A program made the position numbers and the translations under genes. Shown here in pieces: positions 1-64,000 of a stretch of DNA of 64,000 bases. Where the stretch lies: positions 3,488,001-3,552,000 of the forward strand of contig OY760937.1 in assembly GCA_963664225.1 (NCBI GenBank), in the 5' to 3' direction. This DNA comes from Verrucomicrobiia bacterium. Its GTDB lineage: Bacteria > Verrucomicrobiota > Verrucomicrobiia > Limisphaerales > UBA1319. Numbering within the stretch: position 1 is the first letter of the stretch; every line of letters begins with the position of its first letter. Under the pieces are notes generated by a model. That model saw only the letters and a program-made list of their open reading frames with translations, ran no database searches and had not been told where the DNA came from.

Positions 1-304
1 GCCCGAACTGGGAACCCTCAACCGGGGCCAGGCGGCAGCCCTGGCGGGGCTGGCCCCGTGGGTGCGCCAGAGCGGCCCTTGGGAAGGCCAGCGTCACATT
101 GGTGGCGGCCGGACCGGGGTGCGCCGCGCCCTCTACATGGCCTCCGTGGCAGCGGTGCGCTGCAATTCCATCCTCAAGGCCTTTTATAAGAGGCTGCGGG
201 CGGCGGGCAAGAAGCCCAAAGTGGCGCTGACAGCAGTGATGCGGAAACTCATCGTATTGATGAATCATGCCCTAAAAGATCCCAGATTCTGTGTTGCTCC
301 ATGA
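1..304 (+). CDS. IS110-family transposase/recombinase, C-terminal part (5' end outside window)
   Basis: Frame open from base 2: PELGTLNRGQAAALAGLAPWVRQSG...GGRTGVRRALYMA...FYKRLRAAGKKPKVALTAVMRKL, the IS110 Transposase_20 signature; TGA at 302-304. Confidence 0.93.
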   Translation, partial: PELGTLNRGQAAALAGLAPWVRQSGPWEGQRHIGGGRTGVRRALYMASVAAVRCNSILKAFYKRLRAAGKKPKVALTAVMRKLIVLMNHALKDPRFCVAP

Positions 305-314
305 CACCGTTGCT
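1..314 (+). mobile_element. Right end of an IS110-family element ending ...TGACACCGTTGCT, inserted in a REP
   Basis: Identity with intact REP copies (873-917, 2067-2111) starts exactly at the CT at 313-314; very short right end after the stop. Confidence 0.8.
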
Positions 315-2290
315 GCCGTATCGCGGATTTCCAATCCGCCAACCGACTCAAACTCGCAAGGCGCAGAACTTCATCCTACGGCATGCAGAAACGCCATAAA
401 ACGCCATCGGAGCGCCATTTCGTAAAACCTACCAAACTGCGTGCCCCCCCACCCGCTGGCTCGCTATCAAAATCCACCACGGATCGCCACGTTTATCCAC
501 CTTCCAAACCGCCCAATTAACCGCTCGACTTGCGGAACTTTCAATTCCTCAATTATCCATCATTTCTTCCCACGCCAAACCCACTGGCGCGCGGCCTTTG
601 AGGGTTTTGTATGGAGTCCCGTCTTTAGACGGCGCAGCATTCAAAAGGAGGGAAGTTTGAATATTTCTAACCCTCTCGATAATCCGATGACCTGCTCGAA
701 TTCGTAAAATCCACCATTATTCTATTTTCCAATCAAACGATTCCCTTCAAGCATCCCGGCAGGGATCGCAGACCCTTTTCAATGAGCTCGCGTCCCGCCC
801 GGTCAATCGCAATCAAAATCTCTATCGGACCGCCACGTTTATCCACCTTCTTGCGCGTCCAAACCGCAACTCGTAGCGCAGACATCCTGTCTGCCGTATC
901 GCGGATTTCCAATCCGCCAACCGACTCAAACTCGCAAGGCGCAGAACTTCATCCTACGGCATGCAGAAACGCCATAAAACGCCATCGGAGCGCCATTTCG
1001 TAAAACCTACCAAACTGCGTGCCTCCCCACCCGCTGGCTCGCTATCAAAATCCACCACGGATCGCCACGTTTATCCACCTTCCAAACCGCCCAATTAACC
1101 GCTCGACTTGCGGAACTTTCAATTCCTCAATTATCCATCATTTCTTCCCACGCCAAACCCACTGGCGCGCGGCCTTTGAGGGTTTTGTATGGAGTCCCGT
1201 CTTTAGACGGCGCAGCATTCAAAAGGAGGGAAGTTTGAATATTTCTAACCCTCTCGATAATCCGATGACCTGCTCGAATTCGTAAAATCCACCATTATTC
1301 TATTTTCCAATCAAACGGTTCCCTTCAAGCATCCCGGCAGGGATGCCAGCGATTAGCCGGGGGTCGAGGTCGTCCGCGACCGACACCCCCGGACACCCAA
1401 CCCAACCAACACGATCCCGGCAGGGATCGCAGACCCTTTTCAATGAGGTCGTGCCTCCCCGCCCGGTCAATCGCAATCAAAAGCTCCGTAGGAGCGTCAT
1501 GTTTATAGAAATCCAACAACCACGATATTCAAGCTCCAGAGGACCGCCACGTTTATCCACCTTCCAAACCGCCCAATTAACCGCTCGACTTGCGGAACTT
1601 TCAATTCCTCAATTATCCATCATTTCTTCCCACGCCAAACCCACTGGCGCGCGGCCTTTGAGGGTTTTGTATGGAGTCCCGTCTTTAGACGGCGCAGCAT
1701 TCAATAGGAGGGAAGTTTGAATATTTCTAACCCTCTCGATAATCCGATGACCTGCTCGAATTCGTAAAACCCACCATTATTCTATTTTCCAATCAAACGA
1801 TTCCCTTCAAGCATCCCGGCAGGGATGCCAGCGATTAGCCGGGGGTCGAGGTCGTCCGCGACCGACACCCCCGGACACCCAACCCAACCAACACGATCCC
1901 GGCAGGGATCGCAGACCCTTTTCAATGAGCTCGCGTCCCCGCCCGGTCAATCGCAATCAAAAGCTCCGTAGGAGCGTCATGTTTATAGAAATCCAACAAC
2001 CACGATATTCAAGCTCCAGAGGAGCGGCATGTCCATCCACCTTCTTGCGCGTCCAAACCGCAACTTGTAGCGCAGACATCCTGTCTGCCGTATCGCGGAT
2101 TTCCAATCCGCCAACCGACTCAAACTCGCAAGGCGCAGAACTTCATCCTACGGCATGCAGAAACGCCATAAAACGCCATCGGAGCGCCATTTCGTAAAAC
2201 CTACCAAACTGCGTGCCTCCCCACCCGCTGGCTCGCAATCAAAATCTCCATCGGATCGCCACGTTTATCCACCTTCCAAATCGCCCAATT
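313..2290. repeat. Mosaic array of long direct repeats built from several REP-like palindromes
   Basis: 313-766 is near-identical to 891-1344 (offset 578); about 1066-1543 recurs at offset 480-482; about 841-1095 recurs at offset 1194. The same 88-aa ORF appears at 441 and 1019. Confidence 0.95.
873..917 (+). repeat. GTAG-type double-hairpin REP (second intact copy 2067-2111; IS110-interrupted copy 313-339)
   Basis: GTAGC-GCAGAC-atcct-GTCTGC-cgtatc-GCGGATT-tcc-AATCCGC. Confidence 0.8.
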
Positions 2291-2496
2291 TCTGTTTTTT
2301 TTCTCCATTGTCCATTGTCAATTATCCATTCCCCCTCCCCCCCCATCCTGCACATCCTGTCTATCCATGTGGGCTTGCTTTGTGCTTCCATTTGAATAGC
2401 CCCTGTCCTCAGTTTTTTGTCCTCCCCGCTCCCGCAAATAAATCACTTGATGTCTTGCCTGTGAGGTGTTTTTGGGAATAAAAAGAACGAATCGCT

Positions 2497-5448
2497 ATGA
2501 AAATGACCCATCCACGCCACTGGATTTATTCGCTGATATTGTGCGCCACCATTCTGGGCATTGCGCGGCCCAACCCGGCCCCTGCCGCGCCAGCAGCGCC
2601 TCAGACGGACGTCGAACCCCTGCGCGCCCAATGGATCTGGCTCAACCGGCGGGACGTGTACGATTACAACCAGACCATTATTCTGCGCAAATCGTTCCGC
2701 GTTAGTGATGCCGAAAAAGCAACCCTCCGCATCACGGCGGATAGCTACTATCGCGTCTTCATCAACGGGCAATGGGTCAACGACGGCCCCTGCCGGAGTT
2801 GGCCGGAGCATTTCCAGTTCGATGTCATCGATGCCGCGCCTTACCTGGTCAGCGGCGCCAACGAGATTCGCGTCATCGCGCGCTATTACGGCGTGGGCGA
2901 TTTTCATCATGTGCCCCGCCAGGCCGGCTTCCTGGCCCAACTCGACGTGACGCATGGGAGCAAGGTCATGAGCATTGTCAGTGACAGTTCCTGGGAAGCC
3001 GCCAATGCCCCCGCGTGGACCCAGAACACCCCCAAGGTCAGCATCCAGATGGAGGCTTGCGAACTCTACGATGCGCGCCTCGAGGACTCGCTTTCCTTCA
3101 AGCACGCCGCCGTCCTCTACGACGCCGACAAGGGGCCGTGGAAGGACCTGAGCGCCCGCGACACCGCCCTGCTCACTAAGGAACCGGTCTCGTTCAAAAC
3201 ATTTCTCGGCGCAAAAGCCGTGCGCGCGGATGGTTGGGATTTCTGCCTGCCCGCGGCGCGTTTGGTGCATCCCGGTCTCATCGAAGCCAATCACAATGCC
3301 AGTTGTGCCAGCGGAATGGCGACCCTTCTCAACGCACAAACCGATTGCACCATCGAGCTTCAAAACGACGGCATGCGCATCAGCGTCGATGGCCAGATGG
3401 TTGATAACAAGCCGCTCAAAGTCACCGCAGGCACGCACATGGTCCTCGCATTGGTCAGCGATATTTACGGTCACAACAAGGAAAAGGCCGTGGGTTTCAT
3501 GAATCCGAAAGGCTTCACCCTGGAGAATCCCCTGCGCGCGGGCGAAGAAAACCCGTGGTGTTTCATCCGTTTCCCCGAGTTTGCCTTGGCCGACACCGAT
3601 CTGCAATGGCCCTCGTTCAGGACCGAAGGCTCGCCCCTGGGAAAAGCCGCCAGCGGTTACGACCAGGCACGCACGGAGTTATTCAAACAGGTGAAGGATG
3701 CCGACACTTTCAAGCAATTCGCAGGCAAGCGCGCGGAATTGATGGCCAGTGACAAAATGTTCGTCAAAGATACCTTCTGGCAGTTCACCCAGCGCAAACC
3801 CGTCGGCGACGCCACCGCGCTGGTCCGTAATCCCTCCGGTTTGCTCTACAACACCCCGGAGTCCACAGTCGTCAGCCCCTCGCCCCAAGGCGACGTGGAA
3901 CTGCTCTATGATCTGGGCGAGCAGCGCTGCGGTTACTATCAATTCGATCTGATGGCCGACGCCGGCGTGCAGGTGGACATCTACGGCATCGAATACATCA
4001 CCCCCGAAGGCCGCCTGCAGCACAGTTGGGGAAACCGCAATGGCATGCGCTACATCACCAAAGAGGGCGTGAACCATTTCACCTCCCTCAAGCGCCGCTC
4101 CGGTCGCTATGTGTTCATCACGTTCCGCAACTTGAAGACCCCCGCGCGCATCCGGGAGTTTAAGGTGATCGAATCGACCTACCCCGTTCAATACGCCGGC
4201 AGCTTCCGTTGCAGCGATGAACGCCTCGCCCGTATCTGGGACATCTCCACACGCACGCTCAAGCTGTGCATGGAAGACACCTTTACCGATTGCCCGCTTT
4301 ACGAGCAGACCCATTGGGTGGGCGACGCGCGCAACGAATCGCTCCTCGCCTACGGAGTTTTCGGGGCGGGTGACCTGGCCCGCCGCTGCATCGACATCAC
4401 GGCCCAATCCCTCGAGCGTTACCCGATTGCCGGTTGCCAGACGCCCTCCTGCTGGGAATGCCTGCTGCCCGCCTGGAGTTTCCTGTGGGGCATTTCCACC
4501 TGGGACCATTACGAGGCCACGGGCGACAAGGAATGGCTCCGAAGCATCCAACCGGCGGTCCTGAAGAACTTGAAAGGCGCGGAGCAATTCGTGAATGACC
4601 GCGACCTGTTCAGCGGGCCTTTCTGGAATATGTTCGACTGGACCGGCGCGGACCAGGGACAAAAAACCGTCCTGCACAACAGCATGTTCATGGTCGGCGC
4701 GATCGATGCCGCGTTGAAGGAAGCCGATGCGCTGGGCGATACATCAAACACCGCATGGCTGAAAGCACTGCGCGCCCGCCTGGTGGGCGGCATCAACAAG
4801 CTCTGGGATCCGGTGAAGCAGTCCTATCCCGACGCGATTCGGGATGATGGCACCATCAGCCCTTCCATCTGCCAGCACACCAGCTTTCTGTCCCTGCTTT
4901 ATGACATTGTGCCCAAAGACAATGCCGCCGCCGCGCTGAAGAACCTCACCGCTCCGCCCGAGAAGATGGTCCGCATCGGCTCCCCCTTCGCGGTGCTCTA
5001 TCTCTACGAGACATACGAGAAACTCGCCATGGAGGATCAGATCGTCAGAGAGATCTACACCAACTACCTGCCCATGGTCGAAAGCGGCGCAACAACCGTC
5101 TGGGAGAGTTTTCCCACCGGCACCACCGGCAGCGGCGGTTTCCCCACCCGCAGTCATTGCCACGCCTGGTCCTCGGCGCCCTCCCGATTCCTGAACCGGA
5201 TCATCCTTGGCGTGAAGGAAACCTCGCCCGGCGGCGCCTCGGTAACGATCAGCCCACGAGTCAACCGGTTGACTTGGGCCCAGGGCACCACTCTCACCGC
5301 TCGCGGACCCGTGGATGTAAGCTGGAAACTCGAAGACAAGACGTTGCGCGTGAATTACTTGGCACCTGAAGGCACCAGGGTGGAATTCCTGAAAAACAGC
5401 AGCCACGAAGGCTTGAAACTCGTGGTAAACGGTAAACCGGTTGAATGA
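2497..5448 (+). CDS. Secreted alpha-L-rhamnosidase-like glycoside hydrolase (GH78)
   Basis: Signal peptide; ITADSYYRVFINGQWV, LYDLGEQRCG, TDCPLYEQTHWVGD, GATTVWE, SHCHAWSSAP motifs. Confidence 0.9.
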   Translation: MKMTHPRHWIYSLILCATILGIARPNPAPAAPAAPQTDVEPLRAQWIWLNRRDVYDYNQTIILRKSFRVSDAEKATLRITADSYYRVFINGQWVNDGPCRSWPEHFQFDVIDAAPYLVSGANEIRVIARYYGVGDFHHVPRQAGFLAQLDVTHGSKVMSIVSDSSWEAANAPAWTQNTPKVSIQMEACELYDARLEDSLSFKHAAVLYDADKGPWKDLSARDTALLTKEPVSFKTFLGAKAVRADGWDFCLPAARLVHPGLIEANHNASCASGMATLLNAQTDCTIELQNDGMRISVDGQMVDNKPLKVTAGTHMVLALVSDIYGHNKEKAVGFMNPKGFTLENPLRAGEENPWCFIRFPEFALADTDLQWPSFRTEGSPLGKAASGYDQARTELFKQVKDADTFKQFAGKRAELMASDKMFVKDTFWQFTQRKPVGDATALVRNPSGLLYNTPESTVVSPSPQGDVELLYDLGEQRCGYYQFDLMADAGVQVDIYGIEYITPEGRLQHSWGNRNGMRYITKEGVNHFTSLKRRSGRYVFITFRNLKTPARIREFKVIESTYPVQYAGSFRCSDERLARIWDISTRTLKLCMEDTFTDCPLYEQTHWVGDARNESLLAYGVFGAGDLARRCIDITAQSLERYPIAGCQTPSCWECLLPAWSFLWGISTWDHYEATGDKEWLRSIQPAVLKNLKGAEQFVNDRDLFSGPFWNMFDWTGADQGQKTVLHNSMFMVGAIDAALKEADALGDTSNTAWLKALRARLVGGINKLWDPVKQSYPDAIRDDGTISPSICQHTSFLSLLYDIVPKDNAAAALKNLTAPPEKMVRIGSPFAVLYLYETYEKLAMEDQIVREIYTNYLPMVESGATTVWESFPTGTTGSGGFPTRSHCHAWSSAPSRFLNRIILGVKETSPGGASVTISPRVNRLTWAQGTTLTARGPVDVSWKLEDKTLRVNYLAPEGTRVEFLKNSSHEGLKLVVNGKPVE

Positions 5449-5993
5449 AGCGCCTGCTGCTATTCATCACGTTCGGATTGCTGACCACAATACCCGGTGA
5501 AATACTGAACCAAGTCCTTGCCCGGCACGACATTAGAGCCTTTCGCAGCACCATGATCAGCTACGTCATTTTGCTGTTTATTGGCTTCTTCGTGGCAAAA
5601 GGCCTTTGCCGGCTGTTCAGGAAGCGATGCTATGCCGCCCTGGCAAACTACCTGTTCTTCGGAACGCTCGGCTTGATGGTCGAATGGTTTTTGCTGGGGA
5701 ACGCTCCGGTAATCGATCCACTCCAAGTGGTTACACAGCCTGGTATGTTCACGTTCTGGGCTGCAATGCTGCTCACGCCGTGGCTGCTTTTGGAGCCTCC
5801 CGAGTTCTCGGCATTGAAGAAGCGATTCGTGAGGTATTTCGTTGGATTCTCTCTTTTATACCTGTCTGTGGCCGTGCTGCTTCCGAAAGAAAAAGGCGGC
5901 ATCTTCTTCGGCTTTATCCTTTTCGCCACCGGCTATGTCGGCCTCAACTATTACTTCTGGCAATACTTCCAGATGCTCAAAAGGCCGTCGTGA
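5445..5993 (+). CDS. Multi-pass membrane protein of unknown function
   Basis: 182 aa, about six hydrophobic segments, ATGA overlap with the GH78 stop. Confidence 0.75.
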   Translation: MKRLLLFITFGLLTTIPGEILNQVLARHDIRAFRSTMISYVILLFIGFFVAKGLCRLFRKRCYAALANYLFFGTLGLMVEWFLLGNAPVIDPLQVVTQPGMFTFWAAMLLTPWLLLEPPEFSALKKRFVRYFVGFSLLYLSVAVLLPKEKGGIFFGFILFATGYVGLNYYFWQYFQMLKRPS

Positions 5994-6029
5994 AGACGGC
6001 CTGTTGCAAATCCCTGATAGCGTTCCACA

Positions 6030-6350
6030 TCAGCTCACAGCGATGAGTCCAACCCGCTCGTTTTTCGCGTTGCGGGAGATTCCAGTGGCACGCGGATCCA
6101 GCGTAGGCACTCCATCGACCAGGAACAAATACTGGTGATGTCCATGATGCAGAGGGATATGCGCCACCCAGCCCCCGTCGGGTTGGTGCTTCATCGGATT
6201 GGCATTGGGCTCCCAATTATTAAAATCGCCAATGACCGAAACCATCTTGGCTTGAGGCGCGAGGCACAGAAAATTGATCGCTCGGCTCGTTCCCTTCGCC
6301 GAATAACGATCGGTTTTCCGAATATTCGCTGTGTAGGATTCTAAAAACAT
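6030..6350 (-). CDS. Stand-alone CBM48/early-set glycogen-binding domain protein
   Basis: APQAKMVSVIGDFNNW...GGW...LHHGHHQYLFLVDG...DP. Confidence 0.88.
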   Translation of the reverse strand: MFLESYTANIRKTDRYSAKGTSRAINFLCLAPQAKMVSVIGDFNNWEPNANPMKHQPDGGWVAHIPLHHGHHQYLFLVDGVPTLDPRATGISRNAKNERVGLIAVS

Positions 6351-6709
6351 TTTTCCAGCAAGTTAAATTTTTAGCCGTTCCAACCTAATTATTAAGTGCT
6401 GACGGCTTTCGGCAATAAATTGAGCATAAGTCGTGCCTCTGGGCAAGCCTCTTCATTTCGGGAGGTGAAGAGTTTCAGCATGCAAAACGAATTTGTAACT
6501 AAATCAAATGCGATAACGATATCGCTTTCAAAATAACACAATATATCGGGTTATTATCACAATAATTAACCTTTAAATCGCAATGGTTATCATTTGCTGA
6601 ATGTTGAAATGCGCTGAAATCTAACACTGCCCGCGTGCTTTTCACACCCTGTTAATGCATCGGGTTTTGGAATCCGCCAATCCATACCCGGAGCGCGATC
6701 CTTAGTCTC

Positions 6710-7999
6710 TCAGATGGTCCAGCCCTTGCGATAGGCTTGGCTCAACACGGCAGCCGCCTCGGGGACATTGGGCACTGTGAGGTTGGGTCCGTCCCATTCA
6801 AGCCGTTTGCCGGTGCGCAAAGCCACAACACCCAGTAGAACGATCTCAGTTAATGGCCCTGCGTAATCGAAATTCGACTCGGCTGGTTTGCCGCCTTTGC
6901 ACGCTTGCAACCATTCCTGATGGTGATTGACGGAGCGGAGCAGGGTGGGTTGTGGGGATTTGAAATCGCGCGGTTGGGGCATTAACCGGGGTGCGCCACC
7001 CAGCGGTAGAACGATCCGACCTTTGGAACCGATGAAAACGGTGCCGTTTTTAATGCCAGTGCCTGATTCAGCAGCCTCACTGACCATTGGTGCGCCCCCG
7101 TCATACCAATGCAGGCGCACGGCGGGCAGGGGGCCACGCGAGGGAAATTGGTAACGGACAGTGGACGATTTGGGGGCGGATTCGGGGGTCATCCCAATCG
7201 CCTCAGCCTCAACGAGTGCGGGTTGGCCCAGATTCAAGGCCCAGAATGCCGCATCCAGTATGTTGCATCCCATATCGCCCAGAGCGCCATTGCCGAAGTC
7301 CCACCAGCCGCGCCAGTTCATGGGTTGGTAACAAGGATGATAGGGACGTTCGACCGCGGGTCCGAGCCAGAGATCCCAATCCAAATGCGGTGGAACGGGC
7401 GGGGTATCAACAGGCCGGGTGAGGCCCTGGGGCCAGGTGGGCCGGTCGGTCCAGCAATAGACTTCGCCCACCGGGCCGATGACTCCGCCTTGAATCCACT
7501 CCACAGCCTGCCGCGTGCCATCGGCGGAATGGGTCAGGTTGCCCATTTGGGTGGACACCTTGTGTTCACGCGCCGCTTGTGCGATCAACCGGGCTTCGGC
7601 CACCGTATGGGTCAGGGGAGTTTCGCAATAGACATGTCGGCCCGAGCGGATGGAGGCCAGGGTGGCCACCGCGTGAGTATGATCGGCGGTGCTGATCACC
7701 ACGGCCTCGATGTCTTTTTGCTCCAGCATCTTGCGAAAATCGCGATACGGCTTTGCAGCGGGGAATTGCTGTGTGGCTGCGGCGAGGTTGTTCGCGTTGG
7801 TGTCGCATAACGCAACCACGTTTTCACCCGCCAGAGCCGCGAGATTTTCAGCGCCTTGTCCGCCGCAGCCAACAAAAGCGATGTTGAGCTTCCGTCCGGC
7901 CTCCTGACTGCGGAGGAGCGTTGGGAAACTGAATGCCGCACCCCCTGTCAGGAGCGTGGCGCACTCCAAAAAGCGACGTCTTGATAAACCGCTGACCAT
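6710..7999 (-). CDS. Gfo/Idh/MocA-family oxidoreductase with Tat signal
   Basis: SRRRFL twin-arginine motif, VGCGGQG, HVYCETP (EKP variant), WDLWLGP, GDMGCNILD; alternative TTG start at 8011. Confidence 0.92.
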   Translation of the reverse strand: MVSGLSRRRFLECATLLTGGAAFSFPTLLRSQEAGRKLNIAFVGCGGQGAENLAALAGENVVALCDTNANNLAAATQQFPAAKPYRDFRKMLEQKDIEAVVISTADHTHAVATLASIRSGRHVYCETPLTHTVAEARLIAQAAREHKVSTQMGNLTHSADGTRQAVEWIQGGVIGPVGEVYCWTDRPTWPQGLTRPVDTPPVPPHLDWDLWLGPAVERPYHPCYQPMNWRGWWDFGNGALGDMGCNILDAAFWALNLGQPALVEAEAIGMTPESAPKSSTVRYQFPSRGPLPAVRLHWYDGGAPMVSEAAESGTGIKNGTVFIGSKGRIVLPLGGAPRLMPQPRDFKSPQPTLLRSVNHHQEWLQACKGGKPAESNFDYAGPLTEIVLLGVVALRTGKRLEWDGPNLTVPNVPEAAAVLSQAYRKGWTI

Positions 8000-8107
8000 A
8001 TTCTTTTTCAAGCTGCACGATGCACAAACACGGCATTATGCCTACCCACCGGACGCCCGCTGCTCAAGAAGAATCGCAAATCCCAATTTTCGCACGAGAA
8101 GGAAAAA

Positions 8108-8142
8108 TGGACGCGCTGCGGTCTTTCGGATAGGATCGGGGC
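8108..8142 (+). promoter_or_regulatory. Putative sigma70 promoter, probably leaderless, for the OsmC-family gene
   Basis: TGGACG-N17-TAGGAT-N6-ATG; no SD. Confidence 0.45.
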
Positions 8143-8556
8143 ATGGCAGTGGAAATGGAAATTGTTTATGAAGGGGGCCTGCGTTGCAGTGCCAGACATG
8201 GACCTTCGGGCCAGGTGATCGCCACAGACGCTCCCGTGGATAACGGAGGCAATGGGGCGGCGTTTTCGCCCACCGATCTCGTGGGTGCCGCCCTGGGCGC
8301 CTGCATGTTGACCATCATGGGAAAGGTGGCTGACAGGAATGGCATCGACCTGCTGGGAACAAAGGTCCGCGTCACCAAGGAAATGGCCAGCGAGCCGGTG
8401 CGTCGAATCAAACGGCTGGGCGTTGTCATGACGTTGCCGCCCGGATTGACGCTATCGCCCGAAAACCGCGCCAGGCTCGAGAATGCCGCCCACACCTGCC
8501 CGGTGAAGCAAAGTCTGCACCCCGATGTCGTGCTCGACATCGTATTTGAGGGTTAG
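8143..8556 (+). CDS. OsmC-family protein
   Basis: TDAPVDNGGNGAAFSPTDLVGAALGACM and AHTCPVKQSL with the two conserved Cys. Confidence 0.92.
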   Translation: MAVEMEIVYEGGLRCSARHGPSGQVIATDAPVDNGGNGAAFSPTDLVGAALGACMLTIMGKVADRNGIDLLGTKVRVTKEMASEPVRRIKRLGVVMTLPPGLTLSPENRARLENAAHTCPVKQSLHPDVVLDIVFEG

Positions 8557-8793
8557 TCGCAGGTTCAATATTTTGCAGGAGCTGCCGCCAGGCAATCGTA
8601 ATATCGCCGATGGCGTTCAAGACGGCTTTGCGAACAAAGCCTTCAAGCAAACTCTTTAAAAGGCCGATGTTGATTTCATGCGCCGAATCGCTAAGATGCG
8701 ATTCGCGGGAACGTTATGATTTGGAATGTGATTTGCATTTGGCCGTTCCATTCGCTGTAGTGGGGAGTCAGAGCCCTTGAAAACCGATAAAAT

Positions 8794-9666
8794 ATGCCTG
8801 CTGCGTTAAGCACCAGTGAAGAAGCCCAGTTGATGCAGACGATTGAGATGTTCGAAGTGATCACTCAATCGCAGCCTCTGGACTATCAATCCTTGGAAAT
8901 TCTCAAGGAGGCCTATTTCAAGCTCGGTCAGCACAAGGAGGTCATCAACACTGCAAAACGCATCGCCCAGGCCTACGTTCAGTTGGGCCAGCTTTCCTCT
9001 GCCATTTTCGAATACGAAAGTGTCCTGCAACTCTTTCCCGGCGATCCGGATGTCATCCAGGCCCTGTCGCAAATCGAAAACCGCGCCGGCAGCATCTCCG
9101 ATCATCCTCCGGAAGTTGAAGCGCCCGACAAGAAAACCACCGAATCGGTCAGGTTTTCGGCCAATCCCAACAATTCCACCCCGGCCATGCAATCCTCTGG
9201 AGCTTCACCGGCCGATGTGGATGATGGGCGCAAGATCATGAGCAAGCTCTTTGTGGACGGCAAGCACATGACCGAAGGAGATTTCAACCGGTATTGGCGC
9301 ACACCGCCGTTGAACGATTCGCCGTCGCAGGTCATTCCGCCGTTTGTCATTGTCCTGGCCGACAAAGGGATTTTGCCGCTGGAAAAAACGGTCAAGATCG
9401 TCATGGACAAGGCCCGTCTGGGATTCCTGCCCATCGATCGCTACGAAGTGGACATGGACGTGGCCCGCAGCGTTCCCAAGGAGATCTGCCGACGCTGGTG
9501 CGTCCTGCCCTTCGATCGGATGAGCAAATCCACTCTGGTGGCCACCGCCAATCCCTTCAATAAACAGGCCGTTCGGGAGTTGGAGCAGGTCACTCAGACG
9601 CGCCTTCTCTGGTATATGGCCAACCCTCCCGACCTGGTTAAATCCATACAATCCATATTTCGCTGA
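8794..9666 (+). CDS. TPR-like N-terminus plus GspE/PilB N-terminal-like domain, no ATPase
   Basis: Helical TPR-like N-terminus; C-terminal VPKEICRRWCVLPF...LVATANP resembles the T2SSE_N subdomain of the next gene. Confidence 0.75.
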   Translation: MPAALSTSEEAQLMQTIEMFEVITQSQPLDYQSLEILKEAYFKLGQHKEVINTAKRIAQAYVQLGQLSSAIFEYESVLQLFPGDPDVIQALSQIENRAGSISDHPPEVEAPDKKTTESVRFSANPNNSTPAMQSSGASPADVDDGRKIMSKLFVDGKHMTEGDFNRYWRTPPLNDSPSQVIPPFVIVLADKGILPLEKTVKIVMDKARLGFLPIDRYEVDMDVARSVPKEICRRWCVLPFDRMSKSTLVATANPFNKQAVRELEQVTQTRLLWYMANPPDLVKSIQSIFR

Positions 9667-9677
9667 CACACCCACCC

Positions 9678-11414
9678 ATGACGGCCATCAAGACATTCGG
9701 GGAACGCATTGCTGACGCACTGATCGAAGACGGTCTGATGACGCAGGCGCAATTGACCGAATTGCTTCAATTACAGAAGAAAGAGGGCACCCGCCTGGTG
9801 AAGCTCATTTCCGAGAAGGCGGGCGTCAACGAGATCGATATGATCGTCTCGATGGGCCGCGTCCTGAGCACCGCCCCCATCAACCTGAGCCGGGTCACCA
9901 TTCCACCCGAAATTGCCGCCATGGTTCCGCATGACATGGCCGTGAACCACAAAGTGCTCCCCGTATCCCGATGGGAGAACCGCCTTTACCTGGCCATGGC
10001 CGACCCCTTGAACGTGCTCGCGCTTGACGATATCAAGCGCATCACGCACATGGAAGTCACGCCGATGATCGCCAGCGAGAAGTCGATCATCGACAAGATC
10101 AACAGCCTCAACACCTCCAAAGGCTCCATTGAGGACATCATTCTCGACGCCCAAAAACTCGCGGATGCCGATTCGGAATCCGACAACCTGGAATTAAAGA
10201 AGGAAGACACCGAAAACGTCAGCTTGGATCAACTGGCCGCATCGACCGAGGAGGCCCCGGTCATCAAACTGGCCAACCTGATCCTCGTTCAGGCCATCAA
10301 GGATCGTGCCAGCGATATTCATCTCGAGCCTTTTGAAAAGACCGTGCGCTTGCGCTATCGCATCGACGGCGCGCTCATGGACATGACTCCGCCCCCCAAG
10401 TCCATGCAGATGGCGCTGACCTCCCGGCTCAAAATCATGAGCAACCTCGACATCGCTGAGCGCCGCATGCCCCAAGACGGACGCATGCGCGTGCGCGTCA
10501 CAGGCCGGGACATCGATTTGCGTGTATCGTTCCTGCCCACCGTGCATGGCGAGAAATGCGTGTTGCGCGTCTTGGACAAGTCCAATCTCTCCGCCACCAT
10601 GGACAAGTTGGGGATGGATGCCGTCACCTTTAAACAATTCAAAGGTGCCGTGGACGCCCCGCACGGCCTGCTGCTGGTCACAGGCCCCACCGGCTCGGGC
10701 AAGACCACCACACTTTACTCCGCACTGAACGAGCTCAACAATCCCGAATTCAACATCATCACCGTTGAAGACCCCGTCGAATTTCAGATACCGGGCATCA
10801 ACCAGGTCCCCGTTCGCAAGGATATCGGGCTGACCTTCGCCAACGCGCTGCGCTCCATTCTGCGTCAGGATCCGGACATCATCATGATTGGTGAAATCCG
10901 GGATACGGAAACCGCCGAGATCGCCGTGGAAGCCGCGCTCACGGGTCACCAGGTGCTCAGCACCATGCATTGCAATGACGCCCCGGGCGCCATCTCCCGC
11001 CTGGACGACATGAACATTGCGCCCTTCCTGATCTCCTCCTCCGTGATCCTCTCCTGTGCCCAGCGCCTCATGCGCCGCATTTGCCCGGCCTGCAAGGAGC
11101 CGGTGACCTATCCTCGAAAAATGTTCGAGGATCTGGACATTAACCCCGGGCTGTTTGAGGGAGCCGCCCTTTATCGCGGACGCGGCTGCGAGCGGTGCAA
11201 GAAAACCGGCTATGCGGGTCGCCTGGCCATCATCGAGGCCATGACAGTGAGTGACGAAATTCGCAAGCTGATCATCGATCGTGCCGGGGCCATGGACATC
11301 GGTAAAATGGCGATTGCGCAAGGCATGAAAGTGCTCCGCACCGTCGCGCTGGAAAAAGCCCGCGAGGGCCTCACCACCCTCGAACAGGTTTTGGTCATGA
11401 CCGCCAATCATTAA
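9678..11414 (+). CDS. pilB: Type IV pilus/T2SS assembly ATPase (PilB/GspE)
   Basis: ASDIHLEP, DIAERRMPQDGR, Walker A GPTGSGKT, TVEDPVE, LRQDPDIIMIGEIRD, CxxC...CxxC zinc motif. Confidence 0.93.
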   Translation: MTAIKTFGERIADALIEDGLMTQAQLTELLQLQKKEGTRLVKLISEKAGVNEIDMIVSMGRVLSTAPINLSRVTIPPEIAAMVPHDMAVNHKVLPVSRWENRLYLAMADPLNVLALDDIKRITHMEVTPMIASEKSIIDKINSLNTSKGSIEDIILDAQKLADADSESDNLELKKEDTENVSLDQLAASTEEAPVIKLANLILVQAIKDRASDIHLEPFEKTVRLRYRIDGALMDMTPPPKSMQMALTSRLKIMSNLDIAERRMPQDGRMRVRVTGRDIDLRVSFLPTVHGEKCVLRVLDKSNLSATMDKLGMDAVTFKQFKGAVDAPHGLLLVTGPTGSGKTTTLYSALNELNNPEFNIITVEDPVEFQIPGINQVPVRKDIGLTFANALRSILRQDPDIIMIGEIRDTETAEIAVEAALTGHQVLSTMHCNDAPGAISRLDDMNIAPFLISSSVILSCAQRLMRRICPACKEPVTYPRKMFEDLDINPGLFEGAALYRGRGCERCKKTGYAGRLAIIEAMTVSDEIRKLIIDRAGAMDIGKMAIAQGMKVLRTVALEKAREGLTTLEQVLVMTANH

Positions 11415-11513
11415 TGGGCCGCCAGACCGAATTGGCATTTGAATTGGTGCGGGTCCTGGATGCAAGCCGCACCGCGCCGCGCCGGCGAATGCGGGACAAA
11501 AGATCGAATTGAA

Positions 11514-11993
11514 ATGCTAATGGCACAGTGGCAATCCATCGTCGCGCGCGTTGTGCAGGGCCACCGGGTCGCCTCGGGACTCAATGGGGACCCGCGCTTT
11601 CCGGGGGGCACACTCCAGATGCAGATTCCTTACTTTCTCGCCCTTGGTCTGGATCTCCGTCCCTTTTATCCCGGCACGTTGAATGTCAGCATCGCCCCGT
11701 GCCGCTACCGCGTGGTCAAGGCGCGCCATACCTTCGTCAACGTAAAATGGCACCCCACGGAACCGGCCGAGGACTTTTCGTTTTTTGATGTGCGCCTCGG
11801 GCGTCCTGACGCTCCGTCCCTTGAGGGGTTTATCTATTATCCGCACCCCCAAACCAAGCCGGAGCATTTTCAGCAACCGGGCGTGCTGGAACTGCTGTTT
11901 CCCTATTTGGAATCCATGTCCTACGGCGATGAGGTGCGCCTGGAAATACCCGCATCGCAAATGGCCATTGAGTGTTCCAATGTCCACCCATGA
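11514..11993 (+). CDS. Protein resembling the CTP-dependent riboflavin kinase fold
   Basis: VVQGHRVASG, FYPGTLNV, VLELL, YGDEVRL match the archaeal-type pattern; start 11514 or 11520. Confidence 0.6.
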   Translation: MLMAQWQSIVARVVQGHRVASGLNGDPRFPGGTLQMQIPYFLALGLDLRPFYPGTLNVSIAPCRYRVVKARHTFVNVKWHPTEPAEDFSFFDVRLGRPDAPSLEGFIYYPHPQTKPEHFQQPGVLELLFPYLESMSYGDEVRLEIPASQMAIECSNVHP

Positions 11994-12048
11994 AGAGGCG
12001 TGTTGTCGAATTTCGCCCTCCTAAAACCACAAGAGCGTCATAATCCGC

Positions 12049-13926
12049 ATGAGAAATTATTTGAAAAATATTCACCGAGCCACCTTGCTGGCTCTGGCCG
12101 TCAACCTGGCCTTCCTTGTCCGTTGTGGCGCAGGCGATTTATCGATTGGCCGCTTCGGCAGCACCAACTACGGCGATTGGAAGATGACCGGAACGGCGTT
12201 CAAACCGGGACCGGCTTCAGGCGGGCTCCTGCCAAAGTTGGAAATTGAAAACTCCTCCGATGATCGAGTGGTCAGCAGCGAGATTGAAGGGGACGCGCCA
12301 ACGGGCACACTCACCTCGCCGGAATTCAAGATTGCGCGGAAATACATCGCCTTTCGCATCGGTGGCGGCGATTACGAGCGTCATACCTGCCTGAACCTCC
12401 TTGTCCACGGCAAAATCGTCCGCAGCGCGACAGGCTGGAGAAGCGATCGGCTGGTGCCCGCCAGTTGGGATGTGAGCCGGTTCAAGGGCCAGAAGGCGAA
12501 AATCCAGATCGTGGACGAGGCCAGCGGCGATTGGGGGCATATCAATGCGGACCACATGGTTCAGACCGATACTCCGGAGCGGTTGCCCGTGGTGACCGAG
12601 CCGCTTTACAGGGAGCCTTTGCGGCCGCAGTTTCATTTCACGGCCCGGCATTGGACCATGGACCGGCTCAATCCGCGCGAACGCCAGGAAGGTTGGATCA
12701 ATGACCTGAACGGTTTGATTTATTACGATGGCGAGTATCACCTCTTTGCACAGCGCTGGGCCAAATGCTGGCTTCACGCCGTGAGCCGTGACCTGGTTCA
12801 CTGGACCGAACTGGAACCCGCTTTCTGGGAGGAGACCTTGGACAGCGGTGTTCAGTCGGGAACCTGTGTCGTCGATTACAACAACACCTCGGGCCTCTCA
12901 CCCAACAAGACCACACCACCCATGATCGCGTTCTGGTCGAGGTTCGATAATCGCACCCAGTGCCTTTCCTATAGCCTGGATCATGGACGCACCTGGAAAC
13001 GGTATGAAAAGAATCCGCTGATGATTCGCCCTGAGCGCGATCCCAAGGTCTTCTGGTATGCCCCGGGCAACCATTGGGTCATGATGCTCTATGGAGACAG
13101 CCAATATCATATTCTGACCTCCACGAATTTGTTGAATTGGAAGGACGAGCGCAAACCCATCAAGGACAGCTTCGAGTGCCCGGACTTCTTTGAACTCCCT
13201 GTGGACGGAGATCGCGCCAATATGAAATGGGTGCTGATTCAGGGCAGTGGAAAATACTCCATCGGCGCCTTCGATGGCGTCGAGTTCAAGGAAGAGACCT
13301 CCCGGTATTCATGTGACATCGGACCCAATTTCTATGCCACGCAGAGCTGGGGCAATGTGGAAACGGGAGATGGGCGCAGGATTCAGACCGCCTGGATGCG
13401 GTTTTCGCAATTCCCGGACATGCCGTTCAACCAGATGGTGAGCTTTCCCTGTGAACTGACCCTGCGCAGTACGCCCAATGGCCCGCGCATATTTCGCGAA
13501 CCCATCCGTGAAATCGCAAATCTTCACAGAGGGCAGGACACATGGACGAATCGCACATTGAAGGCCGATCAGGCGCTGCCGCTGGAACCGTCTGGTCGAT
13601 TGTTTCACATCCAGGCCAGACTCAGCATTCCTGACGGGACCAAACTGATTTTCAATATTCGCGGTGTTCCCGTCATTCTGACCTCCAGAACGATCGAATC
13701 TGGAACCAGTCCGGCCTCAGTAGTGGACCGGATCAAGACGGTGGAAATCCTGGTGGACCGCACTTCCATTGAGGTGTTCGTCAACGGCGGCGAGATTTCA
13801 TCCACCCGGTTTGTTCTGCCCAAGGACAACGGCATTTCAGTAAAAGCCGAGGGAGGGTCCGTCACTATTCAGTCGCTCAACGTATGGCCTCTCAATTCGG
13901 CTTGGGCGAAAGGTTCGGGGGATTAA
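12049..13926 (+). CDS. Secreted GH32 beta-fructosidase/levanase-like enzyme with extra N-terminal domain
   Basis: RPQFHF, WINDLNG (nucleophile motif), ERDPKV, FECPD, VDRTSIEVF. Confidence 0.92.
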   Translation: MRNYLKNIHRATLLALAVNLAFLVRCGAGDLSIGRFGSTNYGDWKMTGTAFKPGPASGGLLPKLEIENSSDDRVVSSEIEGDAPTGTLTSPEFKIARKYIAFRIGGGDYERHTCLNLLVHGKIVRSATGWRSDRLVPASWDVSRFKGQKAKIQIVDEASGDWGHINADHMVQTDTPERLPVVTEPLYREPLRPQFHFTARHWTMDRLNPRERQEGWINDLNGLIYYDGEYHLFAQRWAKCWLHAVSRDLVHWTELEPAFWEETLDSGVQSGTCVVDYNNTSGLSPNKTTPPMIAFWSRFDNRTQCLSYSLDHGRTWKRYEKNPLMIRPERDPKVFWYAPGNHWVMMLYGDSQYHILTSTNLLNWKDERKPIKDSFECPDFFELPVDGDRANMKWVLIQGSGKYSIGAFDGVEFKEETSRYSCDIGPNFYATQSWGNVETGDGRRIQTAWMRFSQFPDMPFNQMVSFPCELTLRSTPNGPRIFREPIREIANLHRGQDTWTNRTLKADQALPLEPSGRLFHIQARLSIPDGTKLIFNIRGVPVILTSRTIESGTSPASVVDRIKTVEILVDRTSIEVFVNGGEISSTRFVLPKDNGISVKAEGGSVTIQSLNVWPLNSAWAKGSGD

Positions 13927-14072
13927 AATGACAACACCTCCGCAGAATGAACGGGGATCATGGCGAACCGCCAATGACCGTGCATCTACACTGGCAGATG
14001 CAATTTCAACCAATAAACAGGGTGGTTGGATTTGACCTCCGCCGTTTTCCTTCCGCGACCAGGGACCAGAGG

Positions 14073-14507
14073 TCAGAAATCGGAGGTTAAAGGCCAGGTA
14101 TGGGTTGGAAAACGAAAGTCGTCTTCCCGGGCGGTTTCGATCCTGCCGGAGGAAAAGATCATAAGTCTGGCCTCCGGCGACAAGGCCATGCTGGCGGTCG
14201 CAAACCCTGGTGGAACCTCGAGAATTTGAGGGTTATTGGCAGATAACTTGAATTGTTGCACTGGCAAATGGGCCGATGGGTTTTGCCAGTCATCCGGTTG
14301 AACGACGGCGACCAAATACTCTCCATTGACCGCAAAAAACCATTTCCAATCCCTTTGGTGTCCCACCCAGCCCCGCAGCTCGTTGGGGCGAGCCGGGCAG
14401 ATGGTGTAAAACCGATCCACCAATTCAAAGTCAAAGGCATTGACGTGGCGGACCTCGCCGCGCGCGTCAGAGTGCAGGCCGCCGTCGATCAATTTTGGAA
14501 ACGCCAT
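14073..14507 (-). CDS. Cupin-fold sugar epimerase/isomerase (WxcM/RmlC-like)
   Basis: HSDARG, RFY, RGWVGH, VPPGFA; directly after fnlC. Confidence 0.8.
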   Translation of the reverse strand: MAFPKLIDGGLHSDARGEVRHVNAFDFELVDRFYTICPARPNELRGWVGHQRDWKWFFAVNGEYLVAVVQPDDWQNPSAHLPVQQFKLSANNPQILEVPPGFATASMALSPEARLMIFSSGRIETAREDDFRFPTHTWPLTSDF

Positions 14508-14519
14508 TTGAAAAAGAAG

Positions 14520-15647
14520 TCAGAGGTCCGATTTCTTCCAGATGACCTGGTTGATGTAATCGACGTAGCTGAGGATGATGCGGACGACCTTTTCGGACAC
14601 GTTGGGCATGCTGTAGTCTTCCACAAGCCGGAGGGTGCGTTTGGCGCCGCGCTCCTGGCTGCGCAGGACGGCCAGGGCTTGCTGCACATTTGCCAGATTC
14701 ATTCCCGTCATGATGACGGACGCCTCTTCCATGCCCTCGGGACGTTCGTGGGCCTCCCGGATGTTGAGCGCCGGGAAATTCATGATGGAAGATTCCTCGG
14801 TGATGGTGCCGCTGTCGGAGAGCACGGCGATGGATTCGATCTGGAGTTTTACGTAATCGCTCAGACCAAAAGGCTTGTGCAGCTCCACCTCCGGGCGGAG
14901 TTTGACGCCTTCGGACTCCAGGCGTTTGCGAGTGCGCGGGTGGGTGGAAAAGATGATGCGTTTGCCGTATTCGGTCGCGAGGCCGTTGAGCACCTCAACG
15001 AGCTTCGCAAACTGGCGCGGGGAATCGACGTTTTCTTCCCGATGGGCGCTGACGACAAAGTAATCCCGTTCTTTAAGACCAAGTTTTTGCAGAATTTCCG
15101 ATTTTTGGATTTTGGGCAGGTAATGATGCAGGACCTCAAACATGGGGCTGCCGGTCTTGATGACGCGATCCGGCGGCAGGCCTTCGCGCAGCAGGTATTC
15201 CCGTGAAATGGCGCTGTAGGGAAGGTTGATGTCTGAAATATGATCGACGATCTTGCGGTTGATCTCCTCGGGCACACGCTGGTCGAAGCAACGGTTTCCG
15301 GCCTCCATGTGGAACACCGGGACTTTGCGCCGCTTGGCCGGATAGGCCGCCAGACAACTATTGGTGTCCCCAAGGATGACGAGGGCATCGGGTTTCTCCT
15401 GTGCGATCACGGCGTCCGACCGGGCAATGATCTGGCCAACGGTCTCGGCGGCGTTTGCGCCCGCAGCCTCGAGGAAGTGATCCGGTTTGCGGATTTCGAG
15501 GTCCTCGAAGAACACCTGGTTCAGCTCGAAATCGTAGTTTTGTCCGGTGTGGACCAGAATATGTCTGGTGTGGCGGTCCAGAGCGGCAATCACGCGCGAA
15601 AGGCGGATGATCTCGGGCCGGGTGCCAAGAATGGTCATTACTTTCAT
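14520..15647 (-). CDS. fnlC: UDP-L-FucNAc C2-epimerase (FnlC/WbjD/Cap5G; WecB family)
   Basis: [51 protein letters not shown]. Confidence 0.92.
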
Positions 15648-15702
15648 ATGAAATAGAGGTCAGCGGGCAGAACGTAAGGTCATGGGAACATCCCATCCTG
15701 CT

Positions 15703-16812
15703 TTATAGTACGTTTTTGAAATAGGTGTCCGGGATTGTCGGATCAAAAATCTCGCTCGCCCAAAAAAGGACGATCATTTCGGTGGCGCCCACGTTCTCGA
15801 TGGAATGGGTGTAGCCGGGAGGGATGTCCACGACGCGGAAGTCGCGACCGCTGACCTTGTGCTCAATAATCCCGCCATTCAGGATGTGCCGGAAGCGAAT
15901 GACAGCCTCGCCTTCCACCACCATGAATTTCTCTGTTTTTGTATGGTGGTAATGGTTGCCGCGGGTGATGCCCGGCTTGGTGCGGGAAACGAAAATTTGA
16001 CCGAATTGGGCCGACTTCATGAATTCCGCCAGGCAGCCGCGATTGTCCGTTTTGATTTCCAGTCCGTATGCAAAATCAGGTCCGTCCAGATAGCTGAGAT
16101 AGGTGGCGTAAAGACAGCGGGTGAACGCGTCATCCATGGGCGGAAGCCTCAGGGTCGTCCTGGACTCTCGGAAGGAACGTATCTTCGCCGCCAGTTCACC
16201 CAGCGTGACTTTGAAAGAACGCTCCACACCCCGGAATTCACCACCAGTTGGCTGTTCTTCCATCGTTTTGAGGAACGCCTCAACCACATCATCGATATAC
16301 ACCAGTTCGAGTTCGCGCGAGGGATCCGAAATGGAGACCGGCAGGCCGTGGGCAATGTTGTGGCAGAATGTGGCTGTCACAGAGTTGTAGTTGGGGCGGC
16401 ACCATTTTCCGAAAACGTTCTTCAAACGGAAAATGACGGCGGACGCACCCGTGCGCTCCGCCCAGGACATTAGCGCCTCTTCGGCCATTCGTTTGCTGAC
16501 GCCATAGGGATTGTCGAGTTCCGCCTGGATCGAGGAGGACATGACCACCAGGGGGGTGCGTTTCATGGCTTCCAGTCTCGTGCAGATTTGCTCCGTGAAT
16601 CCCGTGTTGCCTTGTTTGAACTCATCCACATTTTGCGGGCGGTTCACCCCCGCCAGATGGAAAATGATATCCGCCTGCGCCAGTGCGGCCTCGAGCTCGG
16701 AATCGGAAACGCCAAGGTCGTATCCAATGGCGCGCACGTTTTGGTTGCGGCCAAGGGCCTCCATCAGGTGCCTGCCAATAAATCCAGCGGAGCCAGTAAC
16801 TAATATAATCAT
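15703..16812 (-). CDS. fnlB: UDP-sugar reductase with C-terminal cupin (FnlB/WbjC/Cap5F)
   Basis: TGSAGFIG, HLAGVNRP, NVFGKWCRPNYNS, TRGNHYHHTKTEKF. Confidence 0.93.
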   Translation of the reverse strand: MIILVTGSAGFIGRHLMEALGRNQNVRAIGYDLGVSDSELEAALAQADIIFHLAGVNRPQNVDEFKQGNTGFTEQICTRLEAMKRTPLVVMSSSIQAELDNPYGVSKRMAEEALMSWAERTGASAVIFRLKNVFGKWCRPNYNSVTATFCHNIAHGLPVSISDPSRELELVYIDDVVEAFLKTMEEQPTGGEFRGVERSFKVTLGELAAKIRSFRESRTTLRLPPMDDAFTRCLYATYLSYLDGPDFAYGLEIKTDNRGCLAEFMKSAQFGQIFVSRTKPGITRGNHYHHTKTEKFMVVEGEAVIRFRHILNGGIIEHKVSGRDFRVVDIPPGYTHSIENVGATEMIVLFWASEIFDPTIPDTYFKNVL

Positions 16813-16818
16813 GTGAGT

Positions 16819-17856
16819 TCAGTGGGCTGAGTGCTTGCTCGCAGCTCGGCGCGCGATGGCTTCGTGCATTTCCGGCAGCGTGAGCAGCAATTCGGACATC
16901 TGGTCGAGATTCAGTTGCCGGGCGTTGTTGGAATTAAATTCGTGGGCATTGCCCATCTCCGGATTGCCTTTTGAGAAAAAGACGTCGTAGTTCAGATCGC
17001 GGTTATCGGCCGGAATCCGGAAGTAATCTCCCATGTCCTCGGCCCCGGATGCTTCCTCCTGGGTCAGGAGCGTTTCGTATTGCTTCTCTCCATGCCGGGT
17101 GCCAATGACCTTGATGGGATTGTCCGCATGCAGCAACTTTTTCACCGCCTGGGCCAGCAGGCCGATGGTCGCCGCCGGGGCTTTTTGCACGAAGCGGTCG
17201 CCGGGCCGGGCATGCTTGAAGGCAAAGAGCACCAGGTCCACCGCGGCATCCAGATTCATCATGAACCGGGTCATATTCGGATCGGTGATCGTCAAGGGTT
17301 GCCCATCCTCAATTTGTTGAATGAAGAGCGGAATGACGGAACCGCGCGAGGCCATCACGTTGCCGTAACGTGTGCCGCAGAAGACCTGCCCCTGCTCCGC
17401 AGCCACGCGGGATTTGGCGACCATGACTTTCTCCATGATGGCTTTGGACATGCCCATGGCATTGATCGGATAGGCCGCCTTGTCGGTGCTCAGCACGATC
17501 ATGCACTTCACCTTGGCCGCCATGGCCGCCTTGAGGGTATTGTCCGTTCCGATCACATTGGTTCGGATCGCCTCCATCGGGTAAAACTCGCACGAAGGAA
17601 CCTGCTTCAGTGCCGCCGCGTGAAACACAAAATCCACCCCCTGCATGGCCTCCGCAATCCCATCCGGATTCCGCACATCCCCGATGTAGAACTTGATTTT
17701 CGGGCTTTTATAGAGATGCCGCATGTCGTCCTGTTTTTTCTCGTCCCGCGAGAAAATGCGGATCTGCTCAATTTCCGATTTGAGGAAACGGCGCAGAACG
17801 GCATTGCCGAAACTGCCCGTGCCACCGGTGATGAGAAGAGTTTTATTTTTGAACAT
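16819..17856 (-). CDS. fnlA: UDP-GlcNAc 4,6-dehydratase/epimerase (FnlA/WbjB/Cap5E)
   Basis: TGGTGSFG, SRDEKKQ, HAAALKQVPSCEF, STDKA, RYGNVMASRGSVIP, GTRHGEK. Confidence 0.94.
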   Translation of the reverse strand: MFKNKTLLITGGTGSFGNAVLRRFLKSEIEQIRIFSRDEKKQDDMRHLYKSPKIKFYIGDVRNPDGIAEAMQGVDFVFHAAALKQVPSCEFYPMEAIRTNVIGTDNTLKAAMAAKVKCMIVLSTDKAAYPINAMGMSKAIMEKVMVAKSRVAAEQGQVFCGTRYGNVMASRGSVIPLFIQQIEDGQPLTITDPNMTRFMMNLDAAVDLVLFAFKHARPGDRFVQKAPAATIGLLAQAVKKLLHADNPIKVIGTRHGEKQYETLLTQEEASGAEDMGDYFRIPADNRDLNYDVFFSKGNPEMGNAHEFNSNNARQLNLDQMSELLLTLPEMHEAIARRAASKHSAH

Positions 17857-18415
17857 AAAAAATGATGCGTCCAACCCCAGCCCAATTCAAGCCTGTCTTT
17901 TGGGCGAATATTCAACGGGACAAATGTCAGAGGGCGGACCTGTACAGCCGCTAATGGGCAAATGGGCGAAGCAATCCAGTTTTAACCACGAAACAATCGA
18001 AATCCTTCCTTGGTCTGTGTGCGATTGGCCCATTGAAATAACGCCTTGAATGATTCTCGCAGGGCCTTCGGATATGACGCGGATCTCCTTTGCTCTTCGT
18101 CGATACTTGGAGACATGGGCTGCCTGTGGCGCCCCCTAAAAGGGAAGGATTGGATGCGAACCTCGGAGCAAAACACAACAAGTCGCAGGATCTCAATCTA
18201 ACGCCGCAAAAATTTATGAAAATTGCATTTCCTGAAGAAATCCACCTCCGGTTGCTATTGGCGTGATGATCGGGCGGGAGGAGGAGTCTGGAACGATTTG
18301 GATTCAAGATCGTAACGACCTGACCGTATGTTCCGGGGCCAGACTCCAGACCTGGGCCAATGGCCCAGGCTGATATCAGGCCGCGCCGATGTCGCTCCTG
18401 ACTTCTGACAAGCAT

Positions 18416-18475
18416 CGTCGGGTGAGGGCACCAAAGCCTACAGTGTTTCCCGACCAATGACTACGGACCGGGGGC
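18416..18475 (-). repeat. Heptamer plus GTAG-REP junction element, copy 1 of 3
   Basis: Minus strand GTCCGTAGTCATTGGTCGGGAAACACT-GTAGGCTTTGGTGCCCTCACCCGACG; homologous to 35551-35620 and 36766-36835. Confidence 0.8.
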
Positions 18476-18684
18476 AGTTTTTCGCTGCCCTCTGCCCTTT
18501 GATATCAGCCCTCAGTCTTTTTCCGCTGACTTCTATCCGATGGGTTTCCACACACGATCAAATCCAAGACTGTCGAAATCCTTGATATTCGCTGTGGCGA
18601 ATTCCGAAAGGCCCTGGATCAAGGCGCACAGACCCTGAAAGTAATTTATTGATGTCATTCCAAAGTAAGTATTATAACGCTTGT

Positions 18685-21600
18685 ATGGTCACAAGAACTG
18701 CTCCTCGATTTGCATTGGGTATCGCCTGTTTGGTGTTTCCTTTTTTGGGGCTTGCGCAGCCTCTTGACCATTTCTCCTGCAACACCGCCTCTGGTTTTGC
18801 CACCAATGAAATCCCTTTCGCCGTCACCCTGCAGGCGATGGGCATGGATGGTCTCCCAGCCGCTACCTGGCAGGGACAAATCGCACTCACCGCGTCCACG
18901 GCAAAACCGGGCACCCCGATCATCACGGAGGTCTTCAGCGCAGGCGGTGTGATTGAAATTGGAAATCCCGGGCCCGAGCCTGTGGATCTCAGCAATTGGG
19001 AGATCCAAGCGCTGCCATGTTATCCTGCTTATTATTCTCCTCCGACCGCGCCGAACGCCCGGCTTCGTTTCCCCGACGGCACCGTATTGCCGAGCCAAAG
19101 TGTATTGACGTGGTCCGATCACGGGGTGGCGCCTGGCGCTTTTCCGGCATTTGTCAGTTCGAAGCGCTTTTCTTCTCAAGTCGGCACCTTCTGCATTGCG
19201 CGATTATTGAACGCTGGAGGGGATGCAATGGATGAAGTTTATCTGAACCATTCCGCTCCGGCCCCTCCGAGTGCGTTATGGAAGGGCTATGGCCTTCCGG
19301 CATGTCCGGTCAACCTCAGTTACGGTCGGTTCGGCGCCTCCAGCCATTTTAACGGTTTGGACTGGCGGACAAACACTCCCTCCCTGGGAGTCATGAATCC
19401 AGACCTGCAACGGCCATGGACCAACTCAGACTGGTTCCTCTCCACCTCGCCATCGATGATTCACATGAGCAATGGCGTATGGACCGGCTTCGTCACTGTG
19501 TCTGGAGGAAATCATGGAGCTTTTTTACTCAATGCAAACAACGGCGAAGGAGTCTCCGGTGCGAGCGCCCCGATCGCGCTGGTTGACAGCCCCGCGATCA
19601 AGCTCGTGGTTCCTCCCGGTGTCAGCGCCGCTTCGGAGTTGACGGCCGGTTTTGCCGGTTACCTCACGATCCTTCTCCCTACAGCGTCATCGAACGATCT
19701 TCCGGTCAGCATCACCCTCAGTGACACCAACGAATTCATCGCTCCCACCAAGGTCGTCATTCCCGCGGGATCAAACACCGTCCAGGTGCCCATTACCAAT
19801 TTTGATGATAGCATCGCCGATGGCGACGCACTCGTCAGGCTCTCGGTGGGTGCTTCAGGCTATTCCACAGTTTCCGTCACCCTGACGAATTCGGATGATG
19901 AGTCGGGGACTCTCTACTTGATGGTACCCGCTTCACTGCCGGAAGATTACAGCTTTGGCACTGAACAGGGACAGGTTTTCCTGTCCGAAGTGGCGCGACA
20001 CGATGTGCTGGTGCGGCTGAGGGCCGACCCTCCCATTGAGATCCCCGATTCGCTCATCATTCCAAAAGGCCGGCTTTCCCAATCCTTCCCCTTGGTTGTC
20101 GTCGGCGATTCATTGGTCAACCCAGTCCCATGGCGGGCGCGTGTTCAAGCGCAGACAGGCAGTTGGCCCTGGGCTGAGGGGATCCTCCAACTGATTGATG
20201 ACGCGAATGGCGGTTTTTCCTTCACCCTGCCCCCTTCAATGGTGGAGGGAACGACCGCAACCGGTCAGATCCTGGTGAACACCCCCCACGAGAGGGAGAC
20301 CATCTTCACTCTGATTTCCAGCGCGCTCAATTTGAAAGTTCCGACAACGGTCACCTTGGCTGCGGGATCCCTCGGCACAAACTTTGTCATCGAGGCTGTG
20401 GATAATGCGGCGACGAATTCCACTGTTCAGGTGCAGGTGTATGCCCAAACAGAAGGCCAATCCTCGATTTCTCAGACGGTTTCGATTCAAGACGACGAGG
20501 TCAATCTTTATGGCCTGGCTTTGCAGTGGATTCCACCGGTGGTGTTTTCAGGCCAGCCTTTTGCCTTTTCCGCCAGTCTTGTGGACCCCGGCCAGCAACC
20601 TCAGTTTACCAATGCCCTGGGTCAAATAGACCTGGCTGGGGTGGGCAGCGAGGCCCGGATCGACCCGAATATTAATCCCGCGCAGTTTACCAACGGGTTC
20701 TGGACCAATAATATTCTGATCGAGGGAGAGGCCTTTGGAGTGCACCTTGATGTCTCCGCGGCCGGTTTTCAGGCCAGCAGTTCCCAGTTTGATGTTTTAA
20801 AGGGCTGCAACATTCCCATCGCCCTTTCTGACGCCGTCTGGAACAAGGTCAGCGGACAATTCCTGGTTGCGGAATCGCCGCAGGGCAATGTTCCGGCCCG
20901 ACTCACTGAGATTGATCCCTGGACAGGCGCCCGGGGGCGAACCATGGATTTGCCCAAAGCCGCCAAACACGTGGCCGTCTCGGCCGACGGCCAGGTGGCC
21001 TGGCTGGCCACGACCGCAAACACTTTTCAACGCATTGATCTGGCGGGCTGGCACTTTGACCGCGAGTATCCAATCAATGCCTCGAACACCAACGCGTTTG
21101 CAGTGGAGATCGCCGCCCTGCCCGGAGACTCTGAACGCTTCGTAGCCGCAGTTTACTCAAGTTCGGCCTATAAGCTGGTTGTTTATGACCACGGACAGCC
21201 GCTTGTCAAAAGCGCCACACTGCCGGGTCCGGGCGACTTTACAACGCTTGTCCTGGGGCGCACCGGCGAAGTGTTCTGCCTATCGTATAGTTATTTGAGT
21301 CGGCTCATGGTTGTTTCAAATGGAGTTGCATTGGATCGGGCGGTGTTCGTGTCTAGTTCCTACGGTTGGATTCCCAATCTTTTTTACGAGGACGGCAAGC
21401 TGTTGCGAGGGACGGGCGAGATGTTTTTGGCTGACACACTGGCAAGTGCCGAACCATTTCCGACGACTCCCACTGTGCTTGGCATTCTGTGCGCGGACAA
21501 GAACAAGGCCTTGTTCGTTGAAGGGGATCTTCTTAAGGCTTACGATCTGACAAGCCATCAGGTGCAAGGCTCACACTCATTCCCCTATTCAATTGGATCT

Positions 21601-24600
21601 GCTCCCCGGTTCCTGCGTTGGAGTCAGAATGGTTTTGCCATCTTCATGCCCGGCCAGTCCCTCACCATATTTCAAACACCGCTTTTGACCACCAACCTGC
21701 CGGACCTGGTGCTGACGGCGCATGTCCCAGAAACAAATTTCAAGCCCACCAACGTTGATCTCGCAAACTTCAACTGGGAATTTGGAATTACCAACCACGG
21801 GTCAGGCATGGCGCCAGCCGTTGTGCTTCACCTTAATACCGGCACCACCCGATCCTTGGGCACCCTGGCCCCCGGTGAAGGTGTTTCCGTGATGATTCCA
21901 CCAGCCAACATCTATATGGGTGGGATTGCGAGCGTCACGGCCACTGTTGATTGCGACCTTGCGGACTCGAATCCTCAAGACAATACCACCACGGCAACTA
22001 TTCGCATTGGAACACAAGCGATGCCTTCAACAAGCCAGTTGGTTCTGGGCATGACCCATTTGATCGCCTCTCCGACTGGAGACCGCTTATATGCGGCCGT
22101 GGCGAAATCCGCCGGAGAGCTTGTTGACGGTGTCGCCGTTGTGAATCCTGAAACAGGAACAGTGGAAGAGATTCTGCCGATCGGGCCGGAACCAAAGCAT
22201 CTGGCCATCTCATCCGACGGCGGCAATCTTTACGTCCTTCTGGGAACCAATCAACTGGTCCGGTGGAATCTTAAGGCCAGCACCAATGATCTTTCCATCT
22301 GTTTTACCAATGAAACCGTCTTCGATTTTGCCCCTGTTCCAGGATCGCCTCGCAGCCTTGTGGTTGCCACCTCGGGGAGAATTGCAGTTTTTGATGATGA
22401 TCAGATGCGCCCAACCACTTATACAGGCATGGGCGAACGTCGCTATGTGGGATTCACAGGAAACATACTGTGGGTGTCGGAACCCGGTTATTTGACATCG
22501 CTTAATCTCTCCTCTGCGGGGCTTTCCACGATCTCAACCAGAACATTTGGCCGTTATGCGGATTATTGCAGTCCATTTACCAGCGATGACACCCATCTCT
22601 TCTTCAGTGGCGCCATCTTTGATGCCACGCAGGGACTAAGGCATGATTTATACGGCGACCAGTTTGCCGCGGATGCCGCCAATGGCTGTGCCTTCACCAT
22701 CGTGGGAAACACCTTGTGCAAGTATTCGCTGGGATATTATGACCTGACGGGCCAACAATGGCTTCCGGTGCGTACCGATATTTACCCTTCTGCCGCGGAT
22801 CCCGTGCGTTGGGGTAAAGGCGGGCTGGCATTTCGTAGCGGGCAGCAATTGCTCATGGTCCGCACCCCGCTTGTTCCCGATGCAACCAAAGTGAATTTGA
22901 GCATCTCCATCACCCCGCCGGTCGCGCCAGCTCCCTACGAAATGATGGAATGGTCGATCACGCTGACAAATAATTCCGATGTGGCCGCCGCCCGCACCAT
23001 GTTTGCAGCCAATTGGGGAGATACGTACGACCTGCAAGTCGAGGGAGCGTACTCGTATCAAAGTTATTCCACCCTTCTCTACGAGGCGGGAGACTTTCCC
23101 GCTCATTCCTCGGCCACTGTCAAAATACGCGGCCGGAGCTCTCTGTATGAAGGTAATTTTAGCATGACCGCCAGCATTCAAACCGCCGCAACTGACACCA
23201 ATCTTATCGACAATGCCACCACGGTTTCCGTGTTGATAAAGAATGAGCCGGCAGATTTGGGCATCCGCATAACTCCAACTCTGGAGCGATTACACGTCGG
23301 TGATGAGTTCGAGGCGGCAATCATCCTTACCAATGCCGGTCCTGGTCTCGGAAAGGAAATCGCCATTCGTCTTTCTGGAACGGACGCGTTTCAATTCCTT
23401 GGAATCAAGGACGACGCTTACCCCATGGGCACCATTGGCCCCGTTTTGGGTAATGTGGCACCCCACGAAAGTAGAACGGTCGTGCTTCGATTTAAAGCCC
23501 TGCTACCGGAACAAACGGCCATTTCTGTTAGTACATCTTGCGTGGTTCCAGATCCAAATCTGACAGACAATCAATTCACATCCTGGATCTATGTGTATCC
23601 AAATCAGACAAACCAGATTCTCACAGAACTACAGTATCCGACAGGGGCGATTTGGGCGTGGGATCGTTCCAGGCAACAAGTAATCGCTGCGTTCCCTTAC
23701 AATGCGCAGTCGTTGTTTATCCTGGATCCCGTCAGGTTGGAACCCCTGCGTGAGATTCCATTGCCCGGGTACCCTGAATTTATTGCACCATGTGACAACG
23801 GCATCCATGCCTGGGTGTCCTATGGAGGTGGCAGCGCAGTGCGTGTCAATCTTGAAACTGGTGCACTGGATCTTCAGTTTAATTACTATCCCTCCCAGTC
23901 TCGGGTTTACTCCATTGCCACACCTCCCGGCCAATCTAATATTCTGGTCGTCTGCTTTGCTCCGGGGTGGTATGAAACCGTTAATTTAAAAATCTTTGAT
24001 AAGGGTATTCCTTTATCAAGCGACTCCGGGACGACGACCTGGAGGGGATTGGGAGTGCCCATGCAATTTACGCCAGACGGGAGGCTTTTTACAGTCTTGC
24101 CCCAAGTTCTCCAGGAATTCAAGGTGACCCCGGTTGGGCTTGAGGTTGTCGGGCAATGGGAGCCTGCCGGACTTTCCACCAATCCTGCCTATAGTTACGC
24201 TTCCAACCGGCTCTTCTTTGTCTCGGGAAAGGTCCTTGATCTGTCAACATTTGCCGTGGACGATACGTTGCTGAATGGGTCTCCACTTGTTGCCGATAAT
24301 GAAACCGGTTTTGCTTACGTGGCGACTGCAAGCCGAATGTCTTTGGGAGGAAATCCGATGATAATCAGCCGTTACGACGTCACGACCCTGGCGCTGAAAT
24401 GGCAGCAGGATTTCCCAATGCCATATTCAGAGGTCTCTGGTATTCTCCCCATGGGAACGAATGGATGTCTCATCATTGGAAACAAAGTCTGGCTATTGCA
24501 TCCGGATCAAACAGGGACTGCCAAACCGGATTTGGATCTGGCGCTTTCGGTGGATTCGGTTTCCTTTGAAGAATCGGTCCCATTTCCAGTCCACGTGGCA

Positions 24601-25746
24601 ATAACCAACAGGTCAGGTTGGGTTTCACAAGTAACCACGTTATCATTGGATTTGCCCTCCGGACTTGTTTTCGCGCCGGGAAGCACCTATGCCGGAACCA
24701 ACTCAGCAACAATTGACCTCGGGCTGGTTTCTCGCGGGACAAACCTCACATTTCTCGTGTCAGCCCTCACGAATGGTTCCTTCACTATTCATGGCGCGCT
24801 GACAAATGTTATTATGGATCATGCGCCTGCGGTCAACCAGCAGGAGCTGCTCGTCAATGTGATGGCTCCACCGATCTTCCTCTTCGATGACATCGCGGTT
24901 CTCGACGGGGCTGCCTATCAGGATGCCGACCTGACTGGGCGACTTTCCCGCCCGGCAACTAAGGATATCCGTGTCTCCTGGAGCATTACACTCCTGACGG
25001 CTCAAGCCAAAGATTTCTCGGAGACGTCCGGGGTTTTTCTGTTTCCTGCAGGTCGGACAACGGCCATATGCACGCCAATCGCGTCACATTATCTTCCAGC
25101 GCCGGACAAGACGGCGCTCCTGACCTTTACGTCGAGCGATGTGTTTCTGGCTCGGAGCAATGCGCTGCTGACCATCCTTAACGATGACTTTCCCCAGGTG
25201 AGCGTCACAAATGTCACTGTGGTCGAGGGAAATTCATCGATCACCAATGCCGGATTCAAAGTCACCCTGTCCGCGTCGGCCCCTTTTCCTGTTGATGTGC
25301 GCTTTCAAATGGCACCCGGGACCGCGACTCCAGGGTTGGACTACATTTCACGCCAGGGCTGGCTCCACTTCAATTCTGGCGAAACGGTCAAAACCATTTC
25401 AGTTCCCGTCATTGGTGATACGATTTACGAGCCCAACGAAACGGCCAGCTTTGTGCTGCTGGAAGCGGTCAATGCGGGTTTCGCATCCAGCCAGGGATTA
25501 TTGACAATTAAGAACGACGATAGACCATCCCCTTCGGTCCTCTCGTTGGATGCGAACACCGGTGGGCTCCAGATCCGCTTTCAATCCGAGCCTGGCGCCA
25601 TTTACCAGATGCAAAGCCGCACCAACCTGACAACCGATGGCTGGCACACGATGCCCGGAACACTCCAGGGCGATGGCAGCCAGATGGCCTTCCCTCTATC
25701 TGAGCCAATGAGGGACTCCGTTTTCTTCAGAGTGACCGCCAAATAG
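18685..25746 (+). CDS. Giant secreted/surface protein A: lamin-tail-like, beta-propellers, DUF11-like and Calx-beta domains
   Basis: About 2350 aa open frame; signal-like N-terminus; IITEV...IEIGN...VDLSNW; repeated DL-x-L...TNxG...D-x-N-x-x-DN; VVEGNS...GTATPGLDY...GDTIYEPNE; start may be 18652. Confidence 0.85.
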   Translation: MVTRTAPRFALGIACLVFPFLGLAQPLDHFSCNTASGFATNEIPFAVTLQAMGMDGLPAATWQGQIALTASTAKPGTPIITEVFSAGGVIEIGNPGPEPVDLSNWEIQALPCYPAYYSPPTAPNARLRFPDGTVLPSQSVLTWSDHGVAPGAFPAFVSSKRFSSQVGTFCIARLLNAGGDAMDEVYLNHSAPAPPSALWKGYGLPACPVNLSYGRFGASSHFNGLDWRTNTPSLGVMNPDLQRPWTNSDWFLSTSPSMIHMSNGVWTGFVTVSGGNHGAFLLNANNGEGVSGASAPIALVDSPAIKLVVPPGVSAASELTAGFAGYLTILLPTASSNDLPVSITLSDTNEFIAPTKVVIPAGSNTVQVPITNFDDSIADGDALVRLSVGASGYSTVSVTLTNSDDESGTLYLMVPASLPEDYSFGTEQGQVFLSEVARHDVLVRLRADPPIEIPDSLIIPKGRLSQSFPLVVVGDSLVNPVPWRARVQAQTGSWPWAEGILQLIDDANGGFSFTLPPSMVEGTTATGQILVNTPHERETIFTLISSALNLKVPTTVTLAAGSLGTNFVIEAVDNAATNSTVQVQVYAQTEGQSSISQTVSIQDDEVNLYGLALQWIPPVVFSGQPFAFSASLVDPGQQPQFTNALGQIDLAGVGSEARIDPNINPAQFTNGFWTNNILIEGEAFGVHLDVSAAGFQASSSQFDVLKGCNIPIALSDAVWNKVSGQFLVAESPQGNVPARLTEIDPWTGARGRTMDLPKAAKHVAVSADGQVAWLATTANTFQRIDLAGWHFDREYPINASNTNAFAVEIAALPGDSERFVAAVYSSSAYKLVVYDHGQPLVKSATLPGPGDFTTLVLGRTGEVFCLSYSYLSRLMVVSNGVALDRAVFVSSSYGWIPNLFYEDGKLLRGTGEMFLADTLASAEPFPTTPTVLGILCADKNKALFVEGDLLKAYDLTSHQVQGSHSFPYSIGSAPRFLRWSQNGFAIFMPGQSLTIFQTPLLTTNLPDLVLTAHVPETNFKPTNVDLANFNWEFGITNHGSGMAPAVVLHLNTGTTRSLGTLAPGEGVSVMIPPANIYMGGIASVTATVDCDLADSNPQDNTTTATIRIGTQAMPSTSQLVLGMTHLIASPTGDRLYAAVAKSAGELVDGVAVVNPETGTVEEILPIGPEPKHLAISSDGGNLYVLLGTNQLVRWNLKASTNDLSICFTNETVFDFAPVPGSPRSLVVATSGRIAVFDDDQMRPTTYTGMGERRYVGFTGNILWVSEPGYLTSLNLSSAGLSTISTRTFGRYADYCSPFTSDDTHLFFSGAIFDATQGLRHDLYGDQFAADAANGCAFTIVGNTLCKYSLGYYDLTGQQWLPVRTDIYPSAADPVRWGKGGLAFRSGQQLLMVRTPLVPDATKVNLSISITPPVAPAPYEMMEWSITLTNNSDVAAARTMFAANWGDTYDLQVEGAYSYQSYSTLLYEAGDFPAHSSATVKIRGRSSLYEGNFSMTASIQTAATDTNLIDNATTVSVLIKNEPADLGIRITPTLERLHVGDEFEAAIILTNAGPGLGKEIAIRLSGTDAFQFLGIKDDAYPMGTIGPVLGNVAPHESRTVVLRFKALLPEQTAISVSTSCVVPDPNLTDNQFTSWIYVYPNQTNQILTELQYPTGAIWAWDRSRQQVIAAFPYNAQSLFILDPVRLEPLREIPLPGYPEFIAPCDNGIHAWVSYGGGSAVRVNLETGALDLQFNYYPSQSRVYSIATPPGQSNILVVCFAPGWYETVNLKIFDKGIPLSSDSGTTTWRGLGVPMQFTPDGRLFTVLPQVLQEFKVTPVGLEVVGQWEPAGLSTNPAYSYASNRLFFVSGKVLDLSTFAVDDTLLNGSPLVADNETGFAYVATASRMSLGGNPMIISRYDVTTLALKWQQDFPMPYSEVSGILPMGTNGCLIIGNKVWLLHPDQTGTAKPDLDLALSVDSVSFEESVPFPVHVAITNRSGWVSQVTTLSLDLPSGLVFAPGSTYAGTNSATIDLGLVSRGTNLTFLVSALTNGSFTIHGALTNVIMDHAPAVNQQELLVNVMAPPIFLFDDIAVLDGAAYQDADLTGRLSRPATKDIRVSWSITLLTAQAKDFSETSGVFLFPAGRTTAICTPIASHYLPAPDKTALLTFTSSDVFLARSNALLTILNDDFPQVSVTNVTVVEGNSSITNAGFKVTLSASAPFPVDVRFQMAPGTATPGLDYISRQGWLHFNSGETVKTISVPVIGDTIYEPNETASFVLLEAVNAGFASSQGLLTIKNDDRPSPSVLSLDANTGGLQIRFQSEPGAIYQMQSRTNLTTDGWHTMPGTLQGDGSQMAFPLSEPMRDSVFFRVTAK
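25529..25746 (+). repeat. 218-bp direct repeat (3' end of gene A), second copy 26976-27193
   Basis: 7 mismatches by manual alignment; offset 1447. Confidence 0.95.
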
Positions 25747-25761
25747 AGGCAGGGGCCGCCT

Positions 25762-25944
25762 GCCGTGTTTGTGGCGCAACCAAAGGCATTGCCCGCAATG
25801 CAACTGTAATTCCCGGCGGAATCGAGAGATACGCTGGGAAGGACCAATGTAACATAGGTGGCGCCGTCCAGGTTGGTCCCATTGAACTGCCATTGATAGT
25901 GCATCGGATAAGCTCCTGCCACCCCGGATCCGAGGATTACTTTC
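25762..25944 (-). pseudogene. Diverged fragment of the last Ig domain of giant gene B (copy of 27470-27652)
   Basis: KVILGSGVAGAYPMHYQWQFNGTNLDG...SAGNYSCIAGNAFG versus KVVLRSGVAGAYPMRYQWQFNGTNLDA; about 20 mismatches in 183 bp. Confidence 0.9.
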
Positions 25945-26171
25945 ATAGCCCATTTAAACGTTTGTTTTGAAAAGCTCGTTGGCGATAAATAGAAGTCGAA
26001 GCGAGTGCAAGTGATCACTGGTCGTTTCTGTCCAAAGGCATTTGCTCGAACAGCCAAAATGAACATCATTATGCAATAACGCAGAAAAGTTCAGTATGGA
26101 ACGCTAGTTTGGTTTTCGGGAAGGGCATTCCTGGGAAGTCGCAGATGACAGAATGGCAATCTTTAATCGGA

Positions 26172-26660
26172 TCACTCACCAACGGAAATAAGCAGCCTTT
26201 TTTCCAGCGCCGGGCTGATGAAGAAACGTGCTTCGACGCGCAAGCGGAGGACTTCCGCTTTGAGTGAAGGAATGCGGTTGATCTGGCGTGCGTGCCGCAG
26301 GACACCCAGCACCCCGGTATGGGCAAGACCCAATTGGCGGGCCTTGAGCCGTGCGGCAGATTCATCGAGAAGCACCAGGGACGCTTTCGTCTCCAATGCC
26401 AAGGCAAGAGCCTCTGCCTCTCCCATGTCCAATGCCCGTGCAAGGTCGCTGGGAACACTTCCCACGAGGGGAATAACTCGAAGCCATCCGTCTTTTACCG
26501 CCTCTTCGAGGCATTGGCTGGCACGTGGGTTTGGGTGTCGGCTGAGTTCGGTCCAAACGCCGGGAGGAATTGTCACCACTCCGAGTTGCTCGCGCAGCAA
26601 GCCCAAGCGACCGATGCTGGCAAGGTTGGATAGTGGCGATGTGTTACTGACCGCCAGCAT
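26172..26660 (-). CDS. PIN-domain toxin, DUF3368 type
   Basis: VSNTSPL, IPPGVWTEL, LDMGEAEALALA, LLDESAAR, GVLGVL; start taken at MLAVSN. Confidence 0.88.
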   Translation of the reverse strand: MLAVSNTSPLSNLASIGRLGLLREQLGVVTIPPGVWTELSRHPNPRASQCLEEAVKDGWLRVIPLVGSVPSDLARALDMGEAEALALALETKASLVLLDESAARLKARQLGLAHTGVLGVLRHARQINRIPSLKAEVLRLRVEARFFISPALEKRLLISVGE

Positions 26661-26898
26661 AAAGGAGGTCAGCATCCAAATCGTCGAGACCGTATTGTCG
26701 CGGGATATTTCGCTCCGCCAAGGCAACGCCAAGGGCGTAGCGATCCAGCTTGGCCAGGCGTGCGGCCTGCCCGAGCGACAACCAGCCGCTGGCATAGAAA
26801 CGGCAGGCGAGTTCGATCTGCATGTGCCGCTCCCGTTCCCCCGGCTGCAAAGGAAGGCTGGCGAGAGCTTCCTCGTCAAGATCGAGAGTGATACTCAT
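26644..26898 (-). CDS. UPF0175-family antitoxin
   Basis: ELACRFYASGWLSLGQAARLAKLDR...LAERNIP; overlaps the PIN gene start. Confidence 0.88.
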   Translation of the reverse strand: MSITLDLDEEALASLPLQPGERERHMQIELACRFYASGWLSLGQAARLAKLDRYALGVALAERNIPRQYGLDDLDADLLYAGGQ

Positions 26899-26932
26899 GG
26901 ATTCAACATAAGACATGGACTTGGATTGGCAA
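26899..26932 (-). promoter_or_regulatory. Putative leaderless sigma70 promoter of the UPF0175/DUF3368 pair
   Basis: TTGCCA-N16-TATGTT-N6-ATG. Confidence 0.5.
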
Positions 26933-26975
26933 GCCAATGTGGTGAGGCATAGACTTAATCTGCGACTGAAAAACA

Positions 26976-27193
26976 CCCCTTCGGTCCTCTCGTTGGAAGC
27001 GAACACCGGCGGGCTCCAGATCCGCTTTCAATCGCAGCCTGGCGCCATTTACCAGGTGCAAAGCCGCACCAACCTGACGACCGATGGCTGGCACACGATG
27101 CCCGGAACACTCCAGGGCGATGGCAGCCAGATGGCCTTCCCTCTATCTGAGCCAATGAGGGACTCCGTTTTCTTCAGAGTGACCGCCAAATAA
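26976..27193 (+). pseudogene. Orphan copy of the C-terminal domain of giant gene A
   Basis: PSVLSLEANTGGLQIRF...DSVFFRVTAK, near-identical to the gene A end; no credible own start. Confidence 0.9.
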
Positions 27194-27225
27194 GTGGCGC
27201 AGGCCGCAGGGCGGACGAGCCTTGC

Positions 27226-30200
27226 TCAATGCTCGACCGCCTTGTAAAAGCGGAGGGGTTGGTTCGTTGCTTCAGGATCGCAATACAGGAGCGATCCTGT
27301 CACAGGTGCATTGGTAAAAAGTGGGACCCAATCGACGAGATTGGTTGAGGCCATGATCACGATGTTTCCATGGCCCGACAATTGGTTCAATTGCGAGGCG
27401 AAGCCATTTTGTGAAAGGGTTGAGGGACCTTTGAACACAGACGCGGAGCGCAGCACTGCAAGGGTTGCCGCCGTGTTTGTGGCGGAACCAAAGGCATTGG
27501 CCGCAATGCAACTGTAATTCCCGGCCGAATCGAGAGATACGCTGGGCAGCACCAACGTGACATTGGTTGCGGCGTCCAGGTTGGTCCCATTGAACTGCCA
27601 TTGATAGCGCATGGGATAAGCCCCCGCCACCCCTGAACGCAGGACCACTTTCGCGCCGGTATAGGCCGTCCGATTCAAGAACGTCCTGACTACCCGTGGC
27701 GCTCCGTCGTTTACCAGAACGGCGGCGTGACGGTATCCAGCGGATAAGGCAACGACATTGCTTAGATTATTCGGAACCAGAGGTGTATAAATGTCATAAT
27801 CGCTTGGCATGAGCGTTCCATCGTTTCCCAGAATAAGCGCGTAATCCGTATTGAATGACAGATAAGAACTCGACGCCGATACCGCCGCAATGCCATCAAA
27901 CCCCTGGAAAGCAGGAAGACCTATGGGTTGAACCGCTCCATCCTCCAGGAGCAACCATGCCGTTGCTCTTCCTGCAGCAAGAGTAGTAATATTGCTCGTT
28001 CCCTGGGCAACGTTCAGTCGAGTGGTGATGCCATTGCTTTGCCAGACAGGTCCATTACCCCACTGAACAACGCTGCCATCCGTTTTTAGCGCAAATCCAT
28101 TGCAGTATCCCGCGGAGATTCCCACCACATTGCTCATTGCCAGTGGAATATTTAACTGGCCGTAGGCGTTATCGCCCCAGCCCACCACTGTCCCATCGCT
28201 CTGTAGCGCAAAGGTATCATTGCCTGAGGCGGCAATCGCGGTCACGTTCGTGAGACCCTCGGGAACCGCCAATTGACTATAAGTATTATCACCCCATGCG
28301 GCCACGGTTCCATCGGATTTCAATGCAACCGTGTGATCGAGTCCCGCGCTGATGAACACAACGTTGCTCAAACCAGGAGTTACGTTGGTCTGCCCATAGC
28401 TGTTTCTGCCCCAACAGAGAATCGTGCCGTCATTGCGCAGTGCGGCCGTATGCGATGTACCTGCTGCGACAGCAATCACATTGCTCACTCCCAGCGGCGT
28501 GGCATAGGGTTGGCCAAACCGATCCCAATATTCCAAAACCACAGAGGAACTGACCTCCAAAATTGCATTGGAGCTGATCGCTGTTCCCTGATCGTTGCTG
28601 ATGCGGACATTGTAACTGCCGGCATTGGTGAATTGCAGGCTGGACAATGCAAGCGTGCTGTTTGTCGCACCCGGGATTTCCACGTCATTATAGCGCCATT
28701 GATATTGGAACGGAATCGAGCCTTTTACGGTGACCGCGAAAGTGGCGTTTCCGTTAATGACGGCTGTCTGGTTCGCGGGCTGTTTGGTGATTGAAGGTGC
28801 GGAGCCGTTGACAACCACCTTCATATTCGAGCTGGTGGCGAAGCCAAAATCATTCGTCACGACAACCGTGTAAATTCCGGCATTGGCGAATTGAACATTA
28901 TTCAAGGCCAGCGCGGCATTGGTGGCGCCGGGAAGGTTGGTTCCACTGAAGGCCCATTGGTAGAAGAGCGGGGGGGTGCCTGTCGCGGTAACCGAGAGCG
29001 TTACATTGTTGCCGGCATTGGTGGAGACATCGCTGGAGTTGGCGGTGATGAGCGCCGCGGTGCCACCCGGGACGATTTGAACCTGATCCAGCCAGGCCGT
29101 GCCACCCGCATAAGCAGCGCGCAGTGGATACAGGCTCCAGGTCAGGATATTGGTGCCTGCGCCCAGGTAATGATTCGCCTTTTTCCAGTCCACCGTGCCA
29201 GTAATTGAATTTTGGATCGTGCCATTGATGCCAAACGCCAGGCTATCCCAGAATGAGTCGCAATTGACCTTCCACCAGAAAGTGATGGTGGCAGGTCCGG
29301 CAACTGTTCCTTGTAGAGTGGTTTGCTGGCTGCCGGTAATGAGACCACTCTGGGCCGCAGAGACTCCGTCGTGTGTGGTGTTGGTCTGTGGAAACCATGG
29401 CACGTTGGTCGTGCTCCAGAGGATTCCGGTTTCATTCACCGAGGCGGCCAGGTCGTTGAGGGTGTAAACCTGAAGCAATGCGTTGGTACTTTGGGTTTTG
29501 CCAAAGGCATTGGTGACGACTAAATAATAATTGCCGCCATCAGAGACCTGAATGTTGGTCCGCGTAAGTGTGGGGCCTGTCTGGCCCTCAAGGGGCGAAC
29601 CATTAAGCATCCATTGATAACTGAGGGGATTTGAACCCACAGCGCCTGCACTGAATGTGGCTTGCCCGCCCACCAAGATCTGGAGATTGCCCGTCTGGGT
29701 GAGGATCGTGGGCGCCGAGGGCGTGACAACTAGAATGGCATTGGTGCTGGTGGCCAAGCCAAAATCATTGGTCACCAGGACACTGTAAGTGGCTGCGTGA
29801 TTGGATTGAACATTGGCAATGGTGTAGGAAGTGCCGGTGGCCTCGGGGATGCTTACCAGATTGGAGTACCATTGGTAGGTCATCGGCGGTGTGCCCACGA
29901 CCGCAACCGTGAAGGTTGCGTTGTTTCCCGCGCCAAGGGTCTGGCTTTTGGGTTGTGTGGAAATAGTGGGGATAGTAGCCCCCGGCGTGAAAATGACCTG
30001 GTCGAGATAGGCCGTGCCGGAGTTAAAGGACCCTGGGGCGCTGGCGTTGACCGCTTTCCATGCCAAGGTATGGCGGCCTGGCGCCAGATAAAAGGTGGGA
30101 TTTCCCCAAATGGAACTGCTGTACTGCCGCAGCGAGGCTTGAGCCACCGCATCGACCAGGAATGTAAAGGTCGCATTCATCGAGTCCGTCCACCAAAAGC

Positions 30201-33200
30201 TGAGAGTACCGGGCCCGTTCACGGTGGTCTGGAGAATCATTGGGACGTTATAGGGCAACGGTCCGACCGCCGCCGCGATTCCATCATGGGTATTGGTGGC
30301 TTGCGCCACCCAGGGGATCTGACTGGAATTCTGCCAGACCAGGTTGGTGGCATCCAGGGCGTCTGCCAGATCCACAATATTCAGAAAAGTGTTGGAGCTT
30401 TTGGTGGTGCCATACTGATTGCTGACGATTAGGGAATAAATGCCCTCGTTGCTGAATTGTGCATTGGTCAGGGTGATGGCCGAATTTGTAGCCCAAGGAA
30501 TAGCGATCCCATTAAACTGCCATTGAAAGGCCATCGGCGGATATCCGCTGACGACAGCTTCAAACGTGGGAGTTGAATTCTGAAAGACCGTGAGGCTTAT
30601 CGGTTGCTCGTCAAAAAACGGAGTCAGATCCGTGACCGTCAGTTGAGCCTCCGCACTGCGCGCCATTCCGAAAACATTGCTCACGACGAGTTGATAAAGG
30701 CCTTCATCCTCCCATTGGATGTTCGGGATTCTCAGGGAGGCGCGAGTGCCGCCGGGCAGATTCGTTCCATTCTTCAACCACTGCCAGGATATGGGCGAGG
30801 CTCCCAGGATGGCCGGGGCAAAGGTGACCTCGCCTTCCAGATAGGCTTTTTGACTGTAGGGTTGGTTGAGAAAAGCGATGGGGCCATAATTGACCATCGC
30901 CATACAGTGATAACCCCCGGCTGATATGGACGAGACGTCGGCCAGCTCGGACGGAACAGTCGATTGGCCATTGTCGTCCAGGCCCCAGACTGCCAGCGTA
31001 CCATCCCATTGCAGGGCCATGCAGTGTGCCGCTCCCGCAGCAATGGCCACCACCTCGCTCAACCCGCCGGGGATGTCCGACTGACCGGATCCGTCATCCC
31101 CCCAGGCGACCACGGTGCCATCCGCCTTGAGTGCAAGGCTGTTCGAATCGCCGGCCGCGATGGCTACCACGTTGCTCAAACCCGCGGGAACATCGATTTG
31201 CCCGGACGAGTTTAGTCCCCAGGCCACCACCGTACCATTTTTCTTCAGGGCGAGACTATGGTATCCGCCTGCTGCGATGGCAGTCACACCCGTCAGATTG
31301 GTTGGAACCATCGCCTGCCCGAAGTTAGGACTGGAACCTTTGGATGCTCCTGCCCCCCATGCCACAACCGTTCCGTTGCTTTGAAGCGCCAGGTTATGAT
31401 ACCCTCCGGCGGCAATGGCGGTCACATTGGTGGCATTCGTTGGCACCTTGGTCACATTATAGGAGGAATAACCCCAGGCTGTGACGATACCATTGCTCCT
31501 TAACGCCAGGCTGTGATACAACCCCGCGGAGATGGCCGTGGCATTGGTCAATGTCGTCGGCACGCTGATCTGTCCGTTGCTGTTATTTCCCCATGCCTTC
31601 ACCCTGCCATCCGGCTGCAAGGCCAGGCTATGGTATCCGCCGCCGGAGACGGCGGATGCATACATATTGGCGGGCACCACGGATTGGTGAAAGTTATTAT
31701 CCCCCGCAGTGTTTCCCTCACCGGCGCCCCATGCAACGACATTCATCACGTTTAGCTGTGCGGGGTCGCTGGTGGTCGTTCCATAATCGTTGGTGACCAT
31801 GACGGTGTAGGTTCCAAGTTGGGCGGACTGAAAATCATGGATGTTTAAACTGGCATTGGTTTCTCCGGAGAGCGGGAAGCCATTATGGAACCATTGATAA
31901 TTCAGGGGCGGTGTTCCAACCGCGTTGGCGCTGAACGTGACGTCTGAAGTCAGGCTGACCGCCTGATTGGTAGGATTCAGAGTGAGGATGGGAGCTGTCC
32001 CGCCCTCCATATAGGAGACCTGATCCAGCCACCCGCAATCGGACGAGTTTCTATCCGGGGCATGTTTGGAATAGGCCCAGGTCAGGGTATGCGTTCCGGG
32101 GATTAAATAATATTTTTTTTGTTCCCAGGGCACGGACCCTGAAATTTGATCCATTTGCACTCCATCCACGTCAAAAAACAGAACATTAACATCCAGCATG
32201 GATGATGCTTGCCACCAAAACGTCAGTGTTCCAGGGCCATTGACGGTGGTCTGGACCAGGGAATTCTCACCCGCAGCAATCGCACCGCTCTGAAGGGCCG
32301 CGACTCGATCATGGGTGATGGTGGTTTCCATGAACCAGGGCTTATCACCGCTGATTTTCCATGCCAGGTTTGTGGCATTCAGCGCATCCGAGATGTCCCA
32401 TACATTCAGCCAGGCATTGGTGCTGATCGTGCGTCCGAACTCATTGGTGATGACCACCGCATAGGTTCCTTCCTTGGCCAGATTGACCGCAGCCAGGTTT
32501 AATACCCTGTTGGTTGCCAGGTCAATCTTCGCCCCATTGAACAGCCATTGGAAGTTCATCGGCAAAGAGCCGAGCGCTTCGACGGCGAATGTCGCATTCT
32601 CATTTGCAAAACGGGTCGCACTGGAGGGCTGAGCCGCGATCATCGGAGCCACGTTTTCCACTGTCAGCAAGGCATTGGAGCCGCGCATCGTTCCAAAGGC
32701 GTTCGACACCACGACACTGTAGGCTCCCGTATTGAAGGTTTGGCAATTAGTGATCGTAACCTGTGCGTTGGTGGTGATGGCAAAGTTTGCATCCTTGAAG
32801 AACCAGAGGTAGCTCATGGGAGAAAGCCCCGTTGTGGCGACGCTTAAAACCGCATTCGTGCCGCTATACACAACCTGGTTTGTCGGTTGATATGTGATGA
32901 CTGGTTTCAGGATATTGGACATCGCAATGCCCTCGATCTGGCGGGTGTTGCCGTCGAAATACCAGAGTTTGCGATTCTGACGATCAACGGTTTTGTTGGT
33001 GGACACAACGGGCAAGGTATAAATCATTTGTCCAGAGGAGGCGTCAAATGCATATCGATCGCTGAAAGCGGCCGCGCCATTGGTAGTGCAACAATATATT
33101 TCCGTTCCAAACTGCCCTACATGAGACAAATTTGCGTCATACACGGCGCTCTTCCAAAACAATCGGGATCCATCCATGCTCATAACAACATTGCGGAACT

Positions 33201-35385
33201 TATTATAATACATGTCCGCCTCGACTTTATACAGGGAAGCGAAATAGTCATATCCAATATCGTATTTCGTGATCTCGTCTTTGTGTCCATAGCTGTTGCT
33301 GTCCCCGTGATAATAATAGCGGCCGGATGGATCACATTCGCCATCTCCGTGTTCGAGTTGCGACGTGCCAACAAGGATTCGAGTGGTGGTATCGATTATT
33401 CCCGCCATAATCCCTCCAATAAGGCCTTCCTGGTCGCCTTCGGTAACGATCCGGCCGGGGAGCCCTCCGTTGATTTTGTACACGTCAGTGCCCAGGGAAA
33501 GCGGGTCTGCTTCCATTTGCGTTTTCAAATCGACAACCCGCGTTTGATGATAGCCCCAATTTGAAACATAAAGCCGGTCGTCAAACCGGTTTATGCTCAT
33601 ATCGGTGGGATTGATTCCAATGGGGATCACTTTTTCAGCGATTCCGGTGCTGGTGTTTATGAACAACAGGAATGCGTCTGAAAAACTGCCACTGCCCGGA
33701 TGGAGCACGTAAATATAATCCCGGTTCGGGTCCGCGACCATCTTTGAGGGTTTGAGGTCGAACAACTGCAAGACGACCGCGATTGGCAGCGATTTTCCAT
33801 TTTCCGTCAGCGTAATAAAATTAGTGTGAAGACCTGCCTTGAGATTGGATGTGTCAAAACCAATGGTCACTGAAGACGGGGTGGACCCGTTGGTGGCCGA
33901 TGCGGACAGCCACGGTTGGTCAATGACCATGTTCCAGCGTGTCTCAAATTGCGCGCCGATGGACAAGGAATGTGGGGGAATGGCCAATCCGACTGCGCCA
34001 TAAAGGGTCATTGTTTGTGGCGAGACCGCCAGGGGTGAAGGTGTGAACGACCATACAGAGCCTGCCGTTATGCCGGAGAAGCCCACGGAATCGACCCGCC
34101 AATAATACGTAATGCCCGTTTTTAGCAATGAGGGCAATGAGAGGAAATTGGTGGAGGTTGGCCCCAGATACAACACAGAATGGATGTCCGCTGATGTCAC
34201 CGCGTCCTTGTTTGTTCCGAAATACACTTGATAACTCAAGGCCAGCGGTTGGAGCGTCCATGATACCTTGGGCAATGGAAGACTAATAATCGAACCATCC
34301 GGCGGCGCGGGATCGAATCCCGGGCCGGATACAGACTCAATGGTCGACATTGGAACCACCACCAACTGGTTCGAAGCACTGTTGAAGGAAAAGACTTTTT
34401 GTTGATCCCCCGAAATGGCCATGATTTGGGATGCGAAGGGCCAGGAATAAACAATCTGGCCATTGCGCGCATTGAAGACATGCTGCGTGCCGAGGGCAAG
34501 ATCGCCATGGAGGGTTGTAGCCCAGATTTCCTCCCCAAGCGATCCAGATTCAATCAAGTTGGTGTTGTAAACATAGCCTTGCCAGAATAGCGTGCTGCCA
34601 TCAGGCGACAAAAGCAGATGGCGCGGGCCGAATCCATGTTTGGGGCTGTCGGCTATATCGGCAAGGCTATCATTATCGACTTGCTTCTTTGTGATGTTGG
34701 CCGGTGAGTTGTCACTAGCACGATAATAGAATGACCCGCTCGGATCCGTTTCCCCGTCCCCCTCCACCGCGGCCCATGGCAACAATCCGACGACCTTCCC
34801 CGTGGTGGTATCCACAATATTCACCCAAATCCATTGATTTCCACCTTCCGTAATTATCCGTCCCGCTTTTCCTGCGTTGACATTGTAGATGTCCGGTCCC
34901 AGGTTCAATGGCGGTAGCAAGGACTGAGTCGTCAGATCCACAACGTAAGTGGCATTTTCCTGCCAACTGGCGATGTAGAGCCGGTTTTCTCGATAATGGA
35001 CGGTCAAATCCGTCGGATTGTTTCCAATGGGCAGTGTTTTCTCGATGGTATTATTGGTGGTATTGATGAATAACAGATTCCCCTTTTGCCCGGCTGTAAC
35101 GGGCGCCTGTATCGCATAGATATAGGGACGCTGAAGGTCCGCGGCCATTTTTACCAACGCGCCGCCCGGCACTGGAATGGGGATGAATTGGGCCTGCACC
35201 GCCGGATTCCAAAGGAGGAAGGCGCCGAGCAGGAATACAAGGAGGCTTGAATAAACAGGACGACATGCGGAGCTCCACCACGAGTTCGTGCGATCAATGG
35301 GTCCTTTGAGTAAAATCAGGGTATTGTATAGAGCCATGGAAACAAACGACCAATCACCCTCGAATTTGGTGGATTCAATTCTCAT
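27226..35385 (-). CDS. Giant secreted/surface protein B: two YVTN-like propellers, BACON-like, many Ig domains, two RCC1-like blocks
   Basis: 2719 aa; duplicated LLFINT...IPIGxNPTD...RLY; repeated YQWxFNG...GxYxVxVxNxxG; repeated AIAAGxYHSLALxxxGTVVAWG; three THDG...GPGTLTFWW...LDQV domains. True start may be slightly downstream. Confidence 0.9.
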   Translation of the reverse strand: MRIESTKFEGDWSFVSMALYNTLILLKGPIDRTNSWWSSACRPVYSSLLVFLLGAFLLWNPAVQAQFIPIPVPGGALVKMAADLQRPYIYAIQAPVTAGQKGNLLFINTTNNTIEKTLPIGNNPTDLTVHYRENRLYIASWQENATYVVDLTTQSLLPPLNLGPDIYNVNAGKAGRIITEGGNQWIWVNIVDTTTGKVVGLLPWAAVEGDGETDPSGSFYYRASDNSPANITKKQVDNDSLADIADSPKHGFGPRHLLLSPDGSTLFWQGYVYNTNLIESGSLGEEIWATTLHGDLALGTQHVFNARNGQIVYSWPFASQIMAISGDQQKVFSFNSASNQLVVVPMSTIESVSGPGFDPAPPDGSIISLPLPKVSWTLQPLALSYQVYFGTNKDAVTSADIHSVLYLGPTSTNFLSLPSLLKTGITYYWRVDSVGFSGITAGSVWSFTPSPLAVSPQTMTLYGAVGLAIPPHSLSIGAQFETRWNMVIDQPWLSASATNGSTPSSVTIGFDTSNLKAGLHTNFITLTENGKSLPIAVVLQLFDLKPSKMVADPNRDYIYVLHPGSGSFSDAFLLFINTSTGIAEKVIPIGINPTDMSINRFDDRLYVSNWGYHQTRVVDLKTQMEADPLSLGTDVYKINGGLPGRIVTEGDQEGLIGGIMAGIIDTTTRILVGTSQLEHGDGECDPSGRYYYHGDSNSYGHKDEITKYDIGYDYFASLYKVEADMYYNKFRNVVMSMDGSRLFWKSAVYDANLSHVGQFGTEIYCCTTNGAAAFSDRYAFDASSGQMIYTLPVVSTNKTVDRQNRKLWYFDGNTRQIEGIAMSNILKPVITYQPTNQVVYSGTNAVLSVATTGLSPMSYLWFFKDANFAITTNAQVTITNCQTFNTGAYSVVVSNAFGTMRGSNALLTVENVAPMIAAQPSSATRFANENATFAVEALGSLPMNFQWLFNGAKIDLATNRVLNLAAVNLAKEGTYAVVITNEFGRTISTNAWLNVWDISDALNATNLAWKISGDKPWFMETTITHDRVAALQSGAIAAGENSLVQTTVNGPGTLTFWWQASSMLDVNVLFFDVDGVQMDQISGSVPWEQKKYYLIPGTHTLTWAYSKHAPDRNSSDCGWLDQVSYMEGGTAPILTLNPTNQAVSLTSDVTFSANAVGTPPLNYQWFHNGFPLSGETNASLNIHDFQSAQLGTYTVMVTNDYGTTTSDPAQLNVMNVVAWGAGEGNTAGDNNFHQSVVPANMYASAVSGGGYHSLALQPDGRVKAWGNNSNGQISVPTTLTNATAISAGLYHSLALRSNGIVTAWGYSSYNVTKVPTNATNVTAIAAGGYHNLALQSNGTVVAWGAGASKGSSPNFGQAMVPTNLTGVTAIAAGGYHSLALKKNGTVVAWGLNSSGQIDVPAGLSNVVAIAAGDSNSLALKADGTVVAWGDDGSGQSDIPGGLSEVVAIAAGAAHCMALQWDGTLAVWGLDDNGQSTVPSELADVSSISAGGYHCMAMVNYGPIAFLNQPYSQKAYLEGEVTFAPAILGASPISWQWLKNGTNLPGGTRASLRIPNIQWEDEGLYQLVVSNVFGMARSAEAQLTVTDLTPFFDEQPISLTVFQNSTPTFEAVVSGYPPMAFQWQFNGIAIPWATNSAITLTNAQFSNEGIYSLIVSNQYGTTKSSNTFLNIVDLADALDATNLVWQNSSQIPWVAQATNTHDGIAAAVGPLPYNVPMILQTTVNGPGTLSFWWTDSMNATFTFLVDAVAQASLRQYSSSIWGNPTFYLAPGRHTLAWKAVNASAPGSFNSGTAYLDQVIFTPGATIPTISTQPKSQTLGAGNNATFTVAVVGTPPMTYQWYSNLVSIPEATGTSYTIANVQSNHAATYSVLVTNDFGLATSTNAILVVTPSAPTILTQTGNLQILVGGQATFSAGAVGSNPLSYQWMLNGSPLEGQTGPTLTRTNIQVSDGGNYYLVVTNAFGKTQSTNALLQVYTLNDLAASVNETGILWSTTNVPWFPQTNTTHDGVSAAQSGLITGSQQTTLQGTVAGPATITFWWKVNCDSFWDSLAFGINGTIQNSITGTVDWKKANHYLGAGTNILTWSLYPLRAAYAGGTAWLDQVQIVPGGTAALITANSSDVSTNAGNNVTLSVTATGTPPLFYQWAFSGTNLPGATNAALALNNVQFANAGIYTVVVTNDFGFATSSNMKVVVNGSAPSITKQPANQTAVINGNATFAVTVKGSIPFQYQWRYNDVEIPGATNSTLALSSLQFTNAGSYNVRISNDQGTAISSNAILEVSSSVVLEYWDRFGQPYATPLGVSNVIAVAAGTSHTAALRNDGTILCWGRNSYGQTNVTPGLSNVVFISAGLDHTVALKSDGTVAAWGDNTYSQLAVPEGLTNVTAIAASGNDTFALQSDGTVVGWGDNAYGQLNIPLAMSNVVGISAGYCNGFALKTDGSVVQWGNGPVWQSNGITTRLNVAQGTSNITTLAAGRATAWLLLEDGAVQPIGLPAFQGFDGIAAVSASSSYLSFNTDYALILGNDGTLMPSDYDIYTPLVPNNLSNVVALSAGYRHAAVLVNDGAPRVVRTFLNRTAYTGAKVVLRSGVAGAYPMRYQWQFNGTNLDAATNVTLVLPSVSLDSAGNYSCIAANAFGSATNTAATLAVLRSASVFKGPSTLSQNGFASQLNQLSGHGNIVIMASTNLVDWVPLFTNAPVTGSLLYCDPEATNQPLRFYKAVEH

Positions 35386-35550
35386 ATGGTGAATTCATTT
35401 AGCAGCTCAATATGTAAAAATGTCAATGAACGAAAGAGAGGATTGAAGACGCGAAGACACGGAGGGCGAAGGGCGAAGGGCGGGAAACGGGGAAAAGAAG
35501 ATTATCTATCTGAAGCGCCTAGATCTCAAAGTCAAATACGCACTGGAAAA

Positions 35551-35620
35551 GGACGCCGGGTGAGGGCACCACGGCCTACAGTATTTCCCGACGAAGGACC
35601 AGGGACGCTCTTTGACAGCC
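35551..35620 (-). repeat. Heptamer plus GTAG-REP junction element, copy 2 of 3
   Basis: GTCCCTGGTCCTTCGTCGGGAAATACT-GTAGGCCGTGGTGCCCTCACCCGGCGTCC just after the YdcF stop. Confidence 0.8.
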
Positions 35621-35629
35621 TTTTTTAAC

Positions 35630-36388
35630 TCATATCCACCCTCTTCCCCAATACACCCACCAGCCGATTTTCTCGTGGAGATAGAGAGCCAGCGATTCAA
35701 AACCACCCTGGCGCGGTATTATGGAAAACGAGGTTGGAACGGTGCCATATGCACGGAAATCGCAAGCGACCGGTGTGACCTGAATGCCCTGCTTTGCAAA
35801 CAAGGCGACCGAGCGTCGCATGTGTAGGGCGGAAGTCACCAGAACCACGGACTTCCATCCATGTGCAGCCTGGAGTTGCTTGAAGGCAAGCGCCTCGTCA
35901 TGGGTATCGCGGCAGGTGCCCAGATTGGTCAACATGATCCCGGGCAAACCCCAAGGCTCCATCCAGAGTTGCACTTTCGCGGATGTGGGGATGGCCTGGT
36001 TCTCCACCGGCACGCTGCCGCCCAGCACAAGGTTGGTGGTCAATCCCCGGCGGGCCATCTCCATTCCCGTGAAGGCTCGGGAACCGGCCGCCGAAATGGC
36101 CACCCCGCGAATATCGTATTGCGATTCGTAAAAACCACCGCCCAAAACCACGACAGCATCCACCCGCGTCTTTGGGAATTCCTTTGCGTCTGCGTAAACC
36201 CGTTCTTCAGCCGCTACCAGGACGGCAGGGAAAGGTGTGCTGCCGATCAGAAAGATCAAGAGTGTTGGCACGCCGAGCCAGCAGGCGCTTCGCCATTGGC
36301 GACGCCAGACCAGCCAGGCGAATCCAAGCGCCATCAGGAACCAGATAATTCCGAGTGGTTCGGTTAGTGGTAGAATTAAAGATTTCAA
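35630..36388 (-). CDS. YdcF/ElyC (DUF218) family envelope protein
   Basis: Two N-terminal TM helices, VVLGGG, RDTHDEA, LVTSALHMRRS, HEKIG. Confidence 0.9.
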   Translation of the reverse strand: MKSLILPLTEPLGIIWFLMALGFAWLVWRRQWRSACWLGVPTLLIFLIGSTPFPAVLVAAEERVYADAKEFPKTRVDAVVVLGGGFYESQYDIRGVAISAAGSRAFTGMEMARRGLTTNLVLGGSVPVENQAIPTSAKVQLWMEPWGLPGIMLTNLGTCRDTHDEALAFKQLQAAHGWKSVVLVTSALHMRRSVALFAKQGIQVTPVACDFRAYGTVPTSFSIIPRQGGFESLALYLHEKIGWWVYWGRGWI

Positions 36389-36765
36389 AGTTAAAAACTG
36401 TCCTTGGTCCTTGGTCGCTTGTCAAAAACAAGTTATAAACTGTCCGTGGTCTTTTGTCCTTGGTCCTTGGTCGTCAGAGAAGGGAAAACAGTTGAAAAAG
36501 CAGCCCATGACTGAAAAAGATGTATGTCGCTTATTGCTTTGACCAAGGACGAGGGACCAAGGACGTCTTTTCCCGACCTCGGCCCTCTTGTGTTTCCTGC
36601 CCTACGCCCTTTGCGCTCAACCCTCACCTCTCCGCTCCTGGCCCTTCGCTCTTCTTGTGGTCATCGACCCGCGTCACAGGAAATGAACTTTATTGTACTT
36701 TATTTGTGCAATCTTAAATATATGGGATGTTCATTTTTACCTGCGCTCTGATCTCCGACTTGCAC

Positions 36766-36835
36766 GGACGCCGGGTGAGGGCACCACGGCCTACAGCGTT
36801 GCCCTGACCAAGGACTACGCACGTTTTTTGCCATA
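36766..36835 (-). repeat. Heptamer plus GTAG-REP junction element, copy 3 of 3
   Basis: GGCAAAAAACGTGCGTAGTCCTTGGTC...GTAGGCCGTGGTGCCCTCACCCGGCGTCC. Confidence 0.8.
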
Positions 36836-37033
36836 GGTCCGCTGCACGTATTCCTCCCATTCAGGGTCGCGTTTGGTTTTGCCGCACTCAAGGCCCCAAC
36901 GAGTAATGGCAGCATAGTCGAAGGCGGGATCGATCTTGGCCATTTTATTGTGCCAGCGGATATAGGCCGCGATCGCGTTCAGCGCGATGGACAGGTAGTT
37001 GGGAGGCGGGGGGCGCCGGACGCCGGGGCTCAT
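36815..37033 (-). CDS. Small hypothetical protein
   Basis: 72-aa protein-like sequence downstream of the HTH gene; start uncertain; stop lies inside the junction repeat. Confidence 0.4.
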   Translation of the reverse strand: MSPGVRRPPPPNYLSIALNAIAAYIRWHNKMAKIDPAFDYAAITRWGLECGKTKRDPEWEEYVQRTYGKKRA

Positions 37034-37103
37034 CCGCGTCGCGTGGTAGGACAGACGGTGATACGGCAAACGATCCAGTTTGACGTTGAGCTGCCGCCCA
37101 ACA

Positions 37104-37514
37104 TTACGGATTCCAGTCCTGGACGGCTTCGCAGTATTCATCGTTGGGCATTTCCCTGGTCGGGCTTGTGAATTGAATGGTACCCGTTTCGCGCATAATC
37201 TGGCGTCGCAACGATTCGGCCATCGCCAAAAGCCGGGGCGTCGGGACATCGGAATAATCGCGCTTTTTGATTTCCTCCTCGACGCGCTGGAGTTCCCCGG
37301 CCAGGGCATTGACCCGGTCTTCGGTGGTGGAGAGGGCCTTGTTGCGGAGTTCCTCCATGTGGATGGCGCGGAGGTTCTGGAGTTCGAAGCGGAACTTGCG
37401 GCTCCAGTTGACGAGTGTGCCCCGGGAGACGGACAGTTCCTCGGCGATGGCCGCAAAGGTTTTGCCCTGACCCCGCAGGACAATGAATTTAGCTTGAGTT
37501 TCCTGTTCGATCAT
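37104..37514 (-). CDS. Helix-turn-helix protein with coiled-coil C-terminus
   Basis: LRGQGKTFAAIAEELSVSRGTLVNW HTH followed by a helical region. Confidence 0.8.
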   Translation of the reverse strand: MIEQETQAKFIVLRGQGKTFAAIAEELSVSRGTLVNWSRKFRFELQNLRAIHMEELRNKALSTTEDRVNALAGELQRVEEEIKKRDYSDVPTPRLLAMAESLRRQIMRETGTIQFTSPTREMPNDEYCEAVQDWNP

Positions 37515-37748
37515 AATTCTGAACATGCCAGGGCGGCACGCCCCGGCGTTTAACCACGACACGCGTCGCGGGTATTGTTTATAGTTGAATTATTGTGAAC
37601 GTTTAAACGAACGCGAGGTACGTTTCAGAAGTTCACCCTACCCTTTCCCACCGGGAAAGGCCCAGGAAACTGGGGGTATCTGGCGCTCCACCGGAGCGAG
37701 GTTACCGGTTGACCGATTACAGCACCGCCATAACCATCAACGGGGGAC

Positions 37749-37777
37749 AAGATAGAGGAATCCAAAGGATTTGTCAA
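37749..37777 (-). promoter_or_regulatory. Putative sigma70 promoter upstream of a structured leader and the HTH gene
   Basis: TTGACA-N17-TATCTT. Confidence 0.55.
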
Positions 37778-37904
37778 TAGGCAGAATGAACAAAATGAAA
37801 AGCAAAGCGCTGAGAGCGGAGGGCGGAAGGCGAAGCCAATAGAGGTCAGACGTCAGAGGTCATGGGCTTGCTTCGATAAATCGGACACAGAAGACACATA
37901 TAGG

Positions 37905-38747
37905 TTATTTGGATATATTTTCAAAGTCAACAGGAGACATGTAATTGAGTGTGCTGTGTAAACGCTGTCGATTATAGAAGGTCTCGATGTAATCAAAGAT
38001 GGCCTGTCGGGCCTGGGCTCGGGTCGCAAAGACCCGGCGATAAACCAGTTCTTGTTTAAGGGTGCTCCAAAAGGATTCCATGGCCGCGTTGTCATAGCAG
38101 TTGCCACTGCGGCTCATGCTCGCCAGGGCACCGGAGGTTTCCATCGCCCGGCGATAATCCTGACTGGCATACTGGACTCCCCGATCTGAATGAAAGAGCA
38201 ATCCGGGTTCGGGTTGTCGCTGAATGCAGGCCATGTTCCAGGCCGCCAGAACCAGTTCGGCGTCAATATGTTCGCTCATGCTCCAACCCACGATGCGGCG
38301 GCTGTAGAGGTCTTCAATTCCCGCCAGATAGAGCCAGCCTTCATCGGTGGCAATGTAGGTGATGTCCCCGACCCAAGTCTGATTGCGTTGGTCCGGTGGC
38401 GCGGCTTGAGCCAGCCGGTTGGGGGCAATGGGCTGATCATGATTGCTGTCGGTGGTTCGGACCTTGAAACGCTTTTTAGAACGCGCCTGCAGGCCTTCCT
38501 GGCGCATTAAACGGGCGATGTGGTTGCGACCATGGCAGTGCCCCTGGTGCTTCAAGGCGATCTGGATGCGCGGGCTGCCATAGGTTTTGCGGCTGCCATT
38601 GAAAATCGTTGTGATGGTCCCTTTCAATACGGCGTCCTGCCGGGCTCGCAACGAAGGCTGGATTTGCCGTCGGCACCAATCATAGTAGCCGCTGAAAGAC
38701 ACATCAAAGGCATCACAGAGCAGGCGGATGGGATGATCGACTTTCAT
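37905..38747 (-). CDS. IS3 transposase OrfB (DDE integrase core)
   Basis: YGSPRI, WVGDITYI, DLYSRRIVGW, HSDRGVQY, DNAAMESFW. Confidence 0.95.
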   Translation of the reverse strand: MKVDHPIRLLCDAFDVSFSGYYDWCRRQIQPSLRARQDAVLKGTITTIFNGSRKTYGSPRIQIALKHQGHCHGRNHIARLMRQEGLQARSKKRFKVRTTDSNHDQPIAPNRLAQAAPPDQRNQTWVGDITYIATDEGWLYLAGIEDLYSRRIVGWSMSEHIDAELVLAAWNMACIQRQPEPGLLFHSDRGVQYASQDYRRAMETSGALASMSRSGNCYDNAAMESFWSTLKQELVYRRVFATRAQARQAIFDYIETFYNRQRLHSTLNYMSPVDFENISK

Positions 38748-39097
38748 CGCTTCAACCCGTTGATAGCGTTGCTCTGGGGGTCCGAAAGAATTCCCAACGT
38801 TTTTTTTAGAATCTCCCGTTGCTGGCGCACATAGTCCAGTTCGCGCAACAAAGCGGCATTGTCGGCCAGCAACTGCTCACGGGTCTTTGTTTCGGCTCCT
38901 TCCCCTGTTGGCAGCGGAACATATTTTGCGCGCCAGGCATAGAGTCGCTCCATTTTTATCCCCAGTTCAGCCGCCACGGTGGAGGCCGATTTCCCGCTGG
39001 ATTTCCAGAGGTTCACGGCTTCCTGCTTAAATGCAGAATCATACTTCGGATGAGTCTTGGAATCGGGAATCACAGATTGCTTCATACGGTTTTTCAT
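38744..39097 (-). CDS. IS3 transposase OrfA (HTH); A8 slippery run at 38800-38807
   Basis: YDSAFKQEAV...VAAELGI...LYAW...REILKKTL; A8 run suits a -1 frameshift into OrfB. Confidence 0.92.
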   Translation of the reverse strand: MKNRMKQSVIPDSKTHPKYDSAFKQEAVNLWKSSGKSASTVAAELGIKMERLYAWRAKYVPLPTGEGAETKTREQLLADNAALLRELDYVRQQREILKKTLGILSDPQSNAINGLKR

Positions 39098-39196
39098 TAA
39101 GTTTCGCTCCGCCCCTGTGTCCGTCAAATCGAAGCAACCTCAGTCAGGAAAAAAAGGCGCAGAGCAACGAGCGGAAACGGGGAGGGCAAGAAAGAC

Positions 39197-39278
39197 AAGA
39201 GGTCAGATGTCAGAGGGCGGAGGGCGAAGGGCGGAGGGCAGAGGGCGGAGGGCGGAGGGCAGAGGGCGGAGGGCGGAG
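39197..39278. repeat. Tandem 7-bp repeats (GAGGGCR and CAGAGGT-like)
   Basis: About nine consecutive GAGGGCG/GAGGGCA-type units preceded by AGAGGTCAGATGTCAG. Confidence 0.9.
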
Positions 39279-39374
39279 CGAGAAACGGGGAAGGAATAGG
39301 TCACCTACCGCATAGAGCACATAGATCTCAAATGGGCTTGCTTCGATAAATCGGACACAGAAGACACATATAGG

Positions 39375-40217
39375 TTATTTGGATATATTTTCAAAGTCAA
39401 CAGGAGACATGTAATTGAGTGTGCTGTGTAAACGCTGTCGATTATAGAAGGTCTCGATGTAATCAAAGATGGCCTGTCGGGCCTGGGCTCGGGTCGCAAA
39501 GACCCGGCGATAAACCAGTTCTTGTTTAAGGGTGCTCCAAAAGGATTCCATGGCCGCGTTGTCATAGCAGTTGCCACTGCGGCTCATGCTCGCCAGGGCA
39601 CCGGAGGTTTCCATCGCCCGGCGATAATCCTGACTGGCATACTGGACTCCCCGGTCTGAATGAAAGAGCAATCCGGGTTCGGGTTGCCGCTGAATGCAGG
39701 CCATGTTCCAGGCCGACAGGACCAGTTCGGTGTCAATGTGCTCGCTCATGCCCCAACCCACGATGCGGCGGCTGTAAAGGTCTTCAATGCCAGCGAGATA
39801 GAGCCAGCCTTCATCGGTGGCAATGTAGGTGATGTCCCCGACCCAAGTCTGATTGCGTTGGTCCGGTGGCGCGGCTTGAGCCAGCCGGTTGGGGGCAATG
39901 GGCTGATCATGATTGCTGTCGGTGGTTCGGACCTTGAAACGCTTTTTAGAACGCGCCTGCAGGCCTTCCTGGCGCATTAAACGGGCGATGTGGTTGCGAC
40001 CATGGCAGTGCCCCTGGTGCTTCAAGGCGATCTGGATGCGCGGGCTGCCATAGGTTTTGCGGCTGCCATTGAAAATCGTTGTGATGGTCCCTTTCAATAC
40101 GGCGTCCTGACGGGCACGCAACGAAGGCTGGATTTGCCGTCGGCACCAATCATAGTAGCCGCTAAAAGACACATCAAAGGCCTCACAGAGCAGGCGGATG
40201 GGATGATCGACTTTCAT
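39375..40217 (-). CDS. IS3 transposase OrfB, copy 2
   Basis: Near-identical to 37905-38747. Confidence 0.95.
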   Translation of the reverse strand: MKVDHPIRLLCEAFDVSFSGYYDWCRRQIQPSLRARQDAVLKGTITTIFNGSRKTYGSPRIQIALKHQGHCHGRNHIARLMRQEGLQARSKKRFKVRTTDSNHDQPIAPNRLAQAAPPDQRNQTWVGDITYIATDEGWLYLAGIEDLYSRRIVGWGMSEHIDTELVLSAWNMACIQRQPEPGLLFHSDRGVQYASQDYRRAMETSGALASMSRSGNCYDNAAMESFWSTLKQELVYRRVFATRAQARQAIFDYIETFYNRQRLHSTLNYMSPVDFENISK

Positions 40218-40567
40218 CGCTTCAACCCGTTGATAGCGTTGCTCTGGGGGTCCGAAAGAATTCCCAACGTTTTTTTTAGAATCTCCCGCTGCTGGCGCAC
40301 ATAGTCCAGTTCGCGCAACAAAGCGGCATTGTCGGCCAGCAACTGCTCACGGGTCTTTGTTTCGGCTCCTTCCCCTGTTGGCAGCGGCACATATTTTGCG
40401 CGCCAGGCATAGAGCCGCTCCATTTTTATCCCCAACTCAGCCGCCACCGTGGCTGCCGATTTCCCGCTGGATTTCCAGAGGTTCACGGCTTCCTGCTTAA
40501 ATGCAGAATCATACTTCGGATGAGTCTTGGAATCGGGAATCACAGATTGCTTCATACGGTTTTTCAT
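40214..40567 (-). CDS. IS3 transposase OrfA, copy 2
   Basis: Near-identical to 38744-39097. Confidence 0.92.
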   Translation of the reverse strand: MKNRMKQSVIPDSKTHPKYDSAFKQEAVNLWKSSGKSAATVAAELGIKMERLYAWRAKYVPLPTGEGAETKTREQLLADNAALLRELDYVRQQREILKKTLGILSDPQSNAINGLKR

Positions 40568-40773
40568 TAAGTTTCGCTCCGCTCCTGTGTCCGTCAAATC
40601 GGGGCAACCTCACAAAGATAGAAATGCAATGGAAAAGAACGCCGTGGGGAGGCGAAGCGCTGAGAGCGGAGCGCTAAGGGCGAAGGGCAGCCAGCAAAAA
40701 AGCGAACAACCAACATCGAACGTCCAACGTGCAATGGAAAAGGCAAAGGGCAAACCAGACCCGGAATCAAAGG

Positions 40774-40807
40774 TTGAAAATACGGGTCCAACGAGTATTC
40801 TAACTTC
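40774..40807 (+). promoter_or_regulatory. Putative leaderless sigma70 promoter of the DUF433/DUF5615 pair
   Basis: TTGAAA-N16-TATTCT-N6-ATG. Confidence 0.5.
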
Positions 40808-41050
40808 ATGGTAACAGTCGAACAATCGCGAATTTCAATTGATCCGAAGGTCTGTCACGGCAAGCCGGTCATTAGTGGAACGCGGGTTCTTGTCGCCAAC
40901 ATTCTGGGCGCGTTGGCCACAGGCCAGTCCAGGGAGTCGATTTTGCAGGATTACCCGTCCATCAGAGAGGCGGACATCGATGCGGCGCTGGATTTTGCCA
41001 CGCAGATGACGCGGTTTGAGTCGTTCGACTACGAACCCGTGGGCAAATGA
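40808..41050 (+). CDS. DUF433-family antitoxin
   Basis: ISIDPKVCHGKPVISGTRV...ILQDYP...DIDAALDF. Confidence 0.93.
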   Translation: MVTVEQSRISIDPKVCHGKPVISGTRVLVANILGALATGQSRESILQDYPSIREADIDAALDFATQMTRFESFDYEPVGK

Positions 41051-41415
41051 AGTTTCTTGCCGACCAGAATTTCCCCCGCACTTGCAAGGAACTGCTGGAG
41101 GAATTGGGTCATTCCCTCTGCGAACTCAGTTACGATCCCAACACGGGACTGAGCGACGATTGGCTGTTTGCGGAAGCTCAGAAGCAAAACGCCATATTCC
41201 TCACCACGGACAAGGATTTTTTCCACACCATTCCATTGCTCCATTCCACCCACGCCGGAGTTATCGTCATCACGCTGGCGCGGCCCAATCGGGATGAAAT
41301 CCTTGAGAAGTTGCGCTGGGCGCTGGTGTTCAACCAGTCCAACCCGATTGCCGATCATGTAATCCTGCTTCGCGACCATCGTGTTTTATATTCCAAGCGC
41401 ACTGGAGACTTGTAA
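41047..41415 (+). CDS. DUF5615 PIN-like toxin
   Basis: MKFLADQNFP...GH...SDD...FLTTDKDF...HAGVI; ATGA overlap with DUF433. Confidence 0.9.
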   Translation: MKFLADQNFPRTCKELLEELGHSLCELSYDPNTGLSDDWLFAEAQKQNAIFLTTDKDFFHTIPLLHSTHAGVIVITLARPNRDEILEKLRWALVFNQSNPIADHVILLRDHRVLYSKRTGDL

Positions 41416-41505
41416 ACGATTCAAGCGTGGGGCCCCGCATCCGGTGTGCTCCGATCCCATTTTGTCGGCTCTTACCGCTCAGCCCTCCGCCCTTAGCGCT
41501 TTTTG

Positions 41506-41822
41506 ACCAAGGACCAGGGACTACGGACGTTTTTTGCCGCCCCTCTCCACAATCCTCTCCCCGTTCGTGCCTCACGGGGCGAGGAAGAAAACAGCTACGC
41601 TTCATTCGGGCAAAACCGTAGATGTGTATCAGAAATAAACAAACCCCTCTCCACAATCCTCTCCCCGCTCGTGCCTCACGAGGCGAGGAAGAAAAATAGG
41701 ACGGGCGGTTTTCCCGGGGTAGCTCGTGCCTCGCAACCCCGGTCTGAATGATTTAATCCCTTCGGGATAAAGAGATTGCAGTGCTCTTCCCCGACTACGG
41801 ACTAGGGACCAAGGACTTTTTT
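41506..41822. repeat. Partial and near-complete copies of the 191-bp composite repeat
   Basis: 41506-41592 and 41644-41822 match the units at 42670-43288. Confidence 0.92.
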
Positions 41823-41934
41823 TCGCTGACCTTTGACCTCTGGCCTCTGACCTCTGGCCTGCCCGGATACCCGCGATTCCGGACCAAGCCCATGCGGTGA
41901 CAGGCATGCGTCGAACTGGTTTTGGTGGAGGTTC

Positions 41935-42258
41935 TTAGAGCTTCAACCAGCGTCCAAGCGCGGCTTTCACTTCACTCACGACGCGAGGATCAAACTTTCC
42001 AGGAGCTTTGCGGACGAATTCGGTGAATTTCACCGGTTGGATGCTCTGGACGTTGATATAGCTTTGCTCCGGCAACCACGGCACACGGGGCAGGGAGACT
42101 TCGTAAGCGGTGTCTTCAAATTGTCTGGTGATCAAAACCACGCTGGCCAGTGCCAGTCGCGCATCGGTTTGAGCCGCCAACACAAGCGCGTAACGCGGTT
42201 TGCCAACCAGGCCCAAGTCAATGAACCAAACTTCATCGGGTTGTGGGACCGTCTTCAC
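41935..42258 (-). CDS. PemK/MazF-family toxin
   Basis: DEVWFIDLG...KPRYALVL...IT...SYINVQSIQPV. Confidence 0.85.
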   Translation of the reverse strand: MKTVPQPDEVWFIDLGLVGKPRYALVLAAQTDARLALASVVLITRQFEDTAYEVSLPRVPWLPEQSYINVQSIQPVKFTEFVRKAPGKFDPRVVSEVKAALGRWLKL

Positions 42259-42260
42259 TC

Positions 42261-42479
42261 TTAGAATTCATCAGCCAGACTATTGCGGCGGGCGGCAGCG
42301 CTCAAAACCTCGTCTTCCGGGCTGTCTGCCTGGACGGGGAACGGGATTGCACGGCGCTTTATGATCTGTTTGTAGAACAACTCCAATGCCGCCCGTGGTT
42401 TCAGTCCGATCTCCTCCAAGACGGCTTCAGCCTGGCGTTTTAGTTCGGGGTCAATACGGCTCTTGGCTATTGCGCTCAT
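42261..42479 (-). CDS. RelB/DinJ-family antitoxin
   Basis: SRIDPELKRQAEAVLEEIGL...ALELFYKQII...IPF; start taken at MSAIAK. Confidence 0.88.
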   Translation of the reverse strand: MSAIAKSRIDPELKRQAEAVLEEIGLKPRAALELFYKQIIKRRAIPFPVQADSPEDEVLSAAARRNSLADEF

Positions 42480-42514
42480 GTACACAATGTGGCCCAAACG
42501 TGTCTTTCTGTCAA
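42480..42514 (-). promoter_or_regulatory. Putative leaderless sigma70 promoter of the RelB/MazF pair
   Basis: TTGACA-N17-CACATT-N6-ATG. Confidence 0.5.
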
Positions 42515-42539
42515 TCAGCCTCATGACGCCGACCTGAGG

Positions 42540-42640
42540 CCTGCGATCCCTGCCGGGATCGGGTTCAATGCTGCGCAATCACCCGGTGGTGTCGCTGCGC
42601 TCACCGACCGGCTAATGGCTGCAAACCCTCCGGGTTGGTC
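42540..42640 (-). repeat. REP-like element of the family seen at about 1330-1436 and 1812-1919
   Basis: Reverse complement has CATTAGCCGG...GACACCACCGG...GATCCCGGCAGGGATCGCAG. Confidence 0.75.
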
Positions 42641-42669
42641 AGAGCCTGCCCTCTGACTTTGCTATTCTT

Positions 42670-43288
42670 GACTACGGACTAGGGACCAGGGACTACGGAC
42701 GTTTTTTGCCGCCCCTCTCCACAATCCTCTCTCCCCGTTCGTGCCTCACGAGGCGAGGAAGAAAAATAGGACGGGCGGTTTTCCCGGGGTAGTTCGTGCC
42801 TCGCAACCCCGGTCTGAATGATTTAATCCCTTCGGGATAAAGAGATTTCAGTGTTTTTCCACGACTACGGACAAAGGACCAGGGACTACGGACGTTTTCT
42901 GCCGCCCCTCTCCACATTCCTCTCCCCGTTCGTGCCTCACGGGGCGAGGAAGAAAAATAGGACGGGCGGTTTTCCCGGGGTAGCTCGTGCCTCGCAACCC
43001 CGGTCTGAATGATTTAATCCCTTCGGGATAAGGAGATTGCAGTGCTTTTTCCCGACTACGGACTAAGGACCAAGGACTAGGGACGTTTTTTGCCGCCCCT
43101 CTCCACAATCCTCTCCCCGTTCGTGCCTCACGAGGCGAGGAAGAAAAACAGGACGGGCGGTTTTCCCGGGGTAGCTCGTGCCTCGCAACCCCGGTCTGAA
43201 TGATTTAATCCCTTCGGGATAAAGAGATTTCAGTGATTTTCCACGACTACGGACTAAGGACCAGGGACTACGGACGTATTTTGCCATA
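42670..43288. repeat. Three tandem 191-193-bp composite repeats plus a terminal heptamer module
   Basis: Units start at 42670, 42863, 43054, 43245; each has GGACYAV heptamers and three hairpins. Confidence 0.95.
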
Positions 43289-43696
43289 CGCTTTTTGAGT
43301 GCGCATGACGGCCAGTCCATACAAGCTCCAAAAGCAAATTGCGCCCAGGCTGTTGGCAATGATGTCACCGAATTCGAACGAGCGATGGTAGTTGACCATG
43401 ACGCCCTGGATGACCTCCATCAGGATGCCGTAACCGATGGCTCCGACCAGAATGAGGCGATACCCGGGTTTGAATGACCAATGTGCGGAGGCGGTCCAGC
43501 GCGCGATGGCCACCAGTCCGCCGTAGAGCAGGAAGTGAAAGAGTTTGTCGAGGTGGGGAAATGGCAGAAGCCGATACAGGCCTGTAAAAACCCTGGCAGG
43601 AGCCAGTGAAGCCCAGGTGACCAGGACCATGTACGCGATGAGGACCGCCCAGCGGAGCGGCGGTGAAACGGGGAAGGAACGGATTATCCACCGCAT
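43268..43696 (-). CDS. VanZ-family membrane protein
   Basis: DKLFHFLLYG, GILMEVIQ, RSFEFGDIIANSLG. Confidence 0.9.
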   Translation of the reverse strand: MRWIIRSFPVSPPLRWAVLIAYMVLVTWASLAPARVFTGLYRLLPFPHLDKLFHFLLYGGLVAIARWTASAHWSFKPGYRLILVGAIGYGILMEVIQGVMVNYHRSFEFGDIIANSLGAICFWSLYGLAVMRTQKAYGKIRP

Positions 43697-43859
43697 GGAA
43701 GTTTAAAAAACGTAAAGTGCTATGGGCGAAGCGGCAAGGGCGTTCAAAATAGAGGTCAAACGTCAGAGATCAGAGGTCAGGCGGCAAAAATCAACATCCA
43801 ATGGCAATTGGACGAAGGACAGTCAAACCAGAGATCTGAGACGTCAGATGTCAGAGATG

Positions 43860-45026
43860 TTACGCCACACACACCCGGCCGACATATTCTTTGACCTTGG
43901 ATACGATGTATTCAAGTTCCTCATTAGAGAGCGACGGGTAAACGGGCAGGGAAACGCAACCGTGCCAATGTTTCTCCGCATTCGGGAAATCGTCCGGTTT
44001 AAGTCCATAGCGCTCGCGGTAATAGGTCATCCGATGCAGTGGCTTGTAATGGACCGAGGTGCCGATCCCAGCTTCGGCCAGCAGTTCGATAAGGTGGTTT
44101 CTCAAGACCGGGGCTCCCTCTTTCAGAACGACCCAGAACAGGTGGCACGAGTGATCCGCCAGCGGTACCCCAATCAAGGGCAAATCCAGCCATTCGCAGT
44201 CCGCGAGATTCTTTAAGTAATACTCGAAACAGCGCTGGCGTTCCTGACGCATCACCTCAGCCCGTTCCAACTGTGCCAGCCCGATTGCAGCGTTAATGTC
44301 CGGCATGTTATATTTGAACCCGGGGGCCACCACGTCGTATTCCCAGGACGGCTTGTCGCTGGTGAAGCGGTTCCAAATGTCGCGATCGATGCCGTGCAAC
44401 CGCATGGTTTTGGCGCGCTTGTAGATGGACTCATCATTCGTGACCAACATGCCGCCTTCACCGGTCGTGATCGTTTTGTTGGCGTAAAAACTGAAACAGG
44501 TAACGTCACCGAAACTCCCCACCACTCGTCCATTGAGCCGGGTGGGAAAGGCGTGTGCCGCGTCCTCGATCACTTTGACGCCATGCGAACGGCAAACACT
44601 CAAAATGCCAGGCATGTCCGCCGCCTGACCTCCAAAATGGACCACCATCACGGCCTTTACCATTTGATTCTGCGCCAGCGCCTTCTCCAAAAGCTCCGGC
44701 GTCAGCAGACAACTTCCATACTCCACATCCAAAAAGATCGGATCGGCTCCCAGATACCGAATAATTTCAGCCGTGGCTGTGAACGTGAGGGTCGGGACCA
44801 ACACCTTGTCGCCAGGTCCAATGCCGATCGCTTCCAGTGCGAGGTGAAGGGCGGCCGTGCATGAATTTACAGCACAGGCATATTTTCCACCCACAGACGC
44901 GGAAAAGCGGTGCTCGAACTCGAGCGCCTTTCCGGCGGTGGTGAGCCAACCGCTGCGCAATACCTGCTGAACATAATTCAGCTCCTCACCGTCACAATCA
45001 ATTTTTGAAAAAGGAATTCGGCTCAT
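43860..45026 (-). CDS. DegT/DnrJ/EryC1/StrS-family sugar aminotransferase
   Basis: SGWLT, NSCTAALHL, IEDAAHA, FSFYANKTITTGEGG, GFKYNM. Confidence 0.95.
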   Translation of the reverse strand: MSRIPFSKIDCDGEELNYVQQVLRSGWLTTAGKALEFEHRFSASVGGKYACAVNSCTAALHLALEAIGIGPGDKVLVPTLTFTATAEIIRYLGADPIFLDVEYGSCLLTPELLEKALAQNQMVKAVMVVHFGGQAADMPGILSVCRSHGVKVIEDAAHAFPTRLNGRVVGSFGDVTCFSFYANKTITTGEGGMLVTNDESIYKRAKTMRLHGIDRDIWNRFTSDKPSWEYDVVAPGFKYNMPDINAAIGLAQLERAEVMRQERQRCFEYYLKNLADCEWLDLPLIGVPLADHSCHLFWVVLKEGAPVLRNHLIELLAEAGIGTSVHYKPLHRMTYYRERYGLKPDDFPNAEKHWHGCVSLPVYPSLSNEELEYIVSKVKEYVGRVCVA

Positions 45027-45037
45027 GGAAAATTCAA

Positions 45038-46342
45038 TCAGGAATTTGCAATAGCCTGATTATTAAAAGGGGTTTGTTTGATGGCGACATCTCTAGCCTG
45101 TGCCTCGGTTTTTATATGAATCGCATCTCGCGCTGCTTCCGCACGAGCAATGGCTTCGTCTGCCGTTGGTCCTTCCGCAATCACATGACCTACTCGCGAC
45201 AAGCTGGATGAAATCTCGGGCACAAAATCTCCGATTTTTGTGTCCAATTGAACGATCTGCACTCCGGGCATGGAACGTGCCTGCTCCACGCCCATTATGT
45301 TGGAGACTACTCCGGGTAAGGGCGTCAAATAGCGAATCGCCACCCCCTGAGGGGCATGATGAGGCTTCAGATCCGGTTCCTCGCCGAGTGCCAGGCTGAT
45401 TGCTGCCGCCACCATGTCAATTCCAGTGCTCCGCGGAACCAATTCCGTCGTGATGAAATCGCCACCGAGGCGCGCGCCAATCTCCATCAAAAACGGGCCT
45501 TCCGGCGTTAGCTTGACTTCGGCATGCGCGGCGGACCAATTGATTCCGAGTGCCTTCACACCCTTCAGCGCAGCATCCACCACCTTTTGGCGAGCATCCG
45601 AAGAAAAACGGGTCGGTTGGCTGTGGCCCGTCTCTACAAAATGGGGACTCCCAGTGGTGACCTTGTCGGTCACAGCAAGCACCTCATATCGACCGTTCCA
45701 CGACAATATTTCCACGCTAAATTCCGGGCCGTCCACAAAATGTTCCACTACAACAGAATGATCCCTGCTCTGCTCCAGAGCCTCGCGGAATGCACGAACT
45801 ACCATGCTGTCCGTAATCCCCGGTCCCAATCGGGTGATGCCGCGGCTGCCGCTGTTCCGGGAAGGCTTCATGATCACAGGCAATATAACAATCCCAACCG
45901 CATTGAGAGCTCCATCAAGAGTTACAGCTTCAACCGACTGCGGGCTGGGTGCACTGCCTGCTTCAAAAGCACGCCGCATCTGCACTTTATTAGTGGCGCG
46001 GGCCACGGTGGCACAGTCAGGACCAGCCAAATGCAGTGTTTCATTGATTAACCCGAGCGAGTTCATCGCAACTTCCGAGCAGATATGGATGACTCCATGC
46101 ACCTTTTCCCGGATTGCCACATCGAGGCATGCCTTGGGGTTGCTTATATCGACAACAACTGGCAGATCAGCGAGTGGAAGTCCTGGAGCCGCAGAATTGC
46201 CATCCAGCACAACTACACGCAATCCCATACGTTTCGCGGTTTTGATCGCCGGGATTTGCAGCGGGCCCGCTCCCAAGACCATTAAGGTTCGTTTCACACG
46301 TTGGCAAAAATATTGGCTATACGGGAACAACGAAGTGTCCAT
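45038..46342 (-). CDS. ATP-grasp domain protein
   Basis: LGAGPLQ, NKVQMR, MKPSRNSGSRG, EFSVE, HAEVK, EIGARLGG. Confidence 0.9.
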   Translation of the reverse strand: MDTSLFPYSQYFCQRVKRTLMVLGAGPLQIPAIKTAKRMGLRVVVLDGNSAAPGLPLADLPVVVDISNPKACLDVAIREKVHGVIHICSEVAMNSLGLINETLHLAGPDCATVARATNKVQMRRAFEAGSAPSPQSVEAVTLDGALNAVGIVILPVIMKPSRNSGSRGITRLGPGITDSMVVRAFREALEQSRDHSVVVEHFVDGPEFSVEILSWNGRYEVLAVTDKVTTGSPHFVETGHSQPTRFSSDARQKVVDAALKGVKALGINWSAAHAEVKLTPEGPFLMEIGARLGGDFITTELVPRSTGIDMVAAAISLALGEEPDLKPHHAPQGVAIRYLTPLPGVVSNIMGVEQARSMPGVQIVQLDTKIGDFVPEISSSLSRVGHVIAEGPTADEAIARAEAARDAIHIKTEAQARDVAIKQTPFNNQAIANS

Positions 46343-46456
46343 TATCGTCGCCTAAGGCCAAAAACCAAGTTTGATTAATATGGATACTTAAATTCGAAAA
46401 CCGTCGGATTTGAACAAAGCACTACTGGAGAGCAACCGAAAGAGGGAGAACTCACC

Positions 46457-47146
46457 TCAAAATTCATTTTCGGCATCCAATTCTACAAATCGGATATTGT
46501 TAAGATACCGGGCTAAAATCCGACGAGTTAATTGTGCCCCAAACACAATATAAACGGGCGTCAAAACAACAATAAGAAAGTCCAGAAGCAAGCTCTGATG
46601 CTGGACATAGGCGGCTTCCACCTCATACAGGCATTCATTCTCAAGGTGCCGTCCGCCTACAACCGCAGCCAGGCCAGTGATGCCCGGACGCACCCTCAAA
46701 CGCTCATAGGCAGTGGCGCTGTATGTTTGCTCATATTTCGGCTGGCCCGAACGTGGTCCGACAAATGACATGTCACCTCGGATGACATTGATAATCTGGG
46801 GTGTTTCATCCAAGTGTAATATCCGAAGAATTCTCCCCACCGAAGTGAGACGCGGGTCTGACTTACCCACGATCAGCTTTCCGCTGCTGCTAAGCAGCGG
46901 CTTGGCATTATGTTTCATTGAACGGAATTTCAACATTTCATATACCTTCCCGCCCCAGCCAAGGCGGCTGTCTCCATAAAAAACTGGACCCGGACTGGTT
47001 AGCTTGACCAAGGCCGCAACAAGAAGCATCGGAAATCCCAGAAGGAGGGAAAACAACACGGAGAGAACCAGATCTACTAAGCGCTTACCCGGCCAAGGAG
47101 AAACCAGAATGATTTCACGACCAAGAGGGGTTACTACAGTTTTCAT
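46457..47146 (-). CDS. Initiating phosphoglycosyl transferase (bacterial sugar transferase)
   Basis: KRLVD, SPGPVFY, KFRSM, DPRLT, LDETPQ, GDMSFVGPR, RPGITG. Confidence 0.93.
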   Translation of the reverse strand: MKTVVTPLGREIILVSPWPGKRLVDLVLSVLFSLLLGFPMLLVAALVKLTSPGPVFYGDSRLGWGGKVYEMLKFRSMKHNAKPLLSSSGKLIVGKSDPRLTSVGRILRILHLDETPQIINVIRGDMSFVGPRSGQPKYEQTYSATAYERLRVRPGITGLAAVVGGRHLENECLYEVEAAYVQHQSLLLDFLIVVLTPVYIVFGAQLTRRILARYLNNIRFVELDAENEF

Positions 47147-48369
47147 TACGAAACGGATTCCAGAAGCAACCGAGTGCATTGGGCCGTGCCAGATGCACGG
47201 GAGAATCGGTCTTCAAAAAGTTTGCGCGCCGCCCTGCCTGTTTCAACTCTGGTTTCGAAATCCAACAGCTCTTCAACGGCAACCTGGAATCCTACCGCGT
47301 CTTGAGATGCGCAAACACGACCACAATGACCGGCGCGAATATACCGCGCGATGTCACAGTCGGCATCCACACTGGCCAAGACTGGAAGCCCGGCAGCAAG
47401 ATATCCCAAGACCTTACTTGGCACACTGTTTTTTCCGGCTCCGGGAAGAAGCGTCACCAGCCCTATATCCGCACTATGAAAGACTTCGCTCAACCGATCC
47501 TCTGGTTGAAAGGGGAGAAACCGGACATTTTCCAGTCCTTGCTCTGTAGCTCTAGCTTGGAGTTCGCGCTTGAGCGCCCCTTCTCCGACAAACAAGAAAA
47601 GAATCCGGCTCTGAGACTTAACTCTGGACGCTACGTCAAGGACGAGACCGCCCCCACTGATCAAACCAATGGTGCCGGCATACAGGATAACCAGTGCATC
47701 GGCGTCGATATGATTTTCCTCGCGCCAGTTAGCGGCTCGGCCCTGAGGCTGAACTCGACTAGCCTCAAGCCATAGAGGAACAATTCCGATTTTGCCCTCT
47801 GAAATGCCGCGTTGCACCAATGTTTCTTTCTGCCGTTGCCCGATCACCCGGATACGCGCCGCATGTCTACAAACCCATGTGTCCATTTTGAGCGCCATTC
47901 GGAACAATAGCCCGTCTCTGATGGCTTTTGCCTCAAGTGCGGCTTCAGGATAAATATCGAAAATTCCATACACATAGCGCGCTCTCCGTAAACGAGCGGC
48001 CAGGCAAAGGGCAAGCGGACCTGTTAACGGAACTGTGTTGGAATAGACAAGGTCCACCTTGGGGCCAAATAACACCGCCAGAAAAGAAGAAAGGCTGAAG
48101 CTCAACCAATAAGCAATTCGCTTCCGTGCGGATTTATTTCCGGGCAGAAAATGCCAGATACGTTGAACAGGCACTCCATTATCCACTTCGTTTCCGCAAC
48201 ACTTCCGCTTGTAACCTGGAAACAGCTTCCCCTTCGGATGATTGGGCCAGCCGGTCAACACCCGAACCTCGTGCCCACTTCTGAGGAGGTCCGTAGCCCA
48301 TTCATGGGTCATGATTCCTGCAGGGGCATTCTCCGGCGGGAAAACCGCGCAAACCAACAAAACACGCAT
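47146..48369 (-). CDS. GT4 glycosyltransferase, WbuB/WcaI-like (candidate L-FucNAc transferase)
   Basis: FPPE, WPNHPKG, DIYPE, YAGTIG, PSKVLGYLAAGLPV. Confidence 0.88.
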   Translation of the reverse strand: MRVLLVCAVFPPENAPAGIMTHEWATDLLRSGHEVRVLTGWPNHPKGKLFPGYKRKCCGNEVDNGVPVQRIWHFLPGNKSARKRIAYWLSFSLSSFLAVLFGPKVDLVYSNTVPLTGPLALCLAARLRRARYVYGIFDIYPEAALEAKAIRDGLLFRMALKMDTWVCRHAARIRVIGQRQKETLVQRGISEGKIGIVPLWLEASRVQPQGRAANWREENHIDADALVILYAGTIGLISGGGLVLDVASRVKSQSRILFLFVGEGALKRELQARATEQGLENVRFLPFQPEDRLSEVFHSADIGLVTLLPGAGKNSVPSKVLGYLAAGLPVLASVDADCDIARYIRAGHCGRVCASQDAVGFQVAVEELLDFETRVETGRAARKLFEDRFSRASGTAQCTRLLLESVS

Positions 48370-48403
48370 CTGAACAGATTCTTTTACCGGATTTTCCGCC
48401 TAT

Positions 48404-49408
48404 TTAGCATCCGGACTTGCCTTCACGCCTGATCAAGTGTGGGAATCGTTTGAGCTCCATCTCCATTTTGTAATCTTCCAGCATCCTTAAATAAGGATAG
48501 TGGATGGTGTAGCCCAAATCCCGTTGAGCCTTGGAAATGTCATAGAGGTAGGTATGAACTTCGTTTGGCTTGGTCGGGTTGTTTACGACCGGAACCTCGT
48601 GCCCTGGAGGCGAAAAGACCTTCGCAATGCCCTTCGCCTCTTCCTCAAGCGTAGTGCGTACACCGGAAGCAATATTGTACAATCCCGACGCCTTTGCACT
48701 GTGAATGGCTGAAACATATGCATTAGCCACATCCTTCACATAGACCAAATCGCGCCCCTTGCTCCAATCACCCCAAACTTCTAAAGGTTCGCCAGCCATT
48801 GCGCGCAGTATGAACCGTTTGAAACCAGTCACGTGCAATTGGCCGTTCGAATAGATCTCTGTATGCGGGCCATAGCCATATACAGCCGGAAGACGAAAAC
48901 TTAGGGTTTGCAGCCCAAACTCTTGCCGGTAATGTTCGGTGAGATCTATTCCTGCGATTTTGCTTATGATATAGACCGCATGATCTCCTGTTAGGCTGAT
49001 GCTGCGAGCATCCTCTTCACGGATCGGCCGCCCAGAATCCCAAAGCCTAGCCACATCCGAATGAGATGTGGTGTTGATGAATATTTTCGCCTTGCAACGA
49101 CGAGCATATTCCAGAGCGTTGAGTGTACCAGTCAGGTTTATATCGATATAGCTCTGTGGATTGTAATCGACGACATTTGCAGGCACCAGCGCAGAGAGAA
49201 GAACGACTGCGGTCACATCCTTGGACGGAAGACGGTCGAAATCCCTGGCCTTAGTCATATTAATCTCGATCCAGGGGATCCGCAATTGCTTATAAAATGA
49301 AGAAGCCTGTGGGTTCCTCCCGCATGCAATAACGGGCTCTTTGCGTTTCAACAACTCATCCGTAAGATAAGTACCAATGAATCCGGAAGCTCCAAGCAAA
49401 ATGATCAT
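48404..49408 (-). CDS. NAD-dependent epimerase/dehydratase
   Basis: GASGFIG, YIISK, RDLVYVKDVA. Confidence 0.92.
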   Translation of the reverse strand: MIILLGASGFIGTYLTDELLKRKEPVIACGRNPQASSFYKQLRIPWIEINMTKARDFDRLPSKDVTAVVLLSALVPANVVDYNPQSYIDINLTGTLNALEYARRCKAKIFINTTSHSDVARLWDSGRPIREEDARSISLTGDHAVYIISKIAGIDLTEHYRQEFGLQTLSFRLPAVYGYGPHTEIYSNGQLHVTGFKRFILRAMAGEPLEVWGDWSKGRDLVYVKDVANAYVSAIHSAKASGLYNIASGVRTTLEEEAKGIAKVFSPPGHEVPVVNNPTKPNEVHTYLYDISKAQRDLGYTIHYPYLRMLEDYKMEMELKRFPHLIRREGKSGC

Positions 49409-49676
49409 TTGAGAATAATAGTTTTTTCGAACTTGGATAATTTCGTAAAAGGAGAAAGAATCTCTTCGCCAACCGACTTATTTGCTCAAGTAAAGCTTAT
49501 TCGTAACAAACCGAGCTTTCGGAGAATTATAAGAAGCCAAACAGACTACGAAAAAGTCGTCCTTCCCCGCCAAATCCCGCCCCATTTGTGCCGGAACCAC
49601 CTGCTCAGGGGGGACAAATCGCATTGACGATGGCGATATTGAACATCAGTTCTTGGTTACGGCTTGCTAATGAGAA

Positions 49677-50228
49677 TCAAACTACGAGACCGCAATTCTG
49701 CCGAATACCAATTTCACGGGCAGGATTTCCGCCGACAATGGACCATGGCTTAACCGGTTTTATAACGACAGATCCGAGTGCCGCAACAGATCCTTCCCCT
49801 AGCGTCACCCCAAAGCATACCATGGCTTTTGCGCAGACCCATGATTTGCTCCCGAGCTTGATTGGTGCAGTGATTAACGTAAAATCGGCATTATGAACAT
49901 CATGACTTGCTGTACAAAGATAACCGTATTGACTTACAATAGCATCTTCTTCCAGCGTAACCATGGCAACATTATAGCAATCGACATCTTCGGCCAACTG
50001 GCTTCGTGCCTTCATTATTAGATTCCATGGAGCCCATACTTTTGCGGTATTATAGACTCGAGCTGTTGAGGCGATTTGAGCGCCAAAACAAATCAAGAGA
50101 AAACGCCGCCATGAAAATAAAAACCGCGGAGATGGACGAAATAAAAGCAACCATACGGATGACCAAATGTATCGGCGCAGTTGCTGACGAAATAAAAACG
50201 GGCTTTTAATTCGAGCTGAGCGTGACAT
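49677..50228 (-). CDS. WcaF-like acetyltransferase
   Basis: WRRFLL..FGAQI, APWNL, LCTASHD, GGNPAR. Confidence 0.9.
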   Translation of the reverse strand: MSRSARIKSPFLFRQQLRRYIWSSVWLLLFRPSPRFLFSWRRFLLICFGAQIASTARVYNTAKVWAPWNLIMKARSQLAEDVDCYNVAMVTLEEDAIVSQYGYLCTASHDVHNADFTLITAPIKLGSKSWVCAKAMVCFGVTLGEGSVAALGSVVIKPVKPWSIVGGNPAREIGIRQNCGLVV

Positions 50229-50234
50229 CTTGAA

Positions 50235-51464
50235 TTAATCAATGTGAATACAGGCGGGCGGCGTTCCGCCGCCGAGAATCCACTTGTAAACGTCCGTCAT
50301 TTGAGCGGCGATTCGGGACCACACGAAACGATCTTCCACCAGGCGCCGACCTCTTATCCCCATCTCAACTCGATCCGCTTGCGACATGTCGGCGAGTTGA
50401 TGCAATCCCGCTTGGAGGCTTTCCAGATTTGTTTCCACCCGAATGGCGCAATCATTTTCAAAACCTTCAGGCAAATTGCATTCCGGAGTCATCAGGACCG
50501 GCTTCCCGTACGACCAGGCCTCCAGCACGGCCATGGGGAGTCCTTCACTGTACGAAGGAAGAACAAATGCATCGCAATTTGTGAAGCACAATTCCTTTTG
50601 CGCGCCATGTTTTGGGCCAACGAATATTAACTCATTGGAATCCACCTCTTGCTGCCAATCATTATCCTCGGTTTCACCACAGTCAGAATATTGAATACCC
50701 AAATCATCGGCCAGCGTCTTAAGCTGCTCCTTGTGTCCCACTTCGCTCCATCCCGCAATGACTAAAGTCCAGCCATTTAACTGCGCCATTTTCCATGCTC
50801 TGACCAAGTCAAGAAGTCCCTTCTTGGGATGAATGCGCCCTAAATAAAGGAGAACGTTCTGTCTTCTCTTGTTAAATGTGGCTTGCCTGTTCCAGGCATC
50901 TGGGGCGATTCCAGGCAAACAGGTTCCATTTGGAATAATACACACTGGATTATTAAGACCAAAGGATCGGACTGACTGCAGTTCAGCATTGTTTAGCGCA
51001 TGAATACATCGTGCCCTCTTCAGACTTTTTTTAGCGTAAAGGATCAATGCGAGGTATTTCTTCCATTTTGAATAATTTAAAGCCCAAGGATCTATCTGCC
51101 CATGGGGGGAGACAAGATAAGGAATCCTTTTTCCCGGATCCAATTGATTTATCATTAGAGACTGGTAGCCCCATATCGAAACACTATGGAAAATATCCAG
51201 CCGAGAATGCTCAATGGCATGCCTCATGTTTGGGGCATAGCCGAAGCGTTTCGGCCCTTTTAGGCAATATTCGTGAATAGGAACGCCACCCCACAAATGC
51301 CGATCTGCTAGCGAAAATTCGTCTTGCGTCCCAAATACGTTGATACGATTTGATCGAATTTGCAACAAGGATTGAGTCAGACCGGTCACTGCCCCTAGCA
51401 CCCCGCCAGCCATTCTGGAGACGGAACCCATTATGAAACCTATTTCAGTCCTTTGGTGCATCAC
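50235..51464 (-). CDS. GT4 glycosyltransferase
   Basis: SPHG, LGRIHPKKG, PSYSEGLPMAVLEA. Confidence 0.93.
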   Translation of the reverse strand: MMHQRTEIGFIMGSVSRMAGGVLGAVTGLTQSLLQIRSNRINVFGTQDEFSLADRHLWGGVPIHEYCLKGPKRFGYAPNMRHAIEHSRLDIFHSVSIWGYQSLMINQLDPGKRIPYLVSPHGQIDPWALNYSKWKKYLALILYAKKSLKRARCIHALNNAELQSVRSFGLNNPVCIIPNGTCLPGIAPDAWNRQATFNKRRQNVLLYLGRIHPKKGLLDLVRAWKMAQLNGWTLVIAGWSEVGHKEQLKTLADDLGIQYSDCGETEDNDWQQEVDSNELIFVGPKHGAQKELCFTNCDAFVLPSYSEGLPMAVLEAWSYGKPVLMTPECNLPEGFENDCAIRVETNLESLQAGLHQLADMSQADRVEMGIRGRRLVEDRFVWSRIAAQMTDVYKWILGGGTPPACIHID

Positions 51465-51494
51465 CGGTCTTTATTCTTTTTTGTGATATTCTCT

Positions 51495-52709
51495 CTACCG
51501 GTGCAACAACGCCCAAAGCAAAAGCTTGTTTACCCACGTTGCCTTTGGGATTGGTGTTGAAAGTGCCACTTTCACGGCTTGAGAGAGACCTTCGGCAAAA
51601 CGTTCTGGTCCCCAATGGGAAACAATTTCTCGGCTGGCGCTGCCAAAGGCTGCGAGTGGAAAATCCGAAGACGACATTTTGAGCATGAGCCGAGCCATTT
51701 GATCAACATCATACGGATCAAATGTAAAACCATTAACCCCCTCACGAACCAAGTCCTGCGCGCATCCGCAACGATTTGAAACAAGCACCGGCAATCCCGA
51801 AGCCATGGCTTCATTGACAACTAATCCCCATTGCTCCGTTGTACTGGCATGGACGAACACTTGAGCACAGGCATAATAAGCCGGCAAATCGGGGTATTGT
51901 ATAAATCCCGGCATAAAAACATTGTTAAATAAGTTGAGTTTTTCGATCTCAGATTGAAGATTAGATTTAAGCGCGCCATCTCCAAGTAAAACCAGATTAT
52001 ATGTTTTTGACGTGCGCTCTCCTCGATTAAGATTTTCTGCCATCTCGCGATAGCGAGCATACGCCTCAATTAAACGGAATAGATTCTTTTTCTCAACAAA
52101 CCGTGATGAAGCCAGAAAGTATAACTCTGGCAAACGATATCGCATTCTGACTTCGGACTTGTGACCTATAGCCTCCAAAACGCTATCGGAAAAGTAAGAA
52201 TTATCTATTGCATCGTATCCCAAAAATACATTTCGCGCAGGGATCCCTAACTTAACAATGTAATTCTTGTGTGGTGCTCCTCCAACCAGGGCCGCATTTC
52301 CCAGTCTAACGATCTGGCTTTTTATGGCTTCCCGCCATGCCCACCGTGACACATCTGAAGACGTGCTCTCGGACATTATGATAATAGGTTTAGCATTTTG
52401 GATACAATACTGCATGGCGCCATGAGCTGCAGGGTCCTGCCAGCCAGGAATCACAACCGCCGCAGGTTGGATTCTCTCTAATGCAAGCATGAGCTGACGT
52501 CTCACCAAACTCACCGACAATTTATGAGCATCTTGGTTCTTAAACAAAATCAATCGCTCAAACCCATCGGTTCCGGCAACACAATCCCATGCATATGTTT
52601 CATCACGCCCTGAAGTTTCCACCGCCACAAGTGAAATCATGGTTGACGCCGTCTTGAGCCGAGCGAAATGGTATGGTCCCAATCGATGAAAAACGACACA
52701 AATCTTCAT
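51495..52709 (-). CDS. GT4 glycosyltransferase
   Basis: GPYHFAR, SRFVEKKN, EQWGLVVNEAMASGLPV. Confidence 0.93.
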   Translation of the reverse strand: MKICVVFHRLGPYHFARLKTASTMISLVAVETSGRDETYAWDCVAGTDGFERLILFKNQDAHKLSVSLVRRQLMLALERIQPAAVVIPGWQDPAAHGAMQYCIQNAKPIIIMSESTSSDVSRWAWREAIKSQIVRLGNAALVGGAPHKNYIVKLGIPARNVFLGYDAIDNSYFSDSVLEAIGHKSEVRMRYRLPELYFLASSRFVEKKNLFRLIEAYARYREMAENLNRGERTSKTYNLVLLGDGALKSNLQSEIEKLNLFNNVFMPGFIQYPDLPAYYACAQVFVHASTTEQWGLVVNEAMASGLPVLVSNRCGCAQDLVREGVNGFTFDPYDVDQMARLMLKMSSSDFPLAAFGSASREIVSHWGPERFAEGLSQAVKVALSTPIPKATWVNKLLLWALLHR

Positions 52710-54100
52710 TTGAGGCGACTTTTGGGGATACGAAAATATTTTTGCGAAACAAGTGGCTGAAGCTTAGTTTGTTTCATAATTCTTTTCTTTGCCGATAAAA
52801 GAAACGAAGGAAAGATTATAAAAATAATTATTATTAAAATCTCAAGAACCATACGCGAAACAATGACAGGAGCACTACTAACAACGGAAAATGCAATATT
52901 GAATGCAAACACACTATATAACATTCTAGGAAGTAAATGGTTGTTTGAACTAGTGTAATGCCATAACATTTTGAAAAAACGAGCAAAAAACATAAAAAAC
53001 ACAGCGCCGACAAGCGAAAATTCGCTAAATACCGAATATGGGCCCGTCATATAACTACCATAAACAACGTCCACGCCGCAAAATTCATTAAATATTGCGC
53101 CATCATCTTTGACTTTAACAAATAGTGAATCCTTAAATTCTCTGCTCGTAAATTGTGCGGGCACAAAAATATCTATCAGTGCGTTCCAAAAAACGGCGCC
53201 ATAATTAAACTCAAATTGTGAGAAACGTGCCGCCGATCCAATCACTAAATTATTCATGCCTTCCCCTTTCTCGCCGACAAAATAATTATCCGTGGCTGTT
53301 TTAATATTCACGGTTTGGATAGCCCCGAGAACATCGCCTGTCATATTGGCTTGAGAGCGCCAATACGGCGCCGCGATGACGATTAATCCCGCAAGGGCAA
53401 AAAGTCCAATGAACGCCGACCGCGGCAAGGTCCACTTTTTTTCGAACCATAAACAGAGAAATACATATAACCCAATTGAAAATGTAACACTTCGCCGACC
53501 AAGAAATATAATAATGAAAACCGGATAGACAAACATCCCTATAACAATGAGCCACTTTAAAAGTGAACCTTTTCTGAGAACCGATAAGAAAGCCAGTATC
53601 AAACCAGGATAAAGCAACTTCATGATATATATATAAACGACGGGCGCGCCACTCCATTCCAAAGCATAATGTCCGCCTCCCATGAATTGCTGTTCAAACC
53701 CCCCCGCTAATGTTGCAAGCTTGTAAGCTCCAATAAAGCCGATTCCATAGCAGGCAGTTCCAATCCAAAAAAATGTATTTGTGGGAACTGAAGGCATCTT
53801 GTCCAACAACTTGGGAACGAAACCAGTCCTTCGAATTGGAAGGCTATAACCCATCCAACCGGCCAGCAAACAGAGGATACAAATCACAATGGCCCACTCA
53901 ACTCCATAGTTATCATAAACAACGCGCGGAAGACGTCCTGGATAAAAAACATGATTTACAAGCTGAGGTACAACTGAAAAAAGAAATGCGGCTGCAAATA
54001 AAGCTTGAAATTGCAAGGCTCCATCCCGCTTCCGCAAGGCGTGCAACAGAGCAAAAGCGGAGAGAACGAGCAGGCTATAAAATAAGACGTAGGAAATCAT
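52706..54100 (-). CDS. Putative Wzy polysaccharide polymerase
   Basis: About ten TM segments, AT-rich, large periplasmic loop, position inside a Wzx locus; assignment by context. Confidence 0.7.
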   Translation of the reverse strand: MISYVLFYSLLVLSAFALLHALRKRDGALQFQALFAAAFLFSVVPQLVNHVFYPGRLPRVVYDNYGVEWAIVICILCLLAGWMGYSLPIRRTGFVPKLLDKMPSVPTNTFFWIGTACYGIGFIGAYKLATLAGGFEQQFMGGGHYALEWSGAPVVYIYIMKLLYPGLILAFLSVLRKGSLLKWLIVIGMFVYPVFIIIFLGRRSVTFSIGLYVFLCLWFEKKWTLPRSAFIGLFALAGLIVIAAPYWRSQANMTGDVLGAIQTVNIKTATDNYFVGEKGEGMNNLVIGSAARFSQFEFNYGAVFWNALIDIFVPAQFTSREFKDSLFVKVKDDGAIFNEFCGVDVVYGSYMTGPYSVFSEFSLVGAVFFMFFARFFKMLWHYTSSNNHLLPRMLYSVFAFNIAFSVVSSAPVIVSRMVLEILIIIIFIIFPSFLLSAKKRIMKQTKLQPLVSQKYFRIPKSRLK

Positions 54101-54122
54101 TGAGGGTGACTCTCAAATATCA

Positions 54123-55391
54123 CTAACGAACTCGACGCCATATTTGTTTTAAAAGTGTTTTTGCATTTTGTTGCAGCCGAAGGAGAGGTGAATTCATTCC
54201 TAAAACGCCCATTTCCAGTTCGGCAACCCGGGTCATTAGTTCCTTTGTTCCCATGCTAATCCGATTCCTCAAGGATGTTTGTTGAAAAAGATAATAATGG
54301 AATGCAGCTTCCTTATTCCGAATCATCGGAAAATTTAGCGAGCGAATGGCATCCTGGAGCGAACAAGGAGTGCGCACCAAGCTATCAGCAGCAACTTTCA
54401 TCATTTCGCGCCCGGCTTCTGTCCATACCAAGGTTAAATTCGAACCAAGAGGGTTATTACTGGGCGATTCAATACCCCAGGGATCGCCTAATGTAATGTC
54501 TGCATAGCATGCCGCAAGACAGTCAGAGCATAAACGACAGGCTGGCACAACCCAGCAGGTGGCATGGAAAAAATAATTTAAAAATTCTATTTCGCCGTTA
54601 TGCAGAAAACCCGACTTTCCGGGCCAGCCGAAACCTCGATAAAATACGCTTGAATCGGGAGCATCATTCCCTCTAAAGAAACGCTTGATAGCCTTTGTGT
54701 GTCCTAAAGTCTTTTGCTTTCGACACATTATGGCAATCTTCAGAATTTCGGTTTTGGGCAGATAATACCGAAGCAACGCGCTCGCAGCCTTGATTTGGCA
54801 TGGTAATCCGATCAACAACACTCGCTTCCAATTTCTGTTGCGCACCGCGAGGTTTTTCCCCCAAAGGATGGGGCGATAAAGCGAACACGGAATTCGTTCA
54901 AGCTTGGGAGGAGTAGTAATCCAGATTCCTTCTGCCTCGGAACCCGTTGGAATGACTGCCCGAGGGAAAGGCAATGCTGCTTGATAAACTACACCTGAAA
55001 TTCTGAGCCCATTATTTTCCGGGTAAAAGAGTGAATAGGTTGCGTCCACGTGTTGCTTTTGTAGCAACTGGCCAATGAGAGTGCGGGCTGTTCCGCCGCT
55101 GGAGGCCATCCAGCGGATGTTGTCGTCCGCTGAATGCGTAAGATGAATGTCTTTTGCTGCGGATATGTTCGCCTCAGTAAGGCGATCTTTTGGCAACTGT
55201 TGAGAAGGACAGACTCTGGCGCAAAAGCCGCATTGGGTGCATTTGTCCTTATCGACACTGATATGCACCAAGCCATCTCTCAGAATTTTAAAAGTCAACG
55301 CGTCTGGTTTGCACGAGGCGAGACATACTCCGCATTGGCAGCATCTTAATGGATCAAATTCGATAACACCGTCTTCCCTTTGAGTGAGCAT
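54123..55391 (-). CDS. 2x[4Fe-4S] plus FrhB/FdhB-like protein
   Basis: CCQCGVCLASC, CTQCGFCARVCP, ASSGG, GLPCQ, ACRLCSD, DITLGDPW. Confidence 0.88.
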   Translation of the reverse strand: MLTQREDGVIEFDPLRCCQCGVCLASCKPDALTFKILRDGLVHISVDKDKCTQCGFCARVCPSQQLPKDRLTEANISAAKDIHLTHSADDNIRWMASSGGTARTLIGQLLQKQHVDATYSLFYPENNGLRISGVVYQAALPFPRAVIPTGSEAEGIWITTPPKLERIPCSLYRPILWGKNLAVRNRNWKRVLLIGLPCQIKAASALLRYYLPKTEILKIAIMCRKQKTLGHTKAIKRFFRGNDAPDSSVFYRGFGWPGKSGFLHNGEIEFLNYFFHATCWVVPACRLCSDCLAACYADITLGDPWGIESPSNNPLGSNLTLVWTEAGREMMKVAADSLVRTPCSLQDAIRSLNFPMIRNKEAAFHYYLFQQTSLRNRISMGTKELMTRVAELEMGVLGMNSPLLRLQQNAKTLLKQIWRRVR

Positions 55392-55398
55392 AAGTATC

Positions 55399-56499
55399 TC
55401 AAGTCAGGGCTTTTCGCAGGAATTCGTAGGATTTCACGACATGTTTGTGAATGCGCTCCTGAACTTCGGCATTTGAACCAGGAGATGACTCCAATAATCC
55501 GTCCGTTATCTGGGTTGATTGGGCGATCATGTTGGATTTAAATCCATATCGTTCGCAAAAATCATAAAGCCTAAGAGAGCCTTCGGATTTATGGTCGATC
55601 ATAATCAGAGGCTTTCGTTTCTGAATTGCAAAAACGGAGCCATGGAACGAATCCGTGCATACAATCCTGGATTTGTTTATCAGATCAATCCACTCAGCGG
55701 GCCCTGCATTGGAAACAATGAAATCCGCTCCGTCGAATGCCCAATCCCTTAGCGCGCCGGGTGAAACACATACCAAAGGTAGGTTTAGCCTTCGTCTTAT
55801 TTCTTCTGTAATTGAAATAGTGTTCTTTGCTACCACACGATTTGGAGTATAAAGTAAGATGTAATCTGAAAATGGCAATTTTGGAGTTTTCGACTCAAAG
55901 TCAAGATCAACAAGCAAGGTGGGATCCGAAACAATAGGGACGTTGCTCCCTGTGAGCTGATTAATAATCCCTTGCGACATTGTATTCCGCACTGATATTG
56001 CGTGGAACGATGGAAGCGCATGGCGGACTCGGTTCAAGAAAACCTCGGGTTGTTTGTCATGACCAAAGCAGGCTGCATAACTGACCTTAATTCCTTTAAA
56101 ACATTTAGAATCGAGAAGGTAAACAGGCCAATTCCAGTCCCCGTTCCAAACTTGATCGCTCCCAACGATGATAGCGTCATAATTGGTGGCGCATTCCCAA
56201 AGTTCGGGGAGAAATCGGCATGGGGAGGATAGGGAAAGATTTGTTTTTCTAAAGGAATCAAAACAGCTATAGTGACCACTTCCATAACGCCATTTCCCAA
56301 GAAAATACAGAAGAAGTCTACTACAGGCCGGTCCCATAAAGCCAGCCCATTTATGTATATTCTGAACTTTGGATATGGGGTTGAAATCCAATATATCCGA
56401 TCGTATTCCAATTCGATTTAGTGCTTTTTGAAGGGCTGCGCACTGCAGCACTCCCCCATAATTCTGGCAAAAATGGAAACTTAGTATGCCTACCTTCAT
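55399..56499 (-). CDS. Polysaccharide pyruvyl transferase
   Basis: NYGGVLQ, VGSDQVWN, ISVR, DPTLL, TDSFHG. Confidence 0.92.
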   Translation of the reverse strand: MKVGILSFHFCQNYGGVLQCAALQKALNRIGIRSDILDFNPISKVQNIHKWAGFMGPACSRLLLYFLGKWRYGSGHYSCFDSFRKTNLSLSSPCRFLPELWECATNYDAIIVGSDQVWNGDWNWPVYLLDSKCFKGIKVSYAACFGHDKQPEVFLNRVRHALPSFHAISVRNTMSQGIINQLTGSNVPIVSDPTLLVDLDFESKTPKLPFSDYILLYTPNRVVAKNTISITEEIRRRLNLPLVCVSPGALRDWAFDGADFIVSNAGPAEWIDLINKSRIVCTDSFHGSVFAIQKRKPLIMIDHKSEGSLRLYDFCERYGFKSNMIAQSTQITDGLLESSPGSNAEVQERIHKHVVKSYEFLRKALT

Positions 56500-56508
56500 T
56501 CTAGTGAA

Positions 56509-57720
56509 TTAAGTAATTGAATTAATCACGCCATCTCTAAAGCGCTTCCACGTAAATTGCAACGCCAGTTTACGAGCTGCGATTCTTATATTTGAATGAC
56601 TTTTAGTTAGCGTCGAAGCTAAATGCGAGAGTTTAACCGAAAGCTGCTCCCAGTCACCTGGCGGAACCATAAATATTCCATTGGACTCATTGCCCAAGTC
56701 AGGCAGGACGGTATTAGCGGTTCCAAGGACGGGGCAACCGCATGCAAGAGCCTCCAAATAGACTTGACCGAATCCTTCAATGAGTGAGGGCATTACAAAA
56801 AGATGCGATCGTGAGTATAGAGAGATCAATTCTTGATTCAAGACACCAGGCAATAAAACAACGTCTGGTGTGTCACCCATCTGTTTGCGAATTTCCGGTG
56901 CGATACCCCTGCAAATTACGACAAGTTTCTTCGGCCCTTGAAAGGAAACATGTTTCCATGCTTTCAGTAGGCAATCCAGACCTTTTCTGGTAATACCAGA
57001 GCCGACAAAGATTGCTTGAAAGCAATCGTCAGCAGGCAAATCAAAAGAGTTTAATGGGGCAAAATCGCAGCCGTAAGGTATCACACGGCAAATATTTTCA
57101 TCTGCCCCAGCCCAGATCAAGGACTGTTTTGTAAACGTGCTTGCGCAAAGAATTAAATCAGAATGTTGCCAAGCATCCGTCAGTGGTTTCAACAGTTCTG
57201 GATGTCCTTTCAATACGGAGGACGCCGACTCGACAACGGAGGTCGGTGCGTATTGTTTGTATATTTCCCTCTCGTAGTCATAATGGGGGTGATATTGAAA
57301 GAGAACTCGTTTGGGAGTGTGGGAAAAAGAAGTCAAAAAAGCTTCGTAAGCGTAGGAGGAATAAAGCAATAAACTCGATTTACGTGCTTTTGCCATTTTT
57401 GCAGCAGCAAGGCTCAAGGTTCGGGCGTACTTTGCGCCTCTGAAAAACCTCGACTGTGCGCTCCCTTTAAAGATCTGAGAGGCGAGGAATGCGCCAGGCT
57501 GAGACCTTACATTTTTGTTCATAATCCCATCGCAATGCCTTCCATTAATGCTTTCTGCAAGGCGGCATGGTAAAAAACGTGCCATGCCCAAAATAAAATC
57601 CTTCGAATAAAAATCGGTTATAAACGATTCAAGCACTCCGGCCTCCTCAAGGGCAAATGGCACTTGGTAGGAGTCGCGGCGGCCAGGAAATGCGCAAATA
57701 TACTTTTCGTTTCGATCCAT
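56509..57720 (-). CDS. GT4 glycosyltransferase
   Basis: FVGSGITRKG, PSLIEGFGQVYLEALACG. Confidence 0.92.
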   Translation of the reverse strand: MDRNEKYICAFPGRRDSYQVPFALEEAGVLESFITDFYSKDFILGMARFLPCRLAESINGRHCDGIMNKNVRSQPGAFLASQIFKGSAQSRFFRGAKYARTLSLAAAKMAKARKSSLLLYSSYAYEAFLTSFSHTPKRVLFQYHPHYDYEREIYKQYAPTSVVESASSVLKGHPELLKPLTDAWQHSDLILCASTFTKQSLIWAGADENICRVIPYGCDFAPLNSFDLPADDCFQAIFVGSGITRKGLDCLLKAWKHVSFQGPKKLVVICRGIAPEIRKQMGDTPDVVLLPGVLNQELISLYSRSHLFVMPSLIEGFGQVYLEALACGCPVLGTANTVLPDLGNESNGIFMVPPGDWEQLSVKLSHLASTLTKSHSNIRIAARKLALQFTWKRFRDGVINSIT

Positions 57721-58094
57721 AGTAAACAGTTGCCAACAGGCGGAAACTTAAATGTGGATGCCTAAAGCGGCATCTATACAACCCTAAGCCTCCTTGCTTG
57801 AAAGTATTGTATGAACTCCTTATGAAAATTGGTCTCCTCGAAAAGGAGCGTAAATGCCGATATTTTACTGCAAATATTAAAAGAACGGTTACATTACTAA
57901 ATTAGAGCATACAAGACATGTGTTGCGCGAATGCAAGTCATTCGTTCACCATGGGCAGCCTTGACGCGATTTTCATTATGCTGAAACTCCCCTTGAAATC
58001 TAAAATATCATAAAAGTGGATTGCCATTATCGGACATGGGCACGGCGACGGCCGCACAACCATGACAAACGATTTATTCTGCAACAGTTTAAAC

Positions 58095-58673
58095 TTATAA
58101 ACCTCGACGCTTTATAAACCTAGCAGGGCATCCTGCCACAACAGTGTATGGATCGACATCCCGGACGACGACGCTGTTCGCTCCTACCACGGCGCCATTA
58201 CCAATATGGACACCCGGTCCAATAAAAGCCCCTCGTCCTATCCAAACATCGTCACCGATATCGATTGCTGCGCCTCGATAACCCTGTATTCTGAAGGGAG
58301 TATTCGCGTCCTTAAACTCGTGATTATGATCACGCACCGACGTTAGTTCTCCCAAAGCTGAATTTTTTCCAATGCGAATCCCGTGCATGGATATAAGCAC
58401 ACAACCAAAACTGATGGAAGCTCCTTCGGCCATTTTGATGTAGCTCTTATTTTCGGTGCAAAGAAAAACATTGTCCCCAATACTACAGTTCTTGCATAAA
58501 AAGATGTTAGCATTCGGCGAACCGAAACGAATGTTTCTGCCAAAACGTGATCCCCATCCAATGTGGCCGAAGTAACTTCCGAGAAGTAGCCGATATGAAA
58601 CAGCGCGCAGCCAACTTGTCAGATAGTGGTTGCTCCACCACAAAGATTTAGAAATAAGTAAAAGCGGACGCAT
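58095..58673 (-). CDS. Left-handed beta-helix O-acyltransferase
   Basis: DHNH, IGDDVWIG, GAVVGANSVV, AGCPAR; start uncertain (up to 58727). Confidence 0.9.
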   Translation of the reverse strand: MRPLLLISKSLWWSNHYLTSWLRAVSYRLLLGSYFGHIGWGSRFGRNIRFGSPNANIFLCKNCSIGDNVFLCTENKSYIKMAEGASISFGCVLISMHGIRIGKNSALGELTSVRDHNHEFKDANTPFRIQGYRGAAIDIGDDVWIGRGAFIGPGVHIGNGAVVGANSVVVRDVDPYTVVAGCPARFIKRRGL

Positions 58674-58758
58674 ATGGTCACAAACAACAAATGCACATAA
58701 AAACTGCCTCTGCTGGGAAAAGAACAATGCTTTTCGTTTGTTCGGGAAATATTTTTGA

Positions 58759-60126
58759 TTAGCGCATGGAGGTGGGATTCAGGCGTTTGATATAAAGCAA
58801 GCTCACGACCCAGCGAACGAACTGAATACCCACCCAAGCACAGCCAAGGCCGGGACCTTGCATGGTGGGTACCAAAGTGTAAGAAAGGATTATGAATACT
58901 ATACTGCCTGCAATATATATATGAAAAACTTGCCAGACTAAACCACTTCCAACCATGATCTGCAAGTTGACGGTGGCCATCGCCTCGAATGCGACCGACA
59001 ACAGAAGCAGCCGAAGAACGAAGGCGCCGGTCTGAAAATCCTTACCATAAGCAAAAAGGATAGGTCCTGCAAAAGTGGCCATTATCAACAATATAGGAAA
59101 AATTGTTGCCAGTATCACAAACTGCATTAATCGAAGCACTTTCCTTTGTGTTTGTGAACCTTGCTCCGCCCGTGAATTTGTATATACCGGGAGAACGGCT
59201 GCCACTACAACGCCTATCATTGCCAATGGAATATTTCGCAATTGAAGAGCGCTGAAGTAGTCGGCTAAGTGCTCGTAACCTTTAGCCTGGCGAGCGAGAA
59301 GGGACTGACAAAGCCACGCAACAGGAATTCCAAGCATGTTGGTAAGCACCAATGGCAAGTTGAAACCCCATAGCAAGCTCAATTCGCTTTGCCATCCGGT
59401 CGCAAGCATCGGCACCTTGGCTTGACGTGCGTGGCGCTTGATTATCCAAAAAGAAATGACGCACACGAAAGCCTGTGAGATCGCTAAACCCCAGACTGCT
59501 CCACCCAAGCCTCCCCACCAACAACCTGCGATCGAAAAAGTAAAATTTAAAACGCCGACCCACAGATTGACCTTTGCAGCTTCTCGAAAAGCCTCAAACC
59601 CGGAAAGAATGCCCAGTTGTCCACCGTTAACGCTGGTAAATAGTAGATAAAGTGCGCTGATGCGCAAAATGCCTGCCAGACCCGGGTTGGCTAGAGAATG
59701 CAGCGCCAGCCAGGGTGCCGCAAAGAACATACCGATGGCACCAACTCCCCCTGCCACCCAGCACATACACTCGGACAAATAGATGATGCGTCCAGCTCTT
59801 TGTGGATTAGTTTTGCGGAATTCAGCGATATGCTTTGTCGCCATCACTCCCAGTCCAAAGCCTGCGACTGTTCCAAACATTCCCACAGTGGATTGCACCA
59901 TTCCCAGAGCGCCAAAAACTTCCTTACCTAATATTCTGGCAACAACAATGGTGCCAGCCAGTGCAAATCCTCTGGCCAAAAGAGTTCCTAACAATGTCCA
60001 AAACGCGCCACGCGCCAAGCGGTAGCCCAAAGGTGATGCTTGCAGTCGTCTCCAACTGGTTGCAAGAAAACCGGGCATCAGTGCTAGGAGGCGATCGGTT
60101 AAACTGATTTGTGGATTGCTAATCAA
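58759..60126 (-). CDS. wzx: Wzx oligosaccharide flippase
   Basis: ARILGKEVFG, about 12 TM segments, YGKDF. Confidence 0.88.
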   Translation of the reverse strand: MISNPQISLTDRLLALMPGFLATSWRRLQASPLGYRLARGAFWTLLGTLLARGFALAGTIVVARILGKEVFGALGMVQSTVGMFGTVAGFGLGVMATKHIAEFRKTNPQRAGRIIYLSECMCWVAGGVGAIGMFFAAPWLALHSLANPGLAGILRISALYLLFTSVNGGQLGILSGFEAFREAAKVNLWVGVLNFTFSIAGCWWGGLGGAVWGLAISQAFVCVISFWIIKRHARQAKVPMLATGWQSELSLLWGFNLPLVLTNMLGIPVAWLCQSLLARQAKGYEHLADYFSALQLRNIPLAMIGVVVAAVLPVYTNSRAEQGSQTQRKVLRLMQFVILATIFPILLIMATFAGPILFAYGKDFQTGAFVLRLLLLSVAFEAMATVNLQIMVGSGLVWQVFHIYIAGSIVFIILSYTLVPTMQGPGLGCAWVGIQFVRWVVSLLYIKRLNPTSMR

Positions 60127-60372
60127 ACAGGTTTAAATAGCCAGTGAAACAATACTGGTGGTGTGGATTTCAGATTGCGGGTTTCAGAATGAGGAAAATA
60201 ACGCTGGAACATCGAGTGCCAAGCTAAACGAACACAAAAACTCAAAGTAAGTCGGGCTGCGAGTTGGCTATCGTCAAAGCCGGAAGCCTGAGGTCAGAGG
60301 CCAGAGATCAGAGGCCAGTAATGCAAAGGCAAAGAGCACAGCGGTAAGAGCTGGGAGCATGGCAAACGTAAA

Positions 60373-61719
60373 TCAATAACTCAGCGTCATTTGGAGGGCA
60401 ACCTGGTTGTCGTCAAAACCATCGGTTTGGCTCGATTTCAGGGTGCGGAAGTTGTAATAGATGTTGGAGTGCAGATTCTTGGTGATTCGGACGTCGAAGC
60501 TGGGGCGGAGGGTCACGTAATCGTCGCTCCGATCCGCGGTTTTCGCGGCGGTGCTGGACTGGTATTTGTAGTTATCGTAGCCAATGCCCAAGCCGATGAA
60601 ATAGCGGTCCCCGAATTGCTGGCTGATGCCGCTGCTGATGCCCGTGATGATGTAATTCTGGCCGGAATAAACCGAGGCCTGGTCCCGGCGGTAGCCACTG
60701 AGATAAACTGCGGTGCGTTCAAAAGGCCGGTAATTGCCGTCTAGGGTAAAAATTGGTTCCAGACTGTCCTCGGCCCCCTCGAATTGGCGCATCTCGCCAC
60801 CGGCGGCCAGCCCCAGATCGACACGGTCGGCCAGTTTATAGCGGGCACGGGCCAGTAGCTGCTCGTATGTCTGGGATCGATCCTGTGTTTCTGTGTCGCC
60901 CAAGGTCAAACCGAAACCGGTATTCAACAGAGGGGTTATCTGGTAATTGAGCCAATTCACGGCGCTCCAGTCGGTGTTTCCGTTCAGCCCCAGATTGGCC
61001 TCGTAATCGGTGCTTCTGCGGCGCAGGTTCATTTCCGCCGAGGTTTTCTCGCTGAATTGGTAGGCCCCCATGATGGATGAGGTGATTGTTTCCACATTGG
61101 CGCGCCTGCTGGCTTCAATGACTCCGGTATTCTCGCGCGTGTAGCCCTGGTTCACGCCCAGGATGAGCTTGGCCATGGGCAGGAGGGCGTCGAATTTCAG
61201 TAGATGGTCCGTGGAGTCGTTCTCGGAATAGCGGTTGAACCAGTTGAACCTAGGGCCGTAATCGAGCATCAACAGTTTTCCCGGCCAGACCTCGAGGGGG
61301 GTGGTGATGTAGGTGCCGGGGGTGATCCCCATGAAATTGCGGTCATTGAGCAGGTATTCCGTGATGGCCATGCGGTCCCCGGCCACGATGCTGGCGGCGG
61401 GATTGACGGACCAGATGAAATCGGACTGGGTGTTGTGGGAGGCAATGAGGATGTTGTCGTCATACATCACGCCGGTGGTCAGCCTCGGGTGGATGTCGAA
61501 CGGACCGACGCGGAGGTCGGGCAGGCGGTCGGAGAAAGAAGGCCGGGAGGCCGCAGAGGGCTGAGAGCTCAGAGCGGAGGGCTCGGCAGCGGCAGAGGCA
61601 GCGGGAGCAGAGGGCTGAGAGCTGAGAGCTGAGGGCTCGGCAGCGGCAGGCTGAGCAGTCACGGCCTGAGTAAACACGACAACCGCGGCGGAGATTAGGC
61701 TGGTGGAGCTAATTTTCAT
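60373..61719 (-). CDS. Outer-membrane beta-barrel protein of a polysaccharide locus
   Basis: Signal peptide from MKISST, YDDNI motif, alternating beta-strands, terminal LQMTLSY. Confidence 0.8.
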   Translation of the reverse strand: MKISSTSLISAAVVVFTQAVTAQPAAAEPSALSSQPSAPAASAAAEPSALSSQPSAASRPSFSDRLPDLRVGPFDIHPRLTTGVMYDDNILIASHNTQSDFIWSVNPAASIVAGDRMAITEYLLNDRNFMGITPGTYITTPLEVWPGKLLMLDYGPRFNWFNRYSENDSTDHLLKFDALLPMAKLILGVNQGYTRENTGVIEASRRANVETITSSIMGAYQFSEKTSAEMNLRRRSTDYEANLGLNGNTDWSAVNWLNYQITPLLNTGFGLTLGDTETQDRSQTYEQLLARARYKLADRVDLGLAAGGEMRQFEGAEDSLEPIFTLDGNYRPFERTAVYLSGYRRDQASVYSGQNYIITGISSGISQQFGDRYFIGLGIGYDNYKYQSSTAAKTADRSDDYVTLRPSFDVRITKNLHSNIYYNFRTLKSSQTDGFDDNQVALQMTLSY

Positions 61720-61850
61720 AGGCAGCGAGTAGGCTAGGGTTAACAAAAGGCTGAGGGCTGAGCGGTAAGAGCCAATAAAGCTAATGGCGAACAAGATGTA
61801 AAAAGCTGAGCGGTAAGGGCATAGCGTAAATAATGCAAAGCGGAAAGCGG

Positions 61851-62210
61851 TTAGAGCGTGCGAGCCAGGTTTGTTATTTTACGGCTGAGTTCGTCGGACT
61901 GGCGGAGAAGGAGGGTTGCTTCGTCCGGTTTTAGCAGGGACATTTCTTCAAAAACATATAGCATGGAGGCATTTTCGAAAAGCGATCTGCGGGCTATATT
62001 CAGATATTGTTTAAATTCCTGAGGATGAGGGCTGGCAGAGCCTTCAGCAATATTGTTGGAAACAGACAAACCAGCGGCACGCAACTGCTCTGCGTAGCGC
62101 CAAAACTTTTGGTTATCGAGATGGTCTGCAATTTGATGAAATCTTACGGCAAGCTCTTTTGCCATTTGCCAGCATTCCAAATTCTCGAATCGCCAACGGG
62201 GCCGGTCCAT
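61851..62210 (-). CDS. Four-helix-bundle protein (23S rRNA IVS protein family)
   Basis: FENLECWQ, QLRAAGLSVSNNIAEG, FKQYLNIARRSLFE. Confidence 0.93.
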   Translation of the reverse strand: MDRPRWRFENLECWQMAKELAVRFHQIADHLDNQKFWRYAEQLRAAGLSVSNNIAEGSASPHPQEFKQYLNIARRSLFENASMLYVFEEMSLLKPDEATLLLRQSDELSRKITNLARTL

Positions 62211-62219
62211 AATTAAAGA

Positions 62220-62364
62220 TGCTTAGGGCTGAGAGCGCAGGGCTGAGGGCCAAAAAATGGCTGGGAGCGCAGAGCGGTAAGGGCAGTCGCAAAAAAAGGC
62301 GTAGGGCAGAGAGCTGAGGGCCGAGAGCCAAAAAACGGCTGGGAGCGTAGAGCCTAGAGCGCAG
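62220..62364. repeat. Degenerate heptamer repeats flanking the four-helix-bundle gene (also 61745-61860 and, inverted, 63818-63895)
   Basis: AGGGCTG/AGAGCGC/AGAGCTG units; GCACTTA x3 beyond the IS256. Confidence 0.8.
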
Positions 62365-62372
62365 GGTTCTTG

Positions 62373-63809
62373 GGTTTTGTAAAGAAAACTGTGTAAGTGA
62401 TTTTTTAGTTTTGTTTTTTGTTGTTATGACTCCCTGCGTTTTCGCAGCGAGATAGAACCAGCAGGGGGCGAGCTTTGAGCCTTAGCTCGCGCCCCCTGCG
62501 GTTAAATGGGCTTGCGTATCCAGTTTTCATGGCGGCTCAAGCCAACTGGGGCATCCGGTCCCCAAATTCAATGGCAAATCGGTTCAGCGCCTGGCCCCAA
62601 TTGTGGATGGGCATGGTCCACTTTTTGGCCGCCCGTTCCAGCGCCAGATAATAGAGTTTGAGCAGGGATTCCTCGTTTGGAAAAACGCCCCGATTCTTGG
62701 TGATTTTACGCAGCGATCGGTTCACCGACTCAATCGCATTGGTCGTATAAATGGCTTTGCGGATCTCTTCAGGATACTTCAAAAACGTGATCAGTTCCGG
62801 CCAGTGCGCCCGCCAACTCTTGCTGATCGATGGGTATTTTTTGTCCCACTTTTGGGCAAAAGCCTCCAGCGCCTGCTCGGCCTGGGCCACCGTCGCCGCC
62901 CGATAAATCGCCTTCAAATCGGCGGCCACCGCTTTGCGCTCCTTCCATCCCACGTAGCTGAGCGAATTACGCACCATGTGCACCAGGCAGAGCTGCACCT
63001 GGGTCGCCGGAAAGACCGTTTCCATCGCTTCAGGGAAGCCTTTAATCCCATCCACGCAGCCAATAAAGATGTCCTTTACTCCCCGGTTTTTAAGCTCCGT
63101 CAGCACATGCAGCCAAAACTTGGCCCCCTCACTGTGAGCCGCCCACATGCCCAGAACCTCCTTCTGCCCGGTCATCGTGATCCCCAGCGCCAGATACACC
63201 GCCACCTTGGCCACCTGACCGTCCTGCCGCACCTTGCCCCAGAGCGCATCAAAATAGACAATGGGGTAAACTTCCTCCAGTGGTCGGTCCTGCCAGACCT
63301 TCACATCAGCGCACACCGCCTCGGTCACTTGCGAGACCAGAGTCGGCGACACCTCCACCCCGTATATGTCCAACAGGTGCCCTTCAATCTCCCGCGTCGT
63401 CATGCCACGCGAATACAGACTGAGGATCGCTTGGTCAAATCCCTCGAACCGGCGTTGCCCCTTGGCCACGATCAGCGGCTCAAAGGTTCCGTTGCGATCC
63501 CGGGGCGTCGCCAGCTCCAGGTGACCAAACTCTCCCTTGAGGGTCTTGGGACTGGTGCCGTTGCGCGAGTTGCCCGAGTTGCGGCCCGCCGGGTCATGCT
63601 TGTCGTAACCCAAATGTACCGTCAACTCCGCTCCCATTGCCTTCTCCAGCAGCCGCTTCTGCAGTTGCTTGAAGATCCCATCCTTGCCCAATAAATCTTC
63701 GGGCTTCTGATAATCTTTAAGCAGTTCGTTTAGCACTTCATCGGTAATGGCCATGTCGTTAATCCTTTCATCTCTCTCAGGCCACTTACACAATTATTTT
63801 TACAGCCCC
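62373..63809 (-). mobile_element. Complete IS256-family element (1437 bp, 8-bp TSD GGTTCTTG)
   Basis: 27-bp imperfect IRs GGTTTTGTAAAGAAAACTGTGTAAGTG / GGGGCTGTAAAAATAATTGTGTAAGTG; TSD at 62365-62372 and 63810-63817. Confidence 0.95.
62537..63754 (-). CDS. IS256-family transposase
   Basis: NSRNG, PRDRNGTFEP, YFDA, CVDGIKGF, QLCLVH, YTTNAIES. Confidence 0.96.
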   Translation of the reverse strand: MAITDEVLNELLKDYQKPEDLLGKDGIFKQLQKRLLEKAMGAELTVHLGYDKHDPAGRNSGNSRNGTSPKTLKGEFGHLELATPRDRNGTFEPLIVAKGQRRFEGFDQAILSLYSRGMTTREIEGHLLDIYGVEVSPTLVSQVTEAVCADVKVWQDRPLEEVYPIVYFDALWGKVRQDGQVAKVAVYLALGITMTGQKEVLGMWAAHSEGAKFWLHVLTELKNRGVKDIFIGCVDGIKGFPEAMETVFPATQVQLCLVHMVRNSLSYVGWKERKAVAADLKAIYRAATVAQAEQALEAFAQKWDKKYPSISKSWRAHWPELITFLKYPEEIRKAIYTTNAIESVNRSLRKITKNRGVFPNEESLLKLYYLALERAAKKWTMPIHNWGQALNRFAIEFGDRMPQLA

Positions 63810-64000
63810 GGTTCTTGCTCTGAGCACTTAGCACTTAGCACTTAGCTCTAATCTGCCGCGCTCTTTGCGCTTCGCTCTCACCTCTCCGCTCTTTGTTTAA
63901 AACCACACTTCGTGCTCGTCAATTCGCATCGCAAGCGATTGACTGTCAATTTGTTGTAAAAAATCCCATTCCCACTGATTCGATCTGACCTCTGACTTCT

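Follow-up and report, generated by a model that had tools for sequence, protein, structure and literature searches.

An IS110-group element inserted in REPs of a Verrucomicrobiia bacterium probably carries its own bridge RNA in its left end

IS110-group elements have a long left and a short right non-coding end, and the IS1111 group shows the reverse (PMC11208160). In the published descriptions of IS621 from Escherichia coli (PMC11208160, PMC11208158), the element has a DEDD and serine recombinase, a CT core, the right donor TGTAT and REPs as targets. Its bridge RNA begins with a 5' stem-loop; a target-binding loop follows, made up of the left guide, a hairpin, a GU linker, the right guide and the handshake pair, and then comes a donor-binding loop. 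REPs are also the insertion sites of two IS110 elements of Pseudomonas putida. ISPpu9 is present in several copies, all described as lying in REP sequences (PMC12288879). For ISPpu10, the left target is reported to be the 3' arm of the target stem-loop, with a fold that is better conserved than its sequence; its left guide tolerates mismatches and its right guide is stringent (10.64898/2026.03.19.712850). REPs with a GTAG tag have been divided among 24 families and reported in Verrucomicrobia, namely in Opitutus terrae (Di Nocera et al. 2013, PMC3733652).

We analyzed a stretch of 64,000 nucleotides from a Verrucomicrobiia bacterium (hereafter the window), which begins inside an IS110-group element. 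The whole element is 1197 bp long (genome G000:C1:3487118-3488314, where genome position = 3487117 + element coordinate), and window positions 1-314 are its 3' part. The genome carries five full copies, four at 100% and one at 99.75% identity, and their ends are identical. Its non-coding ends, 248 nt ahead of the ATG and 10 nt past the stop, are long on the left and short on the right, as in the IS110 group. We put the probability that it picks its insertion site through a bridge RNA encoded in this 248-nt left end, situated just upstream of the window, at roughly 0.9. In the features described in those accounts the element resembles IS621: the recombinase type, the CT core, the TGTAT right donor, the use of REPs and the order of the predicted RNA parts, GU linker included.

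The window holds codons 212-312 and the stop of the recombinase gene (1-304, plus strand), recognized from the open reading frame list, its translation, Pfam, NCBIfam and a match to IS621; the 5'-open reading frame at 2-304 ends in DPRFCVAP before the stop. The complete reading frame encodes 312 amino acids (G000:C1:3487366-3488304; L001:2366-3304). An N-terminal RuvC-like DEDD domain (PF01548, residues 10-148, E = 9.4e-18) and a C-terminal Tnp domain with the conserved serine (PF02371, residues 192-275, E = 8.5e-18) are both present. The protein scores 191.3 bits against NF033542, "IS110 family RNA-guided transposase", for which the cut-off is 140. It matches the IS621 chain 8wt6_A over residues 9-303 (E = 7e-34), with the DEDD residues and the serine conserved. 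D13, E55, D97 and D100 lie in GLD, EATG and DPID motifs aligned with those of IS621, and S236 in RQSG aligns with the ESG of IS621.

The preliminary description had read this locus as an IS110 element inserted at the CT core of a double-hairpin REP, and the flanks bear that out. We searched one repeat unit (window 823-1400) against the genome with BLAST. Unit positions 2-70 were 100% identical to the DNA ending at the element's first base and positions 69-522 were 99.6% identical to the DNA starting at its last CT; the flanks therefore overlap by exactly CT. The likeness to the empty unit reaches about 450 bp rightward and about 300 bp leftward of the element, far beyond chance. The element ends 10 bp past its stop and runs into the REP, as had been claimed: the stop is followed by CACCGTTGCT (305-314), then GCCGTATC, then the intact second REP hairpin GCGGATTTCCAATCCGC (323-339, plus strand), of which the genome census counted 20 exact occurrences. 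Within the right end (305-314, plus strand; the same in the five copies), the left-donor heptamer ACCGTTG occupies 306-312 and the core CT 313-314. On the other side, the upstream DNA ends in GTAGCGCAGACATCCTGTCT, which is the REP 5' half that had been predicted there.

Two uninterrupted double-hairpin REPs lie nearby on the plus strand, both reading GTAGCGCAGACATCCTGT-CT-GCCGTATCGCGGATTTCCAATCCGC. The first (873-917, genome 3488873) consists of the GTAG tag, hairpin 1 at 877-893 with the core CT at 891-892, and hairpin 2 at 901-917. The second (2067-2111, genome 3490067) has its core CT at 2085-2086. They had been described as two empty target copies next door; uninterrupted copies they are, but they are not isolated REPs. 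They belong to units of 482-578 bp in a mosaic tandem array (315-2290, unstranded; repeat families D1-D5), delineated by BLAST of one unit. The element interrupts the first unit of this array, the left part of which lies upstream of the window. We also examined an 85-bp array for unique spacers of the CRISPR kind; its unit is repeated in full, which makes it a plain tandem repeat.

All five copies occupy the same CT of a GTAG-tagged double-hairpin REP, in the same orientation relative to the REP; the preliminary description had called for this comparison, and the remaining four full copies indeed share the site and the REP family. CT is present at both junctions of every copy and once in the empty site. 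The left flanks read GTAGCGCAG-N7-CT and the right flanks GCCGT(A/T)(T/C)CGC, with the right target GCCGT at 315-319 (plus strand) in the window. It is highly improbable that the copies spread because REP-bearing repeat units duplicated or recombined homologously with one another, and not through targeted transposition. REPs do sit in tandem and dispersed mosaic repeats, and the copies at 2,568,922 and 2,578,157 have near-identical flanks. However, the five copies show at least four different outer flanks and three hairpin-1 variants, the array units next to the occupied one are empty, every copy has junctions that are exact to the CT, and three of the five share no long flanks beyond the REP. 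Near-random insertion, with selection sparing only the copies in harmless intergenic REPs, is hardly credible. Insertions in non-coding REPs should be tolerated, but five of five copies sit at the same nucleotide and in the same orientation relative to the REP, although CTGCCGT occurs 864 times in the genome and CT dinucleotides are far more numerous still.

The REP unit reads GTAG-C-GCAG NNN TCC NNN CTGC. The arms ACA/TGT, GTT/AAC, ACT/AGT and GCT/AGC all pair, and many other arms occur in the same frame among relatives. A stem-loop with a terminal GTAG tag and complementary stem variants is one mark of a GTAG-tagged REP; others are many dispersed copies and a cognate RAYT (Y1 transposase) gene bordered by the repeats. 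We counted 74 hairpins and 30 tagged double-hairpin sites in the genome, a low copy number for a REP, and many of these copies lie within tandem arrays. Across the order, the motif was present in 42 of 151 genomes, in up to 208 copies (the reversed control was near zero), and the frame GTAGCGCAG-N9-CTGCCGT is conserved. The described GTAG-tagged REPs (PMC3733652) likewise start with GTAG, have a 3-nt loop on a 7-bp stem whose variants are complementary, occur in clusters and carry a conserved 3-nt tail after the stem-loop. They differ in that no RAYT gene adjoins the repeats in the present genome: none of its nine PF01797 (Y1_Tnp) matches has a hairpin of the REP family within 1.5 kb. The comparison was with the general description in that paper.

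The left end is predicted to encode a non-coding RNA that has two internal loops as well as a 5' stem-loop. The 248 nt fold at -108 kcal/mol (z = -6.55), which none of 200 shuffles equaled, and the predicted fold resembles the IS621 bridge RNA. The predicted parts are two 5' stem-loops (element 16-57 and 58-89), a target-binding loop (91-160) that contains the left guide, an inner hairpin (116-135), the right guide and the handshake dinucleotide CA, and a donor-binding loop (172-230) with the left and right donor guides. In 33 aligned left ends, 83.6% of cells pair in this structure versus 70.3% in shuffles, 32 of its 42 pairs change on both sides, and 0 of 500 shuffles score as high. RNAalifold recovered the GC hairpin, the target loop's outer stem and, in the donor loop, the base of the inner stem. 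A search of the 4-kb locus with Rfam 15 returned no bridge RNA family, only a sub-threshold Antizyme_FSE match over the GC hairpin. In a search of 150 other genomes of the order, the left end had no close copy; the matches, at 71-80% identity in eight genomes, were confined to the conserved part of the donor loop.

The preliminary description had expected an upstream guide matching this REP. Two loop segments lie where the IS621 model predicts them: UUCCAAUCU (element 106-114) for the left half-site and ACGGCAG (element 138-144; L001:2255-2261) for the GCCG side. The right target guide is CTGCCGT in reverse complement, so that it reads GCCGT together with the core CT; it is exact at seven of seven positions in all five insertions. 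The left target guide matches the loop and 3' arm of REP hairpin 1, and here the expectation needs one qualification. Four copies match at eight of nine positions, the difference being a single G.U wobble in two of them and a single mismatch in the other two, but the window copy matches at six of nine (four of seven outside the core), with three mismatches. In the donor-binding loop, the left donor guide ACCGUUAC (element 178-185) matches ACCGTTGC at the element's right end at seven of eight positions, and the mismatch falls at position 7, described as tolerant (PMC11208160). The right donor guide AUUUGCAAG (element 215-223) matches the element's left end: its CAAG pairs with CTTG and its AU with the AT of TGTAT, as described for IS621, and its letters are those given for IS621 positions 157-162 and 165 (PMC11208158).

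The guides also vary together with their targets. Among relatives, 128 of 210 left-guide positions agree with the left flank of the same element (69.3 expected), and 74 of 90 right-guide positions agree with its right flank (35.6 expected). None of 10,000 permutations reached either value, figures that overstate independence because the relatives are akin to one another. This bears on whether the recombinase alone recognizes the hairpin of the REP, by its DNA structure or by its sequence, the left-end RNA having no role in site choice. Such recognition would suit a target that is a structured palindrome with compensatory stem changes, as well as the one insertion that tolerates three left-guide mismatches, and in ISPpu10 the target stem-loop is reported to raise efficiency (10.64898/2026.03.19.712850). 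However, the covariation extends to relatives whose targets are not REPs, and the same account reports that the ISPpu10 stem-loop could not replace base pairing. The genome's second IS110 family, with the same protein fold and donor ends, uses pyrimidine-rich non-REP sites that match its own different guides (GGGAG with CTCCC, AGGAG with CTCCT). We consider protein-only recognition very unlikely. The right end ACCGTTG-CT is shared by this second family and by most relatives, and the guides of two separate element branches aim at the same CT of the REP frame.

If site choice is guided by a bridge RNA, the working cycle can be outlined by analogy with IS621. [quoted passage not shown] The putative promoter at the circle junction is weak (TTGCTC-17-TATGTT, 7/12 matches; 7-8/12 at best), and a scan of the integrated left end found no plus-strand promoter. 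No right-end/left-end junction was present in the assembled contigs of four of the 23 public runs, and contigs cannot show rare forms. Some public contigs have joints that skip the 1197 bp; with sides of only 18-28 nt, they are compatible with empty REPs at other places in the genome, and they do not show the window locus to be polymorphic.

Several features set the element apart from IS621 as published. The protein match is distant, the predicted RNA has one 5' stem-loop more, the right target guide is 7 nt long compared with 4 nt in natural IS621, and the left-donor heptamer, the REP family and the host (Verrucomicrobiota) are all different. Moreover, 20 hairpins in the genome read TTCCAATCTGC, which would fully match an IS621-style 11-bp target, and none is occupied; the element therefore does not simply follow the IS621 rules of pairing. 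ISPpu9 differs in having a small-RNA gene downstream of its transposase gene (PMC12288879), where the present element has only 10 nt after the stop. With ISPpu10 the element shares the insertion of an IS110 element into REPs, and the natural sites resemble the ISPpu10 pattern (10.64898/2026.03.19.712850): the right side is perfect in five of five copies and the left side has 0-3 hard mismatches (none in the two G.U-wobble copies). The host phylum and the REP are different, and the pattern here is read from the distribution of natural insertions. We regard the element as a clear but ordinary example of a mechanism already described in 2024, which leaves knowledge of that mechanism unchanged; it adds a fully readable natural case of bridge-RNA targeting in Verrucomicrobiota.

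Across the five natural insertions, the left guide tolerates mismatches and the right side is invariant. The left guide fits other REP variants better than the window's own site. No site in the present genome matches it perfectly; a perfect 14/14 site is present in another genome of the order. Sites with at most one hard left-guide mismatch were occupied in 4 of 15 cases and those with more in 1 of 15 (Fisher p = 0.33, not significant), and the apparent trend of occupancy over left-guide mismatches (2/3, 2/12, 1/9, 0/5) is not significant either. As a tentative and rather doubtful idea, this series may reflect a target rule with two layers, operating outside Pseudomonas, in which guide pairing is combined with the REP fold. 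The 7-nt right guide would read the REP segment that does not vary across the order (CTGC-CGT) and never be mismatched, and the left guide would read the variable loop and 3' arm with up to three mismatches, only if the hairpin fold is kept. Under such a rule the REP fold would be a second recognition layer, and one guide could reach a whole family of REP variants, including those of hosts other than its own. On this reading, any REPs that carry the element's 7-nt left donor in place of the 7-nt left target could be scars left when excision went wrong. The scar pattern GCAG-NN-ACCGTTG-CTGC was not enriched in a search of the order (5 matches in 4 of 151 genomes, compared with 14 for the reversed control). 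The genome offers five insertions, 25 empty sites and a sister family with different guides, and could thus be used as a small natural data set for studying how mismatches are tolerated.

The genome of the Verrucomicrobiia bacterium (G000) is a single contig of 5,783,426 bp with 56% G+C, on which the window occupies G000:C1:3488001-3552000. The reading frame of the IS110-group element is open at the start of the window and closes with a TGA stop at 302-304, after which ten bases (CACCGTTGCT, 305-314) form the right end of the element. To its right lie GCCGTATC and then the hairpin GCGGATTTCCAATCCGC, and the same right-hand sequence recurs at 873-917 and 2067-2111, where it follows GTAGCGCAGACATCCTGT-CT. 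The preliminary description was correct in all of its coordinates on re-reading of the sequence, and the IS110 element that it placed at the CT of a double-hairpin palindromic repeat (REP) is real. As it had predicted, the left flank is the REP 5' half: the upstream DNA ends in ...CAACTCGTAGCGCAGACATCCTGTCT, where the element starts with TGTATGTTTGAATTT... The element spans 3487118-3488314 (1197 bp, including the right-hand CT). We tested these boundaries by aligning one neighboring unit of the repeat (window 823-1400) to the genome. Unit positions 2-70 stop exactly at the first base of the element and positions 69-522 begin at its terminal CT, so the flanks overlap by CT alone, the pattern that recombination at a 2-nt core leaves.

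BLAST recovered five full-length copies from the genome, four identical and one at 99.75%. All five have a left flank of GTAGCGCAG, seven variable letters and CT, and a right flank reading GCCGT(A/T)(T/C)CGC(A/G)G..TTCCAA..GC. The variable part is GTTTCCAAC in two copies, ACTTCCAGT in two and ACATCCTGT in the window copy. Every variant retains a 7-bp stem and a TCC loop (e.g., GCAGACA-TCC-TGTCTGC), and the insertion point is within the 3' arm of hairpin 1.

The genome has 74 REP-family hairpins and 30 tagged double-hairpin sites (GTAGCGCAG-N9-CTGCCGT), 5 with the element and 25 without. GTAG-tagged REPs, including those of Verrucomicrobia, were described by Di Nocera et al. 2013 (PMC3733652), and the target fits the available text of that description in its tag, stem length, complementary variants and clustering. 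Our literature search on REPs in Verrucomicrobia found no other relevant paper. The G000 repeats occupy mosaic arrays of several longer modules, not hundreds of dispersed singletons. None of the nine Y1-transposase matches in the genome is within 1.5 kb of a REP-family hairpin, so the G000 repeats lack the neighboring RAYT gene expected of a REP. Of 151 genomes sampled from the order, 42 had the REP frame, in at most 208 copies with many different complementary arms; a reversed control was near zero.

The recombinase ORF (L001:2366-3304, in the upstream locus record) encodes 312 aa with PF01548 and PF02371, and scores 191.3 bits against NF033542 ('IS110 family RNA-guided transposase', cut-off 140). 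Residues 9-303 align with the IS621 recombinase (PDB 8wt6, E = 7e-34) and also with ISCro4, and the motifs of the IS621 catalytic D, E, D, D and S are kept as GLD, EATG, DPID and RQSG. The non-coding ends of 248 nt (left) and 10 nt (right) have the IS110-group layout, in which, according to the available text of PMC11208160, a long left end holds the bridge RNA and the right end is short. The predicted left-end fold (-108 kcal/mol, z = -6.55) was equaled by 0/200 shuffles, and the RNA had no matching family in Rfam.

The accessible part of PMC11208158 gives the IS621 layout as a stem, a linker, a 9-nt left guide, a 1-base linker, a hairpin, a GU linker, the right guide, two handshake bases and a stem. 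The predicted RNA follows this order, and we assigned the guides by reading the left end on it. The left target guide is UUCCAAUCU (L001:2223-2231), followed by U, the hairpin GGUCUGG-UGAAAG-CCAGACC, GU and then the right target guide ACGGCAG (L001:2255-2261) with handshake CA. These segments, read in the target loop, bear out the earlier expectation that the left end holds guides matching the REP. Under the pairing rule given in the available text of PMC11208160, the left guide reads like the top strand across the left target and core, and the right guide is complementary to the core plus right target. CTGCCGT, the exact complement of the right guide, is present at 5/5 insertions. The left guide differs from TTCCAAC-CT (two copies) at one position, where it would form a U.G wobble against the bottom strand, and has one mismatch with TTCCAGT-CT (two copies) and three with ATCCTGT-CT (the window copy). 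The REP frame is constant and its arms vary, so the invariant part (CTGC and the tail CGT) is read by the right guide and the variable part by the left.

In the second loop, ACCGUUAC agrees with the element right end ACCGTTGC at 7/8 positions; the exception, position 7, tolerates mismatches according to the same part of PMC11208160. AUUUGCAAG pairs with the left end CT-TGTAT discontinuously, as in IS621, and has the IS621 letters at the positions named in the accessible text of PMC11208158. The handshake CA complements TG, the last two left-donor bases, as the handshake model outlined there requires. Flank, guides and copies together support the initial reading of a REP-targeting bridge recombinase. 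As an IS110-group member, the element is well preserved and ordinary, and its predicted bridge RNA is of the IS621 type and targets a GTAG-type REP. By homology, it would be transcribed, excised and catalytically competent. A candidate junction promoter, combining a right-end TTGCTC with TATGTT at positions 3-8 of the left end, is weak; by eye, the right ends of relatives also have TTGC at this distance from the core. Assembled contigs of public runs had no circle junction or locus-specific polymorphism, and no paper naming the element was found in literature searches not directed at it specifically.

A second IS110 family in G000, whose protein is 56% identical to that of the element, has five copies outside the window (771094-772270, 2701689-2702865, ~1738419-1739595, ~1795125-1793949 and ~3173222-3172064). 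They form two subtypes, 92-94% identical, and the ORF is shortened to 274 aa in at least one copy (B3). The donor ends are those of the element (ACCGTTG-CT / TGTAT) and the guides differ, aiming at pyrimidine-rich non-REP sites: the subtype whose right guide ends in GGGAG sits before CT-CCC, and the subtype with AGGAG before CT-CCT.

A search of species-representative genomes found 68 loci, chiefly in Verrucomicrobiota assemblies. We aligned 33 left ends, from the element, two sister-family copies and 30 of the 33 loci with a recognizable CT-TGTAT start, omitting L024, whose target loop is deleted, as well as L047 and L049, which nearly duplicate L042 and L046. RNAalifold recovered the GC hairpin, the outer target-loop stem and the donor-loop hairpin at its base. 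In the named full structure, 83.6% of cells pair (70.3% in shuffles) and both sides change in 32/42 pairs, with 0/500 shuffles reaching the observed value; sliding the partners along lowers pairing to 35-43%. Across relatives, the guides covary with their own flanks. For the 30 elements with a left flank, 128/210 non-core positions agree with the left guide (69.3 on permuted pairings), a count that includes three rows with the guide out of alignment register. Right guides agree at 74/90 positions (35.6 on permuted pairings) in the 18 elements with a recognizable right end, L046 (pattern failed) and elements lacking the end being left out. In either test, 0/10,000 permutations reached the observed agreement, figures that overstate independence because the aligned rows are mutually related.

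We built a recombinase tree from 30 sequences (the element, one sister-family member and 28 loci), in which the REP-inserted elements, four in all, form two separate, well-supported groups. The element pairs with L012 (support 96/94), which is on a 1880-nt contig binned as Binatia, a weak label owing to the short contig. L029 and L033 (100/100) are nested in the sister-family clade; their left guide differs (UUGCAGUCU) and their right match is shorter, yet they use the same CT in the same REP. The REP label changes twice on the tree, and well-supported branches force at least two changes.

The simple IS621 rule does not fit every site observation for the element. No site in G000 is perfect for both guides, and the best of its 864 CTGCCGT sites has one mismatch. 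Twenty hairpins reading TTCCAATCTGC offer a perfect left guide match, the core and two further bases, which would suffice for the natural 11-bp target of IS621, yet 0/20 are occupied, because the following bases are not CGT. Occupancy dropped as hard left mismatches increased (2/3 sites with none, 2/12 with one, 1/9 with three and 0/5 with four); a split at one left mismatch was not significant (p = 0.33). The natural sites show the same strict-right, tolerant-left pattern that the available text of a preprint reports for ISPpu10 mutagenesis within a conserved stem-loop (10.64898/2026.03.19.712850). A 'half-match' preprint, in its accessible part, offers another route to such mismatched insertions (10.64898/2026.08.31.748434). 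Outside G000, two genomes of the order, G003 and G124, have four listed copies and one listed copy, respectively, of the perfect 14-mer within the REP frame; these REP copies (GTAGCGCAGATTTCCAATCTGCCGT) would be 14/14 targets of the guides. The left end of the element was not found in either genome.

A REP copy at G000:C1:4456903-4456924 (minus strand, outside the window) reads GTAGCGCAGAC-ACCGTTG-CT-GCCGTATCGCGG... without the element, and the 7-nt right-end heptamer of the element stands in place of the 7-nt left target. A 1197-bp deletion shifted by 9 nt through the 4-nt microhomology GACA between REP and element right end could explain this copy. Across the order, the scar pattern was not enriched over a reversed control. 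A diverged module, AAAGCACAGTC-ACCGTT(G/A)-CT-GC(T/C)GTTACGCAGCC, has the right-end 10 nt of the element beside a REP-like tail at G000:C1:3485573 (L001:573-584, ~2.4 kb upstream of the window), ~2333510 and possibly 2142249 and 2142448. This 10-nt match could be an ancient scar duplicated together with the module, or could be due to chance. A 62-nt left-end remnant at G000:C1:3572944-3573005 (L011), 21 kb past the window end, is 98% identical to element positions 6-67 and directly follows ...GGGTTTCCAACCT, the best-matching left half-site. It begins TGCAG, not TGTAT, and other parts of the element are absent.

Window 315-2290 is a mosaic tandem array whose 482-578-bp units combine three or more shorter modules, which are also found alone elsewhere. 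The module at ~1330-1400 has its own arrays at 619213-622969 (seven copies, ~615-bp period) and 2566585-2568341 (eight copies, mostly 204-bp period). A palindromic 26-mer, GAGCGCCGGTCTCC-N-GACCGGCTTAC, recurs with an 85-bp period in many arrays (e.g., G000:C1:3241770-3242620). Conservation of the entire 85-bp unit marks these arrays as tandem repeats, not CRISPR. The 26-mer also occurs as a single copy ~2.48 kb upstream of the window, and its core palindrome has 54 plus-strand matches in the genome.
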